Virus genome (UHGV): UHGV-0173755
Origin: a virus
Length of the DNA: 31,090 nucleotides
Reading direction: 5' to 3' (one strand)
Shown: positions 1 through 31,090 of the stretch, piece by piece
How positions within the stretch are numbered: the first letter of the stretch is position 1
Layout: each line of letters starts with the position of its first letter
Notes under the pieces: model-generated
Database searches by the model: none
What the model saw: only the letters and a program-made list of their open reading frames with translations
What the model was told of the DNA's origin: nothing
Made by a program: the position numbers and the translations under genes

Positions 1-557
1 TTTTTCTGTAATGCGCCAGAAGCCTGATTTACCGTTTCCTGTAAACCGAGGTTTTGGATAAACAGCGGCTTATTGGGAATATCTGCTCCGTTCCGCTCTT
101 TTGCCAGACGGGCATTGGCATTATCCATCGCAATTTTCACCGCTTTTGCGGTGGCTGCCAGCGTTTCACTGGGGCTGTCAGTGGCACTGGTTAGCTGAAC
201 GAGTCCTTTTTTGTTCAGGCTGGCATCATAGATATCCAGATTTTCACGTGCTGTACGCTGTGCTGATGCCCCGGCAGTTTTAATTTCGCTGAGGTTATTT
301 TTTATCAGCAGCGCGTTATTGCTCATAATGGCTTTAATGGACAGTGCAAGCTGGTTTAATTTTGTTTTATCCGGTTGAATACCGGCTTCTTCCAGCGTGT
401 TTAATAACTCCGCCTGCACAATATTAAACCAGTCCATGCCGGGCCATGTGATAACATTATTCCCGTCACCTTCTGAAAACCAGCGAACGATAGCACTACG
501 CTGGGCGGATACGGGCGGCATGACGGTTACGCCGCTGTCGTTATCAATATAAAACAT
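1..557 (-). CDS. S: Tail fibre protein S, N-terminal constant part (3' end truncated by window start)
   Basis: ATG at 555-557 overlapping upstream TAA (TAATG); my translation MFYIDNDSGVTVMPPVSAQRSAIVRWF... open to position 1; reads through gix. Confidence 0.8.
   Translation of the reverse strand, partial: MFYIDNDSGVTVMPPVSAQRSAIVRWFSEGDGNNVITWPGMDWFNIVQAELLNTLEEAGIQPDKTKLNQLALSIKAIMSNNALLIKNNLSEIKTAGASAQRTARENLDIYDASLNKKGLVQLTSATDSPSETLAATAKAVKIAMDNANARLAKERNGADIPNKPLFIQNLGLQETVNQASGALQK
36..61. other. gix site (left recombination site of invertible G segment) embedded in S coding sequence
   Basis: Sequence TTCCTGTAAACCGAGGTTTTGGATAA read directly; matches the Gin/Hin-family crossover site as I remember it; lies at Sc/Sv junction of S. 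Confidence 0.75.
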
Positions 558-1099
558 TAGTTATCTCCGTCATGGTAAACAAATTTATAAATCTGATGTG
601 CGGGTTTATATTTCTCCAGTAAACATTCCAGCGCACCCGATTCATAAACACGTAACGGCGTCAGAACATTATCCAGCACCGTTGCGTTGCGATAATTTTT
701 AATACCGTAAATATTGACCTGCGTAACCCACTGGCCTTCTGTGGAATCCGTCAGCCTGACGGTAAAACCGTACTGTGCAGCCAGCCATTCATAAAAGCGC
801 CGACTCAGATTGCCGGTCATACGCATTTTATTCGCGGTAGCCCGCTGGCGTTCGGACAAGGTGCCGTTTTCGCTGGTACAGTCCGGCAACCCCAGAAATG
901 ATTCCCACTCCCCCAGATACCAGCGGGATGTGGACGGGAAACGCTCCCGCAGCATTTGCCGCGCATCATCCGCCGCAGTGGCAATCACGTCGCTGATGGC
1001 CTGCGCCAGCGCAGATAATTTGCTGTCGGGGCTTTTATTCCAGGCAAGCCCTGACGGCAGTAATTGCAGAAAGGCCGTCTGATAGGGTGTTACAGCCAT
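557..1099 (-). CDS. Baseplate protein (Mu gp48-like, P2 gpI-like)
   Basis: 180 aa ORF, ATG at 1097-1099, overlaps upstream stop; position immediately before S. Confidence 0.7.
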   Translation of the reverse strand: MAVTPYQTAFLQLLPSGLAWNKSPDSKLSALAQAISDVIATAADDARQMLRERFPSTSRWYLGEWESFLGLPDCTSENGTLSERQRATANKMRMTGNLSRRFYEWLAAQYGFTVRLTDSTEGQWVTQVNIYGIKNYRNATVLDNVLTPLRVYESGALECLLEKYKPAHQIYKFVYHDGDN

Positions 1100-2172
1100 T
1101 CAATTGTCCCCGGTGTTAACAGTTCCGTATTCTCCGAACGCTGGATCTCTGTCGGGAAACGCACTTCAAAATCATCCAGACCGGTAACACCTGCCACCGC
1201 ACGGATAATACGGGAGGGGGCAAGTGCGCCGCCCGGCGTCACCTCATTAAAAAACATGGTATTAATGGCGTGAGTAATAGCCTGTTTCAGTTCGGCTGTC
1301 TTCGGTGATATATAAATCCGTGGATTTACCGGCTTTGCCTTTGGCGCAAATACAGTGACATTTACACCGTCAGGCTGTCCGACAATCAGACCGGTTATCG
1401 GGTCAGTATGACCGGCGATATAATCCGCCACGCGTTCCACGTCTGCCGGTTGTGGAAAAATATTGCTCCGGTTATCCATAACAAACGTCACCCCGACTGT
1501 GCCACCGCCTTTCCATGTCGGAAAACACCAGGCACGGGTAACGCCGCTGACTTCACGTGCCCAGCGAACATAATCAAACTGATTACCGCCGAACGGAGGG
1601 TACTGGACACGATATTCCAGCCGTGACAGCAGCTCCGCTGCACTCTCAATATCAGCTCCACCGGAAAACCCTTTTACAGTGATGGCATCGGAAACAACAC
1701 AGGCAACCGGGGTGATCAACGTTAAAAGGGTATTCTCACCGGTATTTCCTGCTTCACCGGCAGCCAGTGCGGTAACGGTAATTTCCGTCGTTCCTGCACG
1801 GTCAATCACAATGGCATCAGCCAGGCTGTAAACCACACCATCAGCACGCTGCCAGCGTGTACCGGCAGGAATGGTGGTCGCTGCCGATGTGGTGACAGTC
1901 AGCGGGCCGCTGGCGGCTGTCGCCTGTTTGCGGCGCACGCCCCAGAACCGGCAGTGCTCCAGCAACTCATCTTCATCTGCTGTCGACGGGATAATCTGCC
2001 GTCCAACCCATGAAATATGCTCGTGACAACCGGCAGCAAGGCCTGCCTGAGCATAAGCAATGGCACTCAGCGTTTTTTCACGGGCCTGAGGCCAGCTACC
2101 CGGCAGGCGCTGTTCAATATTCTGTTCTGTACGGGCAATCAGCGATGATAATGTCGGTGGTGAATAAGCCAT
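1090..2172 (-). CDS. Baseplate wedge protein (Mu gp47-like, P2 gpJ-like)
   Basis: 360 aa ORF, ATG at 2170-2172 directly after upstream TAA; synteny. Confidence 0.75.
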   Translation of the reverse strand: MAYSPPTLSSLIARTEQNIEQRLPGSWPQAREKTLSAIAYAQAGLAAGCHEHISWVGRQIIPSTADEDELLEHCRFWGVRRKQATAASGPLTVTTSAATTIPAGTRWQRADGVVYSLADAIVIDRAGTTEITVTALAAGEAGNTGENTLLTLITPVACVVSDAITVKGFSGGADIESAAELLSRLEYRVQYPPFGGNQFDYVRWAREVSGVTRAWCFPTWKGGGTVGVTFVMDNRSNIFPQPADVERVADYIAGHTDPITGLIVGQPDGVNVTVFAPKAKPVNPRIYISPKTAELKQAITHAINTMFFNEVTPGGALAPSRIIRAVAGVTGLDDFEVRFPTEIQRSENTELLTPGTIEWL

Positions 2173-2610
2173 TTAAACCCCGTTAAATGCTGCTTTAAAC
2201 TCATAAGGAATAACGGAACCATCCGGTAATGTCAGTGCAATGTAGAGGTATAACCAGCCCTGATGTAACTGTTCCGCTCTGACGTTAATCGCACTTACCC
2301 GGCCCGCTGTTTTCAGCCATTCCAGCGCCTCTTCGGCATACCCTCTGGCGCGTTCCAGCGTATCCGGTGTGGCTTTTTCACGTGATAACAGCCACAACCG
2401 CGAACCGATGGGGCGGTCGCGGTAACTGTCACCCCACCATCCACGGCGATCATCTGAACCATCCGGCAGCGTGTCAGAATCCAGCGCGCGCCGGTCGGTA
2501 AACAGGGAGATTGTCACATCGGTCGTCAGACTGTCGTCGGTCAGCATATCAATGCCATCCTGTGCAATATCGCCGCGTCCGTTCGTCCAGATAATGGCTA
2601 AATCGGTCAT
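2173..2610 (-). CDS. Baseplate protein (Mu gp46-like, P2 gpW-like)
   Basis: 145 aa ORF, ATGA overlap with upstream gene; synteny. Confidence 0.65.
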   Translation of the reverse strand: MTDLAIIWTNGRGDIAQDGIDMLTDDSLTTDVTISLFTDRRALDSDTLPDGSDDRRGWWGDSYRDRPIGSRLWLLSREKATPDTLERARGYAEEALEWLKTAGRVSAINVRAEQLHQGWLYLYIALTLPDGSVIPYEFKAAFNGV

Positions 2611-3200
2611 TGCATCGGCCCTGTGGTTCCGCCGCTGTCGCCACGGTGGATATGCTTATCCGTCGATTTGCCATTGATGATGGCATCCGGGGCAGTAATA
2701 TTGCTGTCGAACTGGCTTTTACCTTTAACGCCCAGACCTTTCTGGATCTCAACGTCACCGGTAAACGTGGTTCTGGGTGTATCAACGGTCATGCTTTCAT
2801 CAGCGTAAATCTCAACCGTTTTACAGGTAATGATGCAGCGCCCGTCCTTTGTCAGCCTGATACGATGCCCCTCGTGGTGGTAAATGCCTGCATCACCCGG
2901 TTCAAGATTTGTCGGGCGGTAGCGGCGGTCTTCCACCACAACGGCAATCCCCTGATCACGTTGTGCACCCACACAGGCAATCAGCGCCTCTGCGCCCGGC
3001 AGAGGAACGCTGAAATGCCCGTAATTTTGCAGGCGCTCCACTTCATCAGATTCCTCATCATCCAGCAGACCGACCTGCAGGTTCTGAACCTTTCGCCCGT
3101 CGTTAATCACGTTAACAACGGCACGCGCAAGCATCAGACGCACACGACGCATCAGCGGTGTCAGCAGGCGGTTCATGGCGGAATCATTTACTCTTTCCAC
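2607..3200 (-). CDS. Baseplate central spike protein (Mu gp45-like)
   Basis: 197 aa ORF with GTG at 3198-3200 (alternative ATG at 3174-3176); synteny. Confidence 0.7.
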   Translation of the reverse strand: MERVNDSAMNRLLTPLMRRVRLMLARAVVNVINDGRKVQNLQVGLLDDEESDEVERLQNYGHFSVPLPGAEALIACVGAQRDQGIAVVVEDRRYRPTNLEPGDAGIYHHEGHRIRLTKDGRCIITCKTVEIYADESMTVDTPRTTFTGDVEIQKGLGVKGKSQFDSNITAPDAIINGKSTDKHIHRGDSGGTTGPMQ

Positions 3201-4321
3201 GGCGGCGTTTTCTCCGGGTGTCTGCGATAATAATCTTCAACCAGCGCATCAACGCCATCATTACCATCCCCTCTGGATTTGCGGTCGCTTTCAACCGGCA
3301 CCAGAAAGCCTTCGCGTGGTGCAAGGCTGACGCGGGTTTTCAGCCCGTCCTGGTCATTCAGTATCAGGGTGACTTTGCTGACCAGTAATTCCGTGGTTTT
3401 GATGGCATATTTCGAGGCATCAATAGTGACCAGCAGGTTCGGCATCCAGAGTTGCCCGTCCTTGCGAGTCCATCCGTCAATTTCAGCCTCAAAGGTGATG
3501 GATTTTGCCAGTCTGCGGCGTTGCTCACGCAGGGCGCGGGCCTGTGCATCCTTCGCCGTAATTTTGCTGTCGGCAATGATGATCATCGGTCTGTAACGGG
3601 TTACATCACTGTCAGTGGCGGTCCCTTTCCGGGAGACGATACTTTTCGCATCAATATCATCACCCTCAGCGCCGTTTGCGCGGGCATAACCCTTGACAAT
3701 GTATTCGCTGAACCGGTCACGGAAATCTTCGTCAAAATCCACCGTCAGCAGATTTTTCCCGAGGATCAGCTCATCAGTGACCGTACTGGCAGCCCGGCTG
3801 AATACCAGCTCTCCGGCGGCATTGCTGGTCATCAGTACACCACGTGCGCGGGAGGCCCGCACCAGCGCTTCGTAAACCGTTTCTGAATGGTCAAGCGTAA
3901 AAGACGGAAACGACGCTGCGCTTTCCTTGTCTGACAGCTCCCAGCGAACGGTAACGCCATAAGGGGCGCACAGGTCACGCGCAATCTGCTCCAGTGTGCG
4001 GTTTTTCCACTGTCCGCCACTGTAAACGGCAGCACAGTCAATCAGGTCAGCCGTTTTGTCACGTCCGGCGACAGTGATTTTCATACTGTCAGCGGTCATC
4101 TGGCGTCGCCGTGAATCGATATAACCGGTGCAGACAATCTGCCCCCCGATTTCGAGCGTGAACTTCTTCCCCGGAGCCAGCCCGGATAAATCCGTGCCCG
4201 GTGGCACGTTCACCCCCAGCTCAAAATATCCGGCTACGGATTCAATCGAGCGGGTGACAGAGACTGACGTCCAGCCGGTAAAAAGCCTGCCATCCGTTCG
4301 CAGCGTGACGGTATTACTCAT
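3188..4321 (-). CDS. Baseplate hub protein (Mu gp44-like, P2 gpD-like)
   Basis: 377 aa ORF, ATG at 4319-4321 overlapping upstream stop; synteny. Confidence 0.75.
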
Positions 4322-5801
4322 TAATCACCTCAATACTGACACCACCGGGAACAAACAACGGGTTGCTGATACCGTTCCTGCGGGCCAGCCGTTGCCAGTT
4401 CCGGCTGTTTCCTGTGTAACGGTACAGGGCCACCATTGCAGGCATCGTCTCCGGCAGACGGTGCGTTTCACTACCCGCCAGTTGCAGCCCGCGTTTTTCC
4501 AGGTCGGCAACAACCAGCAGACGCAGTTGCGTAAGCTGAACGCTGTCTGTCGAAAAGCCCTGCTCAGATGCCGTCAGAATGACGGTATCCAGCGCAGCCC
4601 CCAGCATGGCGGCTGTTTTTCCGATATCGGACACACTTTCAAATACCGGGGGCGTGGCTGTACCACTGTCTGAAAAGGATACCTGTGAAAAGCCGCCGTC
4701 CGGGGTTATGGCAGTTAACTGTAACTGTCCCTGTGTGACGGTAGCAGATGTGCTGCTGGCCCCGCTGGCTGTGCCGGTTGTGGTGGACGGGGCATCCAGT
4801 ACAGGTGCACGGGCGGCATTATCCATCCGGCGACTGAAATCCAGTGCCGCAGTCAGTGCCTGGCTGGCAGCTTCTGCCCGGTATGTCTGCGCCGCTGCCA
4901 GCATGACGTAGTTCAGTGTGGCAATATTTTTTTCTGCAACCGGACTGTTGTACGAGGTTGTGATTGTCCCCTGTCTGCCTGCGGTGGCGGCATGGCGACG
5001 TTCGAATCGCTGCGCCAGACGGTTCCATGTGGAAAATGCTGTCCGGGTATCGCATAACGATGAAACGCCGGACAGCGTCCCCATCAGCGAGGAGGCCAGC
5101 ATGGCAGGCTGGTTAATCAGGCTGGTCACAGAGCCTTTCATCGCAGAAAGCGATCCCATCAGACCGCTGACAGTCTGCGTAACCCCCAGATTGTCCACCG
5201 CATCACTGATATCATCGATGACACCGGTTACAGCTTCCATCACGGCGGTTGCCGCCGCAGTGCCATCTTTTACGGTTTGCCAGACAGAGGACAGCGTATC
5301 TCCCAGAGAACCGGTTACAGCAACGGCCTGTGCAGGTACGGCTGCACTGGTGTCTGTCTCTGCGTCCGGGGCAGTATCCTGCAACGACGGATAAACGGTA
5401 ACGGTGAACGCGTAATAATTCAGTTCATCCGCTTTAGTGCGGCATTCCCATGAATCCACCATGACGTCCACAGTGCCGAAATCAGGATGTACCAGCTCAC
5501 CGCTACCCGGAGCATCAAGAGCATCCATCAGCGCACCCGCTTCATCTCTGGCTGTTTCTGCGTTGCTGTTCAGAATGCAGATGCTGAATGTGCGGGAGCG
5601 AAGCTTTTTCCCCAGGTCATTGACACCGCCGGTATCACGTAACGGGTACTCACGTTTAACCAGACGACGTCCGCCAGCCTGTTTTTGCTCCTCGATGACG
5701 AGAAACGGCACGTTACGGAACGTGCCTTTGCCGGTTGTTTTCCTGCCTCCACCGGTTTTATCCCGGACAGCATTAACGGCATTTAAAGCATCTTCAAACA
5801 T
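4314..5801 (-). CDS. DNA circularisation protein N-like tail protein (Mu gp43-like)
   Basis: 495 aa ORF, ATG 5799-5801, 4 nt after tape-measure stop; Ala/Thr/Ser-rich; synteny. Confidence 0.75.
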
Positions 5802-5805
5802 GGTT

Positions 5806-7878
5806 TTACCAGCCTGTAATGTAGTTATCGCCCGCGTAAATATTCAGCCCCATACCATCCTCGGTGACGCGGGAACTGGTCAGACGTAATCCTTCGCCAA
5901 GCTCGACGCGCAACGAGGCTTCCGCATTCACTTTTTGCTCCTGCGGTTCCTTATCCGTGGCCGTCCACTTCTGATACAGGTCGGTTACAAAACCGCCCAG
6001 ATACTCCCCGGCGACACTGCCCAGCGTGGCACCGGCAACCGTACCCAGCGGTCCGGCAAGGCTGCCAACGGCACCGCCGAGCCAGGCGCCGGCAGTGCTG
6101 CCAATTGCTCCGGCTTTTTCATGGGTTGACGCCTGCTCATCCATCAGGACGGGGGCAAGCTGGAGTGCCCCCATTACCGGGCCACCCAGACGTGACAACG
6201 CACGACCGGCACCTTTCCCCATCCAGCCCAGCGCCCCGGCCCCTTTTGTCACAACCCGACCAATGGCACTGTCTGCAAGTTTGTTTCCGATACCGGAAAA
6301 CAACCCGCCAACGGTACGACCGGCACCAGCCAGCTTTCCGATTGTTCCTGTAACCAGTTGCCCGGCAGCACTGCCTGCAAGCCTGCTCAGAAGACCGGAT
6401 TTACCGGATAAAGGTAATGGTGCAGGCCGTGCTGTTACCGGTACGCCGGGTGGGGGTAATGCCAGTACAGGGCGTGGTGCAGGTAATGCCAGCGGCTGTG
6501 GCCCGGACAGCAATAACGGCTGGCGGGGTAACAGCGGGGCCATTCTTCCGCCGCTCCGTCCGCGACGACCGCCGCCACTCCCGTAGCCACCAAATCCACG
6601 GGGCCAGTTGATGACAAACACACGCTGAATGCCGATACCCTGCAACAGCGTCTCAGACGTCATGGCATCCGGGACCGGCAGACCTGCCTGCCCACGTTTG
6701 CGGTTTCGCATCCAGCGCCACATACGACGCCCGGTTTTAAACGGATAACTGGCAACCTGCCATGAGGGTTTTGCCACGGCCCAGCCTGCTCTCAGGGCTT
6801 TATTGGCAAGCCAGACAGACACCAGAACAGCAGCCAGTTTTTTCAGGCTGACAATATTCTGGTCAACCCATGCCAGCGCATCTTTACCCGGTTTCAGCCA
6901 GCGCCATAATTCCTGCGCCGCGATTTTTACCTTTCTGAACGTGGTCAGAAATTTCTGACCAATGTTTTCTGCCAGTGCGTCAAGTTCCCCGGATTTATCC
7001 GCCATGTCGTGCCAGTTAAGCACCCGGCGCATCTCGTTCTTGATTTCTTCAAAGGGGCCGCTGTTTGCCACCTTCGTGCGAAACTCAAGCAGGTTGCCCT
7101 CCATCTGGGCCATCATCCCGTCCCAGGAGTTCATGGCAGCCGCCTGTGCGCCTTCTGACTGCTCCAGCAGGGTCCGGAATACCGTCAGAATGGATTTCAG
7201 GCCCAGCTTGCCTTTTTCACCCAGCTTACGGATTTTTTTCTCATCCTTACCCGTTGCATCTGCCAGCACCTTGTAGACGTTGATACCGTAACCGGTCAGC
7301 AGGTTGGCGTCCGCCGCCGTGATTTGCTGGCGGGCAAACATCTGCTTGAACTGTAACGAAGCCCCCTGCGCGGTGGGTAAATCCCAGCCATGCATCGCGC
7401 CCTGATTCTGTAGCATGGTGATGAACTGTTTTACCTGGGCGTCAGTCATGCCAAACGCCGTTGATGTGCGGATTTCCTGCAGAACGCCGCCCAGCCCCCA
7501 GGTGGTTTCTTTTGCGTTCTGCTTCGCCCACGCCATCATGGCCTGTGCTCTGGCCTTATCGCCGTGATACAGCGAGTTCATGGCGATGATCTGCTGCTCA
7601 CGCTGGGCGGCTGCACCAATAAACAGTTTATTGGCGGTGTAACCTACGCCAGCGATACCCAGCGCCCCGGCTGACAGCATTCGGAATGTACGGGTTGACA
7701 GAGAACCCATTCTGTCAATGGCACCAGAAACGCGCACAACCTCCATACGCAGGGCACGAAGGGAACTTTGCCCGCTACGGGACAGGGCGTTTATCTGGTT
7801 CGAATACTGGCGGGAACGCCGGGAAAGATTGCCATTAAGATCAATAATGACAGACGCCTTTAAGCGTTTCCCGGTCAT
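5806..7878 (-). CDS. Tail tape measure protein (Mu gp42-like)
   Basis: 690 aa ORF, ATG 7876-7878 with AGGAAA SD; helical N-terminus, Gly/Pro/Ala-rich repeats; position after tail chaperone. Confidence 0.85.
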
Positions 7879-8022
7879 AGAGATTTCCTGATTTAACGGT
7901 GATATTGAGAGAGGGTTTTAGCCTGCTGGCAGTGCCGGAAAAAGCGGGACAGCGGAAGGGATAAGGCCCATTCCGGGCCACTTTTCAGAATAACGCCAAT
8001 CGCTGTCGCCGCTTTCTCAATA

Positions 8023-8457
8023 TCATTCCGGCACCGCAGCCACTCGCCCCCGTTCTTGCGTCAGCGATGCCGCCACAGCCATGTCGTACATTTCTGTGGC
8101 CAGCGACAGACGCTGGAAGTCATCGACAGACAGCTTACGAATCAGCGCCATCGACAACGGGCCTTTGATGCAGCCCACGCTGGCAATCTGTCGGCGCAGC
8201 ATTTCCAGTCCCATCCGGGACGGGGAACTGACCAGCACCGGACCTTCCTTGCTCATTACCAGCTTTTCAGCAGCCGCCTGTGCATCAATCATATCGCCTG
8301 CGGTCAGTTCACGCAGTGTCACGTCATACTGCATTTCAGTCTCGTCACCGGTGCCGAACGGCAGGCCGTCTTTCAGTTTCAGCACGCCGGACTGAATTTC
8401 TGCCACAATGCTGTCATGCAGTTCCTGTGCTTCAGGACCTAAATTCATTTCGTCCAT
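8023..8457 (-). CDS. Tail assembly chaperone-like protein (Mu gp41/Y-like)
   Basis: 144 aa ORF between tail tube and tape measure genes. Confidence 0.65.
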   Translation of the reverse strand: MDEMNLGPEAQELHDSIVAEIQSGVLKLKDGLPFGTGDETEMQYDVTLRELTAGDMIDAQAAAEKLVMSKEGPVLVSSPSRMGLEMLRRQIASVGCIKGPLSMALIRKLSVDDFQRLSLATEMYDMAVAASLTQERGRVAAVPE

Positions 8458-8466
8458 TGTTTCCCC

Positions 8467-8823
8467 TTATGCAATGCGTTTGCTTTGTTTTGCCATCAGT
8501 ACCAGCGAAATTTCGCCGCCGTCGTTTTTCGGTTCATCTGCCTGCCAGGCATTCGCCATCATCCAGGTTTCACCGGTGTCTGCCTGAAACTCTGCCGTGA
8601 TATTTTCCCAGCCGATGATTTCATCCAGACCGATATCACCACCGCCCGGAATTTTGCATTCCAGCTTTGCGGCACGTGGTTTACCTTTCCAGCCATAAAC
8701 CCGCGAGCCGGTCACTTCTTCACGGGTGATGCCGGAAGGTGTGAAGGAGGCCCCTTCCATCGTTTCAAGCTCCATGCCATTGACACGGATGAACGCCACC
8801 CCCTGACGCTGATTTCCAGCCAT
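8467..8823 (-). CDS. Tail tube protein (Mu gp40/M-like)
   Basis: 118 aa ORF immediately downstream of sheath gene. Confidence 0.75.
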   Translation of the reverse strand: MAGNQRQGVAFIRVNGMELETMEGASFTPSGITREEVTGSRVYGWKGKPRAAKLECKIPGGGDIGLDEIIGWENITAEFQADTGETWMMANAWQADEPKNDGGEISLVLMAKQSKRIA

Positions 8824-8832
8824 AAATGCTCC

Positions 8833-10320
8833 TTACAGAATGAACTGAACTTGTGCCGCGAAAATGCGGAACTGGTTAATCAGATTCGGGCCGCACAGCA
8901 CATCAAGACGGTCTTTGTCGTCCTTGTTACGTGCCACATACAGCTCCTCTTTGAACGTGTCGAAATCCTCGACCAGTCCGGCGTTTTCCCATTCTTCAAA
9001 CAGTGCCAGCAGCTCCGTTTTGATCACGGATGGCGTCACCACGGCCTGACCGGTGGCAAAGCGGGTGCCATCACTTGCCAGCTTGTAGTTCGGGAATTTC
9101 TGCGTGATGCGGGTTCGCAGCGAATAACGCAGATAACTCAGCGTGGCGATGGTATTCACGTTCAGATAAGACGGATCACTGTCACCGTACTTGTTTGTGC
9201 GGTACATCGTGATCATGCGTTCAATCTGCATTTCACCACCATCATTCACGTTAAACGTGGAGATGCCGTCAAACAGCAGCGCATTACGTTCTGACCAGGT
9301 GAAACGATCCCCCACCGCAGGCGGCATTCTTCCGGGCAACGTCAGCGTCTGGAGAGGACGCGCCGGGTCGATGGAAAGCGCCTGGCTGGCAACGGCACAC
9401 AGTGTGGCGGCGTACAGATATGACGGTTCCGGTGCACCGGCAATCCCCATACAGGAGATCAGATGATCATTACGACTGACACCAAACGTGGAAATATCCC
9501 CATACGTGCCGGACAGCACTGTCACAGCAAAGCCATCAGCCTGATTGACCGGTCCCCAGCGTTCCTGCAATTCAGTGCGTAACAGATTCAGGTTCGGTTC
9601 ATCGGTATAGGGCATCACAATATATTTGTATTGCAGATCGCCCATTCCCGCGATACTTGCGCTGATATCCGGGTTGCCATTTTTCCCGGAGGCGGCTTTG
9701 AATGCCGTGATAATCCCGTAAGGGGTGGTTTCACCCGCGTAATAGTTCCAGCGCACGTCCACGGCAGATAATGCACCCGTAAATTTTGCACTCAGAACCA
9801 CATCTGCATGGGTGTCATCATCTCCGCTGTCTGCGCGAACTTCTGCCGTCACCGGTAAATCCGGCTGGCCTTTGATTCGGGCAACCAGCAGGTCAGCCAG
9901 CGCCGCTCCCGTTGCACCTGCTGCGACAGATACCGCCAGTCGCTGACCGGCAATGTAAGTCACAAGCGAGCCGTTTTCGCCTGCCGTTCCTGACAGTGAA
10001 ATTTCACCGACAGCAGCATTACCGGTGCCGTTCCCCTGCGGAATACACCACAGCTCCGCCACGCGGTTAGCGTTCAGGAATGCATCTGCCATCAGTGCCA
10101 GCATGGAACCCTGACCAAACGCCGCACTGGCCTGTGAGCCGGAACGGATACGGACAGGCACGTTTGGTGCCGCACTGGCTTTACTTCCGCTTTGCCCGAA
10201 CATCAGCACGCGCTGACGGGGTGCCGGTGTTCCGCTGACGGCATTACTGTTATCAAATTCGATATACGTCAGAGGAACGCGAACATCTGACGGGATCGCG
10301 TTAAATGAAATATCGCTCAT
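8833..10320 (-). CDS. L: Contractile tail sheath protein
   Basis: 495 aa ORF, ATG 10318-10320; size and position typical of myovirus sheath; Mu synteny. Confidence 0.85.
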
Positions 10321-10523
10321 TTCGATTTACTCCGTTTTTTCGGCGCAGCGTCGGTATCATCCGCCGTGTTTTCGGTGTTCCCGACTTCAACCACATCACC
10401 GGCTGCAAGGCGACGTATCCAGAAACTGTTACGGGGCTTTTCTTCTCCCTCCGGAGCCAGTAATTTCATCGTGAGCGGGTCACGGATGGCTTTTCCCGCT
10501 GCGGGTTTAATTTTCAGCATCAT
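10317..10523 (-). CDS. Small head-tail region protein (Mu gp38-like)
   Basis: 68 aa ORF, tandem ATG at 10518-10523, overlaps end of upstream gene. Confidence 0.5.
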
Positions 10524-11055
10524 GATCCTTTTCCTGATTCACATTGATATGTGCGGCAAATTCCGGGGTTTCGTCCGGGAATTTCCAGGTCTGCCAGTGA
10601 CGCTCGTAATCATCCAGCGAATCCATGTCCACCACGGACGGCAGCGGGGTAGTGCCACTGAACAGAACGCCGTAAAGCACCACACCGGCATTGATACGGT
10701 TGTCGTCACAAAGATTTCTGACCTGCGTCAGTCTCATCCCGGTGGTCGGGCCAAACGTCTGACCGTTAACACCGGCAATCAGTCGCTCCACAATCTGATA
10801 AATACCGGGCCGGTTTACCTGTTCCCCGTTCAGCAACTCCGCCACGACAAAAAATGCCCAGCGACTTTCAACTTCCCGACGCGTACGCCCCTCACCACAG
10901 CCCATCCATGCCAGAAATACCGATGGCGGGGCCAGAAAGAGACGGTGCACATCCTCGTTAGTCCATGTGCCGGTAAGGGGTTCCACCTGCCGCAGGGTTG
11001 CCCCAAACAACTCACGAACGCGCGCCAGCAGTGCGGCTTCGGTTTCTTCCAGCAT
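10507..11055 (-). CDS. Head-tail connector/tail completion protein (Mu gp37/K-like)
   Basis: 182 aa ORF; synteny. Confidence 0.6.
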   Translation of the reverse strand: MLEETEAALLARVRELFGATLRQVEPLTGTWTNEDVHRLFLAPPSVFLAWMGCGEGRTRREVESRWAFFVVAELLNGEQVNRPGIYQIVERLIAGVNGQTFGPTTGMRLTQVRNLCDDNRINAGVVLYGVLFSGTTPLPSVVDMDSLDDYERHWQTWKFPDETPEFAAHINVNQEKDHDAEN

Positions 11056-11480
11056 CAGATAAACCCCTTCTGTTTTCGTGAGAAGACCGGCGCGTCAGAC
11101 TGCACCTGCACAAGGTTTTCACCATCCGGCGAGGCTGCCGTCCTGCTTTCCACGCCGGGATCTGTTTTGCCATCGCGCACCTGTTCCAGCCAGCGCACTG
11201 TGTCCCTGTAGGCAGCGGTGATCTGCTCGGTGGGTTGTGATTCATTCAGATAAAACCAGGCCACCACGCAACACTGCCGTTTCAGCAGTGAGGGGACGAC
11301 GGTAAGCGGCAGAACAAAGCGCGCGGCGAGATAGCCATCAATAAAGGCCGAGGCATCTGCCAGTGCCTGTTCTGCCACGGCATCATCCGGCTGCCCGTCC
11401 GCTGTTTTAGGGCGGGTGAGAATATCCAGCCGCGTACGTGTATAGCGGGCGCACAGGTCATTTACCGTCGCGTAATTCAT
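11055..11480 (-). CDS. Head completion protein (Mu gp36/J-like)
   Basis: 141 aa ORF; ATGA overlap with upstream gene; synteny. Confidence 0.6.
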   Translation of the reverse strand: MNYATVNDLCARYTRTRLDILTRPKTADGQPDDAVAEQALADASAFIDGYLAARFVLPLTVVPSLLKRQCCVVAWFYLNESQPTEQITAAYRDTVRWLEQVRDGKTDPGVESRTAASPDGENLVQVQSDAPVFSRKQKGFI

Positions 11481-11887
11481 GCATCCGCCTCAGCCAGCGC
11501 CGCTTTGATTTGCGCACTGCTCACCGGTTCCCCCAGCGCCGCACTGACGGCTTTCACTTTGGGTTCTCCCCCTGCGGTAAAGTGCTCCGGGTTTGCCTTA
11601 TCCAGACCGGCAACGGTCGCACGGATACGGGTATTCAGATCGCCCACACCCAGAACGTCCAGCCCCCCAGCCTCAGCGAGCGTTTCTGCTGACGATGCAG
11701 ATACCACAGACAGCACGCTGTCGGCACGAATGATCGCCAGTTGTTCTTCGGTGACTTCCACGGTGTTTTCACCACGTGTAAAGGCGATTCCGGCGCGGCG
11801 GTAGACCGGACGAAGGCATTTAATAATCGCCGTGCAAGTGATGCGAGAAGTGTCCAGCCGTTGTGAATTAAGCGAAGTGCCTGACAT
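11477..11887 (-). CDS. Head-associated protein (Mu gp35-like)
   Basis: 136 aa ORF, ATG 11885-11887 preceded by strong SD AGGAGGAG. Confidence 0.6.
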   Translation of the reverse strand: MSGTSLNSQRLDTSRITCTAIIKCLRPVYRRAGIAFTRGENTVEVTEEQLAIIRADSVLSVVSASSAETLAEAGGLDVLGVGDLNTRIRATVAGLDKANPEHFTAGGEPKVKAVSAALGEPVSSAQIKAALAEADA

Positions 11888-11921
11888 AACACATGCTCCT
11901 CCTTTTCCTTTAAATCAGGTT

Positions 11922-11945
11922 AAAAGGCGGCCTGAACCGCCTTTT
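11922..11945 (-). terminator. Stem-loop (AAAAGGCGG-N6-CCGCCTTTT) just downstream of major head gene; candidate attenuator/stabiliser
   Basis: Perfect 9-bp stem with 6-nt loop read directly, followed by T-rich run on minus strand. Confidence 0.45.
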
Positions 11946-11953
11946 AACGACGG

Positions 11954-12871
11954 TTACAGGTAGTCAGCGACAACCAGTTGCAGCTTGCCCTTCATCTCGT
12001 TGGAGACGGTGGTATTGCCATCCGCGAACAGTTCACGGTTAAGCAGTTGCTCTGCGGCTTTTTCCAGTCCGACCGGTACAACGATATGCGTCGGCTTCAG
12101 GCCCAGCTTCTTACCGCCATCACCTTCAAAAGAGCGCATCAGTTGCCAGCCCTTCCAGAGGTTATCCAGCGTCAGATCGCCTTTTATCGCGACAGCCATC
12201 TGCCAGAAGCCGTAACCGGCAGCACGGCGGGCGCTGGCACCAAACAGGAACTCGTTATCCATAAAAACGTGGTCGTCATCGATACGGGTACGTGCGACCA
12301 GCTCCGGTTTGCGGCGCTCCTGGAAAATCAGCGGTTTGACTGCGCGGGAGCAGTCCAGCAGATAGAACGGCAGACCGCTGAAGCTGTCCTGCTCAACGAT
12401 GTTGGAGGTATTAACCGCGCTGCCCGTGCCGTCCACATTCGGATATACCGGATGCTCCTTGTCGAAGAAGTTCTGACCGTCATAGCACGGCTGGGTAAAG
12501 CCATCTTTCAGAAGTTTAAAAATCAGCTCATCCGGCTGAACTGCCGCAGAACGGCCCATCTCCTGAAAAATCGGCGCATAAATACCCAGATTGTCATCCT
12601 CGAAGTCATCACGGGAAATACCCACGGTGCCTTCAAACGTTTTATTGGCGATGGAGTAGCCATGCGCTTCCATTTGCTGAATGGTGCGCTTACCCACCCA
12701 TTCTTTCAGGGTCGGGAATTTACCCAGCCAGCCATAGGTATTACTGCGGGTGGAAGAGTTCACCACCATTGCAATTTTGTTGTACTGCGACGGGGCGTCT
12801 TCAAGACCGCCCTGAAAATCCTTACGCCAGGAGGTCATCAGGGCTTTAATGGATGCCGGGGTGACAATCAT
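11954..12871 (-). CDS. T: Major head (capsid) protein
   Basis: 305 aa ORF, ATG 12869-12871 overlapping stop of I/Z (ATGA); position after protease/scaffold gene. Confidence 0.85.
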   Translation of the reverse strand: MIVTPASIKALMTSWRKDFQGGLEDAPSQYNKIAMVVNSSTRSNTYGWLGKFPTLKEWVGKRTIQQMEAHGYSIANKTFEGTVGISRDDFEDDNLGIYAPIFQEMGRSAAVQPDELIFKLLKDGFTQPCYDGQNFFDKEHPVYPNVDGTGSAVNTSNIVEQDSFSGLPFYLLDCSRAVKPLIFQERRKPELVARTRIDDDHVFMDNEFLFGASARRAAGYGFWQMAVAIKGDLTLDNLWKGWQLMRSFEGDGGKKLGLKPTHIVVPVGLEKAAEQLLNRELFADGNTTVSNEMKGKLQLVVADYL

Positions 12872-13419
12872 TTTTCTTGTTCCTGTTTCATTTTCAGATA
12901 CTCAGCCTCTGTAATGCCGAGCGCCTTCACTGCTGCCTGTTCATCAGCAGACAGCACCGCCACCGCCGTTTTTTCCTGCGACGGGATTTTCGCTGTGGTG
13001 GTCTGCATGGCAGATAACGCAGCGATGGGCTGTTTTTTCTCAAGCTGTGCCGACAGTGCCGCCACGCCAATCTGACCGCCAAGCTGTTCCAGGTAAGAGC
13101 GTTCGCTTTTGAAAATGCGGCCTTCCTGTTCCGCCTTGTCCAGAACGGCGCTCAGGCTGGCTGTGGCGCTTTGTGCAGTTGCCTGTGCCAGTTCATCACG
13201 CAGGGCGTTGTAGCTTTCCACCGGGACGTATTTCGTCAGGTCAACGGCGGCTTTCTGTGCCTTTTCCAGTTCGGCGGATAACGACGCCACTTTTCCGGCA
13301 TCTGTTTCGAGCGCATCAAGCGCACTCAGGGCCGCGCTGGCCTGTTCATCGGTGACGTCTGCATTTTCGGGGACCGTCACCCCAAGACGCGCAAGCAGCT
13401 TGCGCAGCGTTTCATTCAT
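12868..13419 (-). CDS. Z: Scaffold protein Z, in-frame internal start within I (nested gene)
   Basis: Internal ATG at 13417-13419 (MNETLRKLL...) preceded by AGGAG SD 9 nt upstream; Mu I/Z nesting is established. Confidence 0.55.
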   Translation of the reverse strand: MNETLRKLLARLGVTVPENADVTDEQASAALSALDALETDAGKVASLSAELEKAQKAAVDLTKYVPVESYNALRDELAQATAQSATASLSAVLDKAEQEGRIFKSERSYLEQLGGQIGVAALSAQLEKKQPIAALSAMQTTTAKIPSQEKTAVAVLSADEQAAVKALGITEAEYLKMKQEQEK

Positions 13420-13953
13420 GGGTTTGTTCTCCTGTTGAAGAATGTCGGGAAGGTCTGCCGCCAGTGCGGTCAGCTTTTTCATGCCGGTGGCACCGGGGTC
13501 ATTGGTCAGCGCAGCAAGGCGGATTTGCAGCACCGCACCGGTGGCGGTGTCATACGGAAAAACCGCAGAGAGATAACCAAATTCGCCGTCATCGATGCGC
13601 TGCTGGGCCGCCGCCGTCCAGCGTGGGTGGATAAATAACCCTTCACCTTCACGCCACTGCATTTCATCGGCGTTAAACCAGCCAGCCGCGACGAGTTGTT
13701 CCGGGGGTAATCCTTTGTCCTTACGTAGCTGGTTATGCTCGTAATCAATCAGCACGTCCTGGTTGAGCGCGCGAACGCCTTCAACCAGACGCCCGGCAAT
13801 CTCACCGTCGATGAACCACCCCTGACCGCCTGTCACATCAAACGGACGACCATCACGGGCACTGAAATGACCGGCAGGCAATAGCTGGCACCAGCCGTCA
13901 TCGTCAATGGACAGCGCATTCAGTGCGGCAATGCCAATCGCGTGTTTTTTCAT
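12868..13953 (-). CDS. I: Prohead protease / scaffold protein
   Basis: 361 aa ORF, ATG 13951-13953; Mu synteny. Confidence 0.85.
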   Translation of the reverse strand: MKKHAIGIAALNALSIDDDGWCQLLPAGHFSARDGRPFDVTGGQGWFIDGEIAGRLVEGVRALNQDVLIDYEHNQLRKDKGLPPEQLVAAGWFNADEMQWREGEGLFIHPRWTAAAQQRIDDGEFGYLSAVFPYDTATGAVLQIRLAALTNDPGATGMKKLTALAADLPDILQQENKPMNETLRKLLARLGVTVPENADVTDEQASAALSALDALETDAGKVASLSAELEKAQKAAVDLTKYVPVESYNALRDELAQATAQSATASLSAVLDKAEQEGRIFKSERSYLEQLGGQIGVAALSAQLEKKQPIAALSAMQTTTAKIPSQEKTAVAVLSADEQAAVKALGITEAEYLKMKQEQEK

Positions 13954-14030
13954 GTCCTGCTGCTCATCATGGTTTGTGAGCAGTCAGTTTGCGGGAGGTG
14001 CGGGAAAATCTGGGGTTATGCTATTTGAGT
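13954..14030 (-). promoter_or_regulatory. Candidate C-dependent late promoter P_I
   Basis: Upstream of I; contains CCCGCACCT (minus strand, plus 13996-14004), also found upstream of lys. Confidence 0.45.
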
Positions 14031-14149
14031 ACTGGAGAAAGAAAGTGGAATGAAGATAAAACGGGATTCATACACCGTTAAATACCGGTTTAAAAATCCC
14101 GTGGCGCGTTTTAAAAAATCTGTGCGACTGATTTCATGTCTGATTCCGT
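13954..14149. other. G-I intergenic region: expected location of the Mu strong gyrase site (SGS)
   Basis: 196-bp non-coding gap, unusually large for this genome; from memory the SGS sits near the genome centre (~18.1 kb) between G and I, and the coordinate mapping from A start is consistent. Confidence 0.5.
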
Positions 14150-14620
14150 TTATTGCCTCAGAGCGGCGCTGACGCGTTTTCTGATGGCATCAAAAATTTC
14201 CTGTTTCCCGGTCTTATCCAGCCCCATATAAGGACGCGCAGGAACGCCTGCCGGGCGGGGTGCCATATCGGGTGTACCGCCCCACTGATGGATGGCAGCA
14301 TAAATTTTTGGCGAACCAATCAGGGCATAATCCTGTCCATAATCGGTGGTAATGCTGCGTGCCAGATCGCCATGCAGGGTAAGGATACTGCCCGGAACAA
14401 AACCATGATCCTGACGCCATGCCTGCCACGAATCGCTCCACGCTTCCCAGCCTTTCCCTGTATCCGGGTCTGCCTGCCGTTCAAATGCCTGTTCCGTGGA
14501 TGACAGCAGCGCCGCAGCCATCACACGGGGAATGGCGCGGTCACGTGTAACGGTTCCCAGTTCATCCAGTGCAAGCTGAATACGTCGCACATCCACGGCA
14601 ACGTTCATATCAAGACTCAC
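14150..14620 (-). CDS. G: Virion morphogenesis protein (Mu gp31-like)
   Basis: 156 aa ORF; GTG start at 14618-14620 preceded by GGAGG SD; synteny. Confidence 0.7.
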   Translation of the reverse strand: MSLDMNVAVDVRRIQLALDELGTVTRDRAIPRVMAAALLSSTEQAFERQADPDTGKGWEAWSDSWQAWRQDHGFVPGSILTLHGDLARSITTDYGQDYALIGSPKIYAAIHQWGGTPDMAPRPAGVPARPYMGLDKTGKQEIFDAIRKRVSAALRQ

Positions 14621-15936
14621 TTATTCACCTCCACATGCCCCTCCAGTACGTCAATCATCCCGTCAGCAATCGCGGTTTCAAGCGACTGTGCAGATACGCG
14701 GCTGATACTGACCAGCACATCCGCACGGTCATTCTGCCTGCCGACTGTCTGTGATGTTCTGACCACAATCCGGGCCATGCCGTCACGGGTTGCCACAACA
14801 TACAGCAACTGGTGTTTCTCCCTGTCCCACAATACTGCCTGTGGTTCTGCCATCAGCGACGGCAGATGCTGTAAATCCTCCGGTTTCAGGGCGACATCAG
14901 CAGTGGTCGCCAGACTTTTCCCGTTCACCACAAGCAGACGGGCTGGCATATTCCCGGTGCGCTGATGTACGGCTTCAGCTACCGATTCCGTCATAAAACC
15001 CAGTGCCCGGATTTCATGACCGGTCTGACGTGATCCTGCCAGGCGTTTAAGCCAGAGGGAAAAAGCAAGCTGACGCTCCCGGCTGTTATTCAGCGTCTGA
15101 ACAACCTGCTCACGCAACTGCGCGTCGTGAATTTCCACCAGTTTTCGTATCAGTGCCTGATCCGTACCAAATGCCGCCGAACCGGGGTTATATGACCAGC
15201 CCACATCCGGCGTCATTTTTACCCGACCGTTGTCAAACGTGGTTGACGATGTGCGGAAAATCTCGCCGGTGCTTTCATCCGTACCGGCATCCACTTCGCG
15301 GGTATTCATGAATGACGCACCATAACTGATCTGTAACCCCAGCTCTTTCATGCGGGCCGCAGACAGCGCCCGGACGCGACAGCGGCAGTTCCAGCCATTG
15401 GGCGGGTAATGCGTCTGCCAGAAAATGTCGTCATACCTGAAAACCATATTGTGCAGCCGCGCATGTTCCGGGCGTGTTCTGCCATCCATAACGGCAACGT
15501 ACTGCCAGTACGGGTACAAATCGGCGGTATTCATCATCTGCGCATAACGTCCTGCCCCATACGCCGTACGGGTATTGACGTTATAAATGGTTGCCAGACG
15601 ACGCGGACTGCCCAGCTCGATTACCTTTGCGTTTCCGTCTGCATCCACGATGATTTGTTTTCCCCACCATCCGAGTTTTTGCAGCCGGGGGGCCAGTGTG
15701 CGGGTAAATTCCTCACGGGTGATGCCTTCACTGACAGCCCGCTCCACTTCCTCACGGATTGTGGTCAGTACATCCATCCGGGTGGCTTTGGCAACGGTAA
15801 AGGCGCGGGCGTGCGCGTCTGCCAGTTGTTCGTACCAGTTCCAGGTGATGTTGTAGCCTTTGGCGTGGAAATACGCGACAGCCTCCTTTGGCGGGAGGCG
15901 TGCGGCATACGCCAGATCAATGGTCTGCTGCGGCAT
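14617..15936 (-). CDS. F: Head morphogenesis protein (Mu F / SPP1 gp7-like)
   Basis: ORF track 451 aa from GTG at 15972; ATG at 15934-15936 with GGGGG SD is the more likely start; synteny after portal. Confidence 0.8.
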   Translation of the reverse strand: MPQQTIDLAYAARLPPKEAVAYFHAKGYNITWNWYEQLADAHARAFTVAKATRMDVLTTIREEVERAVSEGITREEFTRTLAPRLQKLGWWGKQIIVDADGNAKVIELGSPRRLATIYNVNTRTAYGAGRYAQMMNTADLYPYWQYVAVMDGRTRPEHARLHNMVFRYDDIFWQTHYPPNGWNCRCRVRALSAARMKELGLQISYGASFMNTREVDAGTDESTGEIFRTSSTTFDNGRVKMTPDVGWSYNPGSAAFGTDQALIRKLVEIHDAQLREQVVQTLNNSRERQLAFSLWLKRLAGSRQTGHEIRALGFMTESVAEAVHQRTGNMPARLLVVNGKSLATTADVALKPEDLQHLPSLMAEPQAVLWDREKHQLLYVVATRDGMARIVVRTSQTVGRQNDRADVLVSISRVSAQSLETAIADGMIDVLEGHVEVNK

Positions 15937-17455
15937 CCAGACGCCCCCATATATCGGCAACAAAAATGGCACGGGTCAGCATGTCGATAAGTTCTGCATC
16001 ATCCATCTGCGGATATAATGAAGCGGCTTTGTTCATGGCGGCTTCCGGCCCATCTTTCAGCACAGAAAAAATGACGGGTTTCAGCAGGGGATCAACCGAA
16101 CGCTGCCAGTCTTCCGGTGAGAGGCCCATCCGGTCGATATCATCCTCCTGCGGGATATCTTCAGCGGATAATGCGGCCTCTTTCTGCGGACCGTTATCCA
16201 TGACGACCGGTTGAGCAGTAAACACGGCTTCATCACCGACCGGCTGTGGAATATGGAGTTTTTCCTGTATCCAGGAGACCGGAATACGCATTCCCGCCGC
16301 CAGTTTCGGAATGGCGTCAGACAGTGCCGTAATATCACCCGCTTCACTGGTATCAAACACAATGCCCGGCAGGCGGTTAATATCAATGGTGCTGTCACTG
16401 TTCAGTGCCAGCAGGGGATAAATCAGGTCACGGTTAATACTGCGGGCAAGCTGGCCCACATCCGCGTTACGGATTTCCCGGCGAACCTCATCATGCACTT
16501 CACCCAGCGACCGTGCACCTTTATCGCCAGCCTCTGTGGTCAGGGTGCCGCCCAGAATGGCTTTTGAAATCGCTTTTTCTGCCCAGCCAATCATCGCCAT
16601 AAAGGGGTCTGACTGACCATCTGCGGCGCTCTGAAAATCCAGCGTCATCCCCATCGGAATAATGCCACCGGCACGTCGCCCGATATCCATCACGGCCTGC
16701 ATCAGCGTGGCTTTCTCACGGTTCGTGGAGCCGGTCGGATATTTACCGACGCGCATGGGAAGTCCGTAAATTTCCAGAAACTCTGCAAAATCACGCACGG
16801 AATAGTTTTTAAAAATAAAAGGCCAGATAAGCGTGCGCACAAGGCCATTGGTGCCAACGTACCCGGTGCGGGATTTGGCCCGGTGCATAAACCAGCCGAA
16901 CGGTTGCAGCTCCAGCCCGTGATAAGACGTATCACGCAGACGTAATTCGTTCAGATTATCGGGGTTCGCGCAGAACAGCGCCGGATCGCGATGATGCAGC
17001 GCCACCGGCACGCGCATTTTGCCCAGCCAGCCCCATTCAATCTCCTGCATGGAATAACCCTTGAGAATGGCATCACCGGCATCAAACAGGGCATCTTCAA
17101 ACCACGCCGCATCATGCAGATATTCATTCAGCATGTCGGCGTCTTTTTTCTCCTGTGCGCTGGCATCACGTGCCGGAGCGATGCGCCATTCCAGCGCCTG
17201 AATGGCAAGGCGGCGCTTGCTCAGTTCGGAAAAAAGGTGGGTGTCCTTTTCTTCCATATCAAAGGCCAGGTCAGCCTGTGCGGTCAGATCACCGCGTTCG
17301 GCATCACGCAGCATCTGCGCGGCCCGGTTCGGCGTCACACCACTGGAAGGATGCTCCTGCGTACGCTTCATGACCATTGCCAGCTCATCGCTGCGGGTCT
17401 GCATTTCATCGTCAAAATCAAACGGCTGCCCGGAAATATCCAGAATACGGCCCAT
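15917..17455 (-). CDS. H: Portal protein
   Basis: 512 aa ORF, ATG 17453-17455 overlapping terminase stop; size/position. Confidence 0.85.
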   Translation of the reverse strand: MGRILDISGQPFDFDDEMQTRSDELAMVMKRTQEHPSSGVTPNRAAQMLRDAERGDLTAQADLAFDMEEKDTHLFSELSKRRLAIQALEWRIAPARDASAQEKKDADMLNEYLHDAAWFEDALFDAGDAILKGYSMQEIEWGWLGKMRVPVALHHRDPALFCANPDNLNELRLRDTSYHGLELQPFGWFMHRAKSRTGYVGTNGLVRTLIWPFIFKNYSVRDFAEFLEIYGLPMRVGKYPTGSTNREKATLMQAVMDIGRRAGGIIPMGMTLDFQSAADGQSDPFMAMIGWAEKAISKAILGGTLTTEAGDKGARSLGEVHDEVRREIRNADVGQLARSINRDLIYPLLALNSDSTIDINRLPGIVFDTSEAGDITALSDAIPKLAAGMRIPVSWIQEKLHIPQPVGDEAVFTAQPVVMDNGPQKEAALSAEDIPQEDDIDRMGLSPEDWQRSVDPLLKPVIFSVLKDGPEAAMNKAASLYPQMDDAELIDMLTRAIFVADIWGRLDAAADH

Positions 17456-19110
17456 TACCAGCCCCCTCGTTCAAACTGGTGATAATCATCAAAATCATCG
17501 TTATCAACATCATCACCACGGTGGCGTGGTGGCAGCGCCTGTATGCTGTCCTCGTCGATAACAAAACCATTCATATAAGACGCCCTGACAGCCATACAGA
17601 GCGCCACGGCAAAGTCGCCATGTCGTCGGCCTTTACCACCTTCATCTTTTGTGCGCCCCTTATCAATCTGCGGAATACCTTTGTCCACCTTGATGTGGAG
17701 CAGGTCATCAAGAGTGGTCTGGTGCCGGGCAATCGTGATGTTCTGCGCTTCAAACTCGCCTTTCAGTTTTGGCATCCACTCCTGATACCAGGATGCGGTC
17801 AGATTCACACAGTCGATCATCTCCGGGCCATAAATCAGACGGGCGGCTTCTGCCAGATAACCGCCGTTACCGGTGGCATCAAATGCAGCGCCGGTAAAAC
17901 GGGGCAAACGGGACAGAATGAATAAAAGGATTTGTCGCTGCTGGTCATAGGTCACATTACGCAGCTCCACGCGGAAACATTCGCGTTTGCGTAAGTCAGG
18001 AGTGATGGCAAGCGGCACAAACACCGTCAGGTCGCCACGGCGTGCAAAGTCTTCGCCCAGTACGTGTTTATTGAGCGGCGACAGCGCATCGAGCAACGGG
18101 AGCAGCTCCTGTTCACACCAGTCCTGAACGATGCCGTGGCGCATTTGTGGTGTCAGCGATTCAAAATCGTCCGGGGCTTCAAAACGCAGAATCGGGATAT
18201 CCCGCGCTGGCGTCATGGCGGCTTCAATCAGCACGCGTGACAGATAAGCGCCCCCGGATTTTTTAGGAATGCAGCCGTATTCCTCGTCGGCACTCTCTTT
18301 ATTCGGCGCATTCCGGTACAGGCCATCACGCCAGGCTTTTTCCGCTTCCGGCGACCACGGCTGATTCGTGACGTAACAGATACGTCGGTACAACCCGTCA
18401 GCGATGGCATCATCCAGCGTGATACGGTGAACGCTGTAATCCTTGCGCCCCTCGCGCGCATCCTGAATGTACTGGTTAAACAGGTTATCGACGCCGTTAT
18501 GTGTCGATATGATCCGCACGCGGGCACCCCACATGGTGAGCGCAAAGGCCGCTTTCAGGAGTTCGTCCAGGGCTTCATGAAATGCCGCCTCATCAATCAC
18601 CACGTCCCCCTGCAAACCACGCAGGTTAGACGGACGGCTTGACAGCGCCTGCACCTTAAATCCGCTGTTAGGGAAACGGATCATATAAGTGAGGATTTCT
18701 TCTTTTTTGTCGCTGTCCCAGAAGGTCTGCTCCCAGACGTCAGCCTTTGCCAGTTGGTTAAAGGCACGGGCAAACAGGGCACAGGCGGCGATGTATTCCA
18801 GCGCCATTTCCTGACGGGAACCCACATAAAAGACGTTGCGACCACCGCGACGCTTCGGCTTTGCGGCCGTCATGACATTGCGGCCCGCTTCGGCCCATGT
18901 CAGACCGGTACGACGGGATTTTTCAGCGATGCAAATCTGGCTTTCATCCTCAAACCAGCGCCGCTGATAGCCCAGAAAAACCGGTTCATTGCGGGGCTGT
19001 GCTTCCCCGATATCGGTCACGATATTCACGCCGAGCAGTTCGGCTTCCTCACGCAGGTTGATTTTGCGGGGCGCATGAAGGACTTTAAGTTTGCTTTCTC
19101 TGGTGCTCAC
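17455..19110 (-). CDS. Terminase large subunit (Mu gp28-like)
   Basis: 551 aa ORF; only in-frame start is GTG at 19108-19110 with no obvious SD; size and position before portal. Confidence 0.85.
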   Translation of the reverse strand: MSTRESKLKVLHAPRKINLREEAELLGVNIVTDIGEAQPRNEPVFLGYQRRWFEDESQICIAEKSRRTGLTWAEAGRNVMTAAKPKRRGGRNVFYVGSRQEMALEYIAACALFARAFNQLAKADVWEQTFWDSDKKEEILTYMIRFPNSGFKVQALSSRPSNLRGLQGDVVIDEAAFHEALDELLKAAFALTMWGARVRIISTHNGVDNLFNQYIQDAREGRKDYSVHRITLDDAIADGLYRRICYVTNQPWSPEAEKAWRDGLYRNAPNKESADEEYGCIPKKSGGAYLSRVLIEAAMTPARDIPILRFEAPDDFESLTPQMRHGIVQDWCEQELLPLLDALSPLNKHVLGEDFARRGDLTVFVPLAITPDLRKRECFRVELRNVTYDQQRQILLFILSRLPRFTGAAFDATGNGGYLAEAARLIYGPEMIDCVNLTASWYQEWMPKLKGEFEAQNITIARHQTTLDDLLHIKVDKGIPQIDKGRTKDEGGKGRRHGDFAVALCMAVRASYMNGFVIDEDSIQALPPRHRGDDVDNDDFDDYHQFERGGW

Positions 19111-19166
19111 GGGTGAAAAATCCGGTATAAATTTCCAGGCATTAATCAGTAAAAAAAGAGGTTGTT

Positions 19167-19361
19167 ATGAAAGAAAAACTGACCATTGATCAAAAAATCG
19201 AAATTGCCCGGATAGCCGTGCAAATGTTTGAATCCACCCGGGCAAAAGGCGTTTCACTTGAGATCTCCTGTTCAGGAAAAGCATCAGAGGAAGAAAACAC
19301 ATTTAATGCTTTCTACAAAATTGTTGAAAAAATCGTTATCGGTGAACCTGAGAATAACTGA
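19167..19361 (+). CDS. Small AT-rich hypothetical protein on the opposite strand (64 aa)
   Basis: ATG 19167 with AAGAGG SD 7 nt upstream; TATAAA -10-like at 19126-19131; ~39% GC by eye; 3' end overlaps convergent ORF by 26 nt. Confidence 0.4.
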   Translation: MKEKLTIDQKIEIARIAVQMFESTRAKGVSLEISCSGKASEEENTFNAFYKIVEKIVIGEPENN

Positions 19362-19533
19362 TCACCTGGCCCGCTGTAGCCGGGCCATCCACCAGTTGCA
19401 TAACCAGATACAGGGCCTCGGCCATAATTCGTGGATGGACTTCCGGATCCTCATCAATCTGTTTTTTCACAACGGGCCACAGTGCCATTGCCAGTTCTGT
19501 TGAGGTCTTGTATTTAGTTTTTTCATCCGCCAT
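19336..19533 (-). CDS. Small hypothetical protein (about 65 aa, acidic)
   Basis: ATG at 19531-19533 with GAGG SD overlapping upstream TGA stop (translational coupling); ORF track 67 aa from ATG 19539. Confidence 0.4.
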   Translation of the reverse strand: MADEKTKYKTSTELAMALWPVVKKQIDEDPEVHPRIMAEALYLVMQLVDGPATAGQVISYSQVHR

Positions 19534-19543
19534 TTTCATTTCC

Positions 19544-19714
19544 TCAGGACAAAGTCCTTAGTTGTTTTATGGTCGTATGCCATGAATTGCCTGAAGCCAT
19601 AGCCTGAACAAGCACATCCCGAATCTGGTGTATCAACCGGACATCAGACAATGTTGCAATCCTGAAGGCTTTTTTATGGGCACTGATTAGCTGTGCTTTG
19701 TAATCATTTTTCAT
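19544..19714 (-). CDS. Small hypothetical protein (56 aa, basic)
   Basis: Internal ATG at 19712-19714 preceded by AGGAG SD 7 nt upstream, 10 nt after gp27-like stop; ORF track's 121-aa version overlaps gp27 out of frame. Confidence 0.45.
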   Translation of the reverse strand: MKNDYKAQLISAHKKAFRIATLSDVRLIHQIRDVLVQAMASGNSWHTTIKQLRTLS

Positions 19715-19724
19715 AACGTAACTC

Positions 19725-20300
19725 CTACGCTTTCCCCAGCAGTACATCACGGATGCGCTGCTCCAGTTCTTCGCTGATGCCATCCTGCCCGCGCAGTTCT
19801 TCACTGACGGCGTTTGCCGCTTCTTCTGCGAATGCCTGGCGGATTTCTTTCTCGCGCCGGTGGCTGGACATTGCTGTGGATTCCAGACGCTGTGCCGCCA
19901 GCATGGCATTTTTCAGCAGGTCAATATCCACGTCAGATTCCGGGTTTTCGATTTGCCGCATCATGGCCTTAAAAAGCTGGCTGCGGGCCATTTCCAGAAT
20001 CAGCTTTGTGGTTTCGCCCATTGGCTTGTCGCCAAGCTCTGCGGTCAGTGCTGACGTCATTTCACGCATCTGTCGCAGGTTATGGCCTACCTGCTCGACG
20101 TTCGTCGCGTAACGGTTCAGACCGGAACGGGAGAGTTTCATCTCATCCGGCAGGCCAGCGTCTTCAATCAGTGCGTTAATTTCTTCAAGAATACGGGCCT
20201 GTGGGATCGCCTTATCACGCAGCATTTCATGCAGCGTTTTACGTACGTTTTCCGGCAGTAAATCCACTTTTGAAGCCCGTCCCCGTGTTTTCCTGTCCAT
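19725..20300 (-). CDS. Mu gp27-like protein (putative small terminase/DNA-packaging protein)
   Basis: ORF track 196 aa; ATG at 20298-20300 preceded by AGGAGG SD is the likely start; synteny upstream of large terminase. Confidence 0.65.
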   Translation of the reverse strand: MDRKTRGRASKVDLLPENVRKTLHEMLRDKAIPQARILEEINALIEDAGLPDEMKLSRSGLNRYATNVEQVGHNLRQMREMTSALTAELGDKPMGETTKLILEMARSQLFKAMMRQIENPESDVDIDLLKNAMLAAQRLESTAMSSHRREKEIRQAFAEEAANAVSEELRGQDGISEELEQRIRDVLLGKA

Positions 20301-20311
20301 CACGCCTCCTG

Positions 20312-20602
20312 TCATGCACGGGGACGAGGACGCTTGACACCGGCAACGCGGGCGCGGCCTTCCGCCACATCCTGACCACGGGAGGTCAGCGTTACGACAT
20401 AAAAGCCGCGCAGGTTTTCCACGGTGACCAGTTGCTGCTCTGCCAGCCAGTCAATCTGGCCGCGAACCACATCGCGGGAAACGTTGTGTCCGTATGCATC
20501 CAGACAGTCCTGAAGGATGGATTCGTTTGCTTCGTTATTGCAGTCCATCAGGGAACGCAGGATGACCAGACGACGGTCTTCGGTGAGAATATCGTTAATC
20601 AT
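20312..20602 (-). CDS. Hypothetical protein (Mu gp26-like)
   Basis: 96 aa ORF, ATGA overlap with upstream gene. Confidence 0.5.
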   Translation of the reverse strand: MINDILTEDRRLVILRSLMDCNNEANESILQDCLDAYGHNVSRDVVRGQIDWLAEQQLVTVENLRGFYVVTLTSRGQDVAEGRARVAGVKRPRPRA

Positions 20603-20898
20603 GAATTACTCCGGTTTACTGCGTTTTCAAGCAGCAGCTCCAGTTGATGGGAAAATGACTGCACCCGCTGGGACAGCACCCGGATATCGCCGGACAGCTC
20701 TGCAATACGCAGGCGCATTTCGTGTACATCTTCTGTGCCGGGGATGCTGGCGTAGCGGGTTTCCATTTCGGTCATCCGGTTTTCAAGACGCTCCACACGC
20801 TCAGTGCTGGCAAAACTACGACGCATTGCCCAGACGGCCCCACCGGCCACAACAGGCAACAGGTAAGGCCATAACGCTAAAACTGAAATCAAATCCAT
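20599..20898 (-). CDS. Membrane-anchored coiled-coil protein (Mu gp25-like; lysis-associated)
   Basis: ATG at 20896-20898 with GGAG SD; N-terminal hydrophobic helix MDLISVLALWPYLLPVVAGGAVWA then heptad-like region. Confidence 0.5.
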   Translation of the reverse strand: MDLISVLALWPYLLPVVAGGAVWAMRRSFASTERVERLENRMTEMETRYASIPGTEDVHEMRLRIAELSGDIRVLSQRVQSFSHQLELLLENAVNRSNS

Positions 20899-21092
20899 TA
20901 TTCTGCTCCACGGCACCAGTGGCAGTAGTTCGCCATCGGCTGCTGTCTCAGCACATCAGGCCGCAGCTCACGACCGCAACCGGCACACAATACAGGCGGG
21001 TCATACGCCGCCGGGCGGGGAATATCACGGGTATCCCCCTGCCAGAGTTCAGCGAGCAGCAGCGCCACCGCCCGGTTCTGGTCTTCGTTCAT
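20898..21092 (-). CDS. Small Cys-rich protein (CxxC...CxxC; Mu gp24-like)
   Basis: 64 aa ORF, ATG 21090-21092 with AAGGAAAG SD; two CxxC pairs. Confidence 0.45.
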   Translation of the reverse strand: MNEDQNRAVALLLAELWQGDTRDIPRPAAYDPPVLCAGCGRELRPDVLRQQPMANYCHWCRGAE

Positions 21093-21390
21093 AAATTTCT
21101 TTCCTTCGGGTCTCCTGTTCCCGGACTGATGCCTTGTCGCGGTTGCACTGCCCGAGCGCCATCAACAGGTCAGCATTCCAGAGAAGGGATGCTCCCCACG
21201 TCAGGGGCTGTGGCATGGGCGGAACGGGCGTTGCTTCCGTCAGTTCTGCATCAGTTTCGGGCAGGATCACCACCGATGGCACGGGTGCGTTTTTCGAGTT
21301 CCCGCAACCTGTCAGCAGCAACGGCAGGCACAGGACGAGTGCTGCAATTGTCACCGGTAATGGCGGTTGTAATTTTTTGTTTTGCATCAT
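21049..21390 (-). CDS. Outer-membrane spanin-like lipoprotein, overlapping i-spanin gene out of frame
   Basis: Signal peptide plus lipobox LLTGC in MMQNKKLQPPLPVTIAALVLCLPLLLTGC; Pro-rich; start codon uncertain (ATG 21388-21390 or 21403-21405). Confidence 0.55.
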   Translation of the reverse strand: MMQNKKLQPPLPVTIAALVLCLPLLLTGCGNSKNAPVPSVVILPETDAELTEATPVPPMPQPLTWGASLLWNADLLMALGQCNRDKASVREQETRRKEIYERRPEPGGGAAAR

Positions 21391-21637
21391 GATGTTCTGT
21401 CTCATCTGCCAGCCGCGCGGCACGATTTGCGGCACGGATAGCGGAAAATACCTGCATCGTCTGTTCCTGACTGTGTAACAACCATTCAGCCGTGTTGCGG
21501 ACCTGTTGCTCCGTCTGTAATTCACGGCGCAGCGTCTGGTTATCGTGGCGGGTGCTGTCCAGCCTGTGCCACAACACCCCGGACAGAACGGCGGCAAACA
21601 CGGCTGCCAGCAGTAAACTTTTACTGGCGAAGGTCAT
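21251..21637 (-). CDS. Inner-membrane spanin-like protein (Mu gp23-like)
   Basis: 128 aa; N-terminal TM helix then charged helical region; immediately after endolysin. Confidence 0.6.
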   Translation of the reverse strand: MTFASKSLLLAAVFAAVLSGVLWHRLDSTRHDNQTLRRELQTEQQVRNTAEWLLHSQEQTMQVFSAIRAANRAARLADETEHHDAKQKITTAITGDNCSTRPVPAVAADRLRELEKRTRAIGGDPARN

Positions 21638-22139
21638 CCGCCCCCCTGATATTCCAGATAGCCATTTCCACTTCGCGACGGTTCATCAGTCCTTTCCATT
21701 TATGGCCTGCGGCAAACACCCAGCGGGCCATCTGGTCACGCGCTCCGGCGTAATCACCGGCATTGAGTTTTTTCAGCAGCGTTGATTTACTGAATGCGGT
21801 AACACCGGTGTTGAAAATAAACGTTGCCAGCGCCGTTTTCTGATATGGCGTCAGCGGCACCCTGACAAGACGATCGATTGCCGCATAAACCGGTTTTAAA
21901 TCACTGTCGAGGAGAGCCATACACTCCGCATGGCTGTAACGGCGCATTTCGATATCCGGCCCGGTATGCCCCACACAGACCGAAAGCACACCGCCAATAT
22001 CGCGGTAAGGCATATAAGCGATATTTTCCAGGTGGATCAGAGACTGACGGGTCATTTCCTGATAACCACCCACACCGCCACCGGCAATCGTTACAGCCAG
22101 TAGTGTGGCTTTCAGTTTTTTTGGTATCCCCGCCATCAT
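21621..22139 (-). CDS. lys: Endolysin with N-terminal signal-anchor-release (SAR) domain, lysozyme family
   Basis: 172 aa; N-terminal weakly hydrophobic Gly/Ala-rich segment KATLLAVTIAGGGVGGY; first gene after C. Confidence 0.85.
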   Translation of the reverse strand: MMAGIPKKLKATLLAVTIAGGGVGGYQEMTRQSLIHLENIAYMPYRDIGGVLSVCVGHTGPDIEMRRYSHAECMALLDSDLKPVYAAIDRLVRVPLTPYQKTALATFIFNTGVTAFSKSTLLKKLNAGDYAGARDQMARWVFAAGHKWKGLMNRREVEMAIWNIRGADDLRQ

Positions 22140-22205
22140 GCTTCCCTGAAAAAATGCTCTGATGGCAGTCTAAAAAATCAGGTGGCAGGTGCGGGATTAT
22201 GGTGA
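22140..22205 (-). promoter_or_regulatory. Candidate C-dependent late promoter P_lys
   Basis: Intergenic C-lys; contains CCCGCACCT (minus strand; plus 22187-22195), shared with region upstream of I. Confidence 0.5.
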
Positions 22206-22209
22206 CAGG

Positions 22210-22236
22210 AAATAACCGGCAGGATGCCGGTTATTT
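22210..22236 (-). terminator. Stem-loop overlapping C stop codon (candidate middle-transcript terminator/attenuator)
   Basis: AAATAACCGGCA-TCC-TGCCGGTTATTT 12-bp stem read directly; weak T tract. Confidence 0.4.
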
Positions 22237-22653
22237 TGGGCTTTCAGGTGAGAACAGATCAGGCTGATGACGTCGTGTATGCAGCTTTCTCTGGCGGGCA
22301 ATAATCTGGTAGATCTGCGGCTGGGACAGGCGGTACTGGCGACGCAGTTCTTCCATGTTACGACCATTAAACTGGCAGTAAAGCAAATCGTCGCGTAACG
22401 CGGTCAGGATCGTATCGCCGCAGGGGATGTAAAACTGCCGTCCACCCAGAAAACAGGACAGGGCAACGGCCTGTTTACGGGCAAGTTCACGGGGATTGCT
22501 GACGTTCTGGCGTTTCAGTTCGTTTTCCAGAACATCAATCAGATCAACCACCGAACGGGGCCAGCGTGATTCCAGTTCCGGGGCCGGGATGTTATCAATA
22601 TGTCCGATTAACTGGCGAATTGCCGGATCGTGTTCAAATAAATCATGCTGCAT
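22231..22653 (-). CDS. C: Late-gene transcription activator C
   Basis: 140 aa, sequence MQHDLFEHDPAIRQLIGHI... recognised; C-terminal HTH paralogous to Mor. Confidence 0.9.
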   Translation of the reverse strand: MQHDLFEHDPAIRQLIGHIDNIPAPELESRWPRSVVDLIDVLENELKRQNVSNPRELARKQAVALSCFLGGRQFYIPCGDTILTALRDDLLYCQFNGRNMEELRRQYRLSQPQIYQIIARQRKLHTRRHQPDLFSPESPK

Positions 22654-22665
22654 ATTTTCCCCCGG

Positions 22666-22785
22666 TTAACAGACAGAAAGATACACCACGGCACTGATGG
22701 TTATCAGAACCACAAGGGCAATCACTTTTATCGCACTCATCAGCGTGGACGGCCCGAAACATTCATCACTGAATTTTCTGTACAT
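22666..22785 (-). CDS. Small hydrophobic peptide (39 aa; candidate Mu gp20-like), below ORF-track threshold
   Basis: My own translation MYRKFSDECFGPSTLMSAIKVIALVVLITISAVVYLSVC; fills gap between membrane protein gene and C. Confidence 0.35.
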   Translation of the reverse strand: MYRKFSDECFGPSTLMSAIKVIALVVLITISAVVYLSVC

Positions 22786-22794
22786 GGTGCCCCT

Positions 22795-23157
22795 TTACCC
22801 GAACAGACGAGCGCGAAAACGAAAGGAGAGCCAGAACGTCAGCAATCCGGCCAGCGCCCAGATGACATGCTCAGGACCCGTTTTCAGTTGAGACGTTGCC
22901 ATCACGGCTAATCCCAGCCCGGACAGACTCCCCAGCCAGGTCAGAGGCCAGACGAACCGGGCAAAATGTTCAGGCACCCGGCAGCTCATTATCAGCGCAT
23001 CCAGACAATCACCGGCAACACATAAAGCAACACTGAAAACCGAGGCACAGCAAAACATCAGCGCGCGCCAGCCACAAAACAGACTTATCCACAATAACAG
23101 CGCCAGTAACACCACCGATAAAAAATCAGGCCACTGACGAGCAGAACGCTCAGACAT
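22795..23157 (-). CDS. Multi-pass membrane protein (candidate Mu gp19-like; holin-like candidate)
   Basis: ATG at 23155-23157 with GGGAG SD; several hydrophobic helices; ORF track 137 aa from TTG. Confidence 0.55.
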   Translation of the reverse strand: MSERSARQWPDFLSVVLLALLLWISLFCGWRALMFCCASVFSVALCVAGDCLDALIMSCRVPEHFARFVWPLTWLGSLSGLGLAVMATSQLKTGPEHVIWALAGLLTFWLSFRFRARLFG

Positions 23158-23368
23158 AATGTTTCTCCCTGTAAAGCAGGCAATGATGAAGAATTTCCGG
23201 CATATCAACTGACTGCCAGCCTTTCATGTAATAACTGCCGTGGGTGCCATCATGACCGGTATAGTCGCGGGGCGCAGGACGTGGCCCACCGGCGACACGG
23301 TGCAAAACCTCCTGACGCAGCCGCTCACGTCTGCCAAGATGAAAGGATGCATTCCAGCCTTTACCCAT
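23150..23368 (-). CDS. Hypothetical protein, first gene of middle operon (Mu gp18-like)
   Basis: 72 aa ORF, ATG 23366-23368, moderate SD. Confidence 0.4.
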   Translation of the reverse strand: MGKGWNASFHLGRRERLRQEVLHRVAGGPRPAPRDYTGHDGTHGSYYMKGWQSVDMPEILHHCLLYREKHYV

Positions 23369-23445
23369 GATGATTTTCCCCGGTACGGTTATTCATCACA
23401 GGATATTGAGGACGTAAAAAAAGCCGGATTAACCGGCTTTACTGT
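23369..23445 (-). promoter_or_regulatory. Candidate middle promoter Pm region (Mor-dependent)
   Basis: Only non-coding gap between mor and the genes preceding C; contains the dyad below. Confidence 0.45.
23414..23440 (-). terminator. Intrinsic-terminator-like hairpin immediately after mor (candidate early-transcript terminator)
   Basis: AAAGCCGG-TTAAT-CCGGCTTT followed by T7 run on minus strand. Confidence 0.55.
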
Positions 23446-23835
23446 TTACAGAAGTGAGGGCTGGTACTGGCGGTATTTCAGCCGTCGCATCCGGCGAATG
23501 GCCTTGTAAACCGTATTGAAAGTGACACCATAACGGGTGGTCAGTTCGCTGACGTTGCGACCGTTAAAATCATTCCAGATACGCAAATCCCGAATCAGCG
23601 AGTCCAGAGCCTGACCGCGTGGAATGTAGACCTGACCGCCGCCCAGATGCTTACAGATAGCCACAACAATCTCCAGTGAATGGGCAGGATCAACACCCAG
23701 CCGGGACAATTCCCCGCGCAGCAAATCGTTCAGCTCCGCCAGCAGTGCCGGAAAGCGTGACGTATCCTCGGCGGGATTGTCAAGATGTGCCAGGATGGTG
23801 TCATCCTGCAAATCACCAAATAAATCTTCCGTCAT
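23446..23835 (-). CDS. mor: Middle operon regulator Mor
   Basis: 129 aa, MTEDLFGDLQDDTILAHL... recognised; paralogous to C. Confidence 0.9.
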   Translation of the reverse strand: MTEDLFGDLQDDTILAHLDNPAEDTSRFPALLAELNDLLRGELSRLGVDPAHSLEIVVAICKHLGGGQVYIPRGQALDSLIRDLRIWNDFNGRNVSELTTRYGVTFNTVYKAIRRMRRLKYRQYQPSLL

Positions 23836-24383
23836 TGTGCCATCCTCCGCGTCTTTCTGGCATGGGCATAAGCCGCCGTCATGGCATCATAGCCGCGCAG
23901 TTCTCGCCCGGACGGGCTGACCGGCAACGGAAGCCCGCGACGGGAAAAGGCTTCACGAATACAGCGAATGTGCCACTGCTTGAGTGTTTCGAGGACTGTC
24001 AGCAGCGTGTCGCCATGACACCACGCCAGTGTGGCAACACCCTGTCCGCCGTTGCGTTTCGCGGTCAGGCGCTGAACATATTTATCCAGCGCCACATCAC
24101 CGCCATCGCTAATAAAACCGTCTTCTGCCATCTGCTGCCAGACTTTGTATACCTTCTCGCGGGGAGTGGCATGCCCCTTAAAGCGGCGACGTGGATGTTT
24201 ATTCAGCTTCTTAAAGCCGCGTTCTTTCATGGCATCGAGCACCTGTTCCAGTTGCGTTACCGTCAGCTCGCGGCAACTGATTTTGCCCGTTTTCTGCATC
24301 AGAAAAGCGCGGTAAGTGTCGTCGTCGAGTTGTAGCTCCCGACGGGCAACATGGATTAATTTAATCAGGGATGTGCGATTCAT
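23832..24383 (-). CDS. gemA: GemA-like protein
   Basis: 183 aa ORF directly upstream of mor with ATGA overlap. Confidence 0.75.
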   Translation of the reverse strand: MNRTSLIKLIHVARRELQLDDDTYRAFLMQKTGKISCRELTVTQLEQVLDAMKERGFKKLNKHPRRRFKGHATPREKVYKVWQQMAEDGFISDGGDVALDKYVQRLTAKRNGGQGVATLAWCHGDTLLTVLETLKQWHIRCIREAFSRRGLPLPVSPSGRELRGYDAMTAAYAHARKTRRMAQ

Positions 24384-24434
24384 GATCGTACCTCCGGAAA
24401 GAGGCGGTGCTGCAACACCGCCTGAATTTACACA

Positions 24435-24737
24435 TCAGTTCGTAAGGCCCAGATGCTGACGGATCTCAAAAGCCTCAAACACATGAGCGTCAGTAACAAT
24501 ATCCTGGTCTGATAACCCCAGCCTGTGGCGGATGTACTCCTCGCGGGCTGTTTCATTTTGCAGTGCCACTACTGTTTCCAGACGATTCATTTCGCGGTTG
24601 ATAATGTCACGGACTTCTCTGGCGGTGAGTTCATGCTTAATACCATGCTCAACGATAGCGCGAACACGTTCCAGCATCCCTTTTTCAGCCATGACGTTAT
24701 CAATATTAAGGGGAGTAAATTTATCTTCATTGTTCAT
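24435..24737 (-). CDS. Hypothetical early protein (100 aa)
   Basis: ORF with ATGA overlap to upstream gene. Confidence 0.5.
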   Translation of the reverse strand: MNNEDKFTPLNIDNVMAEKGMLERVRAIVEHGIKHELTAREVRDIINREMNRLETVVALQNETAREEYIRHRLGLSDQDIVTDAHVFEAFEIRQHLGLTN

Positions 24738-25042
24738 TTTGCGGCCCTCAGAATAAATTCAGGATAAAATTTCAGACTCATTTGCCGTAACACATCCAGT
24801 GCAGCAACGGCTGCTGATTTATCGTTGCCATCAGCAATAGCGCGGAGATTTTCAATAATCCAGTGAGGACTCAGTGACTCAGCAACAATGCCAAACCGGT
24901 ACGCCATGACCTCATCAATAGCTTTTTCATGAGACGGCTTATATACAAAATTCACAAAGTCATGCACTTCTTTTTTCGGCAAACCACCGGCAATCAGCAG
25001 GGCGGCAAGCTCTTCTGATTTTGAAAATACACCATTATTCAT
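24734..25042 (-). CDS. Hypothetical early protein (about 102 aa)
   Basis: ATG at 25040-25042 with AGGTGA SD; ORF track version starts at GTG 25057. Confidence 0.5.
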   Translation of the reverse strand: MNNGVFSKSEELAALLIAGGLPKKEVHDFVNFVYKPSHEKAIDEVMAYRFGIVAESLSPHWIIENLRAIADGNDKSAAVAALDVLRQMSLKFYPEFILRAAK

Positions 25043-25043
25043 A

Positions 25044-25226
25044 TCACTCACCTTCACAATTCATGCACGCTGTGTCATCACCCATATCGCAGTGGTTGCA
25101 TTTCTGCCCGCCACAATGAGGGCACTCTTTCAGATATTCAGGGGATTCATTACCGCAGGTCGGGCATTCCTGTTTCACCGTGGTAAATTTCCCCAGCCAC
25201 GAATACGATGTTTCATTGTCTTCCAT
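25044..25226 (-). CDS. Small Cys-rich zinc-ribbon-like protein (60 aa)
   Basis: Strong SD GGAGG; motifs CPTCG, CPHCG, CNHC, CMNC. Confidence 0.5.
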   Translation of the reverse strand: MEDNETSYSWLGKFTTVKQECPTCGNESPEYLKECPHCGGQKCNHCDMGDDTACMNCEGE

Positions 25227-25764
25227 TGTTTACCTCCGCCTGTTCCAGTGCCATAACTGGTGCGTCAGAACAGTCAAGAATGAGATAACGCAGTACATGG
25301 TCGGTGATATTCCAGGCGCCTGAACTGCAAATAAAACGCCCCAGCCGGATATCGATATAAGCCATCACAAAACGGGGTATTCCCTGTTCGCACATTCTGT
25401 TATCCACCTCAGCAACAATGTGGACTGACTCACAGGTCAGCACGCCCGTCGCAAACTCTTTTGCCAGCACGGGGATGGTATTACCTTCCACCCAGGGTAA
25501 TGAGCGACGCCAGTTGCACCACACCGCATCATCAACAGCAGGCTGCTCAGTTGCGTTTCGTCTTACAGGCGGCGTCTGACGCGGGCGCGGAACGTCATAA
25601 AATCCGTTGCATTCGGTGAGCACTCCGGCATCAACCGCATCACGCAGGAAATACACCATTGCGGAGGGGGGCATCTGCATTTTTTCAGCCAGAACTCCGC
25701 AGGTCAGACGCCCGTAAGCCCGTAATAATGTGCTGACACCATTCAGAATTTTTGCATCAACCAT
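25213..25764 (-). CDS. Hypothetical early protein (183 aa)
   Basis: ATG 25762-25764 with GAGGAA SD. Confidence 0.55.
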   Translation of the reverse strand: MVDAKILNGVSTLLRAYGRLTCGVLAEKMQMPPSAMVYFLRDAVDAGVLTECNGFYDVPRPRQTPPVRRNATEQPAVDDAVWCNWRRSLPWVEGNTIPVLAKEFATGVLTCESVHIVAEVDNRMCEQGIPRFVMAYIDIRLGRFICSSGAWNITDHVLRYLILDCSDAPVMALEQAEVNNGRQ

Positions 25765-25862
25765 GTTTTATTCCTCAGGAATCTGTTTCAGGCGCGAGCA
25801 ATCCCCTGACGCATCGCGCCATAATTAAAAGAATGTGAATTAATTAAATATTAATGGCGGTA

Positions 25863-26387
25863 TTAAATACCGGCTTCCTGTTCAAATGGAATAATGGAAA
25901 AATCTTCAATTCCCGATTTAACCGTAATTCCGGCAACACCTGCGACGGCTTTTGGTTCCAGTAAAATCGCCTCCTTGTTGATTTCCTGCTTCGTGCGAAT
26001 AAAGCGTTGCAGGCCAAGACGCTCCAGCGTTTCCATCACTGCATCCATACCACGAATACTTACTGATGGTGGACGGACCCGCCACGATACATCACCGGTG
26101 ACAAGATTCGCCGTCTTCACTTTGCCGCCGTTCGTCAGTTCGTCGCGGTTCGCTTCACACCATCCCTGAACGCCTTTTGAAAGGGTTTCAATATCGGTTT
26201 TAATCGGTGCAATCCGGGCCGCAAATTTCTCCGTAATTTCCGCGATGGCATCATTCATTTCCGTTTCCAGACGTGATGCTTCGCGCTGTAAATCCCCGAT
26301 GCGTTTAATATCGGTAATCACCGCATCGCGGTTTTGTGGCATATAAGCCGCTGCGGCACTCTTGATACGTTTTGCTGGTTTAGCCAT
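25863..26387 (-). CDS. gam: Host-nuclease inhibitor Gam (DNA-end-binding protein)
   Basis: 174 aa, MAKPAKRIKSAAAAYMPQNRDAV... recognised; CAGGAGC SD. Confidence 0.85.
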   Translation of the reverse strand: MAKPAKRIKSAAAAYMPQNRDAVITDIKRIGDLQREASRLETEMNDAIAEITEKFAARIAPIKTDIETLSKGVQGWCEANRDELTNGGKVKTANLVTGDVSWRVRPPSVSIRGMDAVMETLERLGLQRFIRTKQEINKEAILLEPKAVAGVAGITVKSGIEDFSIIPFEQEAGI

Positions 26388-26406
26388 AAATTAAAGCTCC
26401 TGTTAA

Positions 26407-26706
26407 TTAATATCCGCTGTATACAATGCTGGATACAGCCCGATTGCTTAATTCCATCTTTCGGGCAATGACATGAATATCCAGCCCTTCTTTATAAAGT
26501 TCACGACATAAATATTTGTCGTGTTCACTGATTCGGTATACACACAATGATATTCCGTGCCTTCTGGCATGTGCCCGGAGGGCGGTTGTGGCGACTTTCA
26601 GTTTTTCCGCCATTTCTTCAACGGTCATTTTCCCGACGTTGGCTTCGATAAATTCCCGGTCTTCGCGTGACCAGCGCTTACGATTACACTTCATGTCAGC
26701 CACCAT
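26407..26706 (-). CDS. Hypothetical early protein (99 aa), possible DNA-binding
   Basis: ORF directly after upstream stop (TGAATG); basic, helical. Confidence 0.5.
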   Translation of the reverse strand: MVADMKCNRKRWSREDREFIEANVGKMTVEEMAEKLKVATTALRAHARRHGISLCVYRISEHDKYLCRELYKEGLDIHVIARKMELSNRAVSSIVYSGY

Positions 26707-27126
26707 TCAGTACAGCAGAGGCTCGTGCAGTGATGCCGGAATATGCCGCAGCGATAACTGAACCGCTTTCAGGGCAAGCGAGGAATAACAGCAGCGCGCC
26801 CAGCCTTTTGCCATTAACCGGTAATCGCGCCAGATACGCTGCCACATTTCACGGGCCTCAGGGTCTGATGCGCAGATGTATTCCCGGTCCATGACGTACT
26901 CCCATAAATCCACGTTGAACGCACCGCCAAATGCAATGGCGCGGGATATGCTTTCGCCGCAATAACGCGCACAAATGCTGTAATGGTCGAAAGCAATCAG
27001 GTAAGTCTTTTCACCACAATCATCAACTTTCCGGGCGCAAATAAACTCGCGTAATTCACCACCGTTGTTATTGCGTTCCTGAATTCGGATTAATGCCTGA
27101 ATTTCATTTCGGATTTTGACGTTCAT
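26707..27126 (-). CDS. Hypothetical early protein (139 aa)
   Basis: ATG 27124-27126 with AAAGGAA SD. Confidence 0.55.
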   Translation of the reverse strand: MNVKIRNEIQALIRIQERNNNGGELREFICARKVDDCGEKTYLIAFDHYSICARYCGESISRAIAFGGAFNVDLWEYVMDREYICASDPEAREMWQRIWRDYRLMAKGWARCCYSSLALKAVQLSLRHIPASLHEPLLY

Positions 27127-27146
27127 TGTCAGCGTTCCTTTGCGAA

Positions 27147-27416
27147 TTAATGTCTGGCTGTATTCGGGTTATAGCTGAATAATTCCCCCTCGGCTTCCAG
27201 CCCAAGCTCCCTGGCTGATTTCAACAACTCCTCGGTCGCTTTTTTAATGATTTCAGGAGCCATGCTCTTGATGATGCCTGCCATTACATCATGTGGCCCG
27301 GTCTGGTCCTCAGGTGAGGATTCTTCCAGTCGCACATTCATATTTACGGCAAAACCTCCATTTTCCTGAAACTCAATATTTCTTGTATTGTTAAATTCAA
27401 AGATTACTTTCGCCAT
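27147..27416 (-). CDS. Hypothetical early protein (about 89 aa), AT-rich
   Basis: Internal ATG at 27414-27416 with AGGT SD; ORF track 137-aa version overlaps upstream gene. Confidence 0.5.
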   Translation of the reverse strand: MAKVIFEFNNTRNIEFQENGGFAVNMNVRLEESSPEDQTGPHDVMAGIIKSMAPEIIKKATEELLKSARELGLEAEGELFSYNPNTARH

Positions 27417-27429
27417 TTTCATTACCTGC

Positions 27430-27642
27430 TTATTGATTAACGGGTGTTGCATTTGTGATTTTGTTAAGTTCACAAAACACATCTTCTGCGTGATGATGGT
27501 TGCCGACATGAACGACCAGCCGGCGACCATCAATAAATTCAAAAGCAATACCGCCCTCAACAGTCGTTTCCATTACACTGACATTATCAAGGTTGATTAA
27601 CTTACTGATTCCCAGATTATCGTGAATATTTATCACCATCAT
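27430..27642 (-). CDS. Hypothetical early protein (70 aa), AT-rich
   Basis: Tandem ATG 27637-27642 preceded by GGAG SD. Confidence 0.5.
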   Translation of the reverse strand: MMVINIHDNLGISKLINLDNVSVMETTVEGGIAFEFIDGRRLVVHVGNHHHAEDVFCELNKITNATPVNQ

Positions 27643-27649
27643 TTAAATA

Positions 27650-27877
27650 CTATCTCCAGATTATCTGACAACCATTAAGACGGGCCGTCCATACAGAACG
27701 GGCCACCCCGGACTTATGCTCCATAATCCTGACCGCGTTTTTTACCAGTTCCACCGGTGGGTAAGTGATTTCAAGAATCGGACGCGCCACGCCGAGATAT
27801 GATTCATTTACATGACTCCCGCGCGCCTGTAACCAGTTCTGCGCATCCGTTGCCATTTTTATATTTCGGGCCATCAT
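27650..27877 (-). CDS. kil: Kil-like host cell-division inhibitor
   Basis: 75 aa ORF immediately downstream of B, as in Mu. Confidence 0.65.
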
Positions 27878-27892
27878 AATTTCTTCTCCTTC

Positions 27893-28831
27893 TTAATTAC
27901 GCAGCAGCGTTGAAATATCAACGTCCAGGTCTAATTCACGGAAAGCCTGACGCAGATAATCTTCGTTAACACGCTCACCTTTACCGTGAGCCGTCATGGC
28001 GGCAAGGCGAAGTGAATGATTCAGAATGCGAAGCGCACCTGGTTTCTGCGCAATCTGCTGTAATAACTCCAGTTCATTTTCGCCGTTAATCTGCCAGGCA
28101 TCCGCAATAGCTTTTACATCGGCTTTTTTTGTTTTATTAATTGCAGTGCGCTTGGCAATACGGGAAAACAGACGGGCAAATTCAACCGTTCTGTTACCCC
28201 CCGTCATATTTGAATAAACCCGGTGATTTCCCATCAGCACAAGGCCAGTGCGGGTTGATTCCTGTAACAGGCGGAGTTCTTCCAGAACTTCGGCACCAAG
28301 ATGATCAGCTTCGTCGATGATAACCAGCCCCTGTGTACCTTCAAGGCGACGTCGCAGGGCACGGGAGAGTGGCCCTTTACGGCGTGGTGCGTCATTCATT
28401 CCCAGCTCAAACGCCAGTTCAGTCAGGCATTCCAGAACGCTGGCACAGGATGGCGTAATGGTGATCATCCAGACATTGTTATTGGTGCGGCGATATTCAC
28501 GGGCCGCTTCGGTTTTGCCCACACCAGGATTGCCACATACAACAGCAATACTTTCAGTCAGGCTGGCAAAACGCATACTTGTCCAGATTTGTTTTACCGT
28601 CTGCGTTTCCACAAAGCGGGGTGGTTCAGGTAGTTCTGCCACTGCATGATATTTTTCCAGCCAGCGTTGCAGCATTTGTGAAACACGCTCGTTATCCCCG
28701 TTGTACTTATCATTGATAAAACTACTGATAGTTCCGGTAGAAAGTCCGCTCTCAAGAGCAATTTGTTTAAAGGTGGTTTCTTCATTTTCTACAAGCGTGC
28801 GCAGTCCTGCGCGAATATCGGAAATATTCAT
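27893..28831 (-). CDS. B: Transposition target-DNA activator MuB (AAA+ ATPase)
   Basis: 312 aa, MNISDIRAGLRTLVENEETTFKQ... recognised; Walker A GNPGVGKT. Confidence 0.95.
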   Translation of the reverse strand: MNISDIRAGLRTLVENEETTFKQIALESGLSTGTISSFINDKYNGDNERVSQMLQRWLEKYHAVAELPEPPRFVETQTVKQIWTSMRFASLTESIAVVCGNPGVGKTEAAREYRRTNNNVWMITITPSCASVLECLTELAFELGMNDAPRRKGPLSRALRRRLEGTQGLVIIDEADHLGAEVLEELRLLQESTRTGLVLMGNHRVYSNMTGGNRTVEFARLFSRIAKRTAINKTKKADVKAIADAWQINGENELELLQQIAQKPGALRILNHSLRLAAMTAHGKGERVNEDYLRQAFRELDLDVDISTLLRN

Positions 28832-28869
28832 CTGAATAACCTCGTAATTAAATTTTGTTTAAACGTTAA

Positions 28870-30861
28870 TTAAATGGCTTTTTTACGTCTGTTCTGTTCC
28901 AGAATATCCAGCGAATGATTCAGATATTCATCACGCTCAGTTTCGTATTCATCATCACGCTCCTGATTCTTCACCCGTTCCGTATTACCGGAAGGCCGGA
29001 AAATGCCGACAATTCGTGATTCTGGTGCTTCAGGTTCGGCTATCTGCGGCAGCAGCTCTGCCACTTCCAGTGCATCCATTTGTTTCTGTGCCTTAATCGC
29101 TGCTTTCGTCGCAGATTTCAGTTGTTTCTGGCGGCGGCGATATTCACGGCCTGCCGCAGCATTATTAAACGCAACAGGTGCCAGACATTCCGCTTCACAG
29201 ATAAACCGACCGTCCAGGGTGTAACAATAAACCGTGCTGTGTAGCTGCTGCGGATCAAACCTGACCACAACTTTTTTCACGCCGGCATTCATTAATGCCA
29301 TGTTGTAATAAACGTTTTTCGCGCCTTTAAGGGAGCCGCCAACTTTAAGCGTAAACTCGCCTTTGCGTGAAACGTTCACCGCCTCGGCAGGCAGTAACAG
29401 CATCCGTTTTTGTTCTTCGGTTGGCTTACGCACAATCGTTCTGGCGTATTCACGCTCGAAAACATCATCAAACGAGAGTTTGCCCCCGCACATTTCTGTT
29501 TCACGGCCTGTTCTGGCATTGAACATCGCCACACCTTCGGCAAGGGTTTTCAGAAACAGCTCTGCATCAACAGCGCGGTCGCCATAGTTATCAGGTTTTG
29601 CCTGAGGATTTGGCCCCGTATATGCGCCAGCCAGTGCCGGATGCTTATCAACGTATTCCTCAAGCCCACCAACACCGAAAGCACGTTCAACAGGTTTTGC
29701 CTGGCCCCAGCCTTTACCGGCAACAACGCTTGTCCAGTGCATTTTCGCGCCCATCAGTAAAAACAGTCCCTTTGGATCGTCCTCTTTTACCTTAAAGCGG
29801 TAGCGATTGGGCGCGCCTCCCGTCAGCCATTTATTCGCTGCACCACGGGTGTTATCAATGGTGATGTGAAAATCCTCCGGGATACCGTAGCGAGTCACAA
29901 CATCCATGAACGAGAGGCGAATTGAATCAATGTTCTCGCTCACATCGCAGCGCCAGCCCAGAATTTTTCGGGTTTTCACATCCTGCCAGAACCATGTTTT
30001 CGGGCGGATCACATCACCGTTAAACCAGCGTACAAAGACGTTATGCAGATAACCGTCGCCGTTGATCCACTGCATGGCGTCCAGGTGTTCCACAGTTCGC
30101 TGCTGTGCCGGTATCAGATGCATCAGTGCATGTTCACCTTCACGACAGGCAACAACCATTGCCTCGTCCAGTTGCTGAATCCGGCGAAAGGCCGTGGCAC
30201 GGGAGGGAATACTCCAGCCATGCTCGCGGGCAGCCAGTTCCAGACGCTCATAACATTTGCGGAAGGCGGGTTTTTCCGGTCGCAGATAATCTGCAATCAG
30301 AAACTGCCAGGCATCCTCGTCAAATTCACTTTTGTGAACATTGCGACGGGATGCACCACGTCCATCAACAAGTGCAGCCGCCCAGTCAGGCTTCGCAAAC
30401 TTCTGTACCTGGTAATACTTGTCCCGCAAAGTGGATGCGCTGACCTGGTAATGCCCTGCAACGGTCGCAAAAGCCGTTTTCGTTGAAATCCCCTGGTTCA
30501 GCATTTCGTCTGCAGCCTGAACCGCAGGCAACCATTTTTCAGCAAGTCTGCGCTGGGAATCGCTGGCTTTATCCCATTTGCTCCACAGTGCCTCACGATC
30601 ATAATCATGGGCTTCCAGCGTGGGGCGGGCGATTTCAAAATACCCCAGGCTTGTTTCAATCTCTCCTTGTCTCAGCAATAACGCCGCTTTCGCTTCAACA
30701 GGTAAAGAGTTCGCATTGTATTCAATTGCTTTACCACCTTTGACACCTGCTCTAGTGCGGTTTTGCCATCCTTGCTTTTTAGCAACATAAATCACACCAG
30801 CCGATGTTTTCGGCAAACCAGGAAGATTCGCACACTCTTTCGGTGATACCCAAAGTTCCAT
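28870..30861 (-). CDS. A: DDE transposase MuA
   Basis: ATG at 30859-30861 ([15 protein letters not shown]...) recognised; ORF track extends 3 codons to upstream GTG; 663 aa. Confidence 0.95.
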
Positions 30862-30862
30862 G

Positions 30863-31090
30863 TTATTCACCTGCTTGATATCGGCTAGGCCAGATTACTT
30901 CCGGTTTAGTTTCTAAGGCGTTAGCAATAATCTGCTCACCCTTTGGCCAGTGTCGTTCTAGCGCATTAGCTAATGTAGTTGGCGCATAACCAAACTGCCG
31001 GGAAAGAGCTGATAAAGAGAGCTTTCTTTTCTTAAGTCCCGCAATCACATCCGCACGATGCCAATCACGGGCCTTTTCGTTGGAACACAT
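30863..31090 (-). CDS. ner: Ner DNA-binding regulator of early transcription
   Basis: 75 aa, [26 protein letters not shown]... recognised; start codon is the last 3 nt of the window. Confidence 0.9.

Follow-up and report, generated by a model that had tools for sequence, protein, structure and literature searches.

[quoted passage not shown] Its late operon lies on the minus strand and includes the lysis genes, gp25 to gp27, gp28 (TerL), gp29 (portal), and gp30 (MuF). An insert of approximately 613 bp (19111-19724) separates the stop codon of gp27 (TAG, 19727-19725) from the start codon of gp28 (Table 1). The gp27 protein of the window is 100% identical to Mu gp27, and in reference Mu the gp27 stop codon is found inside the ribosome-binding site of gp28. 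An initial annotation of the window had stated that gp27 leads straight to gp28 in the classic Mu numbering. This was borne out in Mu and D108: both are without the insert, gp27 abuts gp28, and matches to the query are confined to the flanks, which amount to 22% of its length. SfMu also lacks the insert. With a GC content of 0.37 to 0.49, compared with approximately 0.55 in the flanks, the insert is AT-rich.

Table 1 Positions of the insert genes, their signals, and related features in the window
Feature	Coordinates	Strand	Details
gp27, Mu-type small terminase, left flank	19725..20300	-	PF11985/DUF3486, Pfam E 1.3e-52
ORF-A, basic, 56 aa	19544..19714	-	SD AGGAG at 19726-19722, overlapping the gp27 stop
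ORF-B, slightly acidic, 65 aa	19336..19533	-	SD GAGGA overlapping the ORF-A stop
ORF-B/ORF-C convergent 3' overlap, 26 nt	19336..19361	both	From sequence
ORF-C, 64 aa, antisense to the late operon	19167..19361	+	Conserved in 15 loci
ORF-C SD, AGAGG	19157..19161	+	5 nt ahead of the ATG, read from sequence
-10-like TATAAA, putative ORF-C promoter	19126..19131	+	15 nt from the gp28 start codon
gp28, large terminase, right flank	17455..19110	-	Pfam Terminase_6N, E 3e-6
gp30/MuF segment resembling ORF-A	15694..15840	-	Residues 45-93 of the 451-aa ORF at 14617-15972; hhalign

The insert consists of three genes, ORF-A and ORF-B on the late strand and ORF-C on the opposite strand, and all three are real. 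The two late-strand genes had been described before as coupled small ORFs encoding a basic protein of 56 amino acids and an acidic protein of about 65, each with a Shine-Dalgarno (SD) sequence, and both are present where they had been placed. A count of charged residues gives ORF-A a net charge of approximately +6, and that of ORF-B is approximately -2; ORF-B would encode 67 amino acids if it started at the ATG at 19539. The remaining interval of about 225 bp ahead of the terminase gene had been read as free of minus-strand coding. It does lack a conserved minus-strand ORF, but it is not noncoding, as ORF-C occupies the plus strand. The GTG start codon of gp28 at 19110 indeed has no SD sequence. 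In close relatives this codon is ATG and an SD sequence is likewise missing, and Mu gp28 has GAGAGGG.

The initial annotation had expected the ORFs of the insert to be unannotated, and where they are annotated at all, the entry is "hypothetical protein." Searches of Pfam, NCBIfam, and PADLOC with A, B, C, and an alternative cargo protein, D (see below), returned nothing significant, including no match of the cassette proteins to a toxin-antitoxin or defense family, and A, B, and C matched no family with known function. The insert had no match in Rfam, and a repeat search of the insert gave nothing informative. No terminator-like site was found on the late strand between positions 18900 and 19900, a result that agrees with transcription of A and B as part of the late transcript. 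The sole terminator-like hairpin on the plus strand (19546-19558) is weak and not conserved.

ORF-C is a protein-coding gene that opposes the late operon

The reading frame of ORF-C is the only one of the six that is free of stop codons at all 15 loci where the gene is conserved. This result matters because the opposite-strand frame shares its third codon positions with C. Late-strand ORFs of 36 to 75 amino acids lie opposite C in the window and in its Mixta and Apirhabdus homologs (L005 and L008); they were ruled out as real genes, as every non-C frame contains stops at every locus.

Comparison of ORF-C of the window with the Mixta and Apirhabdus homologs gave dN values of 0.24 to 0.26 with saturated dS, and comparison of these two homologs with each other gave a dN/dS of 0.20. 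In the N-terminal 17 codons, pN was 0.00 to 0.09 and pS was 0.29 to 0.98. The low pN at the N terminus, together with largely saturated synonymous sites, indicates constraint on the protein. ORF-C is thus under purifying selection, as is ORF-B (see below). Across the family, the N terminus is invariant (MKEKLTIDQK[I/L]xIA), the middle is hypervariable in both length and sequence, and the C terminus is semiconserved (LFxxFYxxVxKxVTDEPE). Because dS is saturated, positive selection on the middle of C is not demonstrable.

ORF-C is rare. Its family comprises 5 clusters among 5.8 billion proteins, and a profile search yielded 11 matches among 1.84 billion representatives. One of these, P0016, is a protein of 938 amino acids that matches in nine short stretches and looks compositional. 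A match in PHROGs is confined to the first 19 residues of C, and a profile search of genome contigs with the C alignment confirmed one locus, a confirmation that rests on the first sequence of the alignment. The AlphaFold2 model of ORF-C is a helix-loop-helix, or helical hairpin (pLDDT 71), and that of ORF-B has three helices (pLDDT 72.6). A Foldseek search of BFVD with both models gave no match with an E value of <0.5; small helical models such as these are uninformative for fold searches.

The SD sequence of ORF-C is kept in 10 of the 12 upstream regions that could be aligned. Farther upstream, at -39 to -44 from the ATG, a -10-like or extended -10 element (TGnTAnnnT, TATAAA, or CATAAT) was present at 13 of 13 loci, which represent approximately five sequence groups. 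A scan for canonical two-hexamer sigma-70 promoters gave 0 matches, and no good -35 element was seen. For this reason, we infer an autonomous C promoter rather than observe one.

ORF-B and ORF-C form a conserved convergent pair

ORF-B belongs to phrog_21398, which it matches over its full length (E 5.9e-39, profile positions 1 to 64 of 64). This PHROG has no assigned function, and membership in it explains nothing mechanistically. The homolog search for ORF-B yielded 8 clusters. Against the homologs in Yersinia phage Tongde and in the Mixta and Apirhabdus prophages, dN/dS was 0.12 to 0.38. When profiles of B and C were compared by hhalign with all 82 minus-strand ORFs of the window, no paralog was found.

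The initial annotation had regarded the basic and acidic proteins, A and B, as a possible functional pair. The loci do not bear this out. Instead, the conserved and probably functional pair consists of the convergent genes B and C: a convergent B gene is present at 15 of 15 C loci, and C without a B gene was never found. The 3' ends of the two genes overlap by the same 26 nt in the window and at nine other loci (L005, L008, L098, L107, L109, L111, L112, L117, and L118), by 29 nt in L110, and by 11 nt in L106 and in E. coli SE11. Phage Tongde and L046 have B but not C, and B immediately follows gp27 where ORF-A is missing (L110, L111, and SE11). Decayed copies of B are found only at loci without C. 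At a single locus, L010 of Apirhabdus, B is frameshifted and C is intact, and this prophage or assembly is riddled with disrupted genes. Two points bear on how this pattern is read. The asymmetry in the loss of B and C is informed by only about three independent loss events, and the two genes may co-occur through inheritance and not through function, given the common ancestry shown by their shared 3' overlap.

ORF-A resembles the N-terminal segment of MuF

The profile of the ORF-A family aligned with residues 45 to 93 of gp30 of the window with an hhalign probability of 94.4% (E 9e-8). The match was specific: across the 82 minus-strand ORFs, the runner-up after gp30 reached at most 3.3%, with the portal protein at 1.1% and the tape measure protein at 0.15%. 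The same profile also aligned with residues 34 to 85 of the F-like protein of phage JBD26 (probability 59%), and in PHROGs ORF-A had a weak match to phrog_220, "minor head protein." Pfam places the PF04233 domain at residues 71 to 200 of gp30; because the domain begins at residue 71, ORF-A would correspond to the segment ahead of the domain plus approximately its first 22 residues. ORF-A itself did not match Pfam, including PF04233, even at E values of up to 10. By these profile comparisons, ORF-A is a miniature paralog of the segment at the N terminus of MuF/gp30. Compared with the MuF/SPP1 gp7 family (PF04233), its likeness is to this gp30 segment at the profile level, and it is only 56 amino acids long. 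The identity between ORF-A and gp30, 24%, points to an old paralog and not to a recent duplication.

The A family comprises 27 clusters, from Enterobacterales. ORF-A is the fastest evolving of the three genes, with 24 to 31% identity between clades and dN/dS of 0.2 to 0.76, and its frame, length, and SD sequence are kept despite this divergence. It behaves as a separable unit that occurs with a B remnant, with B, with B and C, or with a different antisense gene.

The cassette varies among prophages and has been exchanged between them

Among 80 loci recovered with gp27 from IMG/VR, about 13 have an insert at the junction and the others have none. Alignment with Mu and Mu-like prophages, which the initial annotation had proposed as a check, thus found the interval absent from Mu and variable among prophages. 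Several contents of the slot, either nested or alternative to one another, were distinguished. ORF-A with a B remnant is found in Z0117-type prophages and also in 9 complete E. coli genomes; A with B in phage Tongde and L046; and the full set of A, B, and C in the window, E. coli RM8082, and Mixta, Apirhabdus, Salmonella, Citrobacter, and Erwinia prophages. B and C without A occupy the slot in L110, L111, and E. coli SE11. At three loci (L017, L036, and L037), A is accompanied by an unrelated 162-aa antisense ORF, D. A gp27 of this type was present in 44 of 5,426 complete E. coli genomes, and one of these carries the full cassette of the window. The absence of the insert from Mu, D108, SfMu, and most of the 80 IMG/VR relatives shows that the cassette is dispensable for Mu-type phages.

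The genes of the cassette have diverged much further than the genes that flank them. Over 11 prophages, mean identity was 89% for the gp27/gp28 flanks, 58% for B, and 45% for C. In the comparison of L110 with L106, the flanks are 100% identical, B is 70% identical, and C is 43% identical, with high synonymous divergence. Distances in B and C correlated with each other (Spearman 0.46) better than with those of the flanks (0.02 to 0.29). Near-identical flanks around diverged B and C genes indicate that diverged alleles of the cassette have been swapped by recombination. This combination of divergence and allele swapping would fit the signature of an arms race.

The arrangement parallels a known prophage defense and its antidote

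The closest published precedent for this arrangement is Tab/anti-Tab, a prophage defense with a self-antidote encoded by gp31 and gp30 of the Pseudomonas aeruginosa Mu-like phage JBD26 (Patel et al. 2024, Nat Commun; PMC10884400). The tab gene (83 aa) lies between the genes for TerS and TerL, opposite to the late operon, and has its own promoter; Tab is expressed from the prophage and acts through the tape measure protein to keep invading phages from assembling tails (PMC10884400). The atab gene (83 aa) is on the late strand immediately after TerS, and its product binds Tab and protects the phage's own lytic cycle (PMC10884400). An atab gene accompanies every Tab homolog, joint deletion of both genes is tolerated, and, according to the authors, Tab homologs are limited to close relatives of JBD26 (PMC10884400). 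In the JBD26 record, we found that tab and atab are convergent, with a 47-nt 3' overlap.

The B/C pair shares much of this organization. The insert is flanked by gp27 (PF11985) and gp28 (Terminase_6N) and so occupies the TerS-TerL slot. ORF-C, on the plus strand, faces the minus-strand late operon, is small, and has no known domain. ORF-B is on the late strand downstream of TerS and is present wherever C is. The two genes overlap at their 3' ends, by 26 nt here and 47 nt in JBD26, and in both cases the pair is dispensable for the phage. A B-like/C-like pair also occupies this slot in L112, whose TerS is of the DUF1804 family, like that of JBD26. The differences are also clear. The proteins are 64 to 65 amino acids long here, compared with 83 for Tab and anti-Tab; the hosts are Enterobacterales instead of Pseudomonas; and a third gene is present, ORF-A, a paralog of the MuF N terminus. 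In addition, Tab acts on the tape measure protein, and the anti-phage activity of C and its binding by B are putative. In hhalign comparisons, no homology was detected between C and Tab (0.08%), B and anti-Tab (0.18%), or A and anti-Tab (0.14%), and a BLASTP comparison of anti-Tab with the MuF-like protein of JBD26 was negative. The best-supported reading is that B/C would be a functional analog of anti-Tab/Tab, and not a demonstrable homolog.

The insert also has features of a moron as conceived by Juhala and Hendrix, that is, DNA of deviant base composition that is inserted between two genes found side by side in related phages and that brings a promoter and a terminator of its own (as set out in PMC4378225 and PMC10884400). 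It lies between genes that are adjacent in Mu, its GC content is below that of its neighbors, and the orientation, SD sequence, and -10-like element of ORF-C would suit autonomous expression. It differs from the concept in that a clear terminator is missing and C ends within B, in that two of its three genes are built into the late operon, and in that it exists as many diverged alleles that are swapped between prophages. The initial annotation had offered three functions for the interval: an accessory packaging factor, a toxin-antitoxin-like pair, or an anti-defense moron. The moron idea agrees with what we found, in that the interval is extra, low-GC DNA that Mu lacks. As functions, however, the three are generic; Tab/anti-Tab comes close to them yet is none of the three.

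A proposed defense-plus-antidote module and its alternatives

We propose that the insert is an accessory, horizontally exchanged cassette at the small/large terminase junction that acts as a defense-plus-antidote module like Tab/anti-Tab, a reading to which we assign a probability of roughly 35%. Expression of ORF-C in the lysogen, its binding by ORF-B, its anti-phage activity, and its target are the parts of the model that we infer. ORF-C would be transcribed in the direction opposite to the late operon, from a weak, -10-dominated promoter of its own, so that its product could be made in the lysogen. This product, predicted to be a small helical-hairpin protein with an invariant N terminus and a hypervariable middle, would act on related phages that enter the cell by blocking a late step, either packaging or virion assembly. 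ORF-B would be cotranscribed with the terminase genes, which would restrict its production to the late phase of the prophage itself, when it would bind and neutralize ORF-C. ORF-A, as a separable late gene, would mimic the N-terminal segment of MuF and might serve as a decoy or competitor for the binder of that segment; its place in the scheme is speculative. To our knowledge, few cases of defense by a block in virion assembly are known.

The dependence of C on B, the ability of B to stand alone, and the decay of B only after the loss of C fit an antidote. The swapping of alleles, the hypervariability of C, the dispensability of the cassette, and the SD sequence and promoter-like signals that C has of its own also fit a defense with its antidote. 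So do the layout shared with Tab/anti-Tab, the pair in the same slot of L112, the low GC content of the insert, and the strict selection on the N-terminal 17 codons of C. Weighing against the model are the lack of homology to Tab/anti-Tab, the negative family and fold searches, the failure of the scan to find a canonical sigma-70 promoter, a co-occurrence that can be inherited, and the saturation of dS.

The alternative that survives best, although we consider it unlikely, holds that A and B are late accessory factors for the fine adjustment of DNA packaging or head assembly, with A acting, for example, on the interaction between MuF and a partner, and that C is an unrelated lysogenic-conversion moron that lies against B by chance. 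It would account for the position of A and B, translationally coupled in the late operon amid the packaging genes, and for the specific similarity of A to the MuF N-terminal segment. It would also explain why A is intact without B and C in the 9 E. coli genomes, with a dN/dS of 0.2, and why B is kept without C in phage Tongde. Yet Mu and most of its relatives manage without either protein, true morphogenetic genes evolve far more slowly than A and B do, and both the absence of C without B and the conserved overlap are left unexplained.

Somewhat less probable still is a role for A, B, or both as late anti-defense proteins directed against host immune systems that detect proteins of the virion or of packaging, for instance with A as a decoy for a MuF sensor and C as a regulator or a separate moron. 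Anti-defense genes are usually expressed early and not late, whereas A and B are late genes. Furthermore, no host system is known to sense MuF, and the libraries searched contained no known anti-defense family resembling these proteins. In favor of such a role are the mimic-like size of A, a copy of a segment of a structural protein, the fast diversification and horizontal exchange of the cassette, and its dispensability in laboratory Mu.

Two further explanations are improbable. In the first, B and C would be a toxin-antitoxin or addiction pair that stabilizes the prophage, as two small co-occurring genes, one of which is never found without the other, might suggest. Type II toxin and antitoxin genes are cotranscribed, but B and C are convergent and do not form an operon, and neither protein matches a toxin-antitoxin domain or family. 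Membrane and nuclease features are missing from both proteins, and B, being only on the late transcript, would not antagonize C in the lysogen. The intact C next to a frameshifted B in Apirhabdus L010 also speaks against addiction. In the second, equally doubtful explanation, ORF-C would act mainly at the level of RNA or transcription, its convergent transcription damping leaky read-through into the terminase gene in lysogens. The putative promoter lies close to the gp28 start, and transcription from it would run against the late operon. However, selection acts on the protein, with invariant N-terminal residues and saturated synonymous sites; the SD sequence and ATG of C are conserved, and Rfam gave no match. 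Finally, that the insert is decaying junk from an old recombination with no present function, as deleted or decayed variants such as the B remnant of Z0117-type prophages and the rarity of the full cassette (1 of 5,426 E. coli genomes) might imply, is very improbable and largely refuted by the purifying selection on B and C, by frames that are intact in Escherichia, Salmonella, Citrobacter, Mixta, Apirhabdus, and Erwinia, and by the single open frame of C at 15 of 15 loci.

A possible general slot in transposable phages

If the defense-plus-antidote reading of B/C is extended, a broader scheme can be put forward, which we hold only tentatively. In transposable phages, the junction between TerS and TerL may serve generally as a slot for convergent pairs of an assembly blocker and a late antidote, a type of pair that would have arisen more than once. 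The enterobacterial B/C pair would then form a second such lineage, with no sequence relationship to Tab/anti-Tab, in which the hypervariable middle of C might confer target specificity. ORF-A would be a decoy for the MuF N terminus and so a third layer of mimicry, and ORF-D could be a further member of the class.

The present analysis adds a third, antisense gene, ORF-C, to the two-ORF interval already recognized. If the proposal is true, the occurrence of a sequence-unrelated enterobacterial counterpart in the same slot would mean that both the strategy and its place in the genome hold generally for transposable phages. A search rule would follow, namely, to look between TerS and TerL for a small late ORF that converges with a small antisense ORF, and the finding would provide the first functional handle on three families of "hypothetical" small proteins and on a mimic of a head morphogenesis protein. 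The system lends itself to direct tests in E. coli with Mu, which naturally lacks the cassette and is presumably sensitive.

States of the cassette in other prophages

The full cassette of the window, in which ORF-A and ORF-B lie on the late strand between gp27 (TerS) and gp28 (TerL) and ORF-C lies antisense to them, was also present in Escherichia coli RM8082, the only one of the complete E. coli genomes to carry it. The lysozyme gene of the RM8082 prophage that bears the cassette is frameshifted, and this prophage may therefore be defective. Yersinia phage Tongde lacks ORF-C. When the 3' end of its ORF-B was read in the antisense direction, however, the resulting peptide, TGESRNN, resembled by eye the C terminus of ORF-C, IGEPENN. 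This likeness suggests that Tongde descends from an ancestor with all three ORFs and that ORF-C was deleted, rather than gained afterwards. In Apirhabdus apintestini (CP138906.1), ORF-B carries a 1-nt deletion and ORF-C is intact. Many adjacent phage genes, including those for TerL, the portal, and gp27, were not called in this sequence, which represents either a degraded prophage that has retained ORF-C or an error-prone assembly.

The profile of the ORF-C family additionally matched a protein representative of 938 aa (P0016) in nine short stretches, at profile positions 21 to 46. This match is probably a compositional or repeat artifact.

Alternative genes between gp27 and gp28

Three Mu-like contigs from IMG/VR (L017, L036, and L037) have a 162-aa antisense ORF, beginning MSPKAIKLLE, at this position instead. 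The L017 and L036 versions are approximately 78% identical, as judged by eye. The partner of the antisense ORF is a longer, ORF-A-like late ORF, which overlaps its 3' end by approximately 155 nt. Searches of Pfam, PADLOC, and NCBIfam returned no matches to the 162-aa ORF, and it was not found among 5,426 complete E. coli genomes. A further arrangement occurs in L112 (Logan SRR23946976), a Mu-like phage with a TerS of the DUF1804 type, where, in addition to a B-like/C-like pair, two late-strand genes precede TerL; one encodes 69 aa, and the other encodes 109 aa and matches PF20137 (DUF6527, “BubE”).

Coordinates of the features compared
Feature	Sequence	Position (strand)
gp28 (TerL) start codon, GTG	Window	19108-19110
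Weak terminator-like hairpin	Window	19546-19558 (+)
Full cassette	E. coli RM8082 (L003)	5010-5524
Slot with 162-aa antisense ORF	L017	3074-3691
B-like/C-like pair and two more late-strand genes ahead of TerL	L112	2921-3463

TerL start and a hairpin beyond ORF-C

The start codon of TerL is GTG in the window, and in every close relative it is ATG. Mu has the Shine-Dalgarno (SD) sequence GAGAGGG ahead of TerL, whereas no member of the E. coli and Yersinia lineage that bears the insert has one. On the strand of ORF-C, approximately 185 nt beyond its stop codon, the hairpin (AGGAC-AAA-GTCCT) is followed by a T-rich tail. It is not kept in the Mixta-type cassettes. On the late strand, the same nucleotides coincide with the junction of ORF-A and ORF-B and with the SD sequence of ORF-B.

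What the first reader, a model, noticed from the sequence alone, without database searches (positions are those of the whole stretch)
19111..19361. Only credible opposite-strand gene in the late region, AT-rich with its own promoter-like signals
ORF 19167..19361 (+) has an AAGAGG SD at ideal spacing and an extended -10-like GGTATAAAT at 19124-19132. It is clearly more AT-rich than the flanks and runs antisense to late transcription, overlapping the 3' end of the convergent minus-strand ORF by 26 nt. That is the signature of an autonomously expressed moron (possibly expressed in the lysogen), with potential antisense interference with the late transcript reading into the terminase gene.
Basis: seen in the sequence. 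Interest (0 to 1): 0.7.

Follow-up and report, generated by a model that had tools for sequence, protein, structure and literature searches.

The report
Tab-like small gene in Mu prophage
A real, conserved 64-codon gene sits backwards between the two DNA-packaging genes of a Mu-like prophage, paired with a small forward-strand partner, in the same layout and place as a known prophage defence and antidote pair (Tab/anti-Tab), so it is a testable candidate for a new anti-phage defence family in enterobacteria.

Summary
ORF 19167-19361 (+) has the stated SD, the GGTATAAAT box, a 26-nt overlap with a convergent ORF, and 38.5% GC against about 54.5% in the flanks.

It is a genuine gene. Homologues 32-63% identical lie at the same place in other Mu-like prophages. 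Substitutions fall 13/11/33 by codon position, and pN is 0.20 against pS 0.83.

It belongs to a 614-bp accessory insert between small terminase gp27 and large terminase gp28, which are 7 nt apart in Mu. The insert also holds two late-strand genes, ORF2 (65 aa) and ORF3 (56 aa). ORF1 and ORF2 travel as a swappable pair: phages with 99% identical terL carry versions only 39% and 45% identical.

The layout matches tab/anti-tab of Pseudomonas Mu-like phage JBD26 (PMC10884400). A JBD26-related contig carries ORF1/ORF2 homologues at that same junction. No sequence similarity to Tab or anti-Tab was found.

Best reading (about 0.45): ORF1 is a prophage-expressed inhibitor of phage assembly or packaging, and ORF2 is its late-expressed self-immunity partner. 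Expression, promoter activity and function are untested. The window has only a weak -10-like box.

The parts
19111..19724 (.). 614-bp AT-rich accessory insert between the terL (gp28) start codon and the terS (gp27) stop codon. Phage Mu has 7 nt here.
   Evidence: alignments with Mu, Tongde, E. coli Z0117 and RM8082. GC 42.5% against 54.5% in the flanks.
Candidate ORF1 promoter element, 35 nt upstream of the ATG. No recognisable -35.
   Evidence: for the sequence; a -10-like box at the same distance in other lineages (TGgTAAGGT, TGaTAATGT/GATAAT, CATAAT); no full sigma-70 consensus promoter found.
19156..19161 (+). Shine-Dalgarno AAGAGG, 5 nt before the ORF1 ATG.
   Evidence: AGAGG at the same spacing in all Mu-type lineages.
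19167..19361 (+). ORF1, 64 aa (the finding). Predicted helical hairpin. N-terminus MKEKLTIDQKIEIA is near-invariant, residues 18-44 are hypervariable, and the C-terminal helix ending in EPE is moderately conserved. Candidate defence (Tab-like) gene.
   Evidence: homologues and contexts. (selection). (AF2, pLDDT 78).
19336..19533 (-). ORF2, 65 aa from the second ATG (19533). The open frame reaches an ATG at 19539. It is on the late strand, convergent with ORF1, and overlaps it by 26 nt. PHROG 21398. Candidate self-immunity partner.
   Evidence: Homologues are 64-69 aa and begin at the position of the second Met. GAGG lies 8 nt before that ATG. PGAP aa in RM8082.
19544..19714 (-). ORF3, 56 aa, on the late strand, immediately after the terS stop. 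AGGAG SD overlaps that stop. Present in some lineages only.
   Evidence: family alignment with conserved AH.NAFR.A.LS. Absent in L036 and SE11.
19367..19387 (.). GC hairpin TGGCCCG-N7-CGGGCCA, starting 6 nt after the ORF1 stop, inside ORF2 codons G-P-A-T-A-G-Q. No U-tract follows it.
   Evidence: the stem is identical in six lineages and the loop varies. L037 has a different, stronger hairpin at the same place. The stem never varies among Mu-type lineages, so covariation says nothing.
19210..19730 (.). Swapped block relative to E. coli prophages L036 and SE11, whose flanks are 90-100% identical. It covers ORF1 from about codon 15, ORF2 and ORF3.
   Evidence: sliding identity. (terL 99%, ORF1 39%, ORF2 45%).
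17455..19110 (-). Large terminase gp28 (GTG start here). It lies head-to-head with ORF1, 56 nt apart.
19725..20315 (-). Small terminase gp27 (Phage_Mu_Gp27/DUF3486).

Best explanation
ORF1 is a real accessory (moron) gene of a Mu-like prophage, and half of a two-gene cassette. The window carries a third gene as well.

Proposed mechanism:
1. In the lysogen, late transcription is off. ORF1 is transcribed from its own weak, -10-type promoter, which lies in the 56-nt spacer next to the terL start.
2. Its 64-aa helical-hairpin product waits in the cell. It blocks a late step (virion assembly or DNA packaging) of superinfecting related phages. The hypervariable centre (residues 18-44) would set target specificity.
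3. When the resident prophage is induced, the late transcript runs terS -> ORF3 -> ORF2 -> antisense through ORF1 -> terL.
4. That transcript makes ORF2 (and perhaps ORF3), which binds and neutralises ORF1. Head-on late transcription also lowers ORF1 expression.

The model is functionally that of Tab/anti-Tab of Pseudomonas phage JBD26, carried out by unrelated proteins.

Shown: gene reality, accessory status, cassette structure, positional equivalence to tab/atab, and the asymmetry of presence and absence.
Inferred: promoter activity, lysogenic expression, defence activity, the target, and ORF1-ORF2 binding.
For: (1) Real gene.
- Homologues of 61-80 aa.
- Window vs Mixta: substitutions 13/11/33 by codon position, pN 0.20 against pS 0.83. 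Mixta vs L008: dN/dS 0.20.
- N-terminal 17 codons: pN/pS 0.12 with saturated synonymous sites. Middle region: 0.80.

(2) Constant context. Every homologue looked up lies between terS and terL of a transposable phage. Each is on the opposite strand and convergent with an ORF2 homologue; the 3' overlaps seen were 11-29 nt.

(3) Accessory and mobile.
- Mu has 7 nt here.
- Window vs L036: terL 99% identical, ORF1 39%, ORF2 45%, with sharp boundaries at about 19209 and about 19730.
- L036 vs SE11 differ only in the ORF1 body and the ORF2 C-terminal 26 aa. This is what cognate co-variation would look like.

(4) Same locus as tab/atab.
- In JBD26, tab (83 aa) is on the opposite strand, 30 nt head-to-head with terL. 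It overlaps atab convergently by 47 nt, and atab follows terS (PMC10884400).
- Contig L037 has terS 54% and terL 64% identical to JBD26 gp29 and gp32, yet carries ORF1/ORF2 homologues at that junction.

(5) Asymmetry of presence and absence, as the antidote model predicts.
- ORF2 without ORF1 recurs: Tongde, and L039-L041.
- Neither gene is present in the Z0117 type and in Mu.
- ORF1 without an intact, full-length ORF2 was seen only where terL is also broken: L010, where ORF2 is frameshifted, and L018, where both genes are shortened at their 3' ends.

(6) A -10-like box lies 33-41 nt upstream of the ATG in all lineages, and the SD is conserved.

(7) The general design has three experimental precedents: a defence gene on the opposite strand, with self-immunity encoded in the lytic operon. 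They are Tab, Tai/Ati and TerI.
Against: - No sequence similarity of ORF1 to Tab, or of ORF2 or ORF3 to anti-Tab.
- No PADLOC, Pfam, NCBIfam or PDB-sequence hit.
- The fold searches are uninformative.
- The window's own promoter signal is weak: TATAAA lacks T at -7, there is no -35, and the consensus scan found nothing.
- No terminator with a U-tract follows ORF1.
- No expression or phenotype data exist.
- The asymmetry in presence and absence rests on few independent lineages. The Tongde, P0018 and P0019 state may be a single deletion event.
- Co-variation of the ORF1 body with the ORF2 C-terminus could simply reflect one contiguous recombination block, because the two 3' ends abut.
- Position is a weak guide to function.
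Confidence: 0.45

Rival explanations
1. ORF1 is a generic lysogenic-conversion moron. It is a small protein that alters host physiology, or excludes phages at an early step such as entry, transposition or replication. ORF2 and ORF3 are unrelated small late accessory genes that happen to be neighbours.
For: - Accessory, AT-rich and on the opposite strand.
- No similarity to any defence family.
- ORF2 persists without ORF1, so it could have a function of its own.
Against: - ORF1 and ORF2 are linked in every lineage, across phages whose terL is only 17-23% identical.
- The two are exchanged as a single block.
- No intact phage has ORF1 alone.
- ORF1 has no signal peptide or TM segment by inspection, which argues against an envelope or entry role.
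Confidence: 0.22
2. The locus is a cis or RNA-level regulatory device for the phage's own late operon. ORF1 transcription, or its mRNA, acts as an antisense brake on ORF2 and terL expression. Alternatively, the ORF1 protein tunes terminase activity. Either way it has no role against other phages.
For: - ORF1 is fully antisense to the transcript that must reach terL.
- Its promoter box lies 16 nt from the terL start codon.
- The overlap region and the hairpin are conserved.
- Antisense coordination has a noncontiguous-operon precedent (PMC11364771).
Against: - Selection acts on the protein: the N-terminus is conserved despite saturated synonymous sites, with pN/pS 0.12.
- Mu and most relatives package DNA without the insert.
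- An RNA-only role does not explain a hypervariable protein core.
- There is no Rfam match.
Confidence: 0.15
3. ORF1/ORF2 is a toxin-antitoxin or addiction pair that acts on the host cell to stabilise the prophage.
For: - Two small, tightly linked genes.
- The Tab authors note an addiction-like interdependence for such pairs.
Against: - The genes are convergent, not co-transcribed.
- The putative antidote sits in the repressed late operon. A host-toxic ORF1 would therefore be unopposed in the lysogen.
- No TA family hit in Pfam or PADLOC.
Confidence: 0.06
4. ORF1 is a chance open frame in AT-rich spacer DNA.
For: It is short (64 codons), and PGAP start calls are inconsistent: 83 aa in RM8082 and 89 aa in P0002.
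Against: - Substitutions show codon-position periodicity.
- pN is far below pS.
- The length, start and SD are conserved across lineages down to 32% identity.
- The longer calls come from a 1-nt change in the A-run upstream of the SD.
Confidence: 0.02

Closest known systems
Tab / anti-Tab of Pseudomonas aeruginosa Mu-like phage JBD26 (Patel et al. 2024, Nat Commun, PMC10884400)
   Same: [quoted passage not shown]
- The small gene is on the strand opposite to the late operon and head-to-head with terL (30 nt in JBD26, 56 nt here).
- Its 3' end overlaps convergently a small late-strand gene (47 nt in JBD26, 26 nt here). In JBD26, and in the L036/SE11 variants, that gene directly follows terS; in the window ORF3 lies between them.
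- It is accessory among close relatives.
- A JBD26-related contig (L037) carries the ORF1/ORF2 family in that slot.
   Different: - No detectable sequence similarity by hhalign or BLASTP.
- ORF1 is 64 aa against 83 aa for Tab.
- The window has an extra late-strand gene (ORF3).
- The family spans Mu-type and JBD26-type terminases and has many divergent alleles. Tab has essentially no diverged homologues.
- Expression, target (tape measure for Tab) and neutralisation are untested here.
TerI / anti-TerI1 / anti-TerI2 (TERi) of Listeria prophage phi10403S (bioRxiv 10.1101/2025.02.27.640495)
   Same: - A 65-aa defence protein is encoded on the opposite strand inside a lytic operon and transcribed constitutively from its own promoter.
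- Two self-immunity proteins lie on the lytic strand.
- The locus hosts alternative genes behind a conserved promoter region. Compare the conserved spacer plus ORF1 leader here.
   Different: - Gram-positive siphovirus, with the locus in the early lytic module rather than at the terminase junction.
- Sequence relation was not tested, because the TerI sequence was not at hand.
- The TerI target is TerS.
Tai/Ati (phi80, PICIs) and Tha/Ith (S. aureus prophages) defence and counter-defence 'noncontiguous operons' (PMC11364771, PMC11087260)
   Same: An immune gene on the opposite strand is embedded in a lytic operon that encodes its cognate counter-defence. Assembly-stage targets make self-immunity necessary only after induction.
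   Different: Different proteins, different loci and different phage types. ORF1/ORF2 matched no PADLOC or Pfam model; they were not compared directly with these proteins.
Classical phage morons (Juhala/Hendrix definition, as quoted in PMC4378225)
   Same: Extra DNA lies between two genes that are adjacent in relatives. Its base composition is atypical, and it has putative expression signals of its own.
   Different: The unit holds two or three genes on both strands, not one. No clear terminator. The promoter is unverified.

Membership tests
Tab/anti-Tab system (JBD26) | [quoted passage not shown] | tested here: met
   Window gp27 at 19725-20315 and gp28 at 17455-19110 flank the insert. The same holds in all homologous loci.
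Tab/anti-Tab system (JBD26) | Defence gene on the strand opposite to the late operon, next to terL | tested here: met
   ORF1 is on the + strand and the late genes on the - strand, 56 nt head-to-head with terL. In JBD26 the distance is 30 nt.
Tab/anti-Tab system (JBD26) | Defence gene has its own promoter and is expressed constitutively from the prophage | tested here: inconclusive
   Only a -10-like box is conserved in position across lineages. The consensus scan is negative in the window. Expression cannot be tested with these tools.
Tab/anti-Tab system (JBD26) | Partner gene on the late strand after terS, co-occurring with the defence gene | tested here: met
   An ORF2 homologue is convergent with ORF1 in every lineage. 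It follows terS directly in L036 and SE11, and follows ORF3 in the window.
Tab/anti-Tab system (JBD26) | Sequence homology to Tab (YP_010299225) and to anti-Tab (gp30) | tested here: not met
   hhalign of A5 vs Tab: probability 0.1. BLASTP of ORF2 and ORF3 vs anti-Tab: no alignment. A6 vs anti-Tab: probability 0.1. No Tab profile could be built, because only a 99%-identical cluster exists.
Tab/anti-Tab system (JBD26) | Blocks tail assembly through the tape measure protein, and the partner binds and neutralises it | not testable with these tools
   This needs phage challenge, EM, and two-hybrid or pull-down assays. The only indirect hint is co-variation of the ORF1 body with the ORF2 C-terminus.
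Moron | Present between genes that are adjacent in closely related phages | tested here: met
   In Mu, gp27 and gp28 are 7 nt apart. Tongde lacks ORF1. Z0117 lacks ORF1 and most of ORF2.
Moron | Nucleotide composition differs from the flanks | tested here: met
   38.5% GC for ORF1 and 42.5% for the insert, against about 54.5% in the flanks.
Moron | Own promoter and terminator | tested here: inconclusive
   There is a -10-like box only. The GC hairpin at 19367-19387 has no U-tract. A weak terminator-like site on the + strand at 19546-19568 is within chance expectation.
Noncontiguous operon | An opposite-strand gene is embedded in an operon, so that the transcripts overlap | tested here: inconclusive
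   The gene arrangement fits. Transcripts were not observable. That Mu genes 27 and 28 lie on one late transcript is taken from established knowledge of Mu, not tested here.
Type II toxin-antitoxin | Co-directional bicistronic pair with a recognisable toxin or antitoxin fold or family | tested here: not met
   The genes are convergent. There are no Pfam, NCBIfam or PADLOC hits.

The most novel reading that the evidence does not exclude
The ORF1/ORF2 pair is a new, sequence-unrelated family of prophage 'late-step' defence plus cognate self-immunity. It is spread across Mu-type and JBD26-type transposable phages of Enterobacterales and beyond. The hypervariable ORF1 core and the co-varying ORF2 C-terminus form specificity alleles. 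The terS-terL junction would then be a conserved hotspot where unrelated defence and antidote cassettes (tab/atab, ORF1/ORF2) replace one another. ORF2-only phages such as Yersinia phage Tongde would carry an orphan counter-defence.
Probability: 0.4. Interest if true: 0.7.

Novelty: new variant of a known kind. Interest (0 to 1): 0.55.

Why it matters
If ORF1 is a Tab-like blocker, virion-assembly or packaging interference with built-in self-immunity would extend from a single Pseudomonas phage clade to E. coli, Shigella and other Enterobacterales. There it can be dissected with phage Mu genetics. It would also define the terS-terL junction as a predictive hotspot for finding defence and counter-defence pairs.

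The allelic, hypervariable design offers a natural system for studying specificity and arms-race evolution of very small proteins.

Even if the function differs, the locus is a clean, conserved example of an antisense-embedded gene inside an essential late operon. All members are currently annotated 'hypothetical' or not annotated at all.

Tried and rejected
- Family scans of ORF1, ORF2 and ORF3. Pfam, NCBIfam and PADLOC gave nothing meaningful. PHROGs gave only families of unknown function. phrog_25148 matches only ORF1 residues 1-19, which fits the conserved leader with a swapped body.
- PDB sequence search with the ORF1 profile: no hit.
- AlphaFold models. ORF1 is a helical hairpin, pLDDT 78. 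ORF2 has three helices, pLDDT 69. Foldseek against PDB and BFVD gave no match with E <= 0.001.
- tblastn of ORF1 against 50,697 phage records: no match.
- Search for Tab homologues to build a profile: only a 99%-identical cluster was found.
- One mistyped DNA pattern scan returned nothing. The corrected scan added one chance hit inside a capsid gene (L028).
- The genome and metagenome scans added few loci, because confirmation was against the first sequence only.
- Rfam scan of 18900-19900: no family.
- Sigma-70 and terminator scan: no promoter, and one terminator-like site within chance expectation.
- The hairpin at 19367-19387 cannot be evaluated by covariation, because the stem never varies among Mu-type lineages and encodes conserved Gly-Pro and Ala-Gly.
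- Rejected as evidence: the Apirhabdus case of 'ORF1 with frameshifted ORF2'. That prophage's terL and portal are also fragmented.

Full report
**Setting.** The window is a Mu-like prophage with essentially all genes on the minus strand. ORF 19725-20315 (-) is the small terminase gp27 (Phage_Mu_Gp27/DUF3486). ORF 17455-19110 (-) is the large terminase gp28, followed by portal, MuF and the rest. In phage Mu, gp27 and gp28 are 7 nt apart. In the window they are separated by 614 bp (19111-19724). The finding lies inside this insert.

**Observation.**
- The ORF runs from ATG 19167 to TGA 19359-19361 (64 aa).
- AAGAGG lies at 19156-19161, 5 nt before the ATG.
- GGTATAAAT lies at 19124-19132.
- The convergent ORF 19336-19539 (-) overlaps ORF1 by 26 nt.
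- ORF1 is 38.5% GC and the upstream spacer 33.9%, against 54.8% for terL and 54.5% for terS. The whole insert is AT-rich at 42.5%.
- 19111-19335 is the largest internal hole in minus-strand coding in the window.

The promoter claim is weaker than stated. In the proper register the box reads CGgTATAAA, with no T at -15 and no T at -7. There is no -35, and a consensus scan finds no sigma-70 promoter in 18900-19900.

**Is it a gene?** Yes.
- A word-indexed search found 63%-identical 65-aa proteins in Mixta intestinalis and Apirhabdus apintestini.
- A full HMMER scan of 1.84 billion representatives found 11 hits, ten of them small proteins of 61-80 aa, down to 32% identity.
- Window vs Mixta substitutions fall 13/11/33 on codon positions 1/2/3. 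pN is 0.20 and pS 0.83. Mixta vs L008 gives dN/dS 0.20.
- Across ten lineages the first 17 codons (MKEKLTIDQKI[EQ]IA..) have pN/pS 0.12 with saturated synonymous sites, so the protein is what is conserved. Residues 18-44 have pN/pS 0.80, and about 1 in the L016/L029 pair. The C-terminal helix has 0.59.
- AlphaFold predicts a helical hairpin, H7-27 and H41-58, with pLDDT 78.
- The 83-aa and 89-aa database versions arise from a 1-nt change in the A-run before the SD. The 64-aa form is the conserved one.

**Context.** Every homologue whose context I retrieved lies between terS and terL of a transposable phage. Each is on the opposite strand and convergent with a 64-69-aa late-strand gene (ORF2 family, PHROG 21398). 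Most are head-to-head with terL. The 3' ends overlap by 11-29 nt. The one exception is L018, a prophage with a disrupted terL and both genes shortened, where the two ends are 52 nt apart. A third late-strand gene, ORF3 (19544-19714), follows terS in some lineages and forms its own family.

States of the junction among close relatives:

| State | Examples |
|---|---|
| Nothing between terS and terL | Mu, D108, SfMu |
| ORF3 plus an ORF2 remnant | 9 complete E. coli genomes, e.g. Z0117 |
| ORF3 + ORF2, no ORF1 | Yersinia phage Tongde; E. albertii and E. coli contigs L039-L041 |
| All three genes | window, E. coli RM8082 |
| ORF1 + ORF2 of another allele, no ORF3 | L036, E. coli SE11 |

- In Tongde the missing segment runs from the -10 box to 7 nt beyond the ORF2 stop, with A-rich microhomology at the junction. 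This looks like a deletion, although an insertion cannot be excluded.
- ORF1 without an intact, full-length ORF2 appeared only in two prophages whose terL is itself broken: L010, where ORF2 is frameshifted, and L018, where both genes are shortened at their 3' ends.
- Of 5,426 complete E. coli genomes, 44 carry a Mu-type terL. One has the window-type cassette and three have the SE11 type.
- No sequenced phage isolate in the phage collection encodes ORF1.

**Cassette behaviour.**
- Window vs L036: terL is 99% identical, but ORF1 is 39% and ORF2 45%.
- DNA identity is 87-100% through terL, the spacer and ORF1 codons 1-14. It collapses to 17-50% from about 19210 to about 19730, then returns to 90-100% in terS.
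- L036 and SE11 are identical in the flanks and in the N-terminal half of ORF2. They differ only in the ORF1 body and the last 26 residues of ORF2. The variable unit is therefore centred on the two abutting 3' ends.
- L037 has a terL only 19% identical to the window's, yet carries ORF1 (45%) and ORF2 homologues.

**Comparison with known systems.** Patel et al. 2024 (PMC10884400) describe Tab, an 83-aa protein of the P. aeruginosa Mu-like phage JBD26.
- It is expressed constitutively from the prophage.
- It blocks tail assembly of related phages through the tape measure protein.
- Anti-Tab is encoded just after terS on the late strand. It binds Tab and protects the phage after induction.
- A deletion of atab alone could not be isolated, which the authors take to mean it is lethal to the phage. 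The double deletion is viable.

In the JBD26 record, tab is 30 nt head-to-head with terL and overlaps atab by 47 nt. This is the same geometry as ORF1/ORF2.

L037's terS and terL are 54% and 64% identical to JBD26 gp29 and gp32. The two cassettes therefore occupy the same slot in related phages.

Sequence membership fails. hhalign and BLASTP find nothing between ORF1 and Tab, or between ORF2/ORF3 and anti-Tab. Tab has no diverged homologues from which to build a profile.

The same design is also documented for Tai/Ati, for Tha/Ith ('noncontiguous operons') and for the 65-aa TerI with two anti-TerI proteins. In each, the defence gene lies on the opposite strand and self-immunity lies in the lytic operon.

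**Mechanism proposed (inference).**
1. ORF1 is made in the lysogen from a weak -10-type promoter. A -10-like box sits 33-41 nt upstream of the ATG in all lineages: TATAAA, TGgTAAGGT, TGaTAATGT/GATAAT and CATAAT.
2. ORF1 blocks a late step of superinfecting relatives.
3. On induction, the late transcript makes ORF2 (with or without ORF3), which neutralises ORF1. That transcript must cross ORF1 in antisense to reach terL; this rests on established knowledge of the Mu late operon and was not tested here. Head-on transcription also lowers ORF1 expression.

The presence and absence pattern matches what such an antidote logic predicts: ORF2-only and neither are seen, but ORF1-only is not seen in intact phages.

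Weaknesses:
- There are no expression or phenotype data.
- The promoter is weak in this window.
- Independent lineages are few.
- The co-variation could be a plain recombination block.

I put about 0.95 on 'real accessory protein gene linked to ORF2' and about 0.45 on the Tab-like function. The rivals are a generic moron (0.22), a self-regulatory or antisense device (0.15), a TA-like pair (0.06) and a chance ORF (0.02).

**Verdict.** The feature is a new, sequence-unrelated variant of a known kind, namely a prophage defence and self-immunity cassette at the terS-terL junction. It is moderately interesting and directly testable with Mu genetics.

Noticed in passing
window 19108-19110: The large terminase gp28 starts with GTG in this window (CAC on the + strand). 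RM8082, Tongde and Z0117 have ATG at the same position. The leader upstream of the terL start (ACCGGATTTTTCACCC) has no obvious SD, and it overlaps the putative ORF1 -10 box.
   Followed up: partly
window 19367-19387: GC hairpin TGGCCCG-N7-CGGGCCA, starting 6 nt after the ORF1 stop and inside ORF2 codons GPATAGQ. The stem is identical and the loop variable in six lineages. L037 has a different, stronger hairpin at the same place, and the hairpin is degraded in ORF1-less Tongde. It could be an ORF1 mRNA 3' structure or a by-product of coding.
   Followed up: partly
window 19546-19568 (+): Terminator-like stem (AGGACAAAGTCCT) plus a T-rich tail on the plus strand, at the ORF2/ORF3 junction. If functional, the ORF1 mRNA would be antisense to all of ORF2. 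It is within chance expectation and is not conserved in Tongde or Mixta.
   Followed up: partly
window 19340-19361; alignment A3 columns 286-299: The 26-nt overlap encodes two conserved C-terminal motifs: ORF1 G-E-P-E (GGTGAACCTGAG) and, on the other strand, ORF2 S-Q-V. The DNA is nearly invariant across lineages. In the ORF1-less lineage the ORF2 motif drifts (SWIRR).
   Followed up: partly
L004 2428-2701 (E. coli Z0117EC0036 and 8 other complete genomes): The gp27-gp28 spacer is 274 bp. It keeps an intact-looking ORF3 and the two ends of ORF2 around an internal deletion. It is not annotated by PGAP.
   Followed up: partly
L037 2421-2963: In the JBD26-related contig, two further late-strand genes lie between the ORF1 homologue and terL. 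One is 69 aa and the other is 109 aa with a Pfam BubE (PF20137) hit. This suggests the junction accumulates additional cargo.
   Followed up: no
L010/L012 (Apirhabdus apintestini CP138906.1): In this genome the Mu-like prophage has terL, portal and ORF2 broken by frameshifts (for example G4 to G3). Metagenomic copies (L008, L009) are intact. The cause is either long-read homopolymer errors or a decaying prophage.
   Followed up: partly
window 13954-14149, 7879-8022, 22654-22794: These are the other non-coding gaps (141-196 nt) in the minus-strand gene array. The first is AT-rich (44% GC). They were not examined.
   Followed up: no
window 19167-19223 vs phrog_25148: A PHROG family of unknown function matches only the first 19 residues of ORF1 (E 9e-07). 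This fits the conserved leader plus swapped body seen in the mosaic analysis.
   Followed up: partly

Follow-up and report, generated by a model that had tools for sequence, protein, structure and literature searches.

How does a phage lyse its host when no typical holin gene lies next to its endolysin gene, and what is the role of the small cysteine-rich protein that is encoded in the same cassette? Both questions are raised by positions 20599-22139 (minus strand) of the virus genome UHGV-0173755, of which a stretch of 31,090 nucleotides, here called the window, was analysed. A preliminary description of this DNA had placed five open reading frames in the region. A check of the reading frames located all five where they had been placed, on the minus strand, and identified them as the lysis-cassette genes gp22, gp23, gp23.1, gp24 and gp25. 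The whole window is collinear with positions 1099-31991 of phage Mu, with ~98.6% identity to Mu DNA across positions 20000-23000 of the window, and all five cassette proteins match annotated Mu genes. The gene names gp22-gp25 are those of the curated Mu GenBank record AF083977. Very probably the region forms the promoter-proximal end of the late lys operon in a Mu relative and acts as published for Mu, with gp24 as a TraR/DksA-type descendant outside the core lysis mechanism.

Genes, gene order, overlaps and promoter are all the same as in genes 22-25 of the Mu lys operon (AF083977; PMC9239132). The proteins gp24, gp25 and gp26 are 100% identical to those of Mu, whereas gp22, gp23 and gp23.1 are 95-98% identical, with three substitutions in gp22 (A11T, A48G and T52S), six in gp23 and five in gp23.1. 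The Yersinia Muvirus vB_YpM_5, which is viable and forms plaques, carries the same gp22 and gp23.1 alleles as the window, and its cassette proteins differ from those described here only by two substitutions in gp23. The C-activated late promoter P_lys that drives the cassette was mapped from the Mu annotation (10403-10469) to positions 22147-22213 (minus strand), and 94 of the 95 positions of the intergenic region between C and lys are the same as in Mu. At the other end of the cassette the operon continues with gp26 (20312-20602, minus strand), which encodes a winged-helix protein (NF050184, 129 bits) with no part in lysis. Its start overlaps the end of gp25 (ATGA), and tight overlaps between genes occur throughout the operon, this non-lysis gene included. 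Long antisense open reading frames on the plus strand, such as that at 20517-21392 (291 aa), lie over annotated genes and are not annotated in any Mu record.

The first gene of the cassette, gp22 (lys; 21621-22136, minus strand), encodes a SAR endolysin of 171 aa from the GH24 lysozyme family that matches the phage lysozyme model PF00959 with 124.6 bits (cut-off 22.3) and is 98.2% identical to Mu gp22. The start at 22139 in the preliminary description lies one codon further upstream than the annotated start, at another ATG in the same frame. That description had recognized an N-terminus of the SAR type, and this is borne out by the protein itself, the Mu annotation and PMC9239132: residues 10-26 form an uncharged, Gly/Ala-rich and weakly hydrophobic stretch (maximum KD17 of 1.32), residues 10-25 consist for 62.5% of G, A, S or T, and K6, K7 and K9 precede the stretch; K6/K7 are retained, as is an intact Gly-rich SAR segment. 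The catalytic triad E-X8-D-X5-T retains E37 and D46 but has Ser instead of Thr at position 52. This is a conservative change, present in a viable phage, and since the plaque-forming vB_YpM_5 has exactly the same protein, gp22 with S52 is presumably active. The closest solved structures are those of RrrD (4zpu) and the phage 21 SAR endolysin (3hde; E ~ 1e-36). The phage 21 endolysin R (PDB 3hde/3hdf; E = 5e-36) shares with gp22 the GH24 lysozyme and the N-terminal signal-anchor-release domain, but the cytoplasmic tail of gp22 is longer and rich in Lys, and its SAR segment is rich in Gly. The two phages also differ in how the enzyme is set free: in phage 21 the membrane is depolarized by the pinholin S21-68, whereas Mu has no pinholin and depends on gp25. 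Mu gp22 can nevertheless be released from the membrane by S21-68 (PMC9239132).

Downstream of lys, gp23 (21251-21637, minus strand) has its first 17 nt in common with the end of gp22 and encodes an i-spanin of 128 aa that matches the Rz-like spanin family phrog_214 (4.7e-34) and is 95.3% identical to Mu gp23. It has an N-terminal transmembrane domain (TMD) at residues 7-23 (KD 2.28) followed by a helical periplasmic domain. Within gp23, and in a different frame, starts gp23.1 (Mu_55; 21049-21390, minus strand), which ends 202 nt beyond gp23 and encodes an o-spanin lipoprotein of 113 aa with the lipobox LTGC, which contains Cys29. It matches the LysC model PF23793 with 55 bits (cut-off 27) and is 95.6% identical to the Mu protein and identical to that of vB_YpM_5. 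An i-spanin-like gene with an overlapping, out-of-frame lipoprotein gene had been described for the region before, and these matches, the lipobox and the spanin experiments in Mu all agree with it. The earlier characterization of the o-spanin as unusually long and Pro-rich does not hold: the mature protein of 85 aa contains 10 Pro (12%), which is modest, and it passes the Pfam model for overlapped o-spanins of the P2 LysC type, of which it is a normal member. The arrangement is overlapped as in P2 LysB/LysC and unlike the embedded Rz/Rz1 of lambda, and the lambda-style penta-proline run is absent. In Mu, gp23 and gp23.1 have been shown to be the spanin (Chamblee et al., 2022, mBio; PMC9239132); cells become spherical with a 23.1 amber mutant, which lambda Rz/Rz1 complements (PMC9239132).

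The absence of a holin beside the endolysin had also been noted in the preliminary description. On the coding strand of 20599-22139 no TMD-bearing reading frame other than gp23 and gp25 was found, in agreement with the negative results with DNP in Mu (PMC9239132) and with experiments that showed Mu to lack a holin (Chamblee et al., 2022; PMC9239132). Near the cassette, membrane proteins are otherwise encoded only by gp20 (22666-22785, minus strand; one TMD) and gp19 (22795-23157, minus strand; four TMDs), which the Mu annotation places in the middle operon, upstream of gene C, and neither has a Pfam match. Their topologies are holin-like and they lie ~0.5-1 kb upstream of lys, and a proposal of Samanta et al., as cited in PMC9239132, made them a holin-antiholin pair; alternatively gp25, as a small membrane protein that is expressed late, could itself be the holin. 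That a holin exists in either form is extremely improbable. In Mu, genes 19 and 20 belong to the middle and not the late operon and their inactivation leaves lysis unaffected, genes 19, 20 and 25, singly or all three together, are non-lethal after DNP, and DNP delays lysis instead of triggering it (PMC9239132). For Mu, a holin is thus already refuted by experiment.

Holin-less lysis in Mu depends on gp25, the fourth gene after lys (20599-20898, minus strand). It encodes a DUF2730 protein of 99 aa that matches PF10805 over its whole length (50.4 bits, cut-off 24.9), with an N-out/C-in TMD at residues 3-25 that is followed by R26 and R27 and a helical cytoplasmic domain; position and topology agree with the type I releasins of PMC9239132. 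The reading frame implied for gp25 in the preliminary description runs for 105 aa from a GTG at 20916, while the annotated gene begins with the ATG at 20898. A protein with a single TMD and a coiled coil had been predicted there, and of this the TMD stands; a count of heptads did not clearly favour a coiled coil (0.60 in the best register), and we retain only the helical cytoplasmic domain. In Mu, gp22 leaves the membrane through the action of gp25 (Chamblee et al., 2022; PMC9239132), a 25::cam deletion blocks lysis, and gp22 and gp25 alone lyse cells at ~50 min compared to ~40 min for the lysogen (PMC9239132). The gp25 of the window should therefore be the releasin for gp22, since this function was shown experimentally for the identical Mu protein. 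The equivalence to a Mu releasin had been stated correctly in the preliminary description, as both the curated Mu annotation and PMC9239132 attest.

The steps of lysis were demonstrated in Mu, whose proteins are the same as those of the window or nearly so, and are here read from the sequence. The late activator C would switch on P_lys, and gp22 would be exported, after which its N-terminal SAR segment would hold it in the inner membrane in an inactive state, with Lys6 and Lys7 preventing spontaneous escape. The membrane-tethered, cytoplasmic releasin gp25 would then let gp22 escape as an active lysozyme that breaks down the cell wall, after which the gp23/gp23.1 spanin complex would disrupt the outer membrane. 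Since there is no holin, membrane depolarization would not trigger lysis. Nothing that we found contradicts the published mechanism. The topologies proposed earlier (TMDs in gp23 and gp25, lipobox in gp23.1) are present, the family matches of the lysis proteins all exceed their curated cut-offs, and apart from the supposed oddity of the o-spanin every element matches the published studies of Mu lysis. The preliminary description is thus a correct rediscovery, and the biology of the cassette was already published and contains nothing new.

This leaves gp24 (20898-21092, minus strand), a protein of 64 aa with a CxxC-x17-CxxC site (C36, C39, C57 and C60). It had been called the least explained member of the cassette, and rightly so: it is annotated as a hypothetical protein in AF083977, its family phrog_3260 is annotated as of unknown function, the text of PMC9239132 does not mention it and none of the papers searched treats Mu gp24. 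The gene overlaps gp23.1 by 44 nt and its stop codon shares one base with the start codon of gp25. Outside the overlap dN/dS is 0.32, and gp24 is thus under purifying selection. A word-indexed search gave five clusters of relatives, to which an exhaustive HMMER search added only one more full-length homologue (P0008); its other matches were to long proteins with repeats or to fragments with frameshifts. Loci with DUF2730 genes were scanned with a four-sequence alignment, since a six-sequence alignment was too divergent, and in 12 of 12 loci examined a four-Cys reading frame ends at the DUF2730 gene start. This slot between o-spanin and DUF2730 is occupied by proteins of the TraR/DksA family (PF01258) in three loci (L007, L017 and HS6) and by gp24-type proteins in the other nine. 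The slot proteins of L007 and HS6 match PF01258 with 45.9 and 27.7 bits, respectively, and align with the whole of F TraR (E = 3e-9). Similarly, in transposable phages KS10 gp7, HS6 gp35 and the L007 slot protein are, like gp24, encoded between the genes for lysis and those for terminase.

The position in this slot, together with profile and fold comparisons, suggests that gp24 is probably a degenerate TraR/DksA-type zinc-finger protein. PF01258 gave no match at E <= 0.1 for gp24, or at E <= 1 for any of eight gp24-type proteins, and matches to NCBIfam DksA_like (E = 0.019) and, in a PDB sequence search, to DksA (E = 1.2) were sub-threshold. Alignments with hhalign to TraR-type proteins gave probabilities of 69% (E = 4.4e-5) and 76% (E = 2.3e-5). 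The AF2 model, built on an alignment of four sequences only (pLDDT 76.8, pTM 0.39), had as top PDB match in Foldseek the TraR bound to RNA polymerase (RNAP) of 6n57_M (E = 0.34), and its top matches in BFVD were DksA/TraR zinc-finger proteins (E = 0.029, probability 0.98). Each of these homology signals is sub-threshold on its own, and small CxxC zinc ribbons can arise by convergence; the profile and modelled-fold comparisons link gp24 to TraR weakly. Taken with the slot, we infer that gp24 is a real protein that descended from the TraR/DksA-type zinc-finger gene found at the same place in related transposable phages.

The likeness extends to F-plasmid TraR and its phage homologues lambda Orf73, P2 Orf82 (PMC9239242) and KS10 gp7, which like gp24 are small proteins whose N-terminal helix has an acidic tip and which carry the CxxC-x17-CxxC site; that of gp24 is in register with TraR C37/C40/C58/C61. 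It could accordingly be argued that gp24 still acts like TraR, binding the RNAP secondary channel late in infection and redirecting transcription from the rRNA promoters of the host, in the manner of lambda Orf73. True TraR homologues are found among its positional orthologues, the segment N-terminal to the first Cys is 35 aa long versus 36 in TraR, the acidic tip ED shows little or no variation, the zinc finger has the same spacing as in TraR and TraR on RNAP is the top fold match. [quoted passage not shown] Firstly, the DxxDxA motif is not intact; it reads E3-x-x-N6-x-A8 in Mu gp24 (ungapped register) and ExxT/VxA in relatives, in which T, V or Q takes the second acidic position. Secondly, R48 and R49 of TraR, which contact the rim helices and beta' Si3, are replaced by V47 and L48; V-L occurs in five of eight gp24-type proteins (Mu-like), while E-L is found in those from Erwinia and Kluyvera. 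Lastly, gp24 ends four residues after its last Cys and thus has no counterpart of the C-terminal helix with which TraR contacts beta Si1, whereas the TraR-type orthologues have 12-13 more C-terminal residues.

Loss of the signature for RNAP contact would fit a new role, and the mechanism of lysis timing in Mu is left open in PMC9239132. Coupled to gp25 translation, gp24 could be a cytoplasmic zinc protein that sets the time of endolysin release by binding the cytoplasmic domain of gp25 or the Lys-rich tail of gp22, replacing the timer of a holin. The purifying selection, the base shared between gp24 stop and gp25 start and the four-Cys frame at every DUF2730 gene start examined are in line with such a regulator, which we still judge quite unlikely. 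Tight overlaps are found operon-wide, gp26 included, and in L007 a TraR-type protein with intact motif occupies the slot in a cassette that also has a SAR endolysin and DUF2730. Since intact TraR-type proteins occur in the same slot, the adjacency of gp24 and gp25 may be inherited and not functional. Moreover gp22 and gp25 alone suffice for lysis in Mu (PMC9239132), so that gp24 is not required for endolysin release, and it would lie outside the core lysis mechanism. Most likely, gp24 is an accessory cytoplasmic factor, predicted to bind zinc, that rides on the lys transcript.

The cassette is a textbook case of lysis without a holin. Reading gp24 as a degenerate relative of TraR gives a lead on the cassette's only uncharacterized gene, which may be a transcription-related passenger or a regulator of the releasin step, and for which the intact TraR-type orthologues can serve as controls. 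As a long shot, we propose that gp24-type proteins of enterobacterial Mu-type cassettes form a TraR-derived lineage that lost all RNAP-contact signatures, has remained under purifying selection and translationally coupled to the releasin gene, and was perhaps co-opted as a regulator of the releasin or the endolysin tail. If true, gp24 would be the missing timing element of holin-less lysis.

Phage Mu is 98.6% identical over the full length of window 20000-23000 (megablast), and D108, SfMu and several Yersinia Muvirus phages also matched this region. Local blastn showed that the window is collinear with Mu 1099-31991, in reverse orientation. The matching stretch of the curated Mu record (AF083977) is annotated as SAR endolysin (Mu_22), i-spanin (Mu_23), o-spanin (Mu_55), hypothetical protein (Mu_24), releasin (Mu_25) and winged-HTH protein (Mu_26), with Mu_22 to Mu_26 downstream of the C-activated late promoter; the RefSeq Mu record uses older gene names for the same stretch. 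Residue-by-residue comparison with Mu gave 100% identity for gp24, gp25 and gp26, 98.2% for gp22 (A11T, A48G and T52S), 95.3% for gp23 and 95.6% for gp23.1, and the C-lys intergenic region including P_lys is identical at 94 of 95 positions. The plaque-forming Yersinia phage vB_YpM_5 encodes gp22, gp23.1, gp24, gp25 and gp26 identical to those of the window and a gp23 that differs by two substitutions. Codon 52 of gp22 (21981-21983) encodes Ser where the E-X8-D-X5-T triad has its annotated catalytic Thr52. Because vB_YpM_5 carries the same allele, gp22 with Ser52 is presumably active.

Elsewhere in the window, positions 1-61 match Mu 34977-35037 in the sense opposite to the remainder, a sign that the invertible G segment has the G(-) orientation when compared with the reference. 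Two parts of the semi-essential early region (24741-25032 and 27142-27650) had no counterpart in Mu by local blastn; the latter stands in place of the Mu E5/E6 genes and is, as judged from the sequence, a mosaic replacement. An insertion of about 600 bp relative to Mu (19110-19709) lies exactly between the genes for the terminase small (gp27) and large (gp28) subunits. It contains two convergent ORFs, of 64 aa (19167-19361, plus strand) and 67 aa (19336-19539, minus strand; phrog_21398, function unknown), and the only sequenced phage matching it, partially and at 88%, is Yersinia phage vB_YpM_Tongde. The equivalent junction of L004, a comparison locus with a DUF2730 cassette, has two convergent 64-aa genes.

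The five-gene lysis cassette proposed in the preliminary description was recovered in full, as all five ORFs are on the minus strand in the ORF list and match the Mu annotation: gp22 (21621-22136), gp23 (21251-21637), gp23.1 (21049-21390), gp24 (20898-21092) and gp25 (20599-20898). The genes are tightly packed, with overlaps of 17 nt between gp22 and gp23 and 44 nt between gp23.1 and gp24, a gp23.1 start within gp23, one base shared by gp24 and gp25 (TAATG) and ATGA shared by gp25 and gp26. Simple hydropathy and motif analysis supported the suggested transmembrane and lipoprotein features. The SAR-type N-terminus of gp22 consists of an uncharged, Gly/Ala-rich, weakly hydrophobic stretch (residues 10-26) preceded by K6, K7 and K9; gp23 has a strong TMD (residues 7-23), its overlapping partner gp23.1 carries a lipobox (LTGC, Cys29), the four Cys of gp24 form a CxxC-x17-CxxC pattern, and gp25 has a TMD (residues 3-25) followed by RR. 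In the family search of the cassette proteins PF00959 (gp22), PF23793 (LysC) and PF10805 (DUF2730) all exceeded curated cut-offs, and PHROG endolysin and spanin families matched as well. Among solved structures, gp22 is closest to RrrD (4zpu) and to the SAR endolysin of phage 21 (3hde/3hdf), with E ~ 1e-36. The o-spanin had been called unusually long, but its PF23793 match identifies an ordinary P2 LysC-type overlapped o-spanin.

The absence of a canonical holin is borne out for Mu by published experiments (Chamblee et al., 2022; PMC9239132). Mu genes 19, 20 and 25, singly or combined, were not lethal after dinitrophenol (DNP), and DNP delayed Mu lysis instead of triggering it; Mu therefore lyses without a holin. 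Mu gp22 showed SAR endolysin characteristics and was freed by the phage 21 pinholin, and a 23.1 amber mutation gave a spherical-cell spanin phenotype that lambda Rz/Rz1 rescued. Deletion of gene 25 blocked Mu lysis, and expression of gp22 and gp25 alone gave lysis at about 50 min. Lys6 and Lys7 of gp22 confer gp25 dependence, which was lost when Ala replaced either residue (Chamblee et al., 2022). The name releasin, given in the preliminary description for the gp25 equivalent, was correct (AF083977; Chamblee et al., 2022). In the window, gp22 retains K6, K7 and the Gly-rich SAR segment and gp25 is identical to that of Mu, so the cassette is predicted to lyse by the Mu mechanism. The cassette is already known from experiment and curated annotation; the earlier observation is confirmed and its interpretation supported. 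In several of the comparison loci L012-L016 the gp22 homologue reads IPKSLKA or IPRSLKA, with Ser7 instead of Lys, and the DUF2730 gene is kept; given the Ala replacements in Mu, the releasin may serve these phages in a different way. An apparent premature stop disrupts the L012 endolysin gene. In L011, an Erwinia tracheiphila prophage, the cytoplasmic N-terminal tail of the gp22 homologue contains eight PKS repeats in a row (about 1200-1330; MPKIPKSPKSPKS...SLKASLL), exactly where Lys6/Lys7 confer releasin dependence in Mu.

The Cys-rich 64-aa gp24 had been singled out as the least explained member and remains so: it is 'hypothetical' in AF083977, it is not mentioned in the Mu lysis paper (Chamblee et al., 2022), and a literature search found no paper that deals with Mu gp24. 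Since gp22 and gp25 suffice for lysis, gp24 is unnecessary for endolysin release. Comparison of the window with the 61%-identical L004 homologue, leaving out the gp23.1 overlap, gave a dN/dS of 0.32 (dS about 1.0), and on this measure gp24 is a real gene. It belongs to a very narrow family: five clusters of relatives turned up among 5.8 billion proteins in a word-indexed search, and one more full-length homologue, P0008, when 1.84 billion representatives were searched exhaustively with HMMER. Among the E. coli variants P0002, P0005, P0009 and P0013, some have C60S and some are frameshifted after about 20 residues, which suggests that the gene is decaying in some prophages.

In L004 and the P0008 contig the gp24 homologue lies between the o-spanin and DUF2730 genes. 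Seven more DUF2730 loci were gathered, from Erwinia, Kluyvera, Apirhabdus, Citrobacter and one further enterobacterium. A four-Cys ORF of 64-75 aa ending at the DUF2730 start was present in all 12 loci examined; recognisable gp22, o-spanin and gp26 homologues were found in conserved order in 10 of the 12, and gp23 was detected in 9 (the L003 sequence is truncated on its upstream side). An HMM from the TraR-type alignment recognised a TraR-type protein in this slot in 3 of the 12 loci, namely L007, a Mu-like element within an Stx1a phage (PF01258, 45.9 bits), Pseudoalteromonas phage HS6 (gp35, 27.7 bits, annotated 'DksA-like zinc-finger protein') and L017 (Citrobacter braakii). The L007/HS6 family shows full-length similarity to F-plasmid TraR (E = 3e-9), and in the transposable Burkholderia phage KS10 a dksA/traR gene likewise lies between lysis and terminase genes.

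The evidence that ties gp24 directly to TraR is weak, though consistent. BLASTP aligned gp24 with the L007 protein with all four Cys in register (E = 0.015), and hhalign of gp24-type against TraR-type profiles gave 69% probability (E = 4.4e-5, 59 columns), or 76% (E = 2.3e-5) with broader alignments, spanning the zinc finger. PF01258 matched none of eight gp24-type proteins even at E <= 1; sub-threshold matches of gp24 were to NCBIfam DksA_like (E = 0.019) and, in the same register, PDB DksA 2kq9 (E = 1.2). The AlphaFold2 model of gp24 (pLDDT 76.8) has an N-terminal helix (3-17), a zinc-finger region and a short helix (45-50). Its best Foldseek match in the PDB was TraR bound to RNAP (6n57_M, E = 0.34, 61 columns), followed by DksA fingers (0.6-0.9 Å rmsd), and its best BFVD matches were DksA/TraR zinc-finger proteins (E = 0.029, probability 0.98). 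We consider it probable that gp24 descends from a TraR-type gene.

Four features are required in TraR homologues: the DxxDxA motif at the N-terminal helix tip, R48 for contact with the rim helices, R49 for contact with beta' Si3, and a C-terminal helix that contacts beta Si1; DksA-family proteins without such features have no DksA/TraR-like function (PMC9239242). In the TraR-type L007 orthologue DxxDxA, the C-terminal helix and the equivalent of R48 are intact, and Leu occupies the R49 position. Unlike TraR, gp24 has E3-x-x-N6-x-A8 instead of DxxDxA (T, V or Q replaces the second acidic residue in its relatives), V47 and L48 at the R48/R49 positions, and a C-terminus four residues past the last Cys. 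Canonical regulation of RNA polymerase by gp24 therefore seems unlikely. The gene is tightly coupled to gp25, which is compatible with a role in controlling the releasin but does not demonstrate it. The sole increment here is an annotation-level hypothesis for gp24.
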